Assembly: GCA_963744145.1 (NCBI GenBank)
Contig: CAVUSO010000001.1
Span: 1,998,831 to 2,062,830, forward strand
DNA from: an uncultured cyanobacterium
Lineage (GTDB): Bacteria > Cyanobacteriota > Cyanobacteriia > Cyanobacteriales > CAWUOF01
Length of the DNA stretch: 64,000 nucleotides
Reading direction: 5' to 3'
Shown here: piece by piece, positions 1 through 64,000 of the stretch
Position numbering within the stretch: position 1 is the stretch's first letter
Layout of the letters: every line of letters starts with the position of its first letter
The notes under the pieces: generated by a model
The model's database searches: none
The model's input: the letters and a program-made list of their open reading frames with translations, nothing else
Told to the model about the DNA's origin: nothing
Program-made: the position numbers and the translations under genes

Positions 1-513
1 CGGGAACGGATTATTTTTTTAGGACGAGATGTTGATGATGAAATTGCTAATCAGATCGTGGCTGTGATGCTTTACCTCGATTCGGAAGATTCTGGCAAAG
101 ATATCTTTTTATATATCAACTCCCCTGGTGGATCGGTTACTGCGGGGATGGCCATCTTTGACACCATGCAGCACATTAAGTCAGATGTGGTAACTATTTG
201 CGTGGGTCTAGCTGCTTCCATGGGTTCTTTCTTACTAACGGCTGGTGCTAAGGGCAAACGGATGGCCCTACCTCACTCGCGGATTATGCTCCATCAACCT
301 TCTGGAGGAACCCGAGGACAAGCGACCGATATCGAAATCGAAGCCAGAGAAATCATTCGGATTCGCCATCAGTTGAATGGGATCTATGCTAAACGCACTG
401 GTCAAACCTTGGCTAAAATTGAGAAGGATATGGATCGTGACTTTTTCATGTCAGCTCAAGAAGCTAAAGAATATGGTTTGATCGATCGGGTGATTGAGGA
501 ACGAGTTAGCTAA
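1..513 (+). CDS. clpP: ATP-dependent Clp protease proteolytic subunit ClpP (5' partial, gene begins upstream of window)
   Basis: The open frame runs from position 1. The ClpP catalytic Ser motif ([11 protein letters not shown]) and His motif (MLHQPSGG) are present. The conserved ClpP N-terminal region is missing, so the gene is truncated by the window edge. Confidence 0.9.
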
Positions 514-943
514 TGGTTAATTAGGTGAAATCTAAAGATTCTCATCTTTCCACCTCACCCCCCAGCCCCCTTCCCTATTAGGGATAGGGAGCTTGCGTTT
601 CTTGTTGTGGATTTGAAACCGTAAATTCTGTGTGAGAGCTGCGATAAGTCCTTACTCTGACGATACTTTAATGAACAAAATAAAGGGGAAACATATCCAG
701 TTCCATCTGCTTCATGGAAAGCCCATTCTCTAAATTTGTTGGTGATGCTTATGATTCCAGCTAACCAAGGTTTTAACTTATAGCTTATTATACCAATTTG
801 GCAAAGATTCGCTAAAAACTCTCTCATTATTGGCCAGAGACATTCGGTGGGATTTAATTTAGGGAAATTTTTGATTAAGTCTCAAATTTAACCGGATTTG
901 TAACAATTGCGTTATAATTCTTTACCGATGGGCACAATAGAGG

Positions 944-1282
944 TTGTTTATGAGTAATCCTTTAATCAATGCCTTTTTTATAGGCAGATCCCTGGCTGAA
1001 GCCCTAAATGAGCAGATTGAAAAAACACTGACTAATGCTCTGAGTGAAGTGGGCAAATTTGATGCCGAGCAAAGGGTGCGTTTAAGGCAATTCATCGACG
1101 AAGTGATGGAAAGAGCCAAACGTGAAGAAGAAATCGCTATGCAGGGGCGAACTTACTCAACTGGATTAGGAAACTCAGGTTCCCAAACCGAAGATCTGCA
1201 AGCCACTATTGACGAACTGCGAGCTGAAGTTGCTCAGTTACGAGCTGAGTTACAACGCTATCGGAGTCGCTCATCGCTCTAA
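944..1282 (+). CDS. Hypothetical coiled-coil protein
   Basis: 112-aa ORF with heptad-like charged and Leu-rich segments (ELRAEVAQLRAELQRYR). No recognisable catalytic motif. Confidence 0.4.
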   Translation: MFMSNPLINAFFIGRSLAEALNEQIEKTLTNALSEVGKFDAEQRVRLRQFIDEVMERAKREEEIAMQGRTYSTGLGNSGSQTEDLQATIDELRAEVAQLRAELQRYRSRSSL

Positions 1283-1343
1283 ACAAGCCCAGATATCTAG
1301 CTCCCGTTCCTTTTCGCTCAAGCAAATCACCTGAAATAACCAA

Positions 1344-3116
1344 GTGGGAAGAGTGTCTGCTTTAATTAATGACGCCACCAAACCTGAATCAGCACAAACG
1401 CCAATCGCGTCAGTCAAACACCGAGCTAAAACCAAAGTCGATCCAGCTCAAGACTATCGATGGAGTCGTCCCAACTACTCTCGTCATCAGCGTCGTATCG
1501 AAATTTGGGCATTTGTGTTAAAACTAACTGCCGGATTATGGTACGACAGTAAATCTTGGAGTTATACAGGCGAAGTAACGGAAGCAAAAAAAGCTGCTCG
1601 ACGTCGTCGCATGGCGATTTGGATTCGCGAAACTTTTTTAGACCTCGGCCCAACTTTCATTAAACTCGGTCAACTTTTCTCAACTCGTTCAGATTTATTT
1701 CCGGCTGAGTTGGTCGAAGAACTTTCCAAACTGCAAGATCGAGTACCTGCATTTGGATATGAACAGGTAGAAGAAATTGTTGAAGAAGATTTCGGTAAAA
1801 CCATTACTGAACTTTTTCGGAATTTTGATCCTGTTCCCTTGGCCGCCGCTAGTTTAGGACAGGTACATAAAGCCAAACTATATTCTGGTGAAGAAGTAGT
1901 TGTCAAAATCCAACGTCCAGGTTTGAGAAAACTTTTTGATATTGATTTAACGATCGCTAAAGGGATCGCCCGATTTTTCCAAAACCATCCTGAATGGGGG
2001 CGTAACCGAGATTGGATGGGAATTTACGACGAATGTTGTAAAATCCTCTGGAAAGAAATTGATTACGTCAATGAAGGACGCAATGCCGATACCTTTCGAC
2101 GTAATTTTCGCGAGGAAGATTGGGTAATTGTGCCGCGAATTTATTGGCGGTACACTTCTTTTCGGGTGTTAGCTTTAGAATACCTACCTGGGATTAAAAT
2201 TAGCCATTATGAAGCCCTAGAAGCGGCTGGTTTAGACCGGAAAGTGATCGCCAGATTAGGGGCAAAAGCCTATTTGCAACAATTACTTAATAATGGTTTC
2301 TTTCATGCCGATCCCCATCCCGGTAATCTGGCAGTTAATCCAGATGGTGCCTTAATTTTTTATGATTTTGGCATGATGGGAGAAATAAAAAGTGGAATTC
2401 GGGAAAAACTGCTAGAAACATTGTTTGGAATTGCTCAGAAAGATGCTAACCGGATCGTGGCTTCCCTAATCGAAATGGGCGCACTCGTTCCGACTGATGA
2501 TATGTCTCCTGTCCGGCGTTCCATTCAGTATATGCTGGACAATTTCATGGATAAACCTTTTGAAACCCAGTCGATCGCTTTAATTAGTGATGACCTCTAT
2601 GAAATTGCCTATAACCAACCCTTTCGCTTTCCCGCTACTTTCACTTTTGTGATGCGAGCTTTTTCGACCTTGGAAGGAGTGGGGAGAGGTTTAGATCCAG
2701 AATTTAACTTTATGGAAGTTGCACAACCTTTTGCGATGCAGCTTATGTCCAACGGAAATCACCCAGAAACAACCAATAGCATTATTAGTGAACTCAGCCG
2801 TCAAGCAGTCCAAGTCAGTAGCACTGCATTGGGATTGCCCCGTCGGATTGAGGAAACCATTGAAAAATTAGAACAGGGAGATCTGCGTTTACGAGTTCGT
2901 TCAGTAGAAACAGATCGTCTGATCCGTCGCCTTGGTAATATGCAAATGGGTACGAATTATGCTTTACTCATTGGTGCCTTGATCCTATCGGCGACAATTT
3001 TATTGGTCAATGGTTATGGAAGACTGGCCCTGGTCGTGGCTTTGTTATCAGTTGGTCTAATGATTGGGCTAATTCGATTGCTCAGACGCATAGATAAGCT
3101 TGATCGAATGTTTTGA
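1344..3116 (+). CDS. ABC1/UbiB (AarF) family atypical protein kinase
   Basis: 590 aa. ABC1 kinase hallmarks: FIKLGQLFSTRSDLFP, AAASLGQVHKAKL, HADPHPGNLAV, FYDFGMMG. C-terminal transmembrane segment. Confidence 0.85.
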   Translation: MGRVSALINDATKPESAQTPIASVKHRAKTKVDPAQDYRWSRPNYSRHQRRIEIWAFVLKLTAGLWYDSKSWSYTGEVTEAKKAARRRRMAIWIRETFLDLGPTFIKLGQLFSTRSDLFPAELVEELSKLQDRVPAFGYEQVEEIVEEDFGKTITELFRNFDPVPLAAASLGQVHKAKLYSGEEVVVKIQRPGLRKLFDIDLTIAKGIARFFQNHPEWGRNRDWMGIYDECCKILWKEIDYVNEGRNADTFRRNFREEDWVIVPRIYWRYTSFRVLALEYLPGIKISHYEALEAAGLDRKVIARLGAKAYLQQLLNNGFFHADPHPGNLAVNPDGALIFYDFGMMGEIKSGIREKLLETLFGIAQKDANRIVASLIEMGALVPTDDMSPVRRSIQYMLDNFMDKPFETQSIALISDDLYEIAYNQPFRFPATFTFVMRAFSTLEGVGRGLDPEFNFMEVAQPFAMQLMSNGNHPETTNSIISELSRQAVQVSSTALGLPRRIEETIEKLEQGDLRLRVRSVETDRLIRRLGNMQMGTNYALLIGALILSATILLVNGYGRLALVVALLSVGLMIGLIRLLRRIDKLDRMF

Positions 3117-3208
3117 TCAGTTATAACTTAGATGATCGGTCATGGAAATCTGTGACCGATGACTGCTTTCCGCTTTACCTCAATATGTCCGAATAACTAT
3201 CGCCAGTT

Positions 3209-3934
3209 ATGAAAAACCGCTTTGCGGCTACCACTGATCCGGGACTTGTCCGTTCCGTGAATCAGGATGCCTATTATATGGACTCGAATGGAGAATTTTT
3301 TATTGTAGCCGATGGTATGGGTGGCCATTCTGGTGGCCAAGAAGCCAGCCAAATTGCTACAGATACGATTAGAGATTATTTGCTTAAACATTGGCTTTCA
3401 TCTGAGCCAACTGAATTAATTTTGGAGAAAGCTTTATTTGAAGCTAATCAGGCAATTTTGCAGGATCAGCAAGATCATCCAGAACGTGCTGATAGTGGGA
3501 CGACCGCAGTAGTGGTCATGTTGCGTGATCAACAACCAATGGTTGCTCATGTGGGTGACTCTCGTCTCTATCGTCTACATGGTGAAAAATTAGAGCAAAT
3601 TACCGAAGACCATACCTGGGTAGCTCGTGCAGTTCAAGCTGCTCACATTACTCTTGAGGAAGCCAGAATTCATCCTTGGCGTCATGTATTATCTCAATGT
3701 TTAGGAAGAGAGGATTTACGTCAAATTGATATTAAGTCCTTTTCAGTCGAAGCAGGCGATCGCTTACTTTTATGTAGTGATGGTCTCACGGAAGAATTAT
3801 CTGAATCCTTAATTATAGATCCGCTGAAATCTATTTCTGATTGTCAGGCAGCAGCTAATCAATTAGTGATTGCTGCTAAAGAAAAAGGAGGCAAAGACAA
3901 TATTACAGTGGTGCTGGTTAATATTGAAGAGTAA
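3209..3934 (+). CDS. PP2C-family Ser/Thr protein phosphatase
   Basis: Metal-binding motifs ADGMGGH and LLCSDGL. Ends with the typical GGKDNITVVLV. Confidence 0.85.
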   Translation: MKNRFAATTDPGLVRSVNQDAYYMDSNGEFFIVADGMGGHSGGQEASQIATDTIRDYLLKHWLSSEPTELILEKALFEANQAILQDQQDHPERADSGTTAVVVMLRDQQPMVAHVGDSRLYRLHGEKLEQITEDHTWVARAVQAAHITLEEARIHPWRHVLSQCLGREDLRQIDIKSFSVEAGDRLLLCSDGLTEELSESLIIDPLKSISDCQAAANQLVIAAKEKGGKDNITVVLVNIEE

Positions 3935-3946
3935 TAGGTAAATAAA

Positions 3947-4702
3947 GTGTCACAGGTTTCATTTCGATGGCAAAAACTCGTTAACTTGATGGAGGAATTA
4001 TTAACAACTGCCCCAACATTCCTCCAGCGTTTTCGGGGTGCAGGAGGTTGGTTATTTGGGTTGACGCTCGCGATCGCCATGTTGCTGTGGCATTGGCAAC
4101 TTTTTTTGGCTACTATGACTGGGTTAGGGGTAATGGTCTTAGTTTATTTTACCCAAAAAACCAATTGGAAAATCATCTGGTTGCGTTTCCAAAAATTCTG
4201 GAATAGTTCCAATCGTGCTGTCGCTCTAGCTATTTTTAGTGGTGGATTAGGGACAGCTAGTTCCTATCTGGCAGTGGCAATTTGGGTAGAATTAGATAGT
4301 CATTGGTTAGCATTCGGATTTATTCTCCAAAATTTGTTTACCTTAGTCATTTTAATCCTGTTGCTGTGGCAAATATTAGCCCGTCAAAATAACCGAGAGG
4401 AAAGTAAACTTTATGCTCTGTTGGGAGATTTAACTGCTCCTGACCCCCTAAAACGTTTAATGGCGGTGAGATTACTTGCTAAAGTTAGCAATAATCGACC
4501 GAGTGAGCGCGATCGTCAATTAATTACTGATTCTTTACGGTTAATGCTCGGTCGTGAACCAGAACCAATTGTCCGCGATACAGTGCTTGATGCTTTTGGG
4601 AGTTTAAATCATACCCCAGTTTTAAACAAACAAGTTCCACCATTGTCTATTCCCTTAGACCTGAAGCAATCTCCAGCAAGAGTCCATCGACAGATTTCCT
4701 AA
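3947..4702 (+). CDS. Hypothetical membrane protein with HEAT-like C-terminal repeats
   Basis: Several hydrophobic helices, then an LKRLMAVRLLAKV...PIVRDTVLDAF helical-repeat-like tail. Confidence 0.4.
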   Translation: MSQVSFRWQKLVNLMEELLTTAPTFLQRFRGAGGWLFGLTLAIAMLLWHWQLFLATMTGLGVMVLVYFTQKTNWKIIWLRFQKFWNSSNRAVALAIFSGGLGTASSYLAVAIWVELDSHWLAFGFILQNLFTLVILILLLWQILARQNNREESKLYALLGDLTAPDPLKRLMAVRLLAKVSNNRPSERDRQLITDSLRLMLGREPEPIVRDTVLDAFGSLNHTPVLNKQVPPLSIPLDLKQSPARVHRQIS

Positions 4703-4730
4703 TTATTATTTTTCCCTATTAGTACGGTTA

Positions 4731-6191
4731 TTGCTGGTGTCAAGTTCCTTAAATGGCTGGAAATATTTTATGTATAAACAAGCTTTACCAGTTTTAATTG
4801 CTGCTAGCCTATTAGCTGGAGATTATCGTAATGATTGGCTCGCGATCGCTGCTCCTGGACAATTAGCTCCTCGTGCTACTCCCATTACGAATTTTCCGAT
4901 TGTGCAAATTGGAGCTGGGGCAAATTTTAGTCTCACAATTTTACAAAAAGCCGCTAATTTATCAACAGTAATTGCTCGGATTTCTTTAAAAGCAAAACGA
5001 GGTGGTAGTTATTCTCCTGAAACATTAATTGGTGATTTTCGGTATAAAATTAATCAAAGAGCCAATTTCATTCAGGGATTAAATGAAGGTGATCTGGTTG
5101 TAGTTCGTCTCTATGATCAAAAAAACCATCTAATTGGTTATAGTGAATTTGAACTCCTAGCTGAAAATGTAGCAGTTAACTTAATTTTGCCAGATCAACC
5201 CTTATCATCTCGATTATTGTTAACTTTCTATGGTGCTAATGCTAATCTCAATGGTAAAATTGATGATGATGCACATATCTATGGCTATTTTACTCAAATC
5301 TCTGCTGATGGGCAAAACGTTCACTTTTTAAGTGCATTACCAGTAATCAATAATATTAGTCAATTTAAAATTGTCACTTTACCACCCTTACCACAAATTA
5401 GTTATCCCCCTAGTTTAGCTACAGGTGCTTTTTTTGTAGTCAATCGGACTAATGCAATTTTTGATGATAATACACCTGGAACCTTGACAAATCCTCCTGG
5501 ACAGCAAACAGCAATCAGGGATCTAAGTGCTGATCAAATCGATACTTATAATGTTAGTCAGTTAATTGGTAAATTTAAAGCGATCGCGCTAGGGTTAGAT
5601 CCGAATGGTAGTTTTCGAGATGTACCTAATAATTATTGGGCCAAAGATTTTATTGCCCAGTTAGTAACGCGAGGAATTATTCAAGGTTTTCCCGATGGGA
5701 CATTTCGTCCTAATGCTCCCGTCACCCGAGGACAATTTGCAGCAATGGTAAATAAAGCTTTCCGAAGAATAAAAATTCGCGATGCGGTTACATTTGCTGA
5801 TGTACCAAGTAACTATTGGGGATATCAAATCATCCAACAAGATTATGAAATGGGATTTTTTGAGGGAGGGGTGAATTTTGGACCAAACCAAAAGATTTAC
5901 CGTTGGGATAGTTTAACAGTCTTAACCAAAGGATTAAACTATTCAGTCCAGGGGACAACGGAACAGATTTTACAAGTTTATCAGGATGGATCTCAGATTC
6001 CAAGTAATGTCAGAGAGGCGATCGCTGCGGCGACAGAAAAAGGTATAGTAGTAAATTATCCTAATCGTGCTATGCTCAAACCAAATCAACTAGCAACCAG
6101 AGCCGAAGTAGCAGCATTGATCTACCAAGCTTTAGTTAGTACGGGTGATGCGAGCGCAATATCATCTCCTTACGTGGTAGGAAAAAATTAA
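4731..6191 (+). CDS. S-layer homology (SLH) domain-containing cell-surface protein (probable start ATG at 4771)
   Basis: Signal-peptide-like N-terminus from MYKQALPVLIAASLLAG. Three C-terminal SLH repeats (FRDVPNNYWAKDFIAQLVTRGIIQGFPDGTFRPNAPVTRGQFAAMV and related). Confidence 0.8.
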   Translation: MLVSSSLNGWKYFMYKQALPVLIAASLLAGDYRNDWLAIAAPGQLAPRATPITNFPIVQIGAGANFSLTILQKAANLSTVIARISLKAKRGGSYSPETLIGDFRYKINQRANFIQGLNEGDLVVVRLYDQKNHLIGYSEFELLAENVAVNLILPDQPLSSRLLLTFYGANANLNGKIDDDAHIYGYFTQISADGQNVHFLSALPVINNISQFKIVTLPPLPQISYPPSLATGAFFVVNRTNAIFDDNTPGTLTNPPGQQTAIRDLSADQIDTYNVSQLIGKFKAIALGLDPNGSFRDVPNNYWAKDFIAQLVTRGIIQGFPDGTFRPNAPVTRGQFAAMVNKAFRRIKIRDAVTFADVPSNYWGYQIIQQDYEMGFFEGGVNFGPNQKIYRWDSLTVLTKGLNYSVQGTTEQILQVYQDGSQIPSNVREAIAAATEKGIVVNYPNRAMLKPNQLATRAEVAALIYQALVSTGDASAISSPYVVGKN

Positions 6192-6198
6192 CTAATTA

Positions 6199-6921
6199 AT
6201 GCCATTTGCCCCTTTATATCCGATTTTGTACCAAATTCTCAAACCTGCTTTTCCTTCCTGTCTGTGGTGTGGGGAAAATCAGGAAAAAGCGATCGCGCTC
6301 ACTTTTGATGATGGTCCAAATCCAAAATATACCCCCCAATTGCTGCAAGTTCTAGACCGCTATAATGTCCCAGCAACATTCTTTTGGTTGGGAGCAAATA
6401 TAGATCGACATCGAGCTGTAGCAAAAGCAGTCCGCGATCGGGGACATGGGCTCGGGTTACATGGATATTATCATCAATCCTTTCCAAGTTTGAGTGAGAG
6501 TGGACTCAAACAGAGTTTAGAGAAAACCCAAAACGCGATCGCCCGTGCTTGTGGAATAGAGTTAGAATATGTCCAAAGGGAGATCCGAGATGTACGTCCT
6601 CCTAATGGTTTTTTTACCCCGAAAACTTTGAAATTACTAAAACGATGGAACTACCGATGTGTGATGTGGAGCGTAGTTCCTGAAGATTGGGTATGTCCTG
6701 GGGTTTCTATAGTTATTAGTAGGATTATGCGTCAAGTGCAGAATGGTTCGTTAATTGTTTTGCACGATGGTGATCAAGGTGGTGCAGATGTGGTAGAAAC
6801 TACAGCTCAATTGATTCCTAAGCTAATTCAGCAGGGTTACAAATTTGTCAAGGTTGAGGATTTGTGGATCAATAAAGCTCGATTTGCTCAGAAAAATTAT
6901 GCAAAAGTGCGGAAAAAATAA
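6199..6921 (+). CDS. Polysaccharide deacetylase (NodB homology domain)
   Basis: LTFDDGPNP...TFFWLG motif. His-rich catalytic region HGLGLHGYYH. Confidence 0.8.
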   Translation: MPFAPLYPILYQILKPAFPSCLWCGENQEKAIALTFDDGPNPKYTPQLLQVLDRYNVPATFFWLGANIDRHRAVAKAVRDRGHGLGLHGYYHQSFPSLSESGLKQSLEKTQNAIARACGIELEYVQREIRDVRPPNGFFTPKTLKLLKRWNYRCVMWSVVPEDWVCPGVSIVISRIMRQVQNGSLIVLHDGDQGGADVVETTAQLIPKLIQQGYKFVKVEDLWINKARFAQKNYAKVRKK

Positions 6922-7063
6922 ATTGTAGCGTTTTTCTGTTTGTTGAGGTAAGTTGAAGATCCTCCTAAATCCCCCTTAGTAAGGGGGACTTTGAATACCA
7001 GATGAATATGCTAACCTGTTTAAACAATTTATCCAAAAGGTTAAACCGATCGCCTTTCGCATA

Positions 7064-10000
7064 ATGGTTCACATTAAGCGAGTAGAACTCAGTAATTTTA
7101 AGTCTTTTGGTGGCACCACCCCTGTTCCGTTGCTACCTGGTTTTACTGTGATTTCTGGACCAAATGGTTCCGGTAAGTCCAATATTCTCGATGCTTTACT
7201 ATTTTGTTTGGGACTTTCTAGTTCTAAAGGGATGAGAGCGGAACGTTTACCGGATTTGGTTAATCATAATCAACCTCATCGGGGGACGGTGGAAGCTAGT
7301 GTTACTGTTACTTTTGATTTGGGGAATGAACCAGAACAAACAGATGGACAAGATCGTGACGGAATTGAGCTAACTGAGGAAGAAGCTGAAAATCAACCAA
7401 AATTTGGAGATTGGAATGTCACCCGGAAACTCCGAGTCACTCAACAAGGGAGTTATACCTCGACTTATTATATTAATGGTCAAACTTGTACTTTGACTGA
7501 ATTACATGAGCAACTTAATCGTTTACGAGTTTATCCAGAAGGTTATAATGTAGTTCTGCAAGGGGATGTTACCAGTATTATTTCGATGAACTCCAAGGAA
7601 AGGAGAGAAATAATTGATGAACTTGCTGGAGTAGCAGCATTCGATCGCAAAATTGTCATCGCTAAAACTAAATTAGATGAAGTTAAAGAACATGAAGAAC
7701 GGAGTCGGATTGTTGAAAAAGAGCTAATTACTCAACGCGATCGCTTATCTCAAGATCGTCTCAAAGCTGAAAAATATCAAAAATTGCGGACTGAGTTACA
7801 ACAAAAAGAACAATGGGAAGTAGTCTTAGTTTGGCGTCAATTACAACAACAAGAATGGCAATTACGCGAACGAATTGAAGCTGGAGAAAGAGAAGCAATT
7901 GATTTTACTAATCAAATTCAGCAAAAAGACATCCAAATTCACCAAGCAAATGCTGAATTAGAACAACTTAATGCTCGGGTGAAAGCATTGGGAGAAGAAG
8001 AACTGCTCTCTCTCCAATCGATTTTAGCGAACCAAGAAGCGGAACAACGTCAACAACAAAACCGTCAACAGGAACTAGAAACTGCGGCTCAACAAATAGC
8101 TTTTCAGATATCACAAACAGAACAAGAAGTCAAGACATATCAGCAAAATTTAGCGAAAGTAAATTCAGAGCATTTAGTTAAAACTAGGGAAATGACATCC
8201 TTAGAGATGGTTCGGGATGAGATTCAGCAAAGATTAGCACAAAGTAAACAAGATTCTAGTGCGATCGCGGATATTTCCCAAGCGTGGGTCCAGCAGCAAA
8301 CTGAACTGAACCATAAAATTGAAGAGCTGCTCCAAATTATTGATCCACAACGGACCGAACAAGCGAAACTGAAAGAACGAGAAAACCAGTTAGCTAGACA
8401 AATTCAAGAACAAAACCAACTGTTGCAAGAATTAGACCAAGAAGTAAGTAAAAAACAGCAACAAAAACCAGCGATCGAAGCCAAATTTTTGGGCTCTACC
8501 CAACAGATGGAAAGTCTTGCTCAAGCGATCAATATTGCTGAACAAGAACTGCAACTCCAGCAAGAAACTCAAAAACGTCTGTTATCTGAACAAAGAGAAA
8601 AACAACGTCGTTTAGATAAACTGGAAGCTCAAACCCAAGCATTGCAAGAAGCTCAAGGTACTTATGCGACTCAATACATTTTACAAACAGGATTAGTCGG
8701 AGTTTGTGGATTAGTTGCTCAACTAGGACGAGTAGAACCCCGATATCAGTTAGCTTTAGAAACCGCAGCAGGAGCAAGATTAGGACAGTTAGTCGTAGAA
8801 GATGATAATGTAGCCGCAGCCGCAATTGAACTACTTAAACAAAAAAAAGCTGGACGTGCTACTTTTTTACCCCTGAATAAGATTCAGCCCCAAAGATTTA
8901 ATCGGGCTACTACCTTGAATTTTGCTAATGGATTTATTGAATATGCTGTCAATTTAATTGATTGTGATCCGCGCTATCGAGATGTGTTTAACTATGTTTT
9001 TGGACAAACAGTAGTGTTTGAAACTTTAACCGAAGCTCGTCGCTATATGGGTCAATATCGGATTGTGACGATGGAAGGAGAACTTTTAGAAACCAGTGGA
9101 GCAATGACTGGTGGAGCTAGCACTCAACGTTCCTCTCTGCATTTTGGTACTATGGTAGATAGTGAATCGAGTGAGATTGTCGCTTTGAGGGAAAGGTTAC
9201 AAGAGATCGAACAGATTTTAGATCGGTGTAGTCATGGGATCAATCGCTTAACCTTAGAAGTGAAAAGTCAATCGACTCAACTGAGCGAAGCAAAACAGCA
9301 AAGACGCGAACATCAGTTACAAACAGAACAAATCCAATCGGAAATTAAGAATTTAGGTAATCAACAGGAACAGTTGCGATCGCAACTAATGAAAAATACC
9401 CAAGAATTAGCGATTTCCCAAAGTCGTTTACAAGCTCTTGAACAGGAACTACCCACCCAAGAACAACGACTACAAACCTATCGACAAGCTCTGACCGAGT
9501 TAGAACAGTCCCAAACCCATAGTCAGTGGCAACAAATTCAGGCCCAAATCCGGAGTCAAGAAGTCCAATTGCAAGAACAAGATACCATAATCCGTAATGC
9601 TCAAACTCGATTGCAAGATTTGGTTAACCAAAGATTACGCTTGGAAACCAAAATCCAGCAAAGTGATCAAATGCTACAAGATTACGGAAAACAACAAAGT
9701 GCTGGACGTGAAACCATCCATCGCGTAGCTGAACAATTGCACGCGATCGGAGTCCAAATTGGCGAAACTAAATTAGCCTTAGTTAAAATAGAAGAAACCT
9801 TGGGGGTGGAAAAACAAGCAAGAGATCAGGCTGAATCCCAACTCCGAGATATCCGTTTAGCGAAACAACAACTAGAATGGCAATGGCAAAAACTTCAGGA
9901 AACCCAGCAAGGAAGACAGGAAAAATTAACAACCTTGCGAGTCCAAATTGAAACCCAACAGGGGGAATTACCTGATCCCATCCCCACCGTACCGACAGAT

Positions 10001-10666
10001 TTGCAAGTAGAAGAGTTACAAAAAGAAGTGCGATCGCTGCAAAAACGAGTCCAGGCCATGGAACCCGTGAATATGCTAGCCTTAGAAGAATATGATCGAA
10101 CTCAAATACGTTTAGGCGAACTAGGTCAAAAATTAGCTACATTAGAAGCAGAACGGACTGAAATCCTATTGCGGATTGAAAACTTTACCACTCTGAGACT
10201 CAGGGCTTTTAAAGAAGCTTTCGACGCAGTAAACGAAAATTTCCAGTCCATCTTTGCCGAATTATCCGATGGAGACGGATATTTACAGTTAGAAGATTCT
10301 GCTGACCCATTTAACGGGGGCTTAAATTTGGTAGCTCATCCTAAAGGTAAACCAGTACAGCGTTTGGCTTCCATGTCTGGGGGTGAAAAATCCCTCACCG
10401 CGCTGAGTTTTATTTTTGCATTACAACGCTACCGTCCGTCACCATTTTATGCTTTTGACGAAGTAGATATGTTCCTTGATGGTGCAAACGTAGAAAGATT
10501 AGCTAAAATGATCAAACAACAAGCTAAACAGGCACAATTTATTGTAGTTAGTCTCCGTCGTCCGATGATTGAATCGTCCGAGCGAACTATCGGGGTGACC
10601 CAAGCCCGAGGGGCCTACACTCAAGTTTTGGGCATCAAATTGCCGCCTAAAAATGCCTCAGTTTGA
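7064..10666 (+). CDS. smc: Chromosome segregation protein SMC
   Basis: 1200 aa. N-terminal Walker A (GPNGSGKSN), long coiled coils, a hinge, C-terminal signature (LSGGEKSLTALSF) and Walker B (YAFDEVDMFLD). Confidence 0.95.
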   Translation: MVHIKRVELSNFKSFGGTTPVPLLPGFTVISGPNGSGKSNILDALLFCLGLSSSKGMRAERLPDLVNHNQPHRGTVEASVTVTFDLGNEPEQTDGQDRDGIELTEEEAENQPKFGDWNVTRKLRVTQQGSYTSTYYINGQTCTLTELHEQLNRLRVYPEGYNVVLQGDVTSIISMNSKERREIIDELAGVAAFDRKIVIAKTKLDEVKEHEERSRIVEKELITQRDRLSQDRLKAEKYQKLRTELQQKEQWEVVLVWRQLQQQEWQLRERIEAGEREAIDFTNQIQQKDIQIHQANAELEQLNARVKALGEEELLSLQSILANQEAEQRQQQNRQQELETAAQQIAFQISQTEQEVKTYQQNLAKVNSEHLVKTREMTSLEMVRDEIQQRLAQSKQDSSAIADISQAWVQQQTELNHKIEELLQIIDPQRTEQAKLKERENQLARQIQEQNQLLQELDQEVSKKQQQKPAIEAKFLGSTQQMESLAQAINIAEQELQLQQETQKRLLSEQREKQRRLDKLEAQTQALQEAQGTYATQYILQTGLVGVCGLVAQLGRVEPRYQLALETAAGARLGQLVVEDDNVAAAAIELLKQKKAGRATFLPLNKIQPQRFNRATTLNFANGFIEYAVNLIDCDPRYRDVFNYVFGQTVVFETLTEARRYMGQYRIVTMEGELLETSGAMTGGASTQRSSLHFGTMVDSESSEIVALRERLQEIEQILDRCSHGINRLTLEVKSQSTQLSEAKQQRREHQLQTEQIQSEIKNLGNQQEQLRSQLMKNTQELAISQSRLQALEQELPTQEQRLQTYRQALTELEQSQTHSQWQQIQAQIRSQEVQLQEQDTIIRNAQTRLQDLVNQRLRLETKIQQSDQMLQDYGKQQSAGRETIHRVAEQLHAIGVQIGETKLALVKIEETLGVEKQARDQAESQLRDIRLAKQQLEWQWQKLQETQQGRQEKLTTLRVQIETQQGELPDPIPTVPTDLQVEELQKEVRSLQKRVQAMEPVNMLALEEYDRTQIRLGELGQKLATLEAERTEILLRIENFTTLRLRAFKEAFDAVNENFQSIFAELSDGDGYLQLEDSADPFNGGLNLVAHPKGKPVQRLASMSGGEKSLTALSFIFALQRYRPSPFYAFDEVDMFLDGANVERLAKMIKQQAKQAQFIVVSLRRPMIESSERTIGVTQARGAYTQVLGIKLPPKNASV

Positions 10667-10725
10667 TTTTTTGATATTTATTATTCATAGTTAACAGGAT
10701 TCGAGATCGGAATTCGGAATATATA

Positions 10726-11712
10726 ATGACATCTGAACAAATCCGCCAACGCTCCGATATATTAGGGACTCAAGTAATTACCCGTGATACGGGTAAGCGA
10801 TTAGGAGTAGTCTCGCAACTGTGGGTAGATATAGATCAGCGAGAGGTGGTCGCGATCGGTTTGCGAGAAAACCTCCTTGCAATGGCCAGTATGCCACGGT
10901 TTATGCTCTTAGCTAATATCCGTCAAATTGGTGATGTCATCCTGGTGGATGATGAAAACGTGATTGAAGATGATGTGGATATAGATGCCTATAGTAGTCT
11001 CATTAATAGTGAGGTGCTCACGGAAAATGGGGAACTGTTAGGACGAGTGCGGGGCTTTAAATTTGACCCAGATGATGGTAAAATAAGTTCTCTGATTTTG
11101 GCGTCTTTAGGTCTACCGCAAATTCCTGATCAAATTATTAGCACCTATGAATTGCCCGTAGAGGAAATTGTTAGCAGTGGTCCCAATCGTTTGATTGTGT
11201 TTGAAGGTTCTCAAGATCGGTTAATGCAATTAACCGTTGGTCTGATGGAACGGATCGGGATTGGTAAACCCCCTTGGGCTCGTGATGAAGAAGATGAGTT
11301 TAATTTCCCTACTACCATCCGTCCCGAAAATCAAATTGGGACGGGAGCGATCGCTCGGAATACCACATCTACTCCGATTCGGACTAATACACCCACCAGT
11401 CAAGAATGGGATGATGATGAATGGGAAGAACCAGTAGCTCCCCCCAGACGTCAAGCTCAACCAGAACCTCTTTATTACGAAGAGGAAGAAGAAGATAATT
11501 GGAGCGAACCAAGAAGGGCAGAATACGAAGAAAGGAGATATATCCCCACAGAACCTTATCGTCCTAAGCAATATGCTCAAGAGTACGATTATGAGGAAAT
11601 TGAAGAAGATGTTTGGGCTGATGATGAATCCCCTAAACCCTATAAACCTCCGACTGTGAATATTCCGGAAAAAAAGAAAGCCCCCGAATATGAAGAGGAA
11701 ACTGGCTATTAA
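10726..11712 (+). CDS. PRC-barrel domain protein with acidic Glu/Asp-rich C-terminal tail
   Basis: Two PRC-barrel-like segments (LGTQVITRDTGKRLGVV..., VLTENGELLGRVRGFKFD), then a low-complexity acidic tail. Confidence 0.6.
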   Translation: MTSEQIRQRSDILGTQVITRDTGKRLGVVSQLWVDIDQREVVAIGLRENLLAMASMPRFMLLANIRQIGDVILVDDENVIEDDVDIDAYSSLINSEVLTENGELLGRVRGFKFDPDDGKISSLILASLGLPQIPDQIISTYELPVEEIVSSGPNRLIVFEGSQDRLMQLTVGLMERIGIGKPPWARDEEDEFNFPTTIRPENQIGTGAIARNTTSTPIRTNTPTSQEWDDDEWEEPVAPPRRQAQPEPLYYEEEEEDNWSEPRRAEYEERRYIPTEPYRPKQYAQEYDYEEIEEDVWADDESPKPYKPPTVNIPEKKKAPEYEEETGY

Positions 11713-11764
11713 TTGGGTCAGAAGTGATCCAGTTGAAATGAGGATGTGGTAAAAAGAAAGCATG

Positions 11765-11788
11765 GCAGGGCGTATGGCCATACGCCCT
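11765..11788. repeat. Perfect 24-bp palindrome CAGGGCGTATGGCCATACGCCCTG downstream of the PRC-barrel gene
   Basis: Read directly from the sequence. Shares the GGCGTATGGC core with the hairpin inside the MITE-like element at 28813..28840. Confidence 0.7.
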
Positions 11789-11906
11789 GAGATTAATGGC
11801 CATTATTTTGGGCTTGATTTCAAAGCAACTATAGTTTAAAGAGGCGATTTCTCTCAAAATAATAATCTCTGCAAAACCATAGCGGATAGCCTAACATTAA
11901 TTAAAC

Positions 11907-13016
11907 ATGGCTTTAGATTGGCAGCAAAATATTTCAATAACCTGGCAAAAAACCTGGGAAATTATTAAACCTTTAGCCTTGGCTATTGCTGGTGGTTTTC
12001 TCTTTAGTTGGCTCAAAATTCCTGTAGCATGGCTAATCGGTCCTCTATTAATGGGGGTTGCTTATTCTGGGATTAGTGGAAATCCTACCCCCTTTCCCTC
12101 TAGCATGAAGGTGATTGGTAAAGCAATTCTTGGTGCTGCCGCTGCCACTGGTTTTTTACCAGAAACATTGATGCGGGTAGAAAATTATGCACTACCTTTG
12201 TTACTGGGCATTATGCTCACTGGTATTCTGTGTATAGGCAGTGGTTACTTGCTATGGCGATGGTCTGCAATTGATATGGTAACCAGTTTTTTAGGCTTCA
12301 TCCCAGGATTATCTTCTACGATTGTGGCGATGAGTGAAGAATTGGGTGCAGATCCGACATCAGTAGCAATGCTTCAATATCTGCGCTTGATAACTGTCAG
12401 CTTAATTGTGCCAATTATAGTTGGATTTGTATCTGAGGATCTGCTAGTAGCTAACCCCGAAACTCTGCTAACTGTTACTACAAATATTTATTCATACTCT
12501 TTGGTTATTAGTTTGTTACTGGTCACAGCTTGCTGTAGTTTAGGAACTTTAGCAGGAAATTGGTTGAAGTTACCTACCAAAGAGTTTTTAGGCTCATTTC
12601 TGCTAGGAATTTGCCTATTTTGGAGCTTACCTAATTACTTTTATGTACCAAAAGCGATATTCATTTTTGGTTTAATTTTGATTGGAGTTTCCTCGGGATT
12701 AAAGTTTGAATTACAAATAGTAACTAAACTTTGGAAAGCTTTATTATTAGAGCTTTTTTTAGTGATTTCACTGATATTATGTTGCCTTGGCATTGGCTAT
12801 GAATTTCATCAAATAACCCATGTTGATCTAATTACATCACTCTTAGCCTTTGTGCCTGGAGGAATGGAAGCAATGATCGCTACAGCTAATCAATTAGGAG
12901 GTGAGCCAGGACTTTTATTAGCTATTAAATTCTCACGGCAGATGCTGATCCTTTTAGCAATCAATCTGTTTCATGTGTTCTTTAAATCAACAAAAACTAT
13001 AGAGTATTTACCATGA
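11907..13016 (+). CDS. AbrB-duplication family membrane protein (putative ammonia monooxygenase-like)
   Basis: Polytopic membrane protein with an internal duplication typical of PF05145-type proteins (AIAGGFLFSWLKIPVAWLIGPLL...). Confidence 0.6.
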   Translation: MALDWQQNISITWQKTWEIIKPLALAIAGGFLFSWLKIPVAWLIGPLLMGVAYSGISGNPTPFPSSMKVIGKAILGAAAATGFLPETLMRVENYALPLLLGIMLTGILCIGSGYLLWRWSAIDMVTSFLGFIPGLSSTIVAMSEELGADPTSVAMLQYLRLITVSLIVPIIVGFVSEDLLVANPETLLTVTTNIYSYSLVISLLLVTACCSLGTLAGNWLKLPTKEFLGSFLLGICLFWSLPNYFYVPKAIFIFGLILIGVSSGLKFELQIVTKLWKALLLELFLVISLILCCLGIGYEFHQITHVDLITSLLAFVPGGMEAMIATANQLGGEPGLLLAIKFSRQMLILLAINLFHVFFKSTKTIEYLP

Positions 13017-13473
13017 AACTCTATTAAGTTAGCACCTTGCCGTTGAGAATGATGTGACTGAGATGGTAATTAATCGTATCATTGATCATGTAGCAGCAGC
13101 TTGTACCGTCGGTAGACACTCAGCCTACCCTTTTATAATTGCCAGTTATGGCTGAAGTTGGTTGACTCGCTTGAAATCTACTCAGTTGGTCAATGGGGAT
13201 CATCCCGAAAACCGACCTATTCGTTCTGTGGGTGTTTGTCCAGAGCGATTTGACTTTTGAGCTGATGAGTTGCATAGTGTCAGTGGATTACTTGGGAGTA
13301 TGGGGGAAGATGTCCCTAATTTTTGATCAAAAAAACTGGGGTTCTTGGTTGATCTATGGTAAAAACCGAGTATTTTGTCAGAAACTCATTTTGTTGTTTT
13401 TGGGAGATTTCTCTAAATATTTTTATATTTTTCGATAAAATTATCCTCTATCCTTTGGTAAATCTGGCAAATT

Positions 13474-15222
13474 TTGGAGATACTTATGACCAGTGAAAAG
13501 AATTTTTGGCAAAATATTGGCTTTATATTTTATTTTATTCCGATTTTAATCTTGATCATTGTTGTGGCTAGGTTTAGTGTAAATTTGCCCCTCATGGAAC
13601 AATGGTTATTAGTACCTTTTTTTGAAAAAGTTGCTAGAGGTGAAACTAATTTTGGTGATTGGTTCACTCAATATAATCAAAACCGTTTGCTGTTTCCACA
13701 ACTAATATTTACAACTTTAGCTTTTATTTCTAGATGGGACATCAAATATGAACTAGGGTTCAATATTTTTCTAGCTAGTTTAACATACTTCGGTCTCTAT
13801 AAAATTGCCTCAAGAACCCAAGGTAATTTAGTGGATGTTGCTCATATCTTAACCAGTATATTCATTTTTTCTTTAGTCCAGTGGCAAAACTGGCTGTGGG
13901 GATGGCAACTATCAACTTTTCTCGTTAATACTTGTTTAGTATTTGCTGTTCTGATTCTGACTGGTGCAAGTAAATTATCTGGAAAAATTAGATTGGCGAT
14001 CGCCGCAATATTATGTTTTATTGCTAGTTTCTCTACCAGCCAAGGATTACTGACTTGGTTAGCTGTAATTCCCGCAATAGTATTGGTTGACGACCAGACA
14101 ACAGCAACTAAAAAGAAAAAATTAACTTGGTGGTTAGGGACATTTTTATTAACCTTAATTATCTATTTTATTGGTTATAAAATTCCGGCAAATTTGAATA
14201 TATGGGCAGGAATAAAAGACCCGTTTTCTAGCTTAATTTATTTCTTAGCTCTTTTAGGTTCACCTTTATTATCCTTGGGCAAAAGTTATGGAGAAGCGGC
14301 TTTTTTTGGATTTATCATCTTACTAACTTTGGTCAATATTACGTTATATTTTCATCGAAACTTTCGGTCAAAATTTTCCCATTTGCTACCTTGGATTTGT
14401 TTAGGACTATTTTCCCTAGTATTTTCCCTATTGACAACCTTGTTTAGAGGTGATGTTGATCTTAGTCAGGTAATGGATTCAAAATATACAACTAATAATA
14501 TTTTTCTGCTCGTTGCTTTTGTGCAAATCTCCCGTCTATTTATTGGTCTATATCCAGATAAAAGAATAGTCGTTGCTAAGAGTTTTTATATTTTTTTTGC
14601 GACGATCATTACCACAATAGTGGTCGCTAATTCTTGGTTGACTATCACCTATATAAAAAATGATCAGTTAACTCGAGAAGCGGGAAAAAATTGTTTAGAA
14701 ATTGTGAATTTATTTACAGAAAATCCCGATGAATCTTTGCAAAATTCTTTCAAAAATATTATGCCAGCACCTGAAAAATTTAAGCAAAATGCCACAATCC
14801 TGAAAAAACTCAAGTTTCACAAATTTCTAAGTAAAATTGAGTTAATCGACAATCCTCCTCAAGGTCACGGATTTTTGGATATTAATGTCAGCCATCAGAA
14901 AGTTTTAGTAGTTGAAAACAATAATAAACCCATTCCTTTAGGTGGATGGGCTGTATTACCAGATAATCCTCATAATCCAAATCTAGTAGTATTTTCTGAT
15001 CACGACAATAAACCTTTTTTTGCGATCGCTTTGATTACACTGGATCGACCGGATGTAGCGAAAGCGTTGGGTTCAAATCGATTTACGAAATCGGGTTGGG
15101 GTGTGTCGGTATTACCAAAATATTTACCCAAGGGAGAGTCAACCATCAAAGCTTGGGTCTATGACCAAGATCACCACAATTTTGTCAAATTAGTTGATGA
15201 GCAAAAAGTAGTGATCAAATAA
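13474..15222 (+). CDS. Polytopic membrane protein, possibly a GT-C-type glycosyltransferase, with a soluble C-terminal domain
   Basis: About ten predicted TM helices in the N-terminal 400 aa, then a hydrophilic roughly 180-aa C-terminus. No definitive motif. Confidence 0.35.
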   Translation: MEILMTSEKNFWQNIGFIFYFIPILILIIVVARFSVNLPLMEQWLLVPFFEKVARGETNFGDWFTQYNQNRLLFPQLIFTTLAFISRWDIKYELGFNIFLASLTYFGLYKIASRTQGNLVDVAHILTSIFIFSLVQWQNWLWGWQLSTFLVNTCLVFAVLILTGASKLSGKIRLAIAAILCFIASFSTSQGLLTWLAVIPAIVLVDDQTTATKKKKLTWWLGTFLLTLIIYFIGYKIPANLNIWAGIKDPFSSLIYFLALLGSPLLSLGKSYGEAAFFGFIILLTLVNITLYFHRNFRSKFSHLLPWICLGLFSLVFSLLTTLFRGDVDLSQVMDSKYTTNNIFLLVAFVQISRLFIGLYPDKRIVVAKSFYIFFATIITTIVVANSWLTITYIKNDQLTREAGKNCLEIVNLFTENPDESLQNSFKNIMPAPEKFKQNATILKKLKFHKFLSKIELIDNPPQGHGFLDINVSHQKVLVVENNNKPIPLGGWAVLPDNPHNPNLVVFSDHDNKPFFAIALITLDRPDVAKALGSNRFTKSGWGVSVLPKYLPKGESTIKAWVYDQDHHNFVKLVDEQKVVIK

Positions 15223-15264
15223 TCGCGGGAAACTAGGAACTGAGGATTTTTGACCTTTTTTGGG

Positions 15265-15296
15265 GATCAGTCATGGGTCAAAAGAGCAACTGACCC
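15265..15296. terminator. Bidirectional terminator-like hairpin between convergent genes (11-bp stem GTCATGGGTCA / TGACCCATGAC)
   Basis: Perfect 11-bp inverted repeat with a 10-nt loop. It lies between the 3' end of the 13474..15222 gene and the 3' end of the small minus-strand ORF 15312..15455. Confidence 0.5.
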
Positions 15297-15311
15297 ATGA
15301 CATCGATCAGT

Positions 15312-15455
15312 CTAACCTACAGCATAAGCGGTGGTAACTCCCCACCACAGGAGAAAAGCAATGGCACCTAAGATCAGGACAGCTGAAATCGCGATCGCAA
15401 CTGGGTGATCAGCTCCCTTAAATTTCATAATCCCACGATCTAAATCTGATGTCAT
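15312..15455 (-). CDS. Small single-pass membrane protein (47 aa), hypothetical
   Basis: ORF MTSDLDRGIMKFKGADHPVAIAISAVLILGAIAFLLWWGVTTAYAVG is below the 60-aa cutoff of the ORF track. It has one hydrophobic helix, sits between terminator-like and promoter-like regions, and does not overlap other genes. Confidence 0.35.
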   Translation of the reverse strand: MTSDLDRGIMKFKGADHPVAIAISAVLILGAIAFLLWWGVTTAYAVG

Positions 15456-15621
15456 AATTTTGCACTCCGTGGATTTCCAAAAATGGGCATTGTGAATCGA
15501 TTAACCTCGCTAGATTCTAAACGAAAAAAAAAATCTTGGTAGTAAGTTAGCCTACCAATAGCATTTATCAATGGACATAATGTAATATAAATAAGAAACT
15601 CTATTATAAATCCTACCATAC

Positions 15622-16956
15622 ATGGCCAACAAGCCAACGATCGCGATTACTCACCTAGGTTGTGAGAAGAACCGGATTGATACAGAACACATCCTGGGTC
15701 TACTTGTCCAAGCAGGCTATCAAGTGGATAGCAACGAAGAATTAGCCGATTATGTAATTGTCAATACTTGTAGCTTTATTCAAGCAGCCCGCGAAGAATC
15801 AGTCCGCACCTTAGTAGAATTAGCAGAAGCTCAGAAAAAAATAGTCATCACGGGCTGTATGGCCCAGCACTTCCAACAACAATTGCTTGATGAAATCCCA
15901 GAAGCAGTGGCAGTAGTCGGCACAGGAGACTATCATCAAATAGTTAAGGTGATGGCACAGGTAGAAACGGGCGATCGGGTGACCTTAGTTTCCCCTGAAC
16001 CTACCTATATTGCTGACGAAACTACACCTCGTTATCGTACTACACCAGAGGCGGTTGCTTATGTCAGAATTGCCGAAGGTTGCGATTATCGTTGTGCCTT
16101 TTGTATTATTCCCCATTTGCGAGGAAATCAGCGATCGCGTCCCATTGAATCAATCGTTGCAGAAGCCGAACAATTAGCGGCTGAAGGTGTAAAAGAAATT
16201 ATCTTAATTTCTCAAATTACGACCAATTATGGTAAAGATATTTACGGCGAACCCAAATTAGCCGAACTTTTACAAGCTCTAGGTAAAGTTGATTTACCTT
16301 GGATTCGGATGCACTACGCCTATCCTACGGGCTTAACGCCAAAAGTAATCGAGGCAATTCAAGAAACACCTAATATTTTGCCTTACTTAGATCTGCCCTT
16401 GCAACACTCCCATCCAGAAATTCTCCGGGCGATGAATCGACCATTTCAAGCAGGCGTAAACGATAATATCATTGAACGGATTAAAACTGCCATCCCTGAA
16501 GCTGTCTTACGGACAACTTTTATTGTCGGTTTCCCTGGTGAAACCGAAGAACACGCAGCACATTTATTAGAATTTGTCAAGCGCCACGAATTTGATCACG
16601 TTGGAGTATTTACATTTTCCACCGAAGAAGGAACTCCTGCCTATAGTTTACCCAATCAATTACCCCAAGAGGTGATGGATGAGCGACGGGAAGCGGTGAT
16701 GGCAGCCCAGCAACCGATTTCGTTAAAAAATAATCAAAAATCGGTAGGTAAGGTGGTGGATGTATTGCTAGAACAGGAAAATCCCGAGACAGGGGTATTA
16801 ATTGGGCGATCGGCTCGGTTTTCTCCTGATGTAGATGGGTTGGTGTATGTTGAGGGGGATGCTACTTTAGGTTCGATCGTACCTGTAACTATTACTGATG
16901 CTGATGTGTATGACCTTTATGGTAAGGTAGCAACTTGTGCAGGGAACAAATTCTAA
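15622..16956 (+). CDS. rimO: Ribosomal protein S12 methylthiotransferase RimO (radical SAM, MiaB family)
   Basis: MTTase N-terminal domain with Cys (HLGCEKN, NTCSF), radical-SAM CxxxCxxC (CDYRCAFC) and a C-terminal TRAM domain. Confidence 0.85.
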
Positions 16957-17014
16957 TATATTGAATTATCATAAATTATACTGATAGTATATTCCAGGTA
17001 TAAGGGGAAATACT

Positions 17015-17632
17015 ATGACTCAAACTGTCGTACTTGTTCCTGGGATTGGATTCGGTGGTGCTGAGTTATTTTTTCTAGCTTGGTGTCTGCGACAGCAGGG
17101 ATATTTAGTCAAAATCTTCTGGAAAAATCCCTGGAGATGTTCTCTGTCAGCTAGTGCTGATGCACTTTACTCAATGTTAATGACACAGCAAATCGAGAAA
17201 ATACATTTAGTTGCCCATAGTTTAGGAGGTTTTGTCGTCCTCCAATTGTTGCAGGATTATCCACACCTGTCTGTAACAAGGATTATATTTTTAGGGGTTC
17301 CACTAGCTGGATGTTTAGCAGCACAGCGTGTTTCCCGTATTCCCGGTGGGCATTGGTTAATTGGTCAAGCATTGGGTTCTATCTGTTGGCACCCAAATCT
17401 ACCTTTTCCGTCTCAAGTTGAGGTAGGAGCGATCGCGGGCAAAGTCAATTTTTTGCTTGGGTTTATTTTATGTCCAGGTAAACAAAATGATACACTTGTT
17501 TGTGTTGAAGAGACTGATCATCTAGATTTGAAATCTCATTGTGTGCTTTCAGTATCCCATACCAGTATGCTATTTTCCCAGCAAGTGAGTGATTACGTCA
17601 AGCGTTTTCTCGATCGAGGAACGTTTGTTTAA
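17015..17632 (+). CDS. Alpha/beta hydrolase fold protein
   Basis: Nucleophile elbow HSLGG (LVAHSLGGFVV). Small lipase/esterase-like. Confidence 0.6.
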   Translation: MTQTVVLVPGIGFGGAELFFLAWCLRQQGYLVKIFWKNPWRCSLSASADALYSMLMTQQIEKIHLVAHSLGGFVVLQLLQDYPHLSVTRIIFLGVPLAGCLAAQRVSRIPGGHWLIGQALGSICWHPNLPFPSQVEVGAIAGKVNFLLGFILCPGKQNDTLVCVEETDHLDLKSHCVLSVSHTSMLFSQQVSDYVKRFLDRGTFV

Positions 17633-17635
17633 ACT

Positions 17636-18367
17636 TTAATCAATTTGGCAAAATTCTTGAATAGCTTGCCAAATTTCCGCTCTGATATTATCCAAGGTGT
17701 GGTTACTGTGAAACTCGATTAAATTAACCCAGGGGCGATCGCGGGCAAAGTCTCGACTAGCTTGAATCGGAATAACTTCATCTTCTTTACCATGAATAAT
17801 CAGGGTAGGGAGTGATCGCGTCAATTCTTGGTCTGAATATTTTTGCAAATCTAGCAGAAAGTTGTAATGTAATGGTAATTCTTGCTGTTCTCCATAATGG
17901 TAGGTATTGATATATTTCTGAGATTGCCATTGACGGATATTTTCTGCTCCGAGTATAGGCAAAAAATGAGATAGAAATTGAAAAGCTGGTGCTAGCAAAA
18001 CTATTTTCTGTACTTGTAAATGACGCTGTGCTAGCCATGCTGAGGTTAAGCCCCCAAAGCTAGAGCCAATTAAAATAACTGGTGCTGGATCTGGGGAAAA
18101 CTCTGCTTCTACTTGTTGGAGTTGACGACTAAGAGTCAAGTGGGAAAAGTCACCAGCATTCAGATCAGGAATTTTTAGTGGAATTGAGAGATTGGTAAAG
18201 CGATCGCGTAAATACTGAGCTTTATTTGACTGAGGACTCGAAGCAAACCCGTGCAAATATATATAGTTAGGCGATTTTGATATTATGTTCAAAGTAGATG
18301 CTCCTGTAATTCTATTATTATGGGGTGGGGCAGTTATACTTAAGGGAAAAATTCTACATGAAAACAC
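17636..18367 (-). CDS. Esterase YqiA-like (UPF0227 alpha/beta hydrolase); true start probably downstream of the called Met
   Basis: YLHGFASSP N-terminal motif and GSSFGG nucleophile elbow. The called 5' extension overlaps the divergent neighbour and is likely non-coding. Confidence 0.65.
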   Translation of the reverse strand: MFSCRIFPLSITAPPHNNRITGASTLNIISKSPNYIYLHGFASSPQSNKAQYLRDRFTNLSIPLKIPDLNAGDFSHLTLSRQLQQVEAEFSPDPAPVILIGSSFGGLTSAWLAQRHLQVQKIVLLAPAFQFLSHFLPILGAENIRQWQSQKYINTYHYGEQQELPLHYNFLLDLQKYSDQELTRSLPTLIIHGKEDEVIPIQASRDFARDRPWVNLIEFHSNHTLDNIRAEIWQAIQEFCQID

Positions 18368-19321
18368 GCAGACTTGGTAATTCAGATATCCACATTACTC
18401 CAATCATTATGGGGACTTGGCAAGCTGGTAAAAATATGTGGGTAGGTATTGAGGATACGGACACGATCAAAGCGTTAAAAGCTGCGTTTGATGCAGGAAT
18501 CACCACTTTTGATACAGCTGAGGTATATGGTAATGGACATTCAGAGCAAATAGTCGGTGAAGCATTGGCCCCAGTACGCGATCGCGTTGTCTATGCTACT
18601 AAAGTTTTTGCCAATCATCTCCAATATCAACAAGTAATTGAAGCTTGCGATCGGTCTTTGCAAAACTTAAAAACCGACTACATTGACCTCTATCAAATCC
18701 ATTGGGCCATCGGGGTCATTTAATAGCGCAATTGTGCCGATCGCCGAAACAATGTCAGCTCTCAATTATTTAAAGCAACAGGGAAAAATTCGAGCGATCG
18801 GCGTTTCTAATTTTTCTGGTCAACAGCTAGCTGAAGCATCTCAGTATGGACAAATTGATAGCTTACAACCACCATTTTCCTTATTTTGGCGATTTGTGGA
18901 AAAAGACGCTCTCCCTTACTGCATCGCCAATAATATCTCAATTATTGCTTATTCTCCTTTAGCACAAGGATTATTAACCGGTAAATTCGGTCCTGATCAC
19001 CAATTTGCCGCAGGTGATCATCGTGCTAAAAATAAATTATTTGCTGACAAAGGAAATTACCAACGGGTACAGATCGCTCTAGAGAAACTGAAACCGATCG
19101 CAGCACAGCATCAGGTAAGTTTAGCTCAATTAGCCTTAGCTTGGTTAATTGCCCAGCCCCAAACCAGTGCGATCGCTGGAGCTCGTCATGTTGAACAAGT
19201 CTTAGACAATGCTAAAGCTGGGGAAATTGTTTTAGACCAGAGCCAATTGGAAGAAATTGACACCATTGGTCGGATTGTTACGGATCATTTAGACGCAAAC
19301 CCTGTATTGTGGGATTTTTAA
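18358..19321 (+). pseudogene. Aldo/keto reductase disrupted by a +1 frameshift (extra G in a G-run near 18706)
   Basis: The N-terminal part (18358..18723) ends IHWAIGVI*. The downstream part (from 18683, frame +2) continues SGSFNSAIVPIAETMSAL...KIRAIGVSNF. Removing one G from ATTCATTGGGCC restores IHWPSG...PIAETM, the canonical AKR motif. Confidence 0.75.
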
Positions 19322-19352
19322 CCAGCAGTAGCTAATAATTTGATGATTATAA

Positions 19353-21596
19353 CCCACATTCCGCACCCTGAACTGTCACAATTCGTAATTACTGAAATAA
19401 ACCTCTATCAAAGCTGAAATTTTGGCCCACTATCGTCAAAAAAGAGGTTTTTAAACCTTGATGGTCAGGTCATCAATCTCTAGTTTATTAATAATTATTA
19501 GCAATAAGTAGAAAATGAGGATTTCGGCCCGTTTTTTCAATAAATTTTGGTGTTGACTAGCTCTCTTAACTCAGTTTTGTTAGTTAATAACTGAACAATC
19601 TCTAGTTAAGATAGGTTAATTCTTAGCTCTTAATTAAATTCAAGAACTCATTCAAGCTAAATATATTTATGCTATATTAGCAAGAGGATTAAGTGATAAA
19701 TTTATAGTAGCGCCGACAATCTTCTGGTAGCAGGGTCAGGATAAATTCACGTTCATTACTCCAATTAGATACTTGTTGTTGTTGTTGAAATGTGACCAGG
19801 TGAATTGCTTGAAAGCATTGAAATATCCATTTAGCTGTTGGACGGTCTGTTGCTTTCCCTAACTGATTTTTTATGGTTGATTTTGCTGCTGATAAAGCGG
19901 CTCGTATTTGTCTTTGTGCTAGGGTATAAACCAGTAAACCTAGCCCCATAATTGCTGCTAATGATTCGATGCGTTCGGGACTTTTCAGATAAACACTATC
20001 TGCAAAAAATGTGGGATCTTTAAGAAAACCAAATCCTCTTTCACAGGATTGCTGTGCCTTATACTCAGTCAGCATTGCCTCATTACTAATTTCGCTTTCT
20101 GCTAAAACGTTCGTCGCAATTATGAATCTACCTGCACTGTTAGTTTCTTGTTCAATTTGGCTTTTATCCTCGGTAAAACTGCCGAGAATTTGATAACACT
20201 TTTTTTGACTTTTATCTAATTTATCTGGTCTGATTTCCCTGACTTCTTTTGGTTCAATTTGATGATATTTAAAGGATTTCGATAGGTGAGTTAATGCCTT
20301 GACTGCATCAGCTTTACAGGCAAATCTATCTTGGGATAATTTTCCTAATTCGCTGTTCAGTTTGGTGGCGGATTTACTAATTTTCTGTGATAATTTCCGT
20401 AAATCTGATTCTCTTCTTTCTTGACTTTCCACAACTAGCCATCTTTGCTTTATCCCACCATAAGTCTGCTCTTTTGCCGCCCATGAATATCCAACTAATT
20501 TGCTTTTAGTAAATTCTGAATCTGGCAAATTTGCTACTAATTCTTGGGCTAATTTTATCTTTAACGGTACTCGGCTTAACCACTTAATTTCCGACATTAA
20601 TTTGAGATTATCTTCTGTATATAAGGCACAATCAGCTACGATTAAACTATCTACTTTTATTTGATTTTTATAATCAATTGCTATCTTCGCAAAGCATGAT
20701 GAGTCGGCTTGATTTCCTGACGCTGCTTTTAAAAATATTGGGATATCTCCATCCCCGGTACATACTAATTCTATTAAAAATTGTTTTAAATCAGGTCTAT
20801 GGTCACGGGAATAACCGTAATTTATTTTGATTGGTTGTCGCGATTTTATTTGGGGCTCTCCTTGGTATGACAATTCTGGCTGACTAAATATTATCTCTGG
20901 TAATTCTTGATGATATTCCCCATGTACGTGAATTGACGATGAGTCTAGATGGGATGTATTTAAAGATATATCAAACTTTTTAACTGCATTTAAAGTAATT
21001 GCTAAAAATATTGTATCCAGTCCTTTACTATATAGTTTATCCATCACTCTTCCCAGTTTATCGTCATTTAAATATTCGGGCTTTACCCCGGCTCCTATTA
21101 AATGTTCACAGGGAATTGATTCAAAAAATTTCGGAAACATATATAATGGTTTAGAAATAAATCCTAACCCATTGATAATCATTGCTTTAACTGCTTGTCC
21201 AGCAGTAACTTTTTCTCCCGATTCTATCCCGATTAAATTATTAATTATTTCTACTATTCCAATCGTATCTACTATTCCTGCTACTAACCCCAGATGGTCG
21301 ATATTCTGAATTTTAATATCGTTTATGTCTACCATAGTTACCCAATTTAACGAGCCAATTTTTGGTTCAATTATCGCATTTTTAGGCTCGATTGCAATTA
21401 ATTTTTTTACTCTTTCATTTTCCGGACTTCTGCTACGGTTAATCTCTCAATAACCCAGGACCTCTTTCTGCTCATAAATCTAGTTTAATAAAATTTATTC
21501 TCATTAATCTCATTTATGATCTTTTTGAGCCAACTTTCTTCGTCCCCAATTTTTACCCTTTTATTAAGATGTGCCAGTGAGGGTGCGGAATGTGGG
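19353..21596 (-). mobile_element. IS1634/IS4-like insertion sequence, copy 1 (2244 bp) with terminal inverted repeats CCCACATTCCGCACCCT and 6-bp TSD TTATAA
   Basis: Terminal inverted repeats at 19353 and 21596. Flanks are gatTATAA|ccc and ggg|TTATAAcg. Carries the intact 548-aa transposase (19689..21335). Confidence 0.85.
19689..21335 (-). CDS. DDE transposase (IS4 superfamily, IS1634-like)
   Basis: 548 aa. N-terminal IQNIDHLGLVAGIVDTIGIVEIIN...NDDKLGRVMDKLY region characteristic of IS1634-type transposases. Near-identical (frameshifted) copy at 41158..42806. Divergent paralog at 36281..37921. Confidence 0.8.
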   Translation of the reverse strand: MVDINDIKIQNIDHLGLVAGIVDTIGIVEIINNLIGIESGEKVTAGQAVKAMIINGLGFISKPLYMFPKFFESIPCEHLIGAGVKPEYLNDDKLGRVMDKLYSKGLDTIFLAITLNAVKKFDISLNTSHLDSSSIHVHGEYHQELPEIIFSQPELSYQGEPQIKSRQPIKINYGYSRDHRPDLKQFLIELVCTGDGDIPIFLKAASGNQADSSCFAKIAIDYKNQIKVDSLIVADCALYTEDNLKLMSEIKWLSRVPLKIKLAQELVANLPDSEFTKSKLVGYSWAAKEQTYGGIKQRWLVVESQERRESDLRKLSQKISKSATKLNSELGKLSQDRFACKADAVKALTHLSKSFKYHQIEPKEVREIRPDKLDKSQKKCYQILGSFTEDKSQIEQETNSAGRFIIATNVLAESEISNEAMLTEYKAQQSCERGFGFLKDPTFFADSVYLKSPERIESLAAIMGLGLLVYTLAQRQIRAALSAAKSTIKNQLGKATDRPTAKWIFQCFQAIHLVTFQQQQQVSNWSNEREFILTLLPEDCRRYYKFIT

Positions 21597-21744
21597 TTAT
21601 AACGAAATAAGAAGCTATTTAAAATTTTATTGCTAACCGACTTAATTGGGGAAATTGTGCGTTATTATTAATATACAAGAAAAAGCCAAGTAAATCTCTC
21701 TTCTTGAAAATCAAAGTAACCTAAATAATTTTGAGGTAATTGCT

Positions 21745-21897
21745 ATGCAACTTCCCAAAGTATTTGATCGCACGATTCGATACATCTCTGAGGCAGTTTC
21801 TCGGATTTTTTCTCCTACTGATGATTCTTACCCTGCCGTTGGTATTCAACCTTTTGAAGGCGAAAGTTCTAAAAAATCTCATTCAGATCCAGAATAA
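21745..21897 (+). CDS. Hypothetical small protein (50 aa)
   Basis: Short ORF MQLPKVFDRTIRYISEAVSRIFSPTDDSYPAVGIQPFEGE... in the gap between IS copy 1 and the next gene. No motif recognised. Confidence 0.25.
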   Translation: MQLPKVFDRTIRYISEAVSRIFSPTDDSYPAVGIQPFEGESSKKSHSDPE

Positions 21898-21973
21898 CAT
21901 TTAAACAGTTTGTGTATTCAGTTTTCTTCCACCGATCATTTATCCTCTCCAAGTTATTTTGAGAGAGGAATTT

Positions 21974-22673
21974 TTATTTTAAAAATTGATTTAAGAAAAA
22001 GCAGGTAGCCGCACTACTCACCGGCACAGTAAAATTATCAATGCCAAATTTCGAGAAAGATTCTAATCCCGTCGCAATTACCGCAACTACTAGAGGGATG
22101 AACCAAGTCAGAGACATATTGCCCTGTGTCCCTAGCAAAATTAAACAAGTAACTATATAGGTAATCAAGAACATAGTCAGGGAACCTTCCCAACTTTTCT
22201 TCATTCCCCACACTTGATAGATATGTTGACCAAATGCTTGCCCAATCAGAGCCGCTAATCCATCGCCCCAGGTTCATGACCAAAATTCCCACTGCGGCAT
22301 ACTGAGGTTGGTTGATTGGCCAAAACCAAGCAATTAAGATCCCAATACTGACAGCATAAAAAAAAGTCCCAAAGCTCTTGCGACCAACACTGTTAATCCC
22401 CGGTAAAATGGGGATACGATAGGAAATCAGGGCGATCGCACCAGCAACACCAGCCGCTCCCATCCCAACCCAAGCAGGTATTTCCAGCCACCAGGCGAGC
22501 AAAATTACATTTCCTGTGCCAATATGTACTACTTTGCGAACTATTTCGGGATAAGTTACTTTCTTTAAATGTAAGAATTCGGCAGTAAAGACGACTATAC
22601 CTAACCAACTGCCAACTATTACCAGTTGTAACCATAAAGAGGGGACAGATTCTAACCAGGACAATGTTTTCAA
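21974..22673 (-). pseudogene. Phytol/dolichol-kinase-like (CTP-dependent, VTE5-like) membrane protein gene with a -1/+1 frameshift (extra C near 22247)
   Basis: The upstream part (22038..22673) matches the family until ...GILVMN. The C-terminal part continues in another frame as WGDGLAALIGQAFGQ...WGMKKSWEG (ORF 21974..22213). Removing one C from AACCTGGGG restores ILVMNWGDGLAALIG. Confidence 0.7.
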
Positions 22674-22754
22674 AGTTAATTCAATTTATTTTTATTTGTC
22701 TAAAAGGTGGATTAGTAGACCTCTTGCAAAAGTCCTTATTGATCTATGTTATTG

Positions 22755-22816
22755 ACAGGCAAGATGCCTGTCCCACAAAAGTTATTGATTCTGGTGGGAC
22801 AGGCATCTTGCCTGTC
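22755..22816. promoter_or_regulatory. Perfect 23-bp inverted repeat (GACAGGCAAGATGCCTGTCCCAC ... GTGGGACAGGCATCTTGCCTGTC) with a 16-nt spacer, in a divergent intergenic region
   Basis: Read directly. Each arm is itself an imperfect palindrome (GACAGGCA / TGCCTGTC). Lies between the 5' end of the minus-strand kinase-like gene and the plus-strand yidD. Confidence 0.6.
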
Positions 22817-22910
22817 CTATTTATTTTTGCAAGAGGTCTAGTTATTCTGATTTCATGCCGTCAAATTTTAACATGATAGAAAGTACAACTTATACCACAA
22901 TCAAAAAAAA

Positions 22911-23162
22911 ATGAAAATCTTGCTGATAGGATTAATTCGGGGCTACCGGAGCCTAATTTCACCCCTATTTCCACCTGTATGTCGATATGAACCTACTTGC
23001 TCACGATATGCTTTAGAAGCAATAGAACGATTTGGTCCATGGGTGGGCGCTTGGATGGCCATTCGGCGCGTTCTCCGTTGTCATCCCTTTCATCCCGGTG
23101 GTTATGATCCTGTACCACCATTACCTCTAGCAAAAGTTAAGGATGATCACTCAGCTCATTAA
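22911..23162 (+). CDS. yidD: Membrane protein insertion efficiency factor YidD
   Basis: Conserved [31 protein letters not shown]...[14 protein letters not shown]. Confidence 0.9.
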
Positions 23163-23201
23163 GCAGATACTATCAATTTTTCCCTGTGGTTTGAGGAATT
23201 T

Positions 23202-24176
23202 ATGAATCTAAAAGTAATAGTGATTACTGTATTGCTTGCTTCTTTAGGATTAGTGGCTTTGGTAAGAGCTGGAAATAACGACCCCATTACCCAATTACGA
23301 ACAACTAAACAATGTCAAGGATGTGATTTTAAAAATCTGCAATTGGTCAGCGAAACTTTTCTTGGTGTCAATCTTACTAAGGCTCAATTTGATAGTGCCA
23401 ATTTATTTGGAATTAATCTAAGTGGCTCGCTGATGAATAATGCTAACCTCAGTAATGCTAATTTAGGAGTGGCTAATTTAAGTGGAGCTGATTTGACTGG
23501 AGCGAAACTAAAAAATACCTACTTTTATGCAGCTAATTTAGATAGTGCCAAAATTAGTGGTGCCGATTTTAGTGAGGCATATTTGCGAATGGCAATTTTG
23601 AGTTATGCAACTTTAATTAATACTAATTTGACTAAAAGTGACTTGAGAGATGCTAAATTGAAAGGTGCGATCTTGAATAAAGCTAACTTAAGTGAAGCTG
23701 ATTTAAGAGAAGCTAATTTGAATAATGCTAATCTAAATGGGGCTGATTTGAGTAGAAGTGATTTACGCGAAGCTCAATTGCAAAGTGCGGATTTATCTGG
23801 GGCGAAATTAATTAATTCTGACTTGAGTCAAGCTTATTTAGGTAATGCTAATTTTAGTAATAGTGATTTAAGTCGGGCGAGTTTGAAAGCTGTTAATTTA
23901 GAAGGTTCAACCTTAGAAAAGGCTAATTTGAGTATGGCTGATTTGAGTAATTCTTATTTACCAATGGTTAATTTGAGTGGCGCTAATTTAGTTGGAGCTA
24001 ATTTAACCAATGCAAATTTGACTGGTGCGAATCTGACTGGTGCGAAATTGACTGGAGTTGATTTAACGGGTGCCAATTTAACTAATGCTAATATTACGGG
24101 TGTGGATTTAAGGAATACTAAGCTTAAAGATGCTAGTGGTCTGAAAGTTAGTAAACCGATTACTATTACTAAATAA
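23202..24176 (+). CDS. Pentapeptide-repeat protein with N-terminal signal peptide
   Basis: Signal peptide, then long arrays of A(D/N)LSxA(N/D)LxxA pentapeptide repeats. Confidence 0.9.
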   Translation: MNLKVIVITVLLASLGLVALVRAGNNDPITQLRTTKQCQGCDFKNLQLVSETFLGVNLTKAQFDSANLFGINLSGSLMNNANLSNANLGVANLSGADLTGAKLKNTYFYAANLDSAKISGADFSEAYLRMAILSYATLINTNLTKSDLRDAKLKGAILNKANLSEADLREANLNNANLNGADLSRSDLREAQLQSADLSGAKLINSDLSQAYLGNANFSNSDLSRASLKAVNLEGSTLEKANLSMADLSNSYLPMVNLSGANLVGANLTNANLTGANLTGAKLTGVDLTGANLTNANITGVDLRNTKLKDASGLKVSKPITITK

Positions 24177-24200
24177 CTAGATAGTCAAAAATCAGAATTT

Positions 24201-24908
24201 ATGAAACCTTATCAACAAGTGTTAATTACCGAATGTGGAGAACCCCTGATTCCGATTCCTTTAGAACAGTTTGCGATCGCATCTCCCCATCTTTATCAAC
24301 AATTAGGTGCCCCCTATGGAGAGCGATCGCCTTTTTATTTACGTGCAACTGTTTTAGAGAATTTAATTAAAGCACAAAATTTCCTTCAGCAAAAGTATCC
24401 GGGATGGCAAATTGAAATTTTTGATGCTTATCGACCTGTAGAAGTTCAACAATTTATGGTTGATTATACTTTAAATCAGCTCGCTCACGAACAAGGTTTA
24501 ATCTTAGCAAATTTAACTCCAAGTCAATCTGAAACTCTGCTGGAAAAAGTTTATCAATTTTGGGCAAAACCTAGTTTTGATCTAGCTACACCTCCACCCC
24601 ATAGCACTGGTGCTGCGATCGATGTTACTTTAGTAGATAATTATGGTAATCCGATTGATATGGGTTCTCCGATCGATGAAATATCACCCCGTTCTATTCC
24701 TGACTATTTTCGGAATAGTCAAGAACCAACTCAGCAAAAATATCATCAACATCGACAGTTACTCTATGAAATTATGAATTTAGCTGGATTTCAACGTCAC
24801 CCGAACGAATGGTGGCATTTTTCTTTTGGAGATCAAATGTGGGTTTGGTTAAGTAATCAATCCAATCTTAATCATCATGTTACAGCTCGATATGGCAGAG
24901 TTAGTTAG
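24201..24908 (+). CDS. D-alanyl-D-alanine dipeptidase (M15D, VanX/DdpX-like)
   Basis: Zinc-binding and catalytic motifs (HSTGAAIDVTL, EWWHF). Typical size. Confidence 0.75.
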   Translation: MKPYQQVLITECGEPLIPIPLEQFAIASPHLYQQLGAPYGERSPFYLRATVLENLIKAQNFLQQKYPGWQIEIFDAYRPVEVQQFMVDYTLNQLAHEQGLILANLTPSQSETLLEKVYQFWAKPSFDLATPPPHSTGAAIDVTLVDNYGNPIDMGSPIDEISPRSIPDYFRNSQEPTQQKYHQHRQLLYEIMNLAGFQRHPNEWWHFSFGDQMWVWLSNQSNLNHHVTARYGRVS

Positions 24909-25363
24909 TTAATATTACAGGTTAATCAAATAGTAGTTACTCAGTAACTCACTCTACGATAATTGCCTAAGATGCTATTTTAGAAGTTTTGTTTCTCTTT
25001 GTGTAAAGTTTTGTTTCAAAATGTAACATTACCCCAGATTTGATATAGTTAAATAACTGATACCAATTGATGATGAAGATACATTGATAGGATTGATCTG
25101 TGGGTGGGGGTGGGTTTTGATGATTAGTGGGTAAATAGCAAAAATCTCGGTGAACCCACCCCTACAAAAATCCGCAAATTGAGGATAAAATTGGTAGGGG
25201 CAGGTTCACCAATCAATTCTGTCACCAACAGATATCCATGATAAACCTGCCCTGACCTAATAGATCAACCTCAGATTAAGTGCAATTTCATAGTAAATTG
25301 GTATGAGTACCTAAATCTATTCCAAAATACTACTATTTTCCTTCAATGAAGTCAGGTGTTTAA

Positions 25364-26575
25364 GTGCTGAAAGAACTACATCTAAAATGGATTGGTCTTG
25401 CTCCTAAATTTGATATCGAATTTGGGGAAAGACTCAATATATTTACAGGTGATAATGGTTTAGGAAAAACATTTTTACTAGATCTAATTTGGTGGAAACT
25501 TACGGGCACATGGATAGACACCCCCGTATTTCCTCAACAAATGGAAGAAGAAAAACCAGAAATTCGTTGTTTAATTGAACAACAGCAGCTTAGTTTATTT
25601 CCGGATGAAGACGTCAGTTATTTTGACTTCGATCAACAAACATGGTACGATCAAAACCCTAGTAATACTCAACGAGATTTATATAGTCTAGTCATTTATA
25701 TCCGGATCGATGGAGGATTCTCGCTTTTAGATCCGGCTCGAACTTCTAAAACTGCTTATAATTTTACTCAGGACAATCTTTGGAATGGATTAAAAAGAAG
25801 TAGTGGGAAAGTTGTCTGTAATGGGTTAATTCAAGATTGGGTCAAGTGGCAAAACCAACCCGATCAATCAATGTTTAAACTATTATCGAATGTGATTAGA
25901 CAGCTTTCTCCCCATCCTAATGAATGGATGGAACCTGGAGAACCCATGCGAGTTTCAGTGGAAGATGTGCGCGATATTCCGACCATAAAAATGCCCTACG
26001 GAACTATCCCAGTCATCCACGCTTCAGCCGGAATGAAACGCATCTTAGGACTAGCTTATTTACTGGTTTGGAGTTGGGACGAACACCTGCAAGCATCAAC
26101 ACTGCGTAAACGTCAACCTCTTAACCAAATTACTTTATTAATAGATGAAGTAGAATCTCATCTCCATCCCCAGTGGCAACGATCAATTTTACCATCTGTT
26201 TTAAAAGTAGCTACCGATTTACAGCAGATCATGAAAATTCAAGCTATAGCTACTACCCACTCGCCATTAGTTCTTGCCTCATTGGAACCTGTATTTAATG
26301 AAGAAAAAGACAAATTATTTTTATTTGAATTGCAACAACAAGAAGTTACCCTCAATGAAATTCCTTGGAGTAAACAAGGAGATATAGTTGGCTGGTTAAC
26401 TTCAGAAATATTTGGTTTAAAACAAGCTCGTTCTAAAGAAGCTGAAACTGTGATTGAAGCAGCCGAAGCATGGATGCGACACGATAATATAAATACCTTT
26501 CCTGAAAACTTGAGAACCCCCTCACAAATTCAACAAGAACTAGAACGACTACTTCCGGGACATGACCCTTTTTGA
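25364..26575 (+). CDS. AAA15/ABC-type ATPase, PtuA-like (Septu-like defense ATPase)
   Basis: Walker A GDNGLGKTF, Q-loop region, Walker B/D-loop LLIDEVESHLHPQWQ, H-loop ATTHSPL. 403 aa. The next gene, 6 bp downstream on the same strand, is HNH-like. Confidence 0.65.
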   Translation: MLKELHLKWIGLAPKFDIEFGERLNIFTGDNGLGKTFLLDLIWWKLTGTWIDTPVFPQQMEEEKPEIRCLIEQQQLSLFPDEDVSYFDFDQQTWYDQNPSNTQRDLYSLVIYIRIDGGFSLLDPARTSKTAYNFTQDNLWNGLKRSSGKVVCNGLIQDWVKWQNQPDQSMFKLLSNVIRQLSPHPNEWMEPGEPMRVSVEDVRDIPTIKMPYGTIPVIHASAGMKRILGLAYLLVWSWDEHLQASTLRKRQPLNQITLLIDEVESHLHPQWQRSILPSVLKVATDLQQIMKIQAIATTHSPLVLASLEPVFNEEKDKLFLFELQQQEVTLNEIPWSKQGDIVGWLTSEIFGLKQARSKEAETVIEAAEAWMRHDNINTFPENLRTPSQIQQELERLLPGHDPF

Positions 26576-26581
26576 TCCTCG

Positions 26582-27196
26582 TTGGATTGTCAAAACGGAG
26601 GTACATCGCCCATGATGCGATTTAACCCGCCACCCGAACCGCCAGAGTTTGATCAAAAAGCGCGAAAACCGGGGAATAATTGGTTAGCCAAAAATCCAGA
26701 TCATAAAAGACCCAGAGATTATTGGTCACCCTTTAAAAGCAATTTAGCCGATGCTGCTGGTAACCTCTGTAGCTACTCTGTTATGTACGAACCTATTGGT
26801 ACAGTAGACCATTATTTGAGTTGTGAAAATTATCCTAATCTTGTTTATGAATGGAGTAACTATCGCTTTGCATCAGCCTGGATTAATAGCAGTAAATGCA
26901 AGTTAGATGACCAAGTGCTTGATCCTTTCCAAGTAGGAGATGATTGGTTTGAAATCATCCTTCCTTCTCTTCAATTAATATTAACAAGTAAAGTTCCATC
27001 AGCCGAACGTCAAAGAGCAGAATTTACTTTACAACGCTTACGTCTGCGTGATGATGAACGAGTACTGCGCCAACGTCAAGAATGGTATCAGCTTTACCTG
27101 GATGGCGATCTGACACTGCAAGGACTAGAAAAGAAAGCCCCTTTAATTGCCCGTGCAGTCAGAAAACAGCAGCAAAGCCACTTATTTGAGTCCTAA
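26582..27196 (+). CDS. HNH-like nuclease-fold protein (TIGR02646/PtuB-like) with partly degenerate zinc-finger cysteines
   Basis: Segment GNLCSYSV...VDHYLSCENYPNLVYEWSNYRFASAWINSSK fits the HNH pattern (CxxC ... DH..P ... N ... N..K). The second and distal Cys positions are replaced by Ser, Ala or Trp. 204 aa. Confidence 0.5.
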   Translation: MDCQNGGTSPMMRFNPPPEPPEFDQKARKPGNNWLAKNPDHKRPRDYWSPFKSNLADAAGNLCSYSVMYEPIGTVDHYLSCENYPNLVYEWSNYRFASAWINSSKCKLDDQVLDPFQVGDDWFEIILPSLQLILTSKVPSAERQRAEFTLQRLRLRDDERVLRQRQEWYQLYLDGDLTLQGLEKKAPLIARAVRKQQQSHLFES

Positions 27197-27282
27197 TCAT
27201 ATAGGAAACTTATGCAATTGACACTCCCATGCCTAAAGGCGATGGGATTCTTGAATCAATGACCGCACTTAACCAATTCTGA

Positions 27283-28578
27283 TCACTCAGAACTAGCCAG
27301 AGGCGCAGTCTCCTCAAGCGTTGAAATTCCGGTGTGCCCCACCGTATTTTTAAATCCTAATCCTCTTGCTAATATATTCTTAGCAGCGTTTAAATCTCGA
27401 TGTTCAACTAATCCACAACTAGGACATTTATGAGTACGAGTAGACAAAGATTTTTGCACTCTTGTACCACATTGATGGCAATCCTGAGATGTGAAGTGGG
27501 GAGCTACGGCAAATACATGAACACCAAGTATTTTGGCAAAATAATCAACCCAATCAGTGAACATTGACCATGCTACGTCTGAGATTGATTTAGCAAGTTT
27601 GTGATTCTTCACTAAATTACACACTTTTAAATCTTCGTAGACAATCACATCGCTAGATGTTACTAAACGCCGTGCAGTTCTTACCGCAAATTCTCGACGT
27701 TGCCTACTGACCTTTAAGTGTTTTCTTGCCATCTTATTAATGGCTTTCTTGCGGTTGTTAGACCCCTTTTTCCTTTTGGAAACTCTACGTTGTAGTCTCT
27801 TTAAGGACTTTTCTGACTTCCGCAAGAATCTAGGGTTTTCTACCTGATTACCGTCTGAATCGGTATAGAAATATTCCAAACCTAGATCAATACCAACTGC
27901 TTTACCAGTCGGTGTTTGTGGCTCAGAACGCTCTACCTTAATTAAGAATTGGCAGTAATACCCATCAGCTCTTTTAACAACCCTAATCCGTTTGATTTGC
28001 TCAAGTTGATAGAAATTTAGATCACTAATCCGATGGACGGGAGGATGCGTAGTGCAATATGCTCCTTGAGCTAATGCTTTAACGCCATCGTTTAAACCGA
28101 TTAGCTTAAATGCTTGCGTTGAGCGTAGTCGAAACGTTCCCGCTTTAAAACCATCAGTGAATGTGATCTTTTTTCGATCTTCCGACAGCGCTTTAAAACC
28201 ATCAGTGAATGTGATCTTTTTTCGATCTTCCGACAGTGACCAGCCAGTTTGTTTATATTCAACTGATCTACCACGTTTTTTGAATTTTGGGTATCCTTTT
28301 CGAGGCTTTTGCTCCTTACAGTTTTGGTAGAATCTAGAAATTCCATTCCAAGCACGATCAGCCGAAGCTTGTCTTGCTTGAGAATTTAACTTCTTAGCCC
28401 AGTCAAACTCTTTTGCTAAAGTAGAACAAAGTTTTTGGAGATCATTTTTACTAACACCGCGATTGTCCATCCAGTATCGCAAAGCTTTGTTACGAATAAA
28501 ATTAGCTGTACGGATTGCTTCGTCTAGCAACTCGTACTGCCAATTTTTTCCACTTAACTTTGCTTCTAGTATTAACAT
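27283..28578 (-). CDS. tnpB: TnpB (IS200/IS605-family OrfB, RuvC-like) without adjacent tnpA; carries an in-frame 48-bp tandem duplication
   Basis: RuvC motifs, a C-terminal zinc finger (CHQCGTRVQKSLSTRTHKCPSCG) and DLNAAKNI. The duplicated 16-aa unit is ALSEDRKKITFTDGFK, encoded by 28141..28188 and 28189..28236. Confidence 0.8.
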   Translation of the reverse strand: MLILEAKLSGKNWQYELLDEAIRTANFIRNKALRYWMDNRGVSKNDLQKLCSTLAKEFDWAKKLNSQARQASADRAWNGISRFYQNCKEQKPRKGYPKFKKRGRSVEYKQTGWSLSEDRKKITFTDGFKALSEDRKKITFTDGFKAGTFRLRSTQAFKLIGLNDGVKALAQGAYCTTHPPVHRISDLNFYQLEQIKRIRVVKRADGYYCQFLIKVERSEPQTPTGKAVGIDLGLEYFYTDSDGNQVENPRFLRKSEKSLKRLQRRVSKRKKGSNNRKKAINKMARKHLKVSRQRREFAVRTARRLVTSSDVIVYEDLKVCNLVKNHKLAKSISDVAWSMFTDWVDYFAKILGVHVFAVAPHFTSQDCHQCGTRVQKSLSTRTHKCPSCGLVEHRDLNAAKNILARGLGFKNTVGHTGISTLEETAPLASSE

Positions 28579-28768
28579 AATTTTCTCGGTGTTAATATTA
28601 ACAATATAGCAGATAATTAGCTAATTAGTCAACCTAATTAATAAATTAATTTTCTAATTAATTAATCTTCACGGCCCTTAAAGGAGCCATCCGATTCATC
28701 CCGACCCCTAAAGGAGTGGGCTTTCTCGGTGACAACCTGTAACAGAAAGCAAAACTCAGGCAGAGACA

Positions 28769-28893
28769 CTATCCCAATTTTGGCGTTGCTGATTTACGGT
28801 ATGAATAAATTTGTAGGGGCGTATGGCTATATGCCCCTACGGGATTTTCCAATTAGATCATACCCTGATTAAGCAACGCCCTATCCCAATTTT
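28769..28893. mobile_element. MITE-like miniature element: 22-bp imperfect terminal inverted repeats (GGCGTTGCTGATTTACGGTATG / CATACCCTGATTAAGCAACGCC) around a central hairpin, flanked by 13-bp direct repeats CTATCCCAATTTT
   Basis: Read directly. Direct repeats at 28769..28781 and 28881..28893. Inverted repeats at 28782..28803 and 28859..28880. Central hairpin GTAGGGGCGTATGGCTATATGCCCCTAC at 28813..28840. Confidence 0.55.
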
Positions 28894-29153
28894 CAATAGT
28901 GGGTTTATATAACCATTGCTCAACTTTTAATTCATCAGTATAACTCTTAAAAGCTGGATCAGGCCAAATATGGATTTTTTCACTACAATCTTTAGAGCTG
29001 ATTGCCAAAGAATTAAAGATTATTTTTTAATTAAATAGGGTAAATTATATAGGGTAATCCATCCTCAATCTCATTTATCATTCTGCTGATGCTCATAGAA
29101 GTCACAAAAGCGCCCCCCTAAGATAAGGCGCTTTTGCCAGAGTAATCAGGGTA

Positions 29154-29360
29154 TTACATCTTAGAACCTGACTTTTTTTGTAACATTAGCGGAATTAGGA
29201 CCTGAATCAGCGCGGCAACAGAGCGGATTAAAATAGCGATCGCTAAAATGAGTCCAGTTTCAGTACCCCAATACTGCGGCGGTATAATTGCTTGGCCCTC
29301 GGATGGTATAGTGATCGTCGGTTTGCTTGTGCGGATAATCGGATCGATTTGACCTTGCAT
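29154..29360 (-). CDS. Hypothetical small membrane protein
   Basis: 68-aa ORF with one clear hydrophobic helix (GLILAIAILIRSVAALIQVLIPLML). No homolog recognised. Confidence 0.3.
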   Translation of the reverse strand: MQGQIDPIIRTSKPTITIPSEGQAIIPPQYWGTETGLILAIAILIRSVAALIQVLIPLMLQKKSGSKM

Positions 29361-29505
29361 GGTCTTTCTCCTGTTTGTGGGTTAATTTAAGGAGAAGCTT
29401 GTTGGCCAACTTTGCTTTCCACACTTTTATAATGACTTAGCTGAACGGGTTGCACAGCCTGACTTTCGACTCATTTGTAGCAATACGGGAAAAACTGAGT
29501 CAAAA

Positions 29506-30930
29506 TTGAAGCTAGTAAACGGTAAAGTTGTGATACGTATGGCAAATTCTCTTCCAGCATCCAACTCAGGATTAGAAAGAATTGACGAAGCCAGGAAAAG
29601 GAAAGGATGGAATAAAGACTCGACTATTTGGATTGATAGTGCTAACAAACTACTTGAAGTTACTCCCAAAGGAAGCGTTTCGCGTTCAACTCTGAAACGA
29701 TTTTGGCAAAAGCAGGCGATTCGTCAGGAAAACTTTGCAGCTATTTGTAAAGCTGTCGGGATAGATAACTGGGAAGAGATTGTTGATCATACCCCAACTC
29801 TGCAAACTTCAGCATATATGGAGTTTAGTCTCAATGACGATAAGTGGGTTGGGCGAGAACCTCTAATTCAACAGTTGAGCAATCACATAAATTCTTCCTG
29901 TCGTGTCTTGCTATTGGTTGGAATTACAGGGATCGGTAAAACTGCTTTAGCTGAACGAATAGTACAGGAATTACGGGGTGATTGGAGAGAACACAGGAGT
30001 AATTTTGAAGGTGATAATAAAGCTTCAGATTTTACCAGCGTTGCGTTGCAATGGCTGGAAAAATGGGGGGTAAATATTCCAAAAGAGGAGCGGAACTCAG
30101 AGCAAATATTACGGCGGTTAGTCAAACGCTTGTGCGAAAATCGTTATTTAATCCTGATGGATTCTCTTGAGTACCTATTGATAGGAAATGAAGAGGATGG
30201 CTGGGGTGATTTTGCTGATGAGTGGTGGGGGAAATTTTTTGTCAGTTTCTTAGCAGAAGCATCTTGTCAAAGTCGTTTCATTCTTACATCTCAAGATTTG
30301 CCAACTAAGTTTGAGACGGCAGAATGCGATCGCTATAAAAATCTCTGGTATTGCCAACTTTTGAAAGGGTTAGAAATACCCGAACAAATGGCGTTATTTC
30401 AAAAATTTGAACTAGATGGCGATTTGGAATTACCACATAGTCCCATGCGAGTGATTGGGGAAGTTTATGACGGACATCCTTTGGCATTGGGGACAATTGC
30501 CGGAGAAATTAAGGAATCTTATGGTGGGAAAGTCAGAGCTTACTGGAAAGAGAACAGTCGTTATATTGAAGAGGTAAAAGAGGCTATTGACGAAGCTCGG
30601 AACCAAGGCATCGTAAAAGGGGATGAAGATAGGTGGCAGTTAGCATCATACACAAAGGTCTTGCGACGGAAAGTCAAAGAACGAATTGAGAAGACATTTG
30701 AACGGTTAAAAAATGACGTATATGATGCCTATTTTTTACTTTGTACTGCTTCAATATATCGCTGCGAAGTCAAAGAAATATGGTGGCTGATTAATTTAGA
30801 AGATGAGGGATACAGTGAGGATCAGCAAAAGGCTGCTATTCAAACTTTGCGAGAACGGTATTTAGTTGAAGATAGAGGAATTGACGATGAAGATAATCGG
30901 TTGGTAGCAATACTCCGGACACTTTGGTGA
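29506..30930 (+). CDS. STAND-class NTPase (NB-ARC/AP-ATPase domain) with N-terminal HTH-like domain and no C-terminal sensor repeats (likely start at MANSLPAS, about 29539)
   Basis: P-loop VGITGIGKTALA, Walker B LILMDSLE, RNBS-B-like FILTSQD, GxP motif GHPLALGTIAG. N-terminal about 80 aa is HTH-like (SRSTLKRFWQKQAIRQENFAAICKAVGI). Ends after the winged-helix region. Confidence 0.7.
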   Translation: MKLVNGKVVIRMANSLPASNSGLERIDEARKRKGWNKDSTIWIDSANKLLEVTPKGSVSRSTLKRFWQKQAIRQENFAAICKAVGIDNWEEIVDHTPTLQTSAYMEFSLNDDKWVGREPLIQQLSNHINSSCRVLLLVGITGIGKTALAERIVQELRGDWREHRSNFEGDNKASDFTSVALQWLEKWGVNIPKEERNSEQILRRLVKRLCENRYLILMDSLEYLLIGNEEDGWGDFADEWWGKFFVSFLAEASCQSRFILTSQDLPTKFETAECDRYKNLWYCQLLKGLEIPEQMALFQKFELDGDLELPHSPMRVIGEVYDGHPLALGTIAGEIKESYGGKVRAYWKENSRYIEEVKEAIDEARNQGIVKGDEDRWQLASYTKVLRRKVKERIEKTFERLKNDVYDAYFLLCTASIYRCEVKEIWWLINLEDEGYSEDQQKAAIQTLRERYLVEDRGIDDEDNRLVAILRTLW

Positions 30931-31178
30931 GAGAAAATTATTTATAGGTATAATTGACTAACCAATAGTTTTCGGCCAATAGCCAAAAGACAGACTGGGA
31001 CTAGCCGAAAACCTGATTTGGCAGATATTTTCGATTCTGAATCGTTTTCTACTTGAACAATTTTCTGGCCAAATCAGGCAACCGAACGGATTGGGCGCAA
31101 TTTTTTCCTTACTGAGATCACCAAAAAAATATCGATCGTGAGAGAATTTACTATGTAAATTCGACCCGACCGATAATT

Positions 31179-40897: not shown

Positions 40898-43143
40898 CCC
40901 ACATTCCGCACCCTCACTGGCACATCTTAATAAAGGGGTAACAATTGGGGACGAAGAAAGTTGGCTCAAAAAGATCATAAATGAGATTAATGAGAATTAA
41001 TATTATTAAACTAGATTTATGAGCAGAAAGAGGCTCTGGGTTGTTGAGAGATTAACCGTAGCAGCAGTCCGGAAAATGAAAGAGTAAAAAATTAATTGTA
41101 ATCGAGCCTAAAAATGCGATAATTGAACCAAAAATTGGCTCGTTAAATTGGGTAACTATGGTAGACATAAACGATATTAAAATTCAGAATATCGACCATC
41201 TGGGGTTAGTAGCAGGAATAGTAGATACGATTGGAATAGTAGAAATAATTAATAATTTAATCGGGATAGAATCGGGAGAAAAAGTTACTGCTGGACAAGC
41301 AGTTAAAGCCATGATTATCAATGGGTTAGGATTTATTTCTAAACCATTATATATGTTTCCGAAATTTTTTGAATCAATTCCCTGTGAGCATTTAATAGGA
41401 GCCGGAGTAAAGCCCGAATATTTAAATGACGATAAACTGGGAAGAGTGATGGATAAACTATATAGTAAAGGGCTGGATACAATATTTTTAGCAATTACTT
41501 TAAATGCGGTTAAAAAGTTTGATATATCTTTAAATACATCACATCTTGACTCATCATCAATTCACGTACATGGGGAATATAATAAGCGAGTTACCAGAGA
41601 TAATATTTTGTCAGTCAGAATTGTCAGACCAAGGAGAAACCCAAATAAAATCGCGACAACCAATCAGAATAAATTACGGTTATTCCCGTGACCATAGACC
41701 TGATTTAAAACAATTTTTAATAGAATTAGTATGTACCGGGGATGGGGATATCCCAATATTTTTAAAAGCCGCGTCAGGAAATCAAGCCGACTCATCATGC
41801 TTTGCGAGCATAGCAATTGATTATAAAAATCAAATAAAAGTCGATAGCTTAATCGTAGCTGATTGTGCCTTATATACAGAAGATAACCTGAAATTAATGT
41901 CGGAAATTAAGTGGTTAAGCCTCGTACCGTTAAGCATAAAATCAGCCCAAGAATTAGTAGCAAATCTGCCAGATTCAGAATTTACTAAAAGCAAATTAGT
42001 TGGATATTCATGGGCAGCAAAAGAGCAGACTTACGGTGGAATAAAGCAAAGATGGCTAGTTGTACTCTCGTCAAGAAAGAAGGGAATCAGATTTACGGAA
42101 GTTATCACAGAAAATTAGTAAATCTGCCACCAAACTTAGCAGCGAATTGGGAAAATTATCCCAAGATAGATTTGCCTGTGAAGCTGATGCAATCAAGGCA
42201 TTAACTCACCTATCGAAATCCTTTAAATATCATCAAATTGAACCAAAAGAAGTAAGGGAAATCAGACCAGATAAATTAGATAAAAGTCAAAAAAAGTGCT
42301 ATCAAATTCTCGGCAGTTTTACCGAGGATAAAAGCCAAATTGAGCGAGAAACTAACAGTGCTGGTAGATTCATAATTGCAACGAACGTTTTAGCAGAAAG
42401 CGAAATTAGTAATGAAGCGATGCTGACTGAGTATAAGGCACAGCAATCCTGTGAAAGAGGATTTGGTTTTCTTAAAGATCCCACATTTTTGGCGGATAGT
42501 GTTTATCTGAAAAGTCCCGAACGCATCGAATCATTAGCAGCAATTATGGGGCTATGTTTACTGGTTTATACGCTAGCACAAAGACAAATACGAGCCGCTT
42601 TATCAGCAGCAAAATCAACCATAAAAAATCAGTTAGGAAAAGCAACAGACCGCCCAACAGCCAAATGGATATTTCAGTGCTTTCAAGCAATTCATATTGT
42701 CACATTTCAACAACAACAACAAGTATCTAATTGGAGTAATGAACGTGAATTTATCCTGAACCTGCTACCAGAAGATTGTCAGCGCTACTATAAATTTATC
42801 ACTTAATCACTCTTGCTAATATCTCATAAGTGGATTTGGCTTGAACGAGTTCTTGAATTTAATTAAGAGCTAAGAATTAACCTATCTTAACTAGAGATTT
42901 TGCAGTTATTAACTAACAAGACTGAGTTAAGAGAGCTAATCAACACCAAAATTTATTGAACAAACGGGCCGAAATCCTCATTTTCTATTTATTGCTAATT
43001 ATTATTAATAAACTAGAGATTGATGACCAGACCCTCAAGGTTTAAAAACCTCTTTTTTGACGATAGTGGGCCAAAATTTCGGCTTTGATAGAGGTTTATT
43101 TCAGTAATTACGAATTGTGACAGTTCAGGGTGCGGAATGTGGG
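40898..43143 (+). mobile_element. IS1634/IS4-like insertion sequence, copy 3 (2246 bp), inverted relative to copy 1, no target-site duplication, transposase pseudogenised
   Basis: Ends match copy 1. Flanks gtagat| and |ttgaaa do not form a TSD. The transposase is split into ORFs 41158..41691, 41546..42118 and 42060..42806 by at least two frameshifts. Confidence 0.8.
41158..42806 (+). pseudogene. Frameshifted IS1634-like transposase (copy of 19689..21335)
   Basis: Three overlapping ORFs together cover the full-length protein. Breaks fall near HGEY (about 41585) and near VVESQERRESD (about 42070). Confidence 0.8.
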
Positions 43144-43643
43144 TTGAAAGCGAGCTGGTGCGTGCAGATGTCGCAGAAAGGTTCGGTAGTCCCCAGGAAA
43201 GCGCAAATCGCGGCGGACACGCACCCATTCCAAGAATGGCTCCAAATAACCGGCAGAGTAAATGTATCCATCAAGCTTTCTCAGATCCTCCCAACGACCT
43301 AAAATCTATACCCATCAGTGTAGCTGATTGCCAGTAATTGTCGCTATTACTACTCAGATTTGGCCAAAAAAGAAAGCGATCGCACCAGGACTCAAACTCC
43401 TAACGACTTCAGATAATTTCCTCCAAGAACTGGGGCAGCGTAATATTGTATTTGGCATTATTTAGTAGAAATTAATTATAATCAAAATGTCATTATTACA
43501 GGTTTTATTTTTAATAGAAACTCAGAAAATCGCAAACGCAAATTTGTATCCGGAAGATTTTATTCTATCTGTATTTTTGGATGAATCAGCTAATCTCCCT
43601 AGTAAGTAGGAAGATTGGCTACCAGACCAGGTATCTAACCTAC

Positions 43644-44423
43644 TTACCTTTTATATTTTGCTAAAATTGATAGGAATTCTTCAACAACTTCATTAGTATA
43701 GTACCAGCATCGTTCAGCCGTATAATGCTGAATACATAAAATACCTGATTTTTTAAACCACGAATCTTTTTCAGAATCCTTTTCATATCTATCCGGATGA
43801 AATGCAACTTCTAAAATTCCCCATGAACCATCATGGCAAATAAGAAAATCTACTTCACGATGATCATTGTAGAAATCACCTGTTTCTGCTCTTACAGCTA
43901 AAGGTAAAGGAAAAAATAGAATTTGACGCTTCTCTAGCTCTTGAGCAATTCTTACTTCAGTGCTAGAAGCAAATTTCATTTCATTATAAACAATTATTTC
44001 TTTTTTTTGTTTGAAAAAAACTTTTTCTGAAATTACCGCCTGATTAGGATTTTGGAAGTTAGCGATTAAATTTTTGGCGATATTTTGCCAACCTTTTTCT
44101 ACTTCAATTAATTTAACTCCATAGACAAAATCCAAGTTATCTACATCAAATATTTCACCATTGCTCCAAAATATTTTGCCTTGAACTACAGTTTTAATTG
44201 TCTCGTTAATAATTATTTTAATCTGCTCATTATTATTTAAATAAGTCCAACCAAATGTTGGGAAAGAAAAAATAACTGATCGTGGTTCATGAGGACTACC
44301 GTAAAATATATTAATTTCTGCATCAATAGCGATCGCTGCAATTTCTCTATGACCATTATCAATTAAAAATTGTACCCAAGTGCGATGTACTTTAGTCTCA
44401 AAATCATTCATATTAGTGTTCAT
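43644..44423 (-). CDS. Hypothetical protein; C-terminal region possibly a PD-(D/E)xK-like nuclease fold
   Basis: 259 aa. C-terminal ...GDFYNDHREVDFLICHDGSWGILEVAF... has a D...EVD...LEV arrangement reminiscent of restriction-endonuclease-like folds, with no canonical Lys. Confidence 0.3.
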   Translation of the reverse strand: MNTNMNDFETKVHRTWVQFLIDNGHREIAAIAIDAEINIFYGSPHEPRSVIFSFPTFGWTYLNNNEQIKIIINETIKTVVQGKIFWSNGEIFDVDNLDFVYGVKLIEVEKGWQNIAKNLIANFQNPNQAVISEKVFFKQKKEIIVYNEMKFASSTEVRIAQELEKRQILFFPLPLAVRAETGDFYNDHREVDFLICHDGSWGILEVAFHPDRYEKDSEKDSWFKKSGILCIQHYTAERCWYYTNEVVEEFLSILAKYKR

Positions 44424-44796
44424 ATTTTTGCCTAGTTTTGATTGGATAAATTAAAACTACCATACCCAATATGTCCGCCTGTCCTGTTATTACCCAATTA
44501 TTAAAAAAGTTTGACAAAATTTAGTGCTTTATTACTCTTATAAAAAATAATCATTGATGGCCAAGAATAGGAAAACCAGACAGAAAAATCTAAATTTTTC
44601 TATGTGGCGATCGCCAAACAATAAACATTTAACTTACAAGATTCTTCACCCCAAATTGAACCTGTACAGCCGTCGCGGTGGAATTGGGTTAAATGTTTAC
44701 TGACTATAGTGTTTAGGTCGATTGATATTTATTTGATGATATTTGGAGTATTTTGGGCAGTATCAGGAAAATTAAATGTTTAGTCTGCTGGCGTGT

Positions 44797-44862
44797 TTGG
44801 GTGGTGATTGGCGATCGCACATTCAGAGCAAAATCAATTTTTCCCGGTGCAATCTGGGAGTT
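44797..44862. repeat. About 65-bp dispersed repeat, copy A (TTTGGGTGGTGATTGGCGATCGCA...AATCAATTTTTCCCGGTGCAATCTGGG)
   Basis: About 75% identical to copy B at 47430..47500. The two copies are direct and flank the glycine-zipper and WD40 genes. Confidence 0.6.
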
Positions 44863-44983
44863 GTCACCGCCAAACTGAAAAACTCCCGCTGCAATTTTAC
44901 CCTTTAAAGTGGGTATCCTGAATAATAGAATTACAGGTAGTTACTATGTAACACTTTAGAATGTTACAATTCACTTATAATTT

Positions 44984-45382
44984 ATGGTTAAATATTGTCA
45001 AGACCAAGCCAGAGATGAGCTTAATTTAATGATGGGTGGTGGACTAGCAGCAGGAGTTGCTGGTGGTATTCCTGTTTTAGGTGCCGCGACTTTCAATGTT
45101 AGTTTAACGGCTATACAGGCACTTGTAGTTACTCGGATTGCTAGAGTTTATAATGTGGATCTAGTCCCTGCTGGTGGTGCGGGAGCAATAGCAGCAGCAA
45201 TTATAGCAATGGGTGGTGGACAGTTGCTTTTTAGAATGGGTGGTACTGTGGCTGGACTTATTCCTGGAATTGGGTCATTTGTTCAACCTGCAATCGGAGC
45301 TGGTGCAGTTAAAGCCTTTGGTGAAGCTGCTATTGCTTATTTTGAGGATAGGTATCCTAATAAAATTTACAGTCGTGAATAA
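44984..45382 (+). CDS. Glycine-zipper membrane protein (hypothetical)
   Basis: Gly/Ala-rich segments GGGLAAGVAGGIPVLGAA and AGGAGAIAAAIIAMGGG, typical of glycine-zipper helices. Confidence 0.45.
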   Translation: MVKYCQDQARDELNLMMGGGLAAGVAGGIPVLGAATFNVSLTAIQALVVTRIARVYNVDLVPAGGAGAIAAAIIAMGGGQLLFRMGGTVAGLIPGIGSFVQPAIGAGAVKAFGEAAIAYFEDRYPNKIYSRE

Positions 45383-45548
45383 TGGTTCTACTGAACCTGC
45401 GATACTCGCTAGGGAAATTAGATAGACATTCATCAATGACTCAATATTATCTAGCAAAATAATAAACGACATTTAGATTGAATAGGACAATTTCAGTTTA
45501 AATTTCTCATGCTATTACTGATGGCATCAAAGCGATAATTAACTTTGA

Positions 45549-47234
45549 TTAGTTTTTAACATCTGAACTAAAATCAAAATCTAAACTCGATAAGGTTATA
45601 GTTTTGTCTACACTACCAGAAGCTACTATTTCTCCAGTGGGGCTAAAACTGACACTATTGACTGTATCAATATGCCCATTGATAGTACGAAGTTCTTTAC
45701 CTATAGTCATATCCCAAATTCTAATAGTTTTGTCACTACTACTAGAAGCCAAAGTATTTCCATCAGGACTGAAACTAACGCTATAAACCGGACCTTTGTG
45801 ACCACTGAGTGTCTGGATTTCTTTACCTGTCTTTACATTCCAGATTTTGATGGTTTTGTCAGTACCACCAGAAGCTAAGGTTTTTCCATCAGGGCTAAAA
45901 CTAATACTCATGACTATACTTTTTGATTGATGACCATACAAAGTATGAATTTCTTTATCAGTTTCTATATTCCAAAGTTTGATGGTGCTATCACTACTAC
46001 TAGAAGCCAAGATTTTTCCATCGGGACTAAAACAAATACTATTGACCGCACTTTCATGACCAGTGAGCTTGCGAGATTCTTCGCGTCTGGTCACATCCAA
46101 AATTCTGATTTTTTCATCTTCATCCATATAAGCCAAGGTTTTTCCATCGGGACTAAAGCAAATGTCAATAATATTTTTGTCATTTTCCCTAATACGAAAT
46201 TCTTGCTCTGTATCTAGATCGCGCACTTTTATAGTATTACCAATACTATAAGCTAATTTTTTCCAATCATGACTAAAATCAACATTATCAATTTTAAAAA
46301 AAGAATTAATAAGAGTACGGATTTCTTCACCTGTATTTGCATTAAAAAGCTTAAGAGATGATCGCTCAACTGGATAAGCGAAAGTTTTCCCGTCTGGACT
46401 GAATCCGAAATTCAACCGGAATCGTAGAAGGAAACCCTCTCGAAGAGACCAGAGTTTCTGAGATGTATTTATATCCCAGAAACTAACAACATTCTCTCCT
46501 GAATAACACAAAATAGCAAGTATTTTTCCATCTGGGCTAAAATTGATGTCGATAGCATTTTCGGTAAAATCAGAACAAATAGTAGATATATTTTTAGCTG
46601 TAGCTATATCATATAATCTTACCGCATTCTTTTCAATTGAAGCCAAAATTTTTCTGTCGGGACTAAAGCAAATCGTAGCCAAAGGATCGCACAACCCAGC
46701 GAGAGGAGCGTCTTCGTAATCTTCGTAATCCTTTTGAGTCATAATTTCTTTTCCTGTATCTATAGCATATAGTTTGCAGCCTCCAGTGTTATTGATTCCT
46801 AAGATTTTTCCATCATGGCTGAACTTTATATCAGAGATTTGGGGTGAACCATTCTTAATATACTCACTATTGCACCCAGAAAAAGTCTTAATTTCCTGAC
46901 CTGTATTTACATCCCATAGTTTGACAGTATTTTCATTACTAAAAGCAGCTAAGATTTGTCCATCGGGGCTGAAATCATTAGGAATCATAGCTAAAAAACT
47001 ATAATTACAGTTAAAGACCAGATGTTCTCTTTTTTTAGTTACATCCCAAAGCTTGATGTTCTTTTTGCATTGATAAGCTAATAGTTTTCCATCGGGACTA
47101 AACTTAATTAATCTAGGCGGCAGAAGTGACAGTAATCTAGGTGTCATGCTCATATACAAAACCAAATATTTATTAATAGAGAAAACTAACCACGGATAGC
47201 CAATCTTTTTTGTCCATCTAATGACACTGAGCAA
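45549..47234 (-). CDS. WD40-repeat protein
   Basis: At least seven canonical WD40 units (FSPDGKxLASxSxDxTIKLW) in the C-terminal half. Atypical N-terminal 60 aa. Confidence 0.85.
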   Translation of the reverse strand: MLSVIRWTKKIGYPWLVFSINKYLVLYMSMTPRLLSLLPPRLIKFSPDGKLLAYQCKKNIKLWDVTKKREHLVFNCNYSFLAMIPNDFSPDGQILAAFSNENTVKLWDVNTGQEIKTFSGCNSEYIKNGSPQISDIKFSHDGKILGINNTGGCKLYAIDTGKEIMTQKDYEDYEDAPLAGLCDPLATICFSPDRKILASIEKNAVRLYDIATAKNISTICSDFTENAIDINFSPDGKILAILCYSGENVVSFWDINTSQKLWSLREGFLLRFRLNFGFSPDGKTFAYPVERSSLKLFNANTGEEIRTLINSFFKIDNVDFSHDWKKLAYSIGNTIKVRDLDTEQEFRIRENDKNIIDICFSPDGKTLAYMDEDEKIRILDVTRREESRKLTGHESAVNSICFSPDGKILASSSSDSTIKLWNIETDKEIHTLYGHQSKSIVMSISFSPDGKTLASGGTDKTIKIWNVKTGKEIQTLSGHKGPVYSVSFSPDGNTLASSSSDKTIRIWDMTIGKELRTINGHIDTVNSVSFSPTGEIVASGSVDKTITLSSLDFDFSSDVKN

Positions 47235-47429
47235 CGCTATAAGTTTAGCAAGATTTATCTCCAGTTCATAGGTGAATTCTAAAAATTTTCCCAGTTTAGT
47301 CTAATTGTTTTTTCAAATTGCTGTCAAGACATTTTGCTGTTTAAACGCCATAAATGTTATAACTCTTAAGATGATTTAGATAGCATAACCTACAACAGAG
47401 CTTCACGATTTAGAGAAGTCCTGCTTATT

Positions 47430-47500
47430 TTGGGTGGTGGTGGATGATTGGCGATCGCATCTCTGGGGCTAAATCAAATTTCCCACGGTGCGAGCTGGTA
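47430..47500. repeat. About 65-bp dispersed repeat, copy B
   Basis: Matches copy A at 44797..44862. Lies in the intergenic region between the WD40 gene (minus strand) and the Uma2 gene (plus strand). Confidence 0.6.
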
Positions 47501-47699
47501 AGTAGTCGGACATAAATAATGACCTGATCCAGTTTACTCTTTGTCCCATCCACTTTACAAAAGTTAATACAATAATTATTACTTTTGTCCTACTACTTAG
47601 TATACCCGTTGATTGGATAAAAATCATCTTGCTTTTTGAGCATTTTTGTGATCTAATCATAGAAGAGCTTTGAGAGTTTTCGGAGATGTCTAAAATATT

Positions 47700-48290
47700 A
47701 TGCGATCGCAAATCACCACTGTTGAAATCAAAGCAGTCAAACCCGATTACACACCAGAAGAGTATTTAGAACTAGAGGAAAAATCTGACTGCAAAAATGA
47801 ATATCACAATGGAGAAATTGTATCAATGGCTGGTGGGACAACTAATCATAATACAATTGCTCTTAATTTGGCTGCTTACTTCAAGTTTGGTTTAAAAGGA
47901 AAAGGCTACAATACCTATATTGGAGATGTGAAACTGTGGATACCTCGTTATCACGAGTTTACCTATCCTGATGTAATGGTAATTAAGGGTAAGCCTATTT
48001 ATTATGGCACCAATACCACCACAGTAATGAATCCTTTATTAATTGCTGAGGTTTTATCTAAATCTACTAGAGATTATGACCAAGGAGATAAATTTCTTTA
48101 TTATCGTTCTATACCTGAGTTAAAAGAGTATATCCTGATTGACCAAGATAAATATCATGTCATGCAGCATAAAAAAATTTCTGAAGATGAATGGTTATTA
48201 TCTGAGTATGAGTTAGAAGATGTTGTCTTAGACATTCAGTCAATTGGGTTGAAAATATCTGTTAGTGATATTTATGATCAAGTAATCTAA
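47700..48290 (+). CDS. Uma2-family (DUF820) putative restriction-endonuclease-like protein
   Basis: Conserved YTPEEYLELEE...EYHNGEIV...MAGGT N-terminal region and a PD-(D/E)xK-like core. The family is abundant in cyanobacteria. Confidence 0.75.
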   Translation: MRSQITTVEIKAVKPDYTPEEYLELEEKSDCKNEYHNGEIVSMAGGTTNHNTIALNLAAYFKFGLKGKGYNTYIGDVKLWIPRYHEFTYPDVMVIKGKPIYYGTNTTTVMNPLLIAEVLSKSTRDYDQGDKFLYYRSIPELKEYILIDQDKYHVMQHKKISEDEWLLSEYELEDVVLDIQSIGLKISVSDIYDQVI

Positions 48291-48583
48291 CAGATTGTCA
48301 TAATAAAGGTACATCCATTACTGTGTAAGACTTAATTCCCCTCCAACTTTCATAAAAATAACTCGGCAAGTGGGAAACTCAGTTCTTTAGAACTGGGAGG
48401 GAAACGGCACGAGCGGTTTTAACTTTGTCATCTTTTTCTTAGAATGGTAATTAATTAAAAATTTAACTTGATGAATATGATAATAATTTGGTTATACATT
48501 TTCTAAATTTGGCTTGATTTGCTATTGACAACTTCTAATTTAATGTATTATGATTTAATAGTCAAGCACCGAAAATTAAGTCA

Positions 48584-49933
48584 ATGGCTAAATCTAAACC
48601 TAAGCAATTAATAGGAGTGCAGCAGATATTATTATCACCAGACAATGAGACTAAAGCATTGTTACAATACCTGTGTGAGCAATCAGGTAAACTTTATAAC
48701 TGTGGGGTATACTATGCGCGGCAAATTCTGTTCAAAACTGGGAAACTACTAACTAATAAATTTGCTTTAGCGGTTGAACCATCTGTAGCAAAAAGCTTAT
48801 TGGCTCAATCAATGCCATCTACACCAATGCAACAAACATTGATGTCTGTAACAGAAGCATTTAAGTCCTTTCAGCAACTAAGAGATTTATATATCAAAGG
48901 TGAGTTACACTTTCGACCAAAACCACCTCACTATCTGAAAGGTTCTAAACTGTTCAAAGTAGCTTATCCGAATTCAGGGGCTCAAAGACCAAAGCTAATT
49001 AATGGTCAATTAAGATTTTCGTTAGGGCTAACAGTAAGAAGATGGTTTGGGATTGATGAATTTTTCTTACCCATGCCTGCTAATCTTGACTATTCATCAG
49101 TCAAAGAGTTTACTATTCTGCCTAAAAATGGTGCTTTTTACCTAGAGGTATCTTATGAAATAATTAAAAAGGAACATAGATTACATCCAAATCATGCTCT
49201 ATCAATTGACTTAGGGACTGCTGACAATCTCGCTGCTTGTGTTGATACTTTAGGTAATTCCTTTTTAATTGATGCTCGTGCTATGAAAGCCATGAATCAA
49301 CTTTGGAACAAGAAAGTATCAACTAGAAAAGAAGGAAAACCAGAGGGATACTGGGATAATTGGTTAGACCGGATTACCCGGAAACGTAACCATCAAATGC
49401 GTGATGGTGTTAATAAAGCAGCTAAACTGATAATTAAACATTGTTTAACTTATCAAATTGGCACTTTAGTAATTGGTTGGAATCAGGACTTTAAAACTAA
49501 TGTAAATCTGGGTAATTTGAATAATCAAAAGTTTGTTCTTATGCCTTTAGGAAAACTAAAAGAACGACTCCAACAACTCTGCATTTTAAACGGCATTAAG
49601 TTTGTAGAAACCGAAGAGGCTTACACTTCCAAAGCTAGCTATCTTGATGGAGACTCCCTACCCAAATATGGCGAAAAACCAGAAGGGTGGAAAGCATCTG
49701 GACGGCGAGTAAAAAGAGGTTTGTACCGCACAGCTCAAGGTTTTTTAATCAATTCCGATTTGAATGGTGCGGCGAATATTTTAAGGAAAGTAGCCAAGAA
49801 CCTAAACTTAGATTTAGGCAGACTGGGTAGACGGTGTTTGACGACCGTAGCGAGAATTAGACTTTGGGTACTACCTGAAGGGGCGTATTGCAATACGCCC
49901 GTACTTTGTCCGCAGAATCGAGCGTGTCTTTAG
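48584..49933 (+). CDS. tnpB: TnpB (IS200/IS605-family OrfB), second non-identical copy, no tnpA
   Basis: 449 aa. OrfB N-terminal region, RuvC motifs (DLGTADNLAA, ...EEAYTSK..., SDLNGAANIL). The C-terminal zinc finger appears degenerate. Confidence 0.75.
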   Translation: MAKSKPKQLIGVQQILLSPDNETKALLQYLCEQSGKLYNCGVYYARQILFKTGKLLTNKFALAVEPSVAKSLLAQSMPSTPMQQTLMSVTEAFKSFQQLRDLYIKGELHFRPKPPHYLKGSKLFKVAYPNSGAQRPKLINGQLRFSLGLTVRRWFGIDEFFLPMPANLDYSSVKEFTILPKNGAFYLEVSYEIIKKEHRLHPNHALSIDLGTADNLAACVDTLGNSFLIDARAMKAMNQLWNKKVSTRKEGKPEGYWDNWLDRITRKRNHQMRDGVNKAAKLIIKHCLTYQIGTLVIGWNQDFKTNVNLGNLNNQKFVLMPLGKLKERLQQLCILNGIKFVETEEAYTSKASYLDGDSLPKYGEKPEGWKASGRRVKRGLYRTAQGFLINSDLNGAANILRKVAKNLNLDLGRLGRRCLTTVARIRLWVLPEGAYCNTPVLCPQNRACL

Positions 49934-50236
49934 ACCTGAGAGTGTCAATCTTGTGTAGAAAGGTGACCTGTCTGCTTGCGCCTTACTTACTTGTACTTGC
50001 TCCCATTCCTGGGTGATTTCTTGGTCAATTTCTTCCTGATGATCGAAATAGTAGCCCATTGCCGCATGAGCTTCTGCTGGCTTTAAATAGAGGTCCTGCC
50101 GACAGATCTCCTCTACAGACCAACCGTAGGTGAGATAATCCATGACAATTTGTGCAACTCGAATTCGTGGCAATCGCTGTAATCGTGCAGGCTGATCGTC
50201 TTGCTTTTCAATATGTGGGTAACTAAGGGCTAGCAT
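49871..50236 (-). CDS. DUF433-domain protein (antitoxin-like)
   Basis: The conserved DUF433 core (RIRVAQIVMDYLTYGWSVEEICRQDLYLKPAEAHAAMGYY) is homeodomain-like. Its 3' end overlaps the TnpB 3' end by about 60 bp on the opposite strand. Confidence 0.6.
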   Translation of the reverse strand: MLALSYPHIEKQDDQPARLQRLPRIRVAQIVMDYLTYGWSVEEICRQDLYLKPAEAHAAMGYYFDHQEEIDQEITQEWEQVQVSKAQADRSPFYTRLTLSGLKTRSILRTKYGRIAIRPFR

Positions 50237-50400
50237 ACTACTTTATTCTCACTCAAAATATCCTTAACTGAACTGTATTGTAGTTGATCTGTTGGCTGCA
50301 TAGATGGTGAGGGCAAAGCATTTCGGTAATATTTTCTTCCCTTCGACTACGCTCAGGGCAAGCGTTTAAGCCATCATTTATTAGCCGAAATACTTTGCTC

Positions 50401-51888
50401 CTACAGTTACAATACGGTTCGGTTAAGCTAAAAATCAGGTAAAATGAAAGTGTCACCTAAATGGAATGAGTAGGAATGCAGCTCAAAGAATTCACTGTAA
50501 TATCACCTGTGGTCGAATCAGGGATGATCCTCAAAGCGTTAGAAACAGCGATTCCATCGACAGCAATTGAAAAAGCCATTGAAGATACCAATAGAAAAGA
50601 GGAACGACAAAGAGCATTACCAACGCATCTGGTTATCTGTCTAATCATTGGGATGAGTCTATGGTCTAGGGGGTCAATGAGGACAGTGTTGAAAAATCTG
50701 GTTGATGGCTTAAATGAAGCATGGGTCAGAGTTAGTTATTATTGGCGAATACCATGTAAATCATCAATTACAGAAGCTAGACAGCGAGTAGGTGCAGGGG
50801 TAATGCGGCATCTGTTTCACATAGTAGTTAGACCACAGGCTACTAGGGAAACCCCAGGGGCTTTTTTAGGTGAAAAGCGAATTATGGCTGTAGATGGAAC
50901 AGTGTTTGATGTGCCAGATAGCGACACAAATGCCAGAGTATTTGGATATCCAGCTAGTCGTCCTGGAACTAGAGCCGCGTTTCCCAAGGTGCGTTTGGTT
51001 CTATTGATTGAAGCAGGAACACATTTAATTGTAGATGCCTTGATCTGCCCTTACCGAATCGGTGAGCGAGTCAGAGTGAAAAGGTTACTACGGTCAGTCA
51101 CCACTGGAATGTTATTAATGTGGGATCGTGGATTGCATTCTTATGCAATGGTGCAAGCCACCTTGTCCCAAAAATGTGATTATTTGGGACGCATCCCCAA
51201 AAATGTTAAATTTCCTGTGGAGCAGGTATTGGATGATGGTTCCTATCTCTCCTGGATTGCTCCCGACGGCAAGTCGAAAAAACAGGGCATGACCAAAATT
51301 ATGGTTCGAGTCATTGAATACACTATTGATAATGGCGAAGCACAAACTTACCGTCTGATTACCAGTTTGACGGACATCGCTTTATTTCCAGCTTTATTAT
51401 TAGCCACAGAATATCATCGTCGTTGGGAAGTTGAAAATACTATCGATGAATTGAAGGTTCATCAATTGGGACGTAAAACTCTGATTCGTTCTCTTCATCC
51501 CCGTGAAGTGGTTCAGGAAATTTATGGTTGGCTCCTCGGACATTGGGCGGTTCGTTCTCTCATGTTGACCGCGGCCACCTCTGCTCACATCTCCCCTTTA
51601 CGATTGAGTTTTACTGGTACTCTCAATGTTGTCCGTCGTGCTATTCCCAAATTTCAGCGCCTTCAACCAGAAGAATTTCCCCTTTTTTTTAGTTGGTTGA
51701 TCAGGGAAATTTTGGATGAACCAATTCCCAAACGTGAAGGTAGAAGTAACCCTCGTGTTATTAAAAAAACTCGCGCCAAATTTCCATCCAAGAAACCAAT
51801 TCATAGAGGTCAGGGAGTTAAACATGAAACCCTCAATTTTTCTATCCTCAATACTGCTTAAAGCTTAACCGAACCGTATTGCCTACAG
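50401..51888 (+). mobile_element. IS4-family insertion sequence with near-perfect terminal inverted repeats (core CAATACGGTTCGGTTAAGCT, about 20 bp)
   Basis: Left inverted repeat 50401..50429 and right inverted repeat 51862..51888, read directly. Carries transposase 50476..51861. A partial extra inverted-repeat copy follows at 51889..51910. Confidence 0.8.
50476..51861 (+). CDS. IS4-family DDE transposase
   Basis: 461 aa with DDE_Tnp_1-type organisation. Flanked by the inverted repeats above. Confidence 0.75.
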   Translation: MQLKEFTVISPVVESGMILKALETAIPSTAIEKAIEDTNRKEERQRALPTHLVICLIIGMSLWSRGSMRTVLKNLVDGLNEAWVRVSYYWRIPCKSSITEARQRVGAGVMRHLFHIVVRPQATRETPGAFLGEKRIMAVDGTVFDVPDSDTNARVFGYPASRPGTRAAFPKVRLVLLIEAGTHLIVDALICPYRIGERVRVKRLLRSVTTGMLLMWDRGLHSYAMVQATLSQKCDYLGRIPKNVKFPVEQVLDDGSYLSWIAPDGKSKKQGMTKIMVRVIEYTIDNGEAQTYRLITSLTDIALFPALLLATEYHRRWEVENTIDELKVHQLGRKTLIRSLHPREVVQEIYGWLLGHWAVRSLMLTAATSAHISPLRLSFTGTLNVVRRAIPKFQRLQPEEFPLFFSWLIREILDEPIPKREGRSNPRVIKKTRAKFPSKKPIHRGQGVKHETLNFSILNTA

Positions 51889-52050
51889 TTAACTGAACCG
51901 TATTGCTTGCGCCCCTACAAAAATATTTGTCAAATTGAACATTCACGTCACCGGAGTTTTTTGAATTTCCGGCTTCATCAAACTGACGTTAATCAATGCT
52001 ATCAGAGTGAATAATAGCATGATCAGTAGAAATCTTGTTACTGAAAAACC

Positions 52051-52968
52051 CTAATCATTAATATGTGCATAGGATAACACTGTTGCAAGTTGTGATACAT
52101 CTCTATCAACTCTGACAAACCCAAGATATCCCTCAACTGTTATGTGTCTAGGGGTAGTATTATAGCTGGGACAATAGCCTAAGTGATCCTTGGCAAATCG
52201 GTAATTTCCTATATCACAATATCCAGCTAAAACGTATGCCTCTTCATTGTAGGATTGAATCATTCCATAGTGACTATCATAATGTGGCAAGATGGCAAGT
52301 AGCCATGTTGCACCGCCGTTATTATGTTTCCTTAAAAACTTCTTTTTTGCTACTTCAAATTGAACTGTCTCTGTCTTACCCCAAGGTAACAATTTGCTAT
52401 CCAATGCGGGAATAAATTCACTTATTCTTGCGGATGGATGATTGGTTTCTGCATCTTGGTAATTGAGTGGAACAGGTCCGTTTTCCATCCAAAGGATTTC
52501 CACTTCCTCTTCACCTAAAACTTTCCAAGATTCTACTTTTACTCCTGCGGGAATAAAGGAGTAAGAATGTTGATCTAGTCGCCATTCACCAATTTGAATT
52601 TCACCTGCAAGAATAAAAATTTCTAAATCAGCTGTAAAGATACCGGATGGCGCTGCAAATTTGGGTGGTAGTATTACTCTTGAAGTAGATGCACCACAGT
52701 CATGCCAAGTCAGCAATCGTCGTCTTCCTGGTAGTATTTTGTCTGGCATTCCACTGATGCGCCATTCTTGTTCTTCTGGCACAGTATTTGTATTGAAAAA
52801 TTGATACTGACGAGGGACATACTCTTTCGATATTGCTGTGCATCTTCCCGATAGGTTCAATCGTCCGCTACCATCTCCGCCCCAATCCTCTTTTACAGGC
52901 GCTACAGTTAAAAAGTTATCAGGTTGGTCTTTTTCTGCGAAATTAAAATTTCTATTCTCTTCACCCAC
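52051..52968 (-). CDS. Hypothetical protein (possible cupin-like/DUF protein)
   Basis: 305-aa ORF with no recognisable catalytic motif. Confidence 0.3.
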   Translation of the reverse strand: MGEENRNFNFAEKDQPDNFLTVAPVKEDWGGDGSGRLNLSGRCTAISKEYVPRQYQFFNTNTVPEEQEWRISGMPDKILPGRRRLLTWHDCGASTSRVILPPKFAAPSGIFTADLEIFILAGEIQIGEWRLDQHSYSFIPAGVKVESWKVLGEEEVEILWMENGPVPLNYQDAETNHPSARISEFIPALDSKLLPWGKTETVQFEVAKKKFLRKHNNGGATWLLAILPHYDSHYGMIQSYNEEAYVLAGYCDIGNYRFAKDHLGYCPSYNTTPRHITVEGYLGFVRVDRDVSQLATVLSYAHIND

Positions 52969-53035
52969 AATTCCACATTTCTCCTGTTTATATGCTTCTC
53001 CTTACGGAGTCAATTTTAGATCACTTACACTAAAT

Positions 53036-53845
53036 TTATTCTAGAAAATCCATTACTACCTTTGATATTTCTTCAGGTATCTGGTTCATCATGCAAATTG
53101 TTCCACTTTCAATATCAATCATCTTAGCATGAGGAATTGCTGTTAAAATAAACTCCCTATTGTCAGCGTTAGCAAAACCTAGTCTTTCTAATTGTTTTAC
53201 GTCTTCTGTACCCGATAATATTAGGGTTGGAGACTTAATTAAACCCAATCTTGCTTCCATTCTTTGGCAGTAGTCAATCACAGCCAAAGGTGCATACCAA
53301 GGATGGCCAAAACATTTTAAATCGTCTAGAACCCAACGGTGATTTAACTCAGCAGAACCTATATAGTTTGCTCTCGCTAACCATCTTTGCATGAGATGGG
53401 AACCGTCTGCTTGTATATTAAGATTTTCAAATTTATTGGATAAAGCTACTTTTCCCGATTCACTAAAATTATCTATGTTGCATAAGATAATTTTTTCAAC
53501 TCGCTCAGAATAAGCTGCTGCTACTTCTGCTGCTACACAAGCACCTGTGTGGTTGCCAAGAATACTTGTGGTTTTGATTCCTAATTCGTCCAGGAGTAAA
53601 ATAACAGTTTTTGCATAATCTTCAATTGAATACATTCTTGGAGGTTTATCGGAATCTCCTAATCCCAATAAGTCCATGGCGATAACTAGCCTCTTCTGAG
53701 CAAAGATTGGTATCAATTCTCTAAATTCATCACTACTTCTGAAGTTTTGATGAAGTAAAAGAAGAGGTTTGCCCTTGCCACCAATACGGTAAAGAATCTG
53801 CCCATCTTCGGTATCTAAAAAAGCTCGCTTGATTGGTTGATTCAT
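53036..53845 (-). CDS. Alpha/beta hydrolase fold protein
   Basis: HQNFRSSDEF oxyanion region, an elbow-like LGNHTGACVAAE and a C-terminal His region. Fold assignment is fairly secure. The nucleophile is atypical (Thr/His in place of Ser). Confidence 0.55.
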   Translation of the reverse strand: MNQPIKRAFLDTEDGQILYRIGGKGKPLLLLHQNFRSSDEFRELIPIFAQKRLVIAMDLLGLGDSDKPPRMYSIEDYAKTVILLLDELGIKTTSILGNHTGACVAAEVAAAYSERVEKIILCNIDNFSESGKVALSNKFENLNIQADGSHLMQRWLARANYIGSAELNHRWVLDDLKCFGHPWYAPLAVIDYCQRMEARLGLIKSPTLILSGTEDVKQLERLGFANADNREFILTAIPHAKMIDIESGTICMMNQIPEEISKVVMDFLE

Positions 53846-54364
53846 AGCACTTTGATAAATTTAGGATTTAGGCCAGCTTAAACAGTAAGGTGCCTGCATT
53901 ATTATTCCACTCCACAGATATTAAAGCAAATTTAAATAGTCAGATATAATTGAACATTAAGTGATTTGGATCACACGCAGCTAGAATCAGCGATCGCCTA
54001 ACCATGACCCTAACATCACTCACTGAATTGATGCAAATCATATCAATTCTCAGGTTTTGACTAGATGATGGAATAGTAAAGTTCAGGTTAAAACCATGAC
54101 TACCAATTCTATCGATATCTTCAACGATACTCTCAACGATATCATGTTTAATTCAAGCTATCAAAAGGTGATCACCTCAGAACAGTATGATTTTGTGCTG
54201 AAAACTCTCACCACCAACCTCAATCCAGAATTACAAGCATTGTTAAAAAGGTTGCAGCATAGGATTCGACGTGGTTGGGTAAGAGTTACATAGTTAAATG
54301 CGATCGCATTTAACAGAAATTATGTCAATCTGAATCTGGCGATCGCCTGCTCAATCAAGCTGGA

Positions 54365-55981
54365 CTATTTATTTGGCGATTCTTCAATTTTAAAATAACG
54401 CTCTAATTTCAATGGTTGCACAGGAGTAAGTTTTTTTACTTCCTCAGTTAGATCCAACCAAGGTTGTAATTGATTAGATTGGAATGTATGATTGGTGACT
54501 ACATAAATTGATTTTTGCTCACCACTAATTCCGACAGAAACAACATTTTTCCAAGCCCGAGCATACAGGACATCTAAGCAGCACCATTGGTTATTTTCCC
54601 ACCGTAAACGTCTATAAAAACGAAAAGGTGCTAGTTTTTTTCCTGTCATCAACATTTTTGGCAATAATTGGTAAATTAAATTGGGGGAAAATCTTGCTAT
54701 GATTGATATTACTGAGCGGAAAAATTCCAATTTGATCAGAGTTAGATCCGGGATATTTTCCCAACTTAGCGCACCTTGAATAATAATTTCATCATCAACG
54801 ATTTTAATTTCATATTGCTCTGACATATCAACAATAGCATTTTTTATTTGTCTACCTCTTCGTACTTGCACACTAAACTGGGTATCGGTAAAAATCAGTT
54901 GATCATTGCGAAATATCTGAAAAACTCCTCCTTGTTTAAGCCCCATATATAGTTCCAGATTTTCGCGTCTGTCGATCAGGATACCAGCTTCTTTCAACCA
55001 AATTTGTCCTCGTTCTCGTTGGGGTTTTGCTGGACGTTCAGATCCAAAATCTTGCCAAGCTAATAAATAATTGCTCAACCGATGTCCACTGATATAATCA
55101 TCAGCATAGCCAAGGTTTTGGTGATTAGCAAGAAGCGTTAAAAAAGCATCATTAATTTGCAAAGCTTCTGGATACCAACGACCAACTAATTCAAACCCAT
55201 GGGGAAAGAAATTATAGGTGTTGTAATTACCAGATTCACCACTATAGGAATGATCAGGGTAAATAAATTGAATTGCTAATTTAACAGCTTTAACGATCGC
55301 TTCTTTTAGTCGTTCATCTGGTCGAATTTCATAGAGTCGAGCTAAACAAGATATAGTTAATGTCTGCTCACCAGGCTCGAAACCGATCGCTTCAGGAAAC
55401 CAACCTTGTTCATTTTGTAAATCCAAAAACCGCTCTAGACGTAACGTTTTTTCTCGATCCCATTTGGGACTTTGGCAAACTTGTCCTAAGCGTTCTAAAC
55501 ACAAGATAATTAGTGCTTGATGATTAGTTAATTGATGGGTTTTAGGTAATTTGACTAGCCAGTTTCCTTGATTCTTAAAAAATTGAAAAACTTTTTTATT
55601 AGCCAATCCTAATAATTGATAACTTTCCAGACAAGCTAATAAGGAAAATACTGCTGCTGTACTTCCATATTGCAGCGGATAATAGTAATCCCAAAGAGGA
55701 AAGAAATTGCTACTTTTAGCAGTATAAATAATTGCTGCTTCCACCCAATCGCGGAGCAGTGGTTGTTGATAGAATGAATTATTGGGAATATCAGTAGCGT
55801 ACACTAAAGCAAGTGGCCAGACTAATTCTTGTCCACTTCGATTGGGAAAGTTAGTAATTTTATAGTGCCAAAAATTGCGATCGAAACACCCATAAGTAGG
55901 ACTATGGGGATGACGATCTAACAGTGTTAAGAGTTTCGGAATTTGGGCTAAAGCGACAAGGGCAAACAGCTCTTTACTCAC
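54365..55981 (-). CDS. Hypothetical protein, possibly heparinase II/III-like (alpha/alpha-toroid) polysaccharide-processing enzyme
   Basis: 538 aa with Trp/Tyr-rich helical-repeat composition. No firm motif. Confidence 0.3.
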   Translation of the reverse strand: MSKELFALVALAQIPKLLTLLDRHPHSPTYGCFDRNFWHYKITNFPNRSGQELVWPLALVYATDIPNNSFYQQPLLRDWVEAAIIYTAKSSNFFPLWDYYYPLQYGSTAAVFSLLACLESYQLLGLANKKVFQFFKNQGNWLVKLPKTHQLTNHQALIILCLERLGQVCQSPKWDREKTLRLERFLDLQNEQGWFPEAIGFEPGEQTLTISCLARLYEIRPDERLKEAIVKAVKLAIQFIYPDHSYSGESGNYNTYNFFPHGFELVGRWYPEALQINDAFLTLLANHQNLGYADDYISGHRLSNYLLAWQDFGSERPAKPQRERGQIWLKEAGILIDRRENLELYMGLKQGGVFQIFRNDQLIFTDTQFSVQVRRGRQIKNAIVDMSEQYEIKIVDDEIIIQGALSWENIPDLTLIKLEFFRSVISIIARFSPNLIYQLLPKMLMTGKKLAPFRFYRRLRWENNQWCCLDVLYARAWKNVVSVGISGEQKSIYVVTNHTFQSNQLQPWLDLTEEVKKLTPVQPLKLERYFKIEESPNK

Positions 55982-56176
55982 GTTATGTTACCTAAAAATG
56001 ACCTTGATCAAATACTAGACTAACTCAAAATTTGGGTTTAGCTAGTTGGTCTCGATCTTAGCAGGTTTGCTGACAAATGGTTGGTTTTGGCGATCGCGAT
56101 TTCCCCTGTGCCAATCATAAACTACTAGCATGGACTGCATTTTATGGTAAACTAAAATATTAGGTATAGGTAGTTT

Positions 56177-59100
56177 ATGCGAGAAATTTTTATGCAGCTT
56201 TTGTCATCAGCTTTGATTATCCTTCTTCCAGAGATTGATCTAGGGAATCCCAAATTAATCTGGCTGCAAATTGGCTCAGAATTAATTAGCGCTTTTTCTT
56301 ATTACTTAATGCTCGCGATTATGGTCTATATGTTCCGTCATAGATGGAATCTAATTGGGAACGGGATACTTCTGTTATTAGGTGCTTTTTTGATTTTGTG
56401 TGGCACTAACCATTTACTTGCAGCATGGATTTGGTGTCAACCAATTGTAGAGACACCAACAATTATAGCTAAATTATATTGGGCTTCAGGTTTACTCAAA
56501 TTCCTCACTGCTTTAGTTAGTATTTTTACCGTTTGGCGTTTGGGATTATTTATCCCTACTATACTTACTAAATGTCCAGCTCAAGATAATGTGAATTTTC
56601 AAATATTCCTTGATTCTATTATTGAAAATATTCCTGATATGATTTTTGTCAAAGATGCTAAAAATCTTCAATTTGTGCGTTTTAACAAAGCTGGAGAAGA
56701 ATTACTAGGATATAGTAGAGAGGAATTAATTGGTAAAAATGATTATGATTTTTTTCCAAAAGAAGAAGCAGATTTTTTTACATCTAAAGATCGAGAAGTA
56801 TTGAAAAATAGTCCTAATGTTACAGATATTACCGAAGAAAAAATCCAAACTAAAAAACAAGGTGTCAGAATCTTACATACTAAAAAAATAGTTATTTGTG
56901 ATCAAAATAAACAGCCTAAATATTTATTAGGAATTTCCGCCGATATTACTGAGCGCAAACGTTCAGAAGAAGAATTACGAGAATCAGAAGCAGCAATTCG
57001 TTCTTTGTATGAAATTGCCTCAGCATCTTCATTAATGTTTGAACAGCGATTGCAAGATTTGTTGGCAATGGGTTGTCGTCGGTTTGGATTAGAAATAGGT
57101 ATTTTATGTCGAATAACTGAAGAAAAAGAATCTGAAGTTATTGCTTTTAATTTATCTGAAAATGCTAATTTAACTATCTCTCCAGCAGATTTTGGTAATT
57201 TAAACAATATTTTTTATCAAAAATTAGAATTAAAAAATTCTTCATCTGTATCTGATCCTGTCTTCAATTTTGAGCGGGACATTTTAGATAATTTTCAAGG
57301 GGAAGAAATAAATTTTGATTTAACTTATAATCAGCAAAAGACAGCCAAATTACCAACTTATTTAGGAGCAGTAATAGTTGTAGCAGGTCAAAATTATGGA
57401 ACTATTAGTTTTTGGAGTTTTTTCCCTCGTTCTGCACCATTTAAAGCGGGCGATCGCAAGATTTTACAACTAATGTCACAGTGGGTAGGGGGAGAAATTG
57501 AACGTCAAATTGCAGAAACATCTCTCCAAAATCAATTTCAACGAGCAGAATTAATTAAACAAATTACTCAAGAAATTCGAGCGAAGTTAGATACTCAAGA
57601 AATCTTTCAAACCACCAGCAATTTACTCGGGAAAGGGTTTCAAGTCAATCGCTGTATAATTCATAGTTACGTCACCGAGCCGATCGCCAAAGTTCCATTT
57701 ATGGCTGAATATTTAGAACCGGGATATGAATCAATTTTGAATTTAGAAATACCAATTATTGGTAATCCTTACATGGAACAATTACTAGCATCAGATCGAG
57801 CGATCGCTTGTGCGGATGTGAGAACAGAACCATTACTAAAAAACATTGAAAGCATCTGTCAGCAAATCCAACTCAAATCAATATTAACAATTCGGACTTC
57901 TTATCAAAGACAGCCAAATGGAGCGATTAGCTTACATCAGTGTGATCATTTTCGTCAGTGGACAGAGCCAGAAATCGAACTCCTCGAAGCAGTTGCAGCC
58001 CAAGTAGGAATTGCTTTAGCTCAAGCACGTTTATTAGAACAAGAAAAACGCCAACGTCAACAATTATCTGAACAAAATTTAGCATTAGAGCAAGCAAAAA
58101 TTGCTGCGGAAGCTGCGAACCAGGCAAAAAGTGAATTCTTAGCGATGATGAGTCATGAAATTCGGACACCAATGAATGGTGTGATCGGGATGACCGGATT
58201 ACTCCTATATACAGATTTAACTGCTCAACAACGAGACTTTGTCGAAACAATCCGCAATAGTGGGGATGCGTTACTAACAATTATTAATGATATTCTCGAT
58301 TTTTCCAAAATTGAAGCTGGAAAACTTGAATTAGAAGAACAACCCTTTGAGTTACGCAGTTGTATTGAGGAAGCTCTTGATCTCCTAGCACCTAAAGCAG
58401 CCGAAAAAGAATTAGAATTAGCTTATATTATCGCTCCTCATAGTCCCAACCACTTTGTTGGTGACGTGACTCGTTTGCGGCAGATTTTAGTGAATCTAGT
58501 TAATAATGCCATTAAATTTACTAATCATGGCGAAGTCATAGTCTCGGTTACAGCAATTAGTAAAGAATCAGAAATTAATCATGCCAAATTTGAAAATATT
58601 TCCCCGAACGCTCGGAATGTTATAACTACTGATTATGAAATTATTTTTGCCGTAAAAGATACAGGGATTGGAATTCCTCCGGAACGGATGAATCGGTTAT
58701 TTCGTTTTTTTACTCAGGTAGATTCATCCACAAATCGTCAATATGGAGGCACCGGATTGGGGTTAGCAATTAGTAAACAATTGACCGAAATAATGGGTGG
58801 TAGAATGTGGGTAGAAAGTATGGGTGCGATCGCAGGTAATCCTCCAGAGTCAGCCCTGGGTAACCAGACTGACATGTCAATCAATCAACTAATTTTACCT
58901 CAATTTTTATTATCAACCAGCCCTCATTTCCACTCAATTTCCTCGAGCCTCGGTTCTACTTTTTATTTCAGTGTGATGGTTAAATCAGTTCCAGATATTT
59001 CACCGAGAAAAAAAATTCAGTTATTGCCCCAGTTGAATGGTAAACGTTTACTGATTGTGGATGATAATACTACTCATCGCCAAATTTTAACTTGGCTAGC

Positions 59101-60343
59101 ATTATCTTGGGGAATGCTACCCCGAAATGCCCAATCAGCAACAGAAGCTCTGACATTACTCCAGACCAATGAACCCTTTGATCTGGCAATTTTGGATATG
59201 CAAATGCCAGAAATAGATGGATTAACCTTAGCTAAACAAATTAAATTGTTACCAGAACGTAAATCTTTGCCGTTGGTAATGTTAACTTCCATCGGTAAAC
59301 CACCAATGCAGTCAGAAGCAGAAATAATTGAATTAGCTGCTTGGTTAGCCAAACCAATCAAACAATCCCAGCTTTATGAATTATTTCAGCAAATCTTCAG
59401 CAAACTCGAACCGTCAGAAATTGTCTCACCCTCAGATCAAAATATTTCACAGAATCAAGCAGATTGGGCTTGGGGCAAAGCTCGTCAACCTGGTAGTTTA
59501 TTTACTCCTATTACCAAAATTCACACTTCTTTAAGAATTCTTTTAGCAGAAGATAATGTGGTGAATCAAAAAGTAGCCCTACGTTTACTAGAACGATTGG
59601 GATATCGGGCTGATGTAGTTGCGAATGGATTAGAGGTTTTGGCAGCACTAGAGCGCCAAAGATATGATGTAGTCTTAATGGATGTGCAAATGCCGGAAAT
59701 GGACGGTTTAACAGCAACTAAGCTCATTTGTGAAAAAAAACTACCCGCTGATCGACCTTGGATTATTGCCATGACCGCTAATGCTATGCAAGGCGATCGG
59801 GAAATATGTCTAGCAGCAGGCATGAATGATTATATTAGTAAACCAATTCAAATGGAAGGATTGGAGTTAGCCTTATTGCGTTCTAGCCCAGTTGATTTAG
59901 CCCCACCAGATCTAGATTCTGGACCAGCAATCACCAGCGTGGAATCTTCCCGTTTGCGATATCTATCAATTCTCAGTCCAGCTCTGGATGCAAAAGTATG
60001 GAAAATCTGGAGGGAAAAAGTCAGTCAGGGAAATAAAGTTATTCTCAATCAAGCCATCGAGACATACTTAAATAAAGCTACTCATCTAGTTCAAGTGATC
60101 GCGATCGCTGTTGATGCTTTTGATGGGGCAGAGTTAGTCCAGGCAGCGATCGAGTTAAAATCGATCAGTTTAGATATCGGTGCCAATATTCTGGCATCTC
60201 TATGTTTGGAATTAGAAGCATTAGGACGGGAAGGTTTTCCCCCTGATCGATGGACACTGCTTGCCTCTATTGCCTTAGCTTATGCTTCACAAGTAGATGC
60301 AGAATATGAAAGAGTGAAAATCGCTTTAGCGAGCGAAATCTAG
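56177..60343 (+). CDS. Hybrid sensor histidine kinase with N-terminal ETR1-type ethylene-binding transmembrane domain, PAS, 2x GAF, HisKA-HATPase, 2x REC and C-terminal Hpt
   Basis: The N-terminal TM region aligns with the Arabidopsis ETR1 ethylene-binding domain ([19 protein letters not shown] / [32 protein letters not shown] against ETR1 DFFIAIAYFSIPLELIYF / [26 protein letters not shown]), including the Cu-ligand Cys and His. H-box [17 protein letters not shown]-box [10 protein letters not shown]. Two receiver domains ([18 protein letters not shown]). Confidence 0.8.
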
Positions 60344-60345
60344 CA

Positions 60346-61965
60346 ATGTTAGGCATAAATAATCTTGAAATCGAAAAAACCTCCCAGATTATTCTCGTGG
60401 TCGATGATGACCGAGCCATGAGGATTTTGCTCCGACGGGCGATGGAACAAGAAGGTTATCAAGTTGAAGAAGCTCAAGATGGTGAACAGTGTTTAGCTGC
60501 TTATCAACGTCTGTCTCCCCATATTATTCTGATGGATGCAATGATGCCCATCATGGATGGCTTTACTTGTTGTATCCAGCTCAAACAAATGGAGAAAAAA
60601 CACGATCGCCAAACTCCGGTGTTAATGATTACTGGTCTTGATGATCCGAAATCTGTAGATCGTGCTTTTGATGCTGGTGCGATCGATTACGTCACTAAAC
60701 CAATTCATTGGCCCGTTCTGCGCCAGCGGGTCCGTCGTTTGTTAGAAGCTAGTCGTGCGATGGAGGAGTTACGACAGCAAACTCAGCGGGAAAGACTGAT
60801 GTTGGAAATGCAAGAAAGTATCCGTCAGTCTCTTAATCTCAAAGAAATTCTCAACACTACAGTACAGGAGGTGCAGAAATTTTTGGCTACCGATCGGGTA
60901 ATCATTTATTCTTTTCAGTCAAATTGGTACGGAACTGTAATAGTGGAATCAGTCGCATCTGGCTGGCTCCCAATGGTAAATTTGGATCTCAAAGATTTTG
61001 GTTTTAGCAATTCCGAAAATTTCTTATCTTGCTCGATCATTCAACAATATCAACAAGGCTACTGCCAAGCCATCAATGATATTCAGCAGGTTGAGGTAGA
61101 ACCTTGTTACGTCAATTTATTAGCTCATTTTCAGATTAGAGCTAGTTTAATTGTGCCGATTTTGCAAGAATCTAATCCCCCATCTAGTCTTTATCCCGCT
61201 TCATCAGAATGGTCTACCATCAATGCTGATTTTTTCCGCTCACCCATGAGTGGCGCGTCCGTTCCCCCCTATAATTCTCAGCAGGGCTTATGGGGATTGT
61301 TGATTGCTCATCAATGTTCAGGTCCCCGTCGTTGGCAACAATCGGAAATTGATCTGGTGAAACGTCTAGCCACTCAAGTAGCGATCGCGATTAAACAAGC
61401 TCAACTCTATCAAAAATTAGAAGAAGCTAACCGAGAATTGCAACGTCTTTCTACTTCTGATAGCTTAACTGGATTAGCCAATCGTCGTCGTTTTGATCAA
61501 TACTTTGAATGGGAATGGGTACGTCTATCTCGTGAACCTGGTTACCTTTCTTTGATTATTTGTGATCTTGATTTTTTCAAAACTTATAACGATACTTATG
61601 GTCATCAAGCTGGAGATTCTTGTTTACAGCAAGTTGCTGATGCAATTCGGATGGTAGCACGTCGTGCCAGTGATTTAGTTGCTCGTTATGGTGGTGAGGA
61701 GTTTGCTGTAATTTTACCCAATACAGACCTAGGTGGTGCTGTCCAAGTTGCTGAAATAATTCGTGCTGAAGTAGCCCAACTCAAAATTTCCCATCCTCAG
61801 CATGAGGTAAAACCATCAGTAACTCTTAGCTTAGGGGTAGCTAGCACAATTCCTAACCCCCATTCTTTCCCAGCTCAACTAATTGCCGCAGCAGATACAG
61901 CTCTTTATCAAGCTAAAGCCCAAGGACGTAATCGGGTCGTTGGCACTAATTATTCTACAACATGA
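60346..61965 (+). CDS. Response regulator with REC, GAF and GGDEF (diguanylate cyclase) domains
   Basis: REC ([11 protein letters not shown]), a central GAF, and a GGDEF active site RYGGEEF. Starts 3 bp after the hybrid kinase stop. Confidence 0.85.
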
Positions 61966-62576
61966 TGACTACTCTATATCAATATATTTTGTTTTATAAG
62001 CCCTATGGGGTGTTAAGCCAATTTACTGATCATCCTAGTCAAGACTGTTTACGTCCTACTCTGAAAGACTATATTCCTGTTCCTTCTGTTTATCCAGTTG
62101 GACGACTAGATACAGATAGTGAAGGGTTAATGCTATTAACTAATGATGGCAAATTACAAAATCGTCTTTGTCACCCTCGTTTTGCCCATCCCCGGACTTA
62201 TTGGGTGCAAGTTGAACATATTCCAGATGATTTAGCCCTGATCCAACTCGCTCAAGGGGTCGTTATTCAAAATTATCATACTCGTCCAGCTCAAGTCCAG
62301 TTATTGTCGGTGCCCCCTCATCTTCCCCCTCGCGATCCACCCATTCGCTTTCGCAAAAATGTCCCAACTGCTTGGCTGGAAATTACTCTGACTGAAGGTA
62401 AAAATCGTCAAGTACGTCGGATGACTGCTGTGGTAGGATTTCCAACTTTGCGCTTGGTCCGGGTCGCGATCGGCTTTCTCCGTTTAGATGGTCTTGAACT
62501 CGGTCAATGGCGTAACTTAACTGGGGCTGAAGTAGCTCAGTTAAAACGGCTGAAAACTTCGGATTTTAGACTTTAA
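61962..62576 (+). CDS. Pseudouridine synthase, RsuA/RluE family (no S4 domain)
   Basis: Catalytic motif [18 protein letters not shown]. 204 aa. Confidence 0.75.
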
Positions 62577-62653
62577 GCGATCGAGAAGTTCTTCCTGACT
62601 CTTACCCAAAACCCAAAATCCAAAATTTTCATCACCATTTTGGTTGCAATAGT

Positions 62654-63385
62654 TTAATCGGCTGTAGCTAATTCGCTATTATCACGATTGCGACGATTGG
62701 TCAAACTATTAAACAACATCCGACCGATCGCTTTAATCAAATTCCCTTCTAGTTCGTTGAACATATTCATGTTCATCCCAAAAGCTGCATTAGCTTCAGC
62801 CACGATCTGATCTGCTGTTGCTTCATCAATATCTAGATCGTTCATAGCTTGACGATAGGTATTTTTAAATTCCTTCTCGTCTGGAATATCTACAAATTCG
62901 TAGAACTCTGTACCTTGTCCTTCTGATAGGTTCATCGCCCGTTGGGCAATTCCCTTGAGAATTTGACCACCCGATAGATCCCCAAGATACCGCGTATAGG
63001 AATGGGCTACTAAAAATTCTGGTTTAGTTGCCGATACTTCTCTAATTCTACGGACATAATCTTCACAGGCTGGAGAAGGCTTAACTTCTTCTTGCCAATT
63101 TTTGCCATAGTAAAAGCTTAAATCCTTTTCCAGACTACGTTTGCGATTAAGTTGGGGAAAATAAATTTTGGAAACGATCGGATGTTGACTGCGACGTTCC
63201 ATCTCTTCTTCCATCGCGGAGTAAACGAAATATAGATTACCCACCAACTTGCGATAGGATGTTTTTTCCACAACACCTTTCAAAAAACACTTGACAAAAT
63301 GAACATTTTCTGCCATACTGTGGGACTTTTTAGTTCCCTCACGTAACTTTGTTGCTAAATTACTACTCATTCTCAAATTTCCCAA
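62654..63385 (-). CDS. ho1: Heme oxygenase 1
   Basis: N-terminal LATKLREGTKKSHSMAENVHFVK (proximal His) and overall HO fold sequence. Confidence 0.85.
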   Translation of the reverse strand: MGNLRMSSNLATKLREGTKKSHSMAENVHFVKCFLKGVVEKTSYRKLVGNLYFVYSAMEEEMERRSQHPIVSKIYFPQLNRKRSLEKDLSFYYGKNWQEEVKPSPACEDYVRRIREVSATKPEFLVAHSYTRYLGDLSGGQILKGIAQRAMNLSEGQGTEFYEFVDIPDEKEFKNTYRQAMNDLDIDEATADQIVAEANAAFGMNMNMFNELEGNLIKAIGRMLFNSLTNRRNRDNSELATAD

Positions 63386-63625
63386 CGCGAAAGTCTAACA
63401 TTCCTGGCGTCTTGATTATGGAAACGGCAAAACAGCCATATTATTTAACAGTAAAACGATTTGATGAGAAGTGGTGTTAAGAATTTTTAAGCATTTTCCC
63501 AAAGTAGTCGGGGAAGTGGTGCAAGGATTCAGATCAATTATATTCATATTCAAGCTAGAATGATAAACGTTGTTTAGGATTACACGGTTTAATGCGATCG
63601 TCAGTTTTGGCGATCGAAACCAATA

Positions 63626-64000
63626 ATGAAAAATCTTATGAGCAATAACCTATCTAACACTGAAGTTCGTTTAGTTCGTCGAGACGGAAGCACAAATATA
63701 GATCCCATTGGTCTACCTCGGTGGTGGGAGTGGAGGAATCTGTTTAATTTTAATAAGCAGATTAACAATCTTTATCATTGTTTGCTCAATGTTAATTGGC
63801 AAAATTTTTTACTATTTATTTTTTTATTATTTTTCTTCTCTAATATTGGCTTTACCATCATATATTGGTTGTTAAAAACTCCAATCATTGGCATATTTTA
63901 TGATAAAGATGACTGGGTTAATGATTTTATTAATATCTTTTTTTTCAGTGTTCAAACAATGACAACGATCGGTTATGGTACTTTGTCACCTAATAGTAGA
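63626..64000 (+). CDS. Inward-rectifier-like (Kir/KirBac-type) potassium channel, 3' partial (runs off window)
   Basis: The ATG at 63626 opens a frame giving ...RWWEWRNLF..., an M1 helix and a pore helix with the selectivity filter TTIGYG. Not in the ORF track because no stop falls inside the window. Confidence 0.7.
   Translation, partial: MKNLMSNNLSNTEVRLVRRDGSTNIDPIGLPRWWEWRNLFNFNKQINNLYHCLLNVNWQNFLLFIFLLFFFSNIGFTIIYWLLKTPIIGIFYDKDDWVNDFINIFFFSVQTMTTIGYGTLSPNSR

What the first reader, a model, noticed from the sequence alone, without database searches (positions are those of the whole stretch)
25364..27196. Septu-like two-gene defense module: AAA15 ABC-ATPase plus HNH-like partner with degenerate zinc-finger cysteines
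The two genes lie on the same strand 6 bp apart. The first has a full ABC/AAA15 motif set (GDNGLGKT, LLIDEVESHLHP, TTHSP). The second carries an HNH-type core (C-x2-x ... DH ... N ... N-x2-K), but the usual CxxC zinc knuckles are replaced by C-SYS and ASAWIN. This is the PtuA/PtuB architecture. The partly cysteine-less HNH variant has not been characterised experimentally. The module lies beside TnpB and a STAND NTPase in an IS-rich island.
Basis: partly seen in the sequence, partly recalled or inferred. Interest (0 to 1): 0.6.

Follow-up and report, generated by a model that had tools for sequence, protein, structure and literature searches.

The report
Ordinary Septu defence pair, ptuA clipped
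This is a standard two-gene Septu anti-phage module (PtuA ATPase plus PtuB HNH nuclease) from a subfamily common in cyanobacteria; its cysteine-poor nuclease is normal for stand-alone Septu, and the only unusual feature is a stop-plus-frameshift that removes the conserved last 13 residues of PtuA in this genome.

Summary
Both genes exist and are a stand-alone (type I) Septu cassette. PADLOC subfamily models match both proteins over their full length: PtuA at 9e-169 and PtuB at 5.6e-75. Predicted folds match the solved E. coli Septu and retron PtuA/PtuB chains first. A PtuA homolog lies directly upstream of PtuB in 79 of 79 related loci across several phyla.

The cysteine observation is correct. 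Only C53 of the four zinc-ligand positions is retained, while D66, H67, N83, N92 and K95 are kept. This holds across the whole family. It is also shared with the structurally characterised E. coli Septu PtuB lineage (C-C-Y-S … N-L-A-A-S-A). Published work describes the Cys4 zinc finger as a peculiarity of the retron-Eco7 PtuB. The claim of an uncharacterised variant is therefore not supported.

The real ptuB start is the ATG at 26612, not the TTG at 26582. The window's ptuA also carries TGG→TGA plus a 1-nt insertion at 26573-26576. This removes a W-P-R-W-I-V tail found in 119/119 homolog clusters and 77/77 genomic loci, and it breaks the usual tight ptuA/ptuB junction (an ATGA overlap in the closest relatives). 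This copy may be recently impaired.

Interest is low: a new member of a known kind.

The parts
25364..26575 (+). ptuA: an ABC/SMC-type (AAA_15/AAA_21) ATPase of 403 aa with a GTG start. Walker A is G29-T36 (K35). The signature-like motif is S221-A-G-M-K-R226. Walker B is L258-L-I-D261-E262. The H-loop is T297-T-H299-S-P. It ends 13 codons early compared with every homolog examined.
   Evidence: One search gives the ORF. One search gives AAA_21 at 1.8e-17 and AAA_15 at 4.8e-16. One search gives PADLOC PtuA PDLC00307 at E=9e-169, covering residues 1-403 of a 424-position profile. One search shows the motif residues are invariant in 36 homologs and that M1/L2 support the GTG start. One search shows that the model of the 75%-identical homolog P0272 matches E. 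coli Septu PtuA (8eea/8sux/8ee4) first, at E about 1e-14.
26573..26576 (+). Lesion at the ptuA 3' end. TGA replaces the conserved Trp codon TGG (26573-26575), and there is one extra T at 26576.
   Evidence: DNA alignment with 8 close loci, all of which read TGG-CC where the window reads TGA-T-CC; this is the only one of 120 protein clusters that ends at F403.
26577..26615 (+). Out-of-frame remnant of the conserved ptuA tail. It reads P-R-W-I-V-K-T-E-V-H-R-P-stop. Its TGA (26613-26615) overlaps the ptuB ATG as ATGA, as in the closest relatives. The ptuB Shine-Dalgarno GGAGG (26597-26601) lies inside it.
   Evidence: Searches give the sequence. One search shows 77/77 loci carry a [W/F/L]-[P/A]-R-W-[I/V/L] tail of 8-19 aa, and 17 loci have the ATGA overlap. 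One search shows R and W are invariant in 119/119.
26612..27196 (+). ptuB: 194 aa. It has an N-terminal HNH (beta-beta-alpha-Me) nuclease domain without the Cys4 zinc finger: C53-x-Y55-S56, D66-H67, N83, S88, N92-S-S-K95. It has a C-terminal beta-hairpin plus a four-helix domain (about 113-193), which is the predicted PtuA-docking domain.
   Evidence: PADLOC PtuB PDLC00348 at E=5.6e-75, starting at residue 11 of the 204-aa ORF; the exact 194-aa product is in NCBI; column conservation. AF2 secondary structure; the top-10 Foldseek PDB hits are all PtuB chains; the family profile hits solved PtuB chains at 5e-6 to 1e-3, and C53/S56/H67/N83 align with Ec78 C43/C46/H57/N73.
27283..28578 (-). Neighbour, not part of the system. 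This is tnpB (IS605-family OrfB plus the Cas12f1-like TNB domain), convergent with ptuB. It contains a perfect in-frame 48-nt tandem duplication at 28141-28236.
   Evidence: OrfB_IS605 at 1e-29 and TNB at 4e-21; repeat D1.

Best explanation
The locus is a stand-alone (type I) Septu anti-phage cassette, ptuA-ptuB, from a subfamily that is common in filamentous cyanobacteria and has spread horizontally to other phyla.

By homology with the solved E. coli Septu and retron PtuAB complexes, the likely mechanism is as follows.
1. PtuA is an ABC/Rad50-like ATPase. It binds ATP at head-to-head dimer interfaces and assembles into higher oligomers.
2. The three-helix C-terminal extensions of a PtuA dimer clamp the helical C-terminal domain of one PtuB.
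3. PtuB is an HNH nuclease. His67 is the general base, and Asn83 and Asn92 complete the beta-beta-alpha-metal site.
4. The complex is held inactive in uninfected, ATP-replete cells.
5. On infection it cuts nucleic acid. [quoted passage not shown] The outcome is abortive infection.

What is shown here: domain identity, conservation of the catalytic residues, fold, strict gene pairing, and the absence of a reverse transcriptase.

What is inferred by homology only: oligomeric state, ATP control, trigger and substrate.

The lack of a Cys4 zinc finger is the normal state of this family and of the characterised E. coli Septu PtuB. It is not a degenerate oddity.

In this genome ptuA carries a TGG-to-TGA change plus a 1-nt insertion. 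This deletes the universally conserved C-terminal W-P-R-W-I-V tail and removes the ATGA overlap with ptuB seen in the closest relatives. I consider it more likely than not (about 55%) that this copy is recently weakened or inactivated rather than fully functional.
For: Family identity:
- PADLOC PtuA at 9e-169 and PtuB at 5.6e-75, both full length.
- Pfam AAA_21/AAA_15 for PtuA.
- Foldseek of the PtuB model returns only PtuB chains in the top 10.
- Foldseek of the PtuA-family model returns E. coli Septu PtuA first, then retron PtuA, then Rad50.
- The PtuB family profile hits solved PtuB chains at 5.3e-6 to 1.2e-3.
- 33 of 65 family members reach TIGR02646 and 26 of 65 reach NF041761 PtuB.

Gene pairing:
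- A PtuA homolog lies directly upstream on the same strand in 79/79 loci that have room.
- Nucleotide similarity to other genomes is confined to 25360-27201.

Catalytic core:
- H67, N83 and N92 are about 99% conserved and D66 and K95 more than 90% conserved, both among 120 close homologs and among 116 representatives at 50% clustering.
- The H-to-N spacing of 16 equals that of Ec78 H57/N73 and EcB88 H75/N91.

Zinc-finger absence is normal for stand-alone Septu: and PMC12673091.

Architecture:
- The PtuB model has a beta-hairpin plus four C-terminal helices, as described for Ec78 PtuB (PMC12804668).
- The PtuA model has three C-terminal helices, matching the CTE three-helix element (PMC12819146).

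No reverse transcriptase or retron ncRNA nearby.

Published mechanism: PMC12804668, PMC12819146 and PMC13096335.

Lesion.
Against: - The window's PtuB does not reach the curated cutoffs of TIGR02646 (12.3 bits against 52.15) or NF041761 (14.2 against 150), and it has no Pfam HNH hit.
- Identity to the solved PtuA and PtuB chains is only 14-18%.
- The AF2 models are of moderate quality (pLDDT about 73). The HNH loop 50-63 is below 50.
- No member of this subfamily has, to my knowledge, been tested against phage. Substrate, trigger and oligomeric state are extrapolated from distant relatives.
- PtuA's Q-loop residue could not be mapped, so whether PtuA hydrolyses ATP is unknown.
- The effect of losing the tail is inferred from conservation alone. 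The three CTE helices that dock PtuB in the solved complexes are intact.
Confidence: 0.9

Rival explanations
1. The ptuA lesion is an assembly or sequencing artefact, and the genome really carries an intact, ordinary Septu cassette with the full W-P-R-W-I-V tail and the ATGA overlap.
For: The lesion sits right after a T5 run (CCCTTTTTGATCC). Everything else in both genes is intact, and the remnant tail still reads 12 sensible codons in the shifted frame. The source contig is 7.63 Mb, which suggests a long-read assembly.
Against: Two adjacent differences are needed (G to A plus an extra T), not a simple change in homopolymer length. Indels between the two diverged IS copies in the window are not homopolymer-associated, so there is no sign of systematic indel error. 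The 403-aa product is what the public record carries.
Confidence: 0.15
2. One reading: a functional Septu-like module whose HNH partner is a novel, experimentally uncharacterised variant with partly degenerate zinc-knuckle cysteines.
For: Three of the four Cys ligand positions are not Cys. The curated TIGR02646 and PtuB models and the Pfam HNH models do not reach significance for this protein. This particular subfamily has no solved structure at the sequence level.
Against: The same C-x-Y-S first knuckle is found in the solved E. coli Septu PtuB 8ee7_C. The same Cys-free A-S-A third-ligand region is found in its close relatives. PMC12673091 describes the zinc finger as a feature of retron-Eco7 PtuB that Septu PtuB and SpCas9 lack. 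A dedicated PADLOC model for this subfamily has existed since 2023. The pattern is family-wide across at least 1,251 representatives at 50% clustering.
Confidence: 0.05
3. A different ATPase-nuclease system is masquerading as Septu. Candidates are a retron type I-A effector pair (type II Septu) detached from its reverse transcriptase, or an OLD, Gabija or PARIS-like ABC ATPase system.
For: The ATPase also gives weaker hits to AriA, AbiLi and retron ATPase models through the shared ABC core.
Against: The best PADLOC hits are subfamily-specific PtuA and PtuB models, more than 100 orders of magnitude ahead of AriA and AbiL. The partner is HNH/PtuB, not TOPRIM. There is no RT ORF or Rfam retron RNA within the window. 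The PtuA model matches stand-alone E. coli Septu PtuA ahead of the retron PtuAs. At 403 aa the protein has no room for the retron-specific N-terminal and coiled-coil additions of the roughly 550-aa retron PtuAs.
Confidence: 0.02

Closest known systems
E. coli stand-alone (type I) Septu PtuAB. PDB 8EE4, 8EE7, 8EEA, 8SUX; Li et al. 2024, as cited in PMC12819146 and PMC12804668.
   Same: - Two-gene ptuA-ptuB operon without a reverse transcriptase.
- ABC-type PtuA with a C-terminal helical extension.
- PtuB with an N-terminal HNH domain and a helical C-terminal domain.
- An HNH domain without a Cys4 zinc finger, with the same C-x-Y-S first knuckle.
- It is the best structural match for the PtuA-family model.
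   Different: - Only about 16% sequence identity.
- PtuA is shorter (403, or 416 when intact, against 465 aa) and PtuB is shorter (194 against 243 aa).
- The third metal-site residue is Asn92 here, where the E. coli lineage has Asp in A-S-A-L-D.
- This subfamily has its own invariant F-W-P-R-W tail. It has no experimental data.
PADLOC-DB Septu subfamily models PDLC00307 (PtuA) and PDLC00348 (PtuB)
   Same: The window proteins match these models end to end, at 9e-169 and 5.6e-75. The subfamily is therefore already catalogued as Septu.
   Different: The window's PtuA stops at profile position 409 of 424. This agrees with the missing tail.
Retron-Eco7/Ec78 and Ec83 PtuAB (type I-A retron effectors, also called type II Septu). 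PDB 9VH1, 9KJX, 9NNB, 9N69, 9E90.
   Same: Homologous PtuA and PtuB folds. The same H...N(16) catalytic spacing. The same PtuA-CTE to PtuB-CTD docking logic.
   Different: - The retron versions need an RT, ncRNA and msDNA.
- Their PtuA is about 550 aa, with an N-terminal extension and a coiled coil.
- Their PtuB carries a Cys4 zinc finger that is essential for defence (C43/C46/C78/C90).
- None of these features is present here.

Membership tests
Septu type I (stand-alone PtuA + PtuB) | PtuA is an ABC/AAA_15-type ATPase with Walker A, a signature-like motif, Walker B and an H-loop, and it matches Septu PtuA models. | tested here: met
   PADLOC PDLC00307 at E=9e-169, full length. AAA_21 and AAA_15 hits. 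K35, S221/G223, D261/E262 and H299 are invariant in 36 homologs. The fold matches 8eea/8sux/8ee4 first (using the model of the 75%-identical homolog P0272).
Septu type I (stand-alone PtuA + PtuB) | PtuB is an HNH (beta-beta-alpha-Me) nuclease with the catalytic His and Asn, plus a helical C-terminal domain. | tested here: met
   PADLOC PDLC00348 at E=5.6e-75. H67, N83 and N92 are about 99% conserved. The family profile hits solved PtuB chains at 5e-6. The top-10 fold hits are all PtuB. The model has a beta-hairpin plus four C-terminal helices.
Septu type I (stand-alone PtuA + PtuB) | The two genes are adjacent, co-oriented and co-inherited. | tested here: met
   79/79 related loci with room upstream have ptuA immediately upstream on the same strand. 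The junction is an ATGA overlap or a gap of less than 27 nt in most loci.
Septu type I (stand-alone PtuA + PtuB) | No associated reverse transcriptase or ncRNA. This separates it from type II Septu, the retron I-A system. | tested here: met
   The neighbours are an M15 dipeptidase, a pentapeptide protein, YidD, TnpB and a STAND NTPase. There are no Rfam hits in the window.
Septu type I (stand-alone PtuA + PtuB) | An intact PtuA C-terminal element that recruits PtuB. | tested here: inconclusive
   The three predicted CTE helices are present. The terminal W-P-R-W-I-V tail, invariant in 119/119 clusters and 77/77 loci, is deleted in the window. Its role is unknown. It has low pLDDT in the monomer model.
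Septu type I (stand-alone PtuA + PtuB) | Confers phage resistance, with ATP-regulated nuclease activity. | not testable with these tools
   This requires expression, phage challenge and biochemistry.
NCBIfam TIGR02646 / NF041761 (retron-type PtuB HNH) | A score at or above the curated cutoff. | tested here: not met
   TIGR02646 scores 12.3 bits against a cutoff of 52.15 (E=0.14). NF041761 scores 14.2 against 150. At family level, 33 of 65 and 26 of 65 members reach E<=0.01. The protein is therefore a related family, not a member by the curated threshold.
NCBIfam TIGR02646 / NF041761 (retron-type PtuB HNH) | A Cys4 structural zinc finger (Ec78 C43, C46, C78, C90). | tested here: not met
   Only C53, which aligns with C43, is Cys. 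Position 56 is S, L, T or A, and position 88 is S, A or D, across 116 representatives.
Pfam HNH families (PF01844 and relatives) | A significant Pfam HNH domain hit. | tested here: not met
   There is no Pfam family for PtuB even at E<=1.
OLD / Gabija / PARIS (ABC ATPase + TOPRIM nuclease) | A TOPRIM nuclease domain or partner. | tested here: not met
   The partner matches only PtuB/HNH models. The AriA hits come only from the shared ATPase core.

The most novel reading that the evidence does not exclude
The invariant C-terminal F-W-P-R-W-[I/V]-[V/I] tail of this PtuA subfamily may be a previously undescribed functional element. It could be a short docking or autoinhibitory peptide that orders only at a PtuA-PtuB or PtuA-PtuA interface. 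It is encoded across the ptuB ribosome-binding site, so that its translation is coupled to ptuB. If so, the window holds a natural tail-less allele that would separate complex assembly from regulation. More broadly, this distant, untested Septu clade (about 16% identity to the E. coli system) could use a different trigger or substrate from the E. coli systems.
Probability: 0.25. Interest if true: 0.35.

Novelty: new member of a known kind. Interest (0 to 1): 0.15.

Why it matters
It matters little beyond annotation. The locus should be labelled as Septu type I (ptuA/ptuB), with ptuB starting at 26612 and ptuA flagged as 3'-truncated.

Three modest points are useful.
- The absence of the Cys4 zinc finger is the rule in stand-alone Septu PtuB and should not be read as degeneration.
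- This large cyanobacterial subfamily (at least 1,251 clusters at 50% identity) escapes the curated TIGR02646, NF041761 and Pfam HNH models. Pipelines that rely on those models therefore annotate it as 'hypothetical'.
- The universally conserved PtuA tail and its natural loss here offer a cheap structure-function experiment for a defence system that has not yet been studied in cyanobacteria.

Tried and rejected
- A single-sequence search of PtuB against PDB sequences found nothing. A narrow family profile gave only E about 0.7. A broader profile was needed.
- The search for related loci with the divergent alignment A2 failed because it had no conserved 7-10-mer. It worked with A1.
The source species therefore remains unnamed. 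The closest PtuB relatives are Aerosakkonema and Floridaenema, at 84-88%.
- The primary Septu structure paper (PMC12318543) is not held. Its content is cited second-hand from PMC12804668, PMC12819146 and PMC12673091.
- The attempt to recover the full 8ee7_C sequence returned only partial relatives. These cover ligand positions 1-3 but not position 4.
- The Rfam scan of the whole window gave no hits, so no retron ncRNA or omega-RNA family was detected.
- No convincing sigma-70-type promoter was found upstream of ptuA.
- I considered and rejected programmed frameshifting or readthrough at the ptuA stop. Restoring the frame needs both stop suppression and a frameshift, and no relative has this arrangement.
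- I considered the two inverted IS copies (19.6 kb and 41.1 kb) as a composite transposon carrying Septu. I did not pursue this, because the segment between them also holds housekeeping-like genes.
- The PtuA Q-loop residue, which decides whether the ATPase is active, could not be mapped without residue-level structural alignments.
Full report
**Observation**

The window has two co-oriented ORFs, at 25364-26575 (403 aa, GTG start) and 26582-27196.

The '6 bp apart' spacing comes from taking the first possible start codon. The ATG at 26612 is preceded by a GGAGG at 26597-26601. It is the point where the PADLOC PtuB profile begins (residue 11 of the 204-aa ORF). It also gives the 194-aa protein that is on record in NCBI with 100% identity. 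The GTG start of the first gene is supported by the conserved M-L-K-E-L-H-L N-terminus of its homologs.

**What the two proteins are**

- Protein 1 hits Pfam AAA_21 and AAA_15. It matches the PADLOC Septu model PtuA PDLC00307 end to end at E=9e-169.
- Protein 2 has no Pfam hit. It fails the curated NCBIfam models: TIGR02646 at 12.3 bits against a cutoff of 52.15, and NF041761 at 14.2 against 150. It does match PADLOC PtuB PDLC00348 at 5.6e-75 over its full length.
- A profile built from 65 divergent members hits solved PtuB chains: 22bv_F at 5.3e-6, retron Ec78 PtuB at 1.3e-5, and E. coli Septu 8ee7_C at 1.2e-3.
- Of those 65 members, 33 reach TIGR02646 and 26 reach NF041761 at E<=0.01.
- An AlphaFold2 model of PtuB (pLDDT 73) returns only PtuB chains in the top ten PDB fold matches.
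- A model of the 75%-identical PtuA homolog P0272 (pTM 0.71) matches E. coli Septu PtuA (8eea, 8sux, 8ee4; E about 1e-14) ahead of the retron PtuAs and Rad50.
- The predicted secondary structure fits the published architecture. PtuB has a short beta-beta-alpha HNH core followed by a beta-hairpin and four helices (compared with PMC12804668). PtuA ends in three helices, matching the C-terminal extension that clamps PtuB in a nine-helix bundle (PMC12819146).

**Co-conservation and spread**

PtuB has 1,595 word-indexed relatives and 1,251 cluster representatives at 50% identity. In species-representative genomes 242 loci encode a relative. The best 80 are mostly Nostocales and Oscillatoriales. They also include Acidobacteriota, Chlorobi, Desulfobacterales, Geobacteraceae, Chloroflexi and Heliophilum, at about 58-65% identity.

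In 79 of the 79 loci with room upstream, a PtuA homolog lies immediately upstream on the same strand. Nucleotide similarity between the window and these loci stops at the cassette borders, 25360-27201. The inherited unit is therefore the gene pair alone. No reverse transcriptase or retron RNA is nearby. This is the stand-alone (type I) form.

**The cysteine question**

Numbering follows the 194-aa protein.

- C53 is almost invariant.
- Position 56 is S, T, L or A.
- Position 88 is S, A or D.
- Position 91 is hydrophobic.
- D66, H67, N83, N92 and K95 are almost invariant.

This holds in 120 close homologs and in 116 representatives at 50% clustering.

In register with retron Ec78 PtuB (E-F-C-A-Y-C...I-E-H-F...W-S-N-L), our C53 aligns with C43, S56 with C46, H67 with H57 and N83 with N73. 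S88 aligns with C78 by spacing from the conserved Asn.

It is not new biology, however. The solved E. coli Septu PtuB reads L-C-C-Y-S-E...H-I-E-H. Its close relatives continue Y-Q-N-L-A-A-S-A-L-D-S without cysteine. PMC12673091 states that the retron-Eco7 PtuB contains a zinc finger (C43/C46/C78/C90) 'unlike the other HNH domains', naming Septu PtuB and SpCas9. The Zn-finger-less HNH is thus the state of the stand-alone Septu that has been characterised experimentally.

All PtuA homologs extend past the window's stop codon with a tail F-W-P-R-W-I/V-V/I-T/K-x-E.

A DNA alignment with eight close loci shows TTT-TGG-CCT-CGT-TGG in every relative. The window has TTT-TGA-T-CCT-CGT-TGG, which is a Trp-to-stop change plus a one-base insertion.

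- Among the 120 closest protein clusters, the window protein is the only one that ends at F403. R and W are invariant in the other 119.
- In 77 of 77 genomic loci PtuA carries a [W/F/L]-[P/A]-R-W tail of 8-19 residues.
- In 17 loci the stop overlaps the ptuB start as ATGA. In most others the gap is a few nucleotides.

Codons in the tail vary synonymously: CCT/CCC/CCA/CCG for Pro, and CGT/CGC/AGA for Arg. The W-P-R-W-I-V conservation is therefore at the protein level. The T-x-E part may also reflect the embedded Shine-Dalgarno sequence.

The remnant tail is still readable in the shifted frame (26577-26615) and ends in the ancestral ATGA. The lesion is therefore recent.

In the monomer model the tail has pLDDT below 50, which fits a segment that orders only at an interface. 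Its role is unknown. The three docking helices upstream of it are intact.

The lesion is not a simple homopolymer slip. Indels between two diverged IS copies in the window are not homopolymer-linked either. I therefore favour a real mutation over an assembly error, but I cannot prove it.

**Mechanism**

This part is inferred by homology. Type I Septu uses a catalytically inactive, ATP-binding PtuA that forms a horseshoe of three dimers and recruits two PtuB nucleases. The nuclease nicks or degrades DNA, and ATP inhibits it (Li et al. 2024, as summarised in PMC12804668 and PMC12819146). [quoted passage not shown] Deleting the PtuA C-terminal domain abolishes PtuB recruitment and toxicity.

For the window module I propose the same logic: PtuA oligomer, PtuB clamped by PtuA C-termini, and His67/Asn83/Asn92 metal-dependent cleavage released on infection.

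Shown here: domain identity, catalytic residue conservation, fold and gene linkage. Not shown: oligomeric state, ATP control, trigger and substrate. Because the tail is universally conserved, I put about 55% on this copy being weakened or dead, about 30% on it being functional regardless, and about 15% on an assembly artefact.

**Context**

The first ~19 kb carry housekeeping genes: an ABC1 kinase, PP2C, SMC and a radical-SAM methylthiotransferase-like gene.

From about 19.6 to 51.9 kb the window is IS-rich.
- DUF4277/DDE transposases lie at 19689-21335 and 36281-37921. A degraded copy at 41093-42896 is 95.6% identical to the first and inverted relative to it.
- A DDE_5 transposase lies at 31179-32465.
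- TnpB genes lie at 27283-28578 and 48584-49933, and an IS4 transposase at 50476-51861.

Defence-flavoured neighbours are a STAND-like NTPase (29506-30930, weak AAA_16/NB-ARC, no PADLOC hit), TPR proteins, an AbiJ N-terminal-domain protein (38265-38729) and a Uma2 nuclease-fold protein.

**Verdict**

This is a correctly recognised but ordinary Septu type I cassette from a subfamily already catalogued in PADLOC. The 'uncharacterised Cys-less HNH' angle is not supported. The only unusual feature is the clipped ptuA. Novelty: new member of a known kind. Interest: 0.15.

Noticed in passing
window 28141-28236 (inside tnpB, minus-strand gene 27283-28578): A perfect 48-nt tandem duplication sits inside tnpB. 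It is in frame and duplicates 16 residues (…LSEDRKKITFTDGFKA… twice) in the N-terminal part of TnpB. It looks like a very recent slippage or duplication event.
   Followed up: partly
window 19600-21400 and 41093-42896: There are two copies of the same DUF4277/DDE (IS4-like) element in inverted orientation. They are 95.6% identical, with 75 substitutions and 4 small indels. The second copy is broken into three overlapping ORFs. Together they bracket a segment of about 20 kb that contains the Septu cassette, TnpB, the STAND/TPR genes and an AbiJ-domain gene.
   Followed up: partly
window 29506-35256: A STAND-like NTPase ORF (29506-30930, weak AAA_16/NB-ARC) is followed by a DDE_5 transposase (31179-32465) and then two TPR-repeat ORFs (32572-33747 and 33826-35256). 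This looks like an NB-ARC-TPR gene, or gene pair, split by an IS insertion. The NTPase has no PADLOC hit.
   Followed up: partly
window 38265-38729 (minus strand): A 154-aa protein has a strong AbiJ_NTD3 domain hit (3e-48). It may be part of another abortive-infection-type defence gene in the same variable region.
   Followed up: no
window 25056-25308: Imperfect 22-nt inverted repeats (25056-25077 and 25287-25308) enclose about 210 bp just upstream of ptuA. The enclosed sequence contains G-rich/C-rich self-complementary stretches (GTGGGTGGGGGTGGG … CCCACCCCTAC). The element is MITE-like, but only one copy exists in the window. No sigma-70-type promoter was predicted between it and ptuA.
   Followed up: partly
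L030, L034, L035, L038, L044, L047 (Nostoc and Scytonema loci), between ptuA and ptuB: In six related loci, 446-454 bp lie between the ptuA stop and the ptuB start, so the otherwise tight junction is separated by what looks like an insertion. In L016 and L030 the best PtuA match covers only part of the protein. These look like independent disruptions of the same cassette in other genomes.
   Followed up: no
P0359, P0361, P0362, P0366 and others (Microcoleus PtuA homologs): A subset of PtuA homologs in this subfamily is 562 aa long, with an extra N-terminal PF20731 domain. This matches the longer PADLOC model PDLC00270, where the window protein aligns only to positions 215-591. It is a domain-fusion variant of the same Septu clade.
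   Followed up: no
PtuB residue C53 (window 26768-26770): C53 stays almost invariant (110 of 112 non-gap residues at 50% clustering) even though the other three zinc-ligand positions are not Cys anywhere in the family. Why a lone cysteine is retained is not explained.
   Followed up: partly
window 47700-49933: A Uma2-family (putative restriction-endonuclease-fold) gene lies at 47700-48290. A second, divergent tnpB lies at 48584-49933, next to an IS4 transposase at 50476-51861.
   Followed up: no

Follow-up and report, generated by a model that had tools for sequence, protein, structure and literature searches.

CdgK (All2875) and CdgS (All2874) of Anabaena sp. PCC 7120 constitute a co-transcribed two-component system. 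The phosphorelay was mapped experimentally as H1149->D1604->H1757->D60, His1757 of the HPt domain was found to be indispensable, CdgK function was found to require the PAS3-5 and GAF domains, and phosphorylation of CdgS was observed to raise its diguanylate cyclase (DGC) activity (PMC9927289). As described there, CdgK resembles the kinase encoded in the window (the whole 64-kb stretch of DNA that was analysed): both are membrane hybrid kinases with a C-terminal GAF-HisKA-HATPase-REC1-REC2-HPt arrangement, and both genes lie upstream of one for a receiver-controlled diguanylate cyclase. However, the sensor of CdgK is given as TM-CHASE-5xPAS, whereas that of the window's kinase is an ethylene-binding domain (EBD), and the HPt histidine that CdgK is reported to need is an isoleucine in the window's kinase. 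Nostoc CHASE-type homologues of the latter show the same kinase/cyclase pairing as CdgK/CdgS; from these homologues and the shared architecture, we infer homology to CdgK/CdgS.

SynEtr1 (Slr1212/UirS) from Synechocystis senses both ethylene and UV/violet light and transmits its signal by phosphotransfer (PMC11819568, PMC6682694). By description, it is similar to the window's kinase in combining a cyanobacterial EBD with PAS, GAF and histidine kinase domains. Unlike SynEtr1, the window's kinase is of the hybrid type, having two REC domains and, in addition, a pseudo-HPt domain. The photoactive CBCR GAF of SynEtr1 lies inside the kinase, whereas here the kinase GAFs lack a bilin Cys and the regulator GAF is CBCR-like; the output of SynEtr1 is a DNA-binding regulator and a small RNA, that of the window's kinase a diguanylate cyclase. 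GeiEtr2 from Geitlerinema sp. PCC 7105, an organism that responds to ethylene at ppb levels, has the comparable order EBD-PAS-PAC-GAF-kinase-REC, and its gene is grouped with a diguanylate-cyclase-domain gene, the cyclase link being a mention and not an experiment (PMC6682694). The adjacency of an EBD kinase and a DGC is thus already in print (PMC6682694). GeiEtr2 differs in having 1025 aa, one receiver and no HPt domain, and its EBD is 41% similar to that of ETR1 (PMC6682694), whereas the window's EBD is 29% identical.

Arabidopsis ETR1 shares with the window's kinase a three-helix N-terminus in which helix 2 carries Cys and His and helix 3 carries Lys; GAF, histidine kinase and receiver domains follow in both proteins. 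The window's EBD departs from it at Asp25 (Glu), Ile35 (Met), Pro36 (Leu) and Ile62 (Leu), lacks the N-terminal disulfide cysteines Cys4 and Cys6, and has a 10-residue insertion (91-100) between TM2 and TM3; the kinase also has extra PAS, GAF, REC and HPt-like domains. The output of ETR1 proceeds via CTR1, not phosphotransfer. Arabidopsis AHP6 is a pseudo-HPt, with an HPt fold but no phospho-accepting His, as in the window's kinase. AHP6 is a free-standing plant protein inhibiting the cytokinin phosphorelay, whereas here the pseudo-HPt forms the C-terminus of a bacterial hybrid kinase.

Gene order and conservation of the pair

The open reading frames and the REC–GAF–GGDEF neighbour recognized by the sequence-only reading were confirmed (Table 1), with 2 nt between the stop and start codons (...atc TAG ca ATG...). 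The kinase domains are ordered EBD - PAS - GAF1 - GAF2 - HisKA - HATPase_c - REC1 - REC2 - pseudo-HPt, and the protein is identical to P0001, on a 7.63-Mb contig. A terminator was sought between the kinase and regulator genes and none convincing was found; the kinase gene and that of the c-di-GMP-making regulator are probably co-transcribed. There is a 4-nt overlap between the pseudouridine synthase ORF and the regulator's stop codon, and the synthase gene is probably co-transcribed; this gene is not kept in related loci, which differ in their downstream genes.

Table 1. Features of the kinase/cyclase locus, in window coordinates
Feature	Position	Strand	Evidence
Hybrid histidine kinase, 1388 aa	56177..60343	+	ORF; Pfam and NCBIfam domains
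ETR1-type EBD, residues 27-131, three TM helices	56255..56569	+	PF25487; family alignment; AF2
Cys75 codon	56399-56401	+	column of ETR1 Cys65
His79 codon	56411-56413	+	column of ETR1 His69
PAS domain, residues 145-262	56609..56962	+	PAS_4 E 9e-14, PAS E 3.8e-11
GAF1, divergent generic GAF, about residues 275-460	56999..57556	+	Pfam; L006 homologous region
GAF2, residues 472-614, phytochrome/CBCR lineage	57590..58018	+	Pfam GAF E 3.3e-16; PDB matches; column counts
Kinase core: HisKA 650-715 (His660), HATPase_c 762 to about 935	58124..58981	+	Pfam; motifs
REC1 957-1075 (Asp1007), REC2 1121-1231 (Asp1169)	59045..59869	+	Response_reg, two stretches, E 3.6e-45; motifs
HPt-like domain without phospho-accepting His, residues 1294-1380	60056..60316	+	weak Hpt match
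Ile1325 codon at HPt phospho-His position	60149-60151	+	homologue column comparison
Response regulator diguanylate cyclase, 539 aa	60346..61965	+	Pfam; motifs
Cyanobacteriochrome-lineage GAF of regulator	60835..61392	+	PDB matches; Cys aligned
Regulator canonical Cys254 codon, then Tyr255	61105-61107	+	PDB alignment
Pseudouridine synthase gene	61962..62576	+	PF00849 E 4.9e-22; ORF coordinates

A DGC regulator was found immediately downstream of the EBD kinase in six of the seven related loci examined (L081, L089, L085, L086, L087 and, with a kinase remnant, L004), the exception being L006, where no regulator follows. This order has been kept across Nostocales, Oscillatoriales and Chroococcales. 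Given the tight spacing and this recurrence, a partnership of the kinase with the diguanylate cyclase is very probable. The pairing is also seen in CHASE-type relatives (L088, L089), and the same regulator in the Nostocales loci has a CHASE-type hybrid kinase next to it. In the Anabaena sphaerica FACHB-251 locus (L089), the genes are arranged as in the window: the ETR1_N hybrid kinase (1344 aa; 45% identity to the window's over residues 145-1387) precedes a REC-GAF-GGDEF protein that shares 50% identity with the window's regulator, and a CHASE-type hybrid kinase comes next, so that one regulator is flanked by both kinase types. Unlike the window's kinase, the L089 protein has a fully canonical EBD (D-Y-I-P-F-I-C-G-H-K) and retains the HPt His; the GAF of its regulator has Cys-Gln. 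In L004, the kinase has decayed to a TM1+REC2+HPt remnant, and the regulator and CHASE kinase persist. A second kinase was sought in the 64-kb window and none is present.

Identity and divergence of the ethylene-binding domain

Pfam ETR1_N (PF25487) matched kinase residues 27-130 at 66.6 bits, where the cut-off is 27 (E 2.4e-18). With residues 1-142 as the query, an exhaustive HMMER search gave 1301 representatives at E <= 1e-3, 149 of which were aligned with ETR1. The numbering of the ETR1 N-terminal sequence used fits Asp25, Cys65, Thr68, His69 and Lys91 as named in the literature, and this sequence scored 90.6 bits against a model built from bacterial EBDs only. Cys75 and His79, within the 13-residue string quoted by the sequence-only reading (residues 72-84), share the copper-ligand columns of ETR1 Cys65 and His69, which hold Cys in 149 and His in 150 of 150 sequences; this alignment check bore out the assignment to the ETR1 type. 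Gly76 and the partner residue Lys108 are also kept, position 35 is still acidic (Glu35, for ETR1 Asp25), and Tyr42 is a further key residue. The AF2 model predicts helices at 25-59, 62-87 and 94-131 (mean pLDDT 73.8).

The claim of close alignment with ETR1 was overstated, as the 29% identical domain is the most divergent EBD of its clade and has Glu at the near-invariant Asp25 position. The asserted helix-1 match holds in part, but Asp25, Ile35 and Pro36 are all replaced (Glu35, Met45, Leu46). Likewise, FRHRW pairs with FPYRW only in a pairwise BLAST alignment with a 6-residue gap, whereas R54-H55-R56 aligns ungapped with the family's R-K-R after TM1. The EBD is 34-40% identical to those of relatives, which are 49-75% identical among themselves, whereas the kinase-REC core, at 58-66%, is as conserved as the relatives are inter se. 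Dividing EBD identity by core identity gives 0.55-0.64 for pairs that include the query, against 0.80-1.12 for the others. By these measures, the EBD has evolved much faster than the remainder of the kinase, the core of which is normally conserved.

Only 23 of the 34 columns conserved at 90% or more in the family are kept in the query, and the retention of Cys, His and Lys is therefore statistically indistinguishable from chance. Among members retaining Cys and His, the query scores lowest on the EBD. The Cys ligand has been lost in 8 of the 17 EBD-bearing clade relatives (P0006, P0008, P0010, P0015, P0022, P0026, P0027, P0037), indicating that the EBD can decay to a mere membrane anchor, and the window's EBD may be on this path. 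However, overall divergence is lower in the Cys-less members than in the query, so divergence and site loss are separate processes. In ETR1, D25E was found to reduce copper and ethylene binding and to render plants ethylene-insensitive (PMC10266040). Judged from its sequence, the kinase N-terminus is a real but unusually diverged plant-type EBD. Ethylene sensing is plausible; if ethylene is still bound, its affinity is probably altered, most likely lowered.

GAF domains and phosphorelay residues

As the sequence-only reading had stated, both kinase GAFs lack a bilin Cys in the alignments. GAF1 is a generic GAF that matched Pfam GAF only at E 0.19 (1.4e-12 for the corresponding region of the L006 kinase). 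GAF2 matched RcaE (8k9o, 7e-20) and 6oap (2e-12) but has Asn556 in the canonical Cys column, which among 118 homologues holds Ser in 52, Ala in 31, Gly in 9 and Cys in only 5. The regulator belongs to a family of cyanobacterial proteins 45-58% identical and comprises REC (16-130, Asp64), GAF (164-349) and GGDEF (370-530) domains, with GGEEF at 449-453 and the I-site RASD (RxxD) at 440-443. Its GAF, in which about 36 residues are inserted behind the VPILQ strand, matched 6oap (3e-41), 6bhn (4e-31), miRFP670nano (2e-28) and AnPixJ (1e-22), the Cys being aligned in these; in the family, this column is Cys in 74 of 120 sequences, and the next residue is His (52), Tyr (30), Gln (19) or Leu (9). As aligned, this domain is a strong cyanobacteriochrome relative keeping the canonical Cys254, so light input is possible and the pathway need not be ethylene-only, a point overlooked in the suggestion that the receptor may be ethylene-only.

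The kinase is intact at His660, the ATP-binding boxes (N, G1 and G2, the last followed by about 40 inserted residues), Asp1007 and Asp1169, and contains several lineage-specific insertions. Its C-terminus matched Hpt at E 2e-4 (21.9 bits, under the 24.6-bit cut-off). The phospho-His column is His in all 59 closest homologues and Ile1325 in the query, unique among the 60 sequences. Thus, a CdgK-type His->Asp->His->Asp relay cannot finish within the window's kinase. Of the ethylene to c-di-GMP pathway put forward earlier, the kinase-cyclase partnership remains very probable, but a simple phosphorelay route is not assured with the HPt His missing.

Proposed mechanism and alternatives

We consider it somewhat probable that the two genes form a CdgK/CdgS-type cyanobacterial two-component operon, namely a membrane hybrid kinase with a GAF-HisKA-HATPase-REC-REC-HPt module and a receiver-controlled diguanylate cyclase, in which an ETR1-type copper/ethylene EBD replaces CHASE and of which this copy is atypical. 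Ligand binding in the membrane domain would alter His660 autophosphorylation, which would change Asp64 phosphorylation on the cyclase and hence c-di-GMP synthesis. The signal could reach the regulator directly from His660, a transfer to Asp64 that is assumed, or via a further HPt or kinase, or else the kinase could serve mainly as a phosphate sink or docking partner.

The recurrent binding-site decay in the clade (Cys lost in 8 relatives), the query's lowest EBD score among members with Cys and His, and accelerated divergence confined to the EBD are consistent with a dead or merely anchoring EBD. Input would then come via the kinase PAS/GAFs and/or the regulator GAF, and the kinase would be a generic CdgK-like c-di-GMP regulator, as the PAS3-5 and GAF requirement reported in the CdgK account would fit. 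This is possible but doubtful, as Cys75, Gly76, His79, Lys108 and an acidic residue 35 are retained and the less diverged Cys-less members show that divergence does not equal site loss. An ethylene-only receptor kinase driving the adjacent cyclase by phosphorelay, in a clean ethylene to c-di-GMP pathway, would accord with the retained Cys and His, the kinase GAFs without bilin Cys and the conserved adjacency. It is nevertheless unlikely in view of the Asp25 to Glu change, which made ETR1 plants ethylene-insensitive, the strong divergence of the EBD, the absence of the HPt His described as essential in CdgK, and the regulator's CBCR-lineage GAF with its canonical Cys.

It is decidedly improbable that the kinase is a paralogue that is decaying or does not signal, with the regulator under a different kinase encoded elsewhere in the genome. 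Unique changes at two otherwise invariant functional positions (Asp25 to Glu, HPt His to Ile), the lineage-specific insertions, the L004 remnant beside a persisting regulator and CHASE kinase, and the CHASE-type kinase beside the same regulator in L089 and other Nostocales loci point that way. However, the ORF is intact across 1388 codons, the kinase-REC core is normally conserved, the kinase retains His660, its ATP-binding boxes and the Asp of each receiver, and the 64-kb window holds no second kinase.

Overall, the sequence-only interpretation is partly supported. The changes in the window's copy cast doubt on ethylene sensing and on an internal phosphorelay. Under the CdgK/CdgS-type reading, the regulator may receive a second input via its own cyanobacteriochrome-type GAF (Cys254). 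On present alignments, the window's kinase is a divergent variant, and the kinase/cyclase pairing to which it belongs recurs across cyanobacteria.

Gene layout and surroundings

Judged from its predicted domains, the locus appears to encode a divergent ETR1-type sensor kinase of cyanobacterial kind, combined with a phosphorelay module and diguanylate cyclase (DGC) regulator of the CdgK/CdgS type, named after the characterised hybrid kinase and DGC regulator of Anabaena PCC 7120. What the sequence-only reading had observed, namely a kinase with an ETR1-type ethylene-binding domain (EBD) next to a DGC regulator, was confirmed, whereas the interpretation built on it, a route from an ethylene-only receptor to c-di-GMP, is only partly supported.

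The gap between the two genes is 2 nt (...atc TAG ca ATG...). The catalytic motifs of the kinase (His660, the N, G1 and G2 boxes, Asp1007 and Asp1169) were found to be intact, as were those of the regulator: receiver Asp64, GGEEF at 449-453 and RASD, the RxxD I-site, at 440-443. The region equivalent to the divergent GAF1 was observed to match GAF at E 1.4e-12 in a 50%-identical relative. Scans for promoters and terminators gave scores at shuffle level, uninformative alone.

Features of the window (positions in nucleotides, or in residues of the kinase or regulator where so stated)
Feature	Position	Strand	Size, match or remark
DUF4277 + DDE transposase, copy 1	19689-21335	-	
DUF4277 + DDE transposase, copy 2	36281-37921	+	
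IS605 OrfB/TnpB-like transposase	48584-49933		
IS4-type transposase	50476-51861		
Alpha/beta hydrolase	53036-53845	-	
ORF divergent from kinase	54365-55981	-	538 aa; no Pfam match at E <= 0.01
Hybrid kinase ORF	56177..60343	+	1388 aa
Kinase ETR1_N (PF25487)	residues 27-130		Pfam E 2.4e-18, 66.6 bits vs cut-off 27
Kinase PAS	residues 145-262		Pfam
Kinase GAF1	residues 275-460		divergent, generic GAF; E 0.19
Kinase GAF2	residues 472-614		Pfam GAF
Kinase HisKA	residues 650-715		Pfam
Kinase HATPase_c	from residue 762		Pfam
Ser/Pro/Asn-rich insertion, kinase	58815-58950 (residues about 880-925)		~40 residues
Kinase receiver domains			two; Pfam
Kinase HPt			weak match, under Pfam cut-off
DGC response regulator ORF	60346..61965	+	539 aa
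Regulator REC	residues 16-130		Pfam
Regulator GAF	residues 164-349		Pfam
Ser/Pro/Asn-rich insertion, regulator	61174-61281 (residues 277-312)		~36 residues
Regulator GGDEF	residues 370-530		Pfam E 1.2e-53
Pseudouridine synthase	61962-62576	+	
Heme oxygenase	62654-63385	-	

The pseudouridine synthase gene overlaps the stop codon of the regulator by 4 nt (ATGA) and is probably co-transcribed with it, and a convergent heme oxygenase gene lies just beyond; the related loci have neither gene in this place. The nearby heme oxygenase was considered as a hint of a bilin link but given no weight, being convergent, unconserved and a common cyanobacterial gene. On the upstream side, the divergent ORF is separated from the kinase by an intergenic region of 195 bp. 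The two Ser/Pro/Asn-rich insertions, located after the HATPase_c G2 box of the kinase and after the VPILQ strand of the regulator GAF, are lineage-specific and not found in relatives; P0271 and P0272, the closest relatives of the regulator, carry a longer one at the regulator-GAF site.

Insertion sequences are abundant in the first half of the window, where the two DUF4277 and DDE transposase copies lie on opposite strands with ~15 kb between them. The alpha/beta hydrolase gene, which adjoins the IS4-type and IS605 OrfB/TnpB-like transposase genes, belongs to a 42-member cluster at 90% identity, mostly from Nostoc spp. and Heteroscytonema; other proteins encoded in the window, among them SMC and the heme oxygenase, are singletons at that identity. 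A recent horizontal transfer of the hydrolase gene is suggested.

The ethylene-binding domain

The N-terminal domain of the kinase almost certainly belongs to the ETR1_N family. A word-indexed homologue search with the 142-residue transmembrane domain gave no matches, and an exhaustive HMMER search (residues 1-142) was used instead, returning 1301 representatives at E <= 1e-3, the top one just 44% identical. An alignment was made of the query, 149 of these representatives and the N-terminus of ETR1, the Arabidopsis ethylene receptor. The ETR1 sequence used here is presumed to be correct; its numbering fits all residues named in the cited papers, and against the bacterial EBD model it reaches 90.6 bits. 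The query scored 74.7 bits against the model built from the 149 bacterial EBDs with the query left out. Cys75, Gly76 and His79 occupy the columns of ETR1 Cys65, Gly66 and His69 (Cys in 149, Gly in 150 and His in 150 of 150 sequences), the Cys and His being the copper ligands of helix 2, and Lys108 occupies that of Lys91 in helix 3, the polar partner of Asp25 (Lys in 142 of 150). Helices were predicted at 25-59, 62-87 and 94-131 in the AF2 model, and hydrophobic peaks coincide with them. The proposal of an ETR1-type EBD with Cys and His at ETR1-equivalent positions is thus borne out by the PF25487 match, the family alignment and the three modelled helices. Retention of Cys, His and Lys is not significant alone, because the query matches the EBD family at 23 of the 34 columns with conservation of at least 90%.

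The same domain departs from the family at many near-invariant columns. The equivalent of Asp25 in helix 1 is Glu35, the sole Glu among the 150 sequences. Tyr32 is retained as Tyr42; Ile35, Pro36 and Ile62 of ETR1 are replaced by Met45, Leu46 and Leu72; the residues usual in the family at these columns, Ile, Pro and Ile, occur in 147, 132 and 143 of the 150 sequences. Work by Wang et al. in 2006 reportedly placed Tyr32, Ile35, Pro36 and Ile62 among the ETR1 helix 1 and 2 residues needed for ethylene binding. Further changes at near-invariant columns are Phe58 to Leu and Thr75 to Ile, and the conserved Trp two residues past the Thr75 column is Cys in the query, which also lacks the D..PF loop motif and carries a 10-residue insertion between TM2 and TM3. 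EBD identity is 34-40% between the query and seven relatives, against 49-75% among those relatives; in the kinase-receiver core the corresponding values are 58-66% and 56-73%. Dividing EBD identity by core identity gives 0.55-0.64 for pairs that include the query and 0.80-1.12 for the remaining pairs, two disjoint ranges. The faster divergence of the kinase is limited to the EBD.

Among 1221 EBDs, position 25 is Asp in 93.55% and Asn in 3.67%, and the D25E substitution in ETR1 was found to leave minimal copper binding in vitro, to lower ethylene binding in yeast to a still detectable level, and to render plants ethylene-insensitive (Azhar et al. 2023, PMC10266040). This published D25E evidence points to a query EBD of weakened function and not to an ordinary ethylene receptor. 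Binding of physiological levels of ethylene by the domain is slightly less likely than not.

In the clade of EBD-bearing hybrid kinases, 17 relatives comprise six with a fully canonical site, three nearly canonical and eight without the Cys ligand; some lineages can evidently do without the copper site. The Cys has recurrently given way to Ser, Gly, Asn or Val (P0006, P0008, P0010, P0015, P0022, P0026, P0027 and P0037), and in P0008, P0010 and P0015 the equivalent of Lys91 is gone too. These Cys-less ETR1_N domains are otherwise well conserved, and their hybrid kinases still lie upstream of a DGC regulator. Since such domains persist in kinases, not every Pfam ETR1_N match is a candidate ethylene binder.

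Pairing, phosphorelay module and possible light input

The kinase and the regulator are very likely to be partners. A co-oriented DGC regulator lies directly downstream of the ETR1_N hybrid kinase in six of seven related cyanobacterial loci, L006 being the sole one without. It is a REC-GAF-GGDEF protein in a Nostocaceae MAG (L081, 16 bp from the kinase), Anabaena sphaerica FACHB-251 (L089) and a Nostocales MAG (L004, where the kinase is a decayed TM1+REC2+HPt remnant), and a REC-GGDEF protein in Oscillatoria princeps (L085), Microcoleus FACHB-68 (L086) and a Chroococcales MAG (L087). A CHASE-type homologue from Nostoc (L088) is likewise followed by a REC-GGDEF gene. At L089 (3898-13913) and L004 (8685-16188), one REC-GAF-GGDEF gene was observed between an upstream ETR1_N kinase and a downstream CHASE hybrid kinase; the L004 remnant, 398 aa long, joins TM helix 1 of the EBD to REC2-HPt, and the HPt of the L004 CHASE kinase is a separate 127-aa ORF. 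The gene for GeiEtr2, a Geitlerinema EBD kinase, was noted to be grouped with a diguanylate-cyclase gene (Allen et al. 2019, PMC6682694). No published test or explicit proposal of a route from ethylene to c-di-GMP was found in a literature search.

CdgK has the architecture TM-CHASE-5xPAS-GAF-HisKA-HATPase-REC1-REC2-HPt and is co-transcribed with CdgS; in Anabaena PCC 7120 the phosphate passes from CdgK H1149 to D1604 (REC2), to H1757 (HPt) and on to CdgS D60, with REC1 dispensable, and phosphorylation of CdgS raises its DGC activity (PMC9927289). The query resembles CdgK in its GAF-HisKA-HATPase-REC-REC-HPt module, with HisKA His660 and REC2 Asp1169, and the pair resembles CdgK/CdgS in the adjacent co-oriented REC-...-GGDEF regulator with receiver Asp64. 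Unlike CdgK, the query has no CHASE match and bears ETR1_N at its sensor end instead, and its HPt has Ile1325 where that of CdgK has His1757. This phospho-acceptor column is His in 59 of 59 closest homologues; the acceptor segment reads [14 protein letters not shown] in the query against A-H-T-L-K-S-T-S-A-T-L-G-A in homologues. In CdgK, both H1757A and deletion of the HPt were null-like (PMC9927289).

Because the query HPt lacks the His, the phosphate of His660, if relayed, must take another way to Asp64 of the regulator. It might be transferred directly. Alternatively, another HPt or kinase could carry it; within the 64-kb window no other kinase or HPt is encoded. The kinase might also act as a phosphate sink or a docking partner.

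A light input was considered for both proteins. GAF2 of the kinase is of the phytochrome/cyanobacteriochrome (CBCR) lineage (RcaE 8k9o match in PDB, E 7e-20) but carries Asn556 in place of the canonical Cys; in 118 homologues this column is Ser in 52, Ala in 31, Gly in 9 and Cys in 5 only. The idea of GAF2 as a cryptic CBCR was rejected in view of this Asn and the generally Cys-less lineage. With GAF1 a generic GAF, the earlier statement on the kinase proved correct: its GAFs lack the bilin Cys, and the polypeptide does not combine its EBD with a bilin-binding CBCR GAF as SynEtr1, the Synechocystis ethylene/light receptor, does. The further suggestion of an ethylene-only receptor is not established, as it left aside the regulator GAF, a CBCR relative with the canonical Cys254.

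The 20 best PDB matches of the regulator GAF are all CBCRs or CBCR derivatives (6oap E 3e-41, NpR6012g4 4e-31, miRFP670nano 2e-28 and AnPixJ 1e-22), and by sequence it is much closer to CBCRs than GAF2 of the kinase. Cys254 aligns with the chromophore-binding Cys of 6oap, RcaE, NpR6012g4 and miRFP670nano. The next residue is Tyr255, so that no His directly follows the Cys; solved CBCR-type GAFs do not all have such a His, RcaE having Leu and miRFP670nano Tyr there in PDB alignments. Of 120 REC-GAF-GGDEF relatives, 74 have Cys at this column; at the position after it, His occurs in 52, Tyr in 30, Gln in 19 and Leu in 9. The Cys is kept in all four REC-GAF-GGDEF regulators paired with EBD kinases, as CY in the window, CH at L081, and CQ at L089 and L004. 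Bilin binding by the regulator GAF is thus possible, though less likely than not.

Significance for cyanobacterial signalling

To our knowledge, bacterial ethylene receptors with a shown function come from three organisms only, Synechocystis, Geitlerinema and Azospirillum, and we know of no c-di-GMP output for any of them. A joint reading of the present locus, which we regard as improbable, would have the copper site kept but re-tuned, through the Asp-to-Glu change and the new TM2-TM3 loop, to another affinity or small ligand. The cyclase would be controlled via a His-less docking domain or direct transfer and not by an HPt relay, and the CBCR-type GAF would add a light input. SynEtr1 takes gas and light inputs in one protein, whereas under this joint reading they would be split between kinase and cyclase and merged on c-di-GMP.

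Overall, the pairing of an ETR1-type hybrid kinase with a downstream DGC response regulator recurs as an operon among cyanobacteria, and this operon has its phosphorelay module in common with CdgK/CdgS, the cell-size system characterised in Anabaena. In certain Nostocales, ethylene-receptor-type and cytokinin-receptor-type (CHASE) kinases stand on either side of one cyclase. The operon and these flanking kinases together offer a testable path from a gaseous signal to c-di-GMP. This wider pattern, including the dual kinases, is of more interest than the window copy, and the canonical Anabaena sphaerica locus is a better entry for work on the pathway. The window copy is a natural experiment, in which the Asp25-to-Glu change of ETR1 mutagenesis is combined with loss of the HPt His, and it may reveal which changes such a system tolerates.
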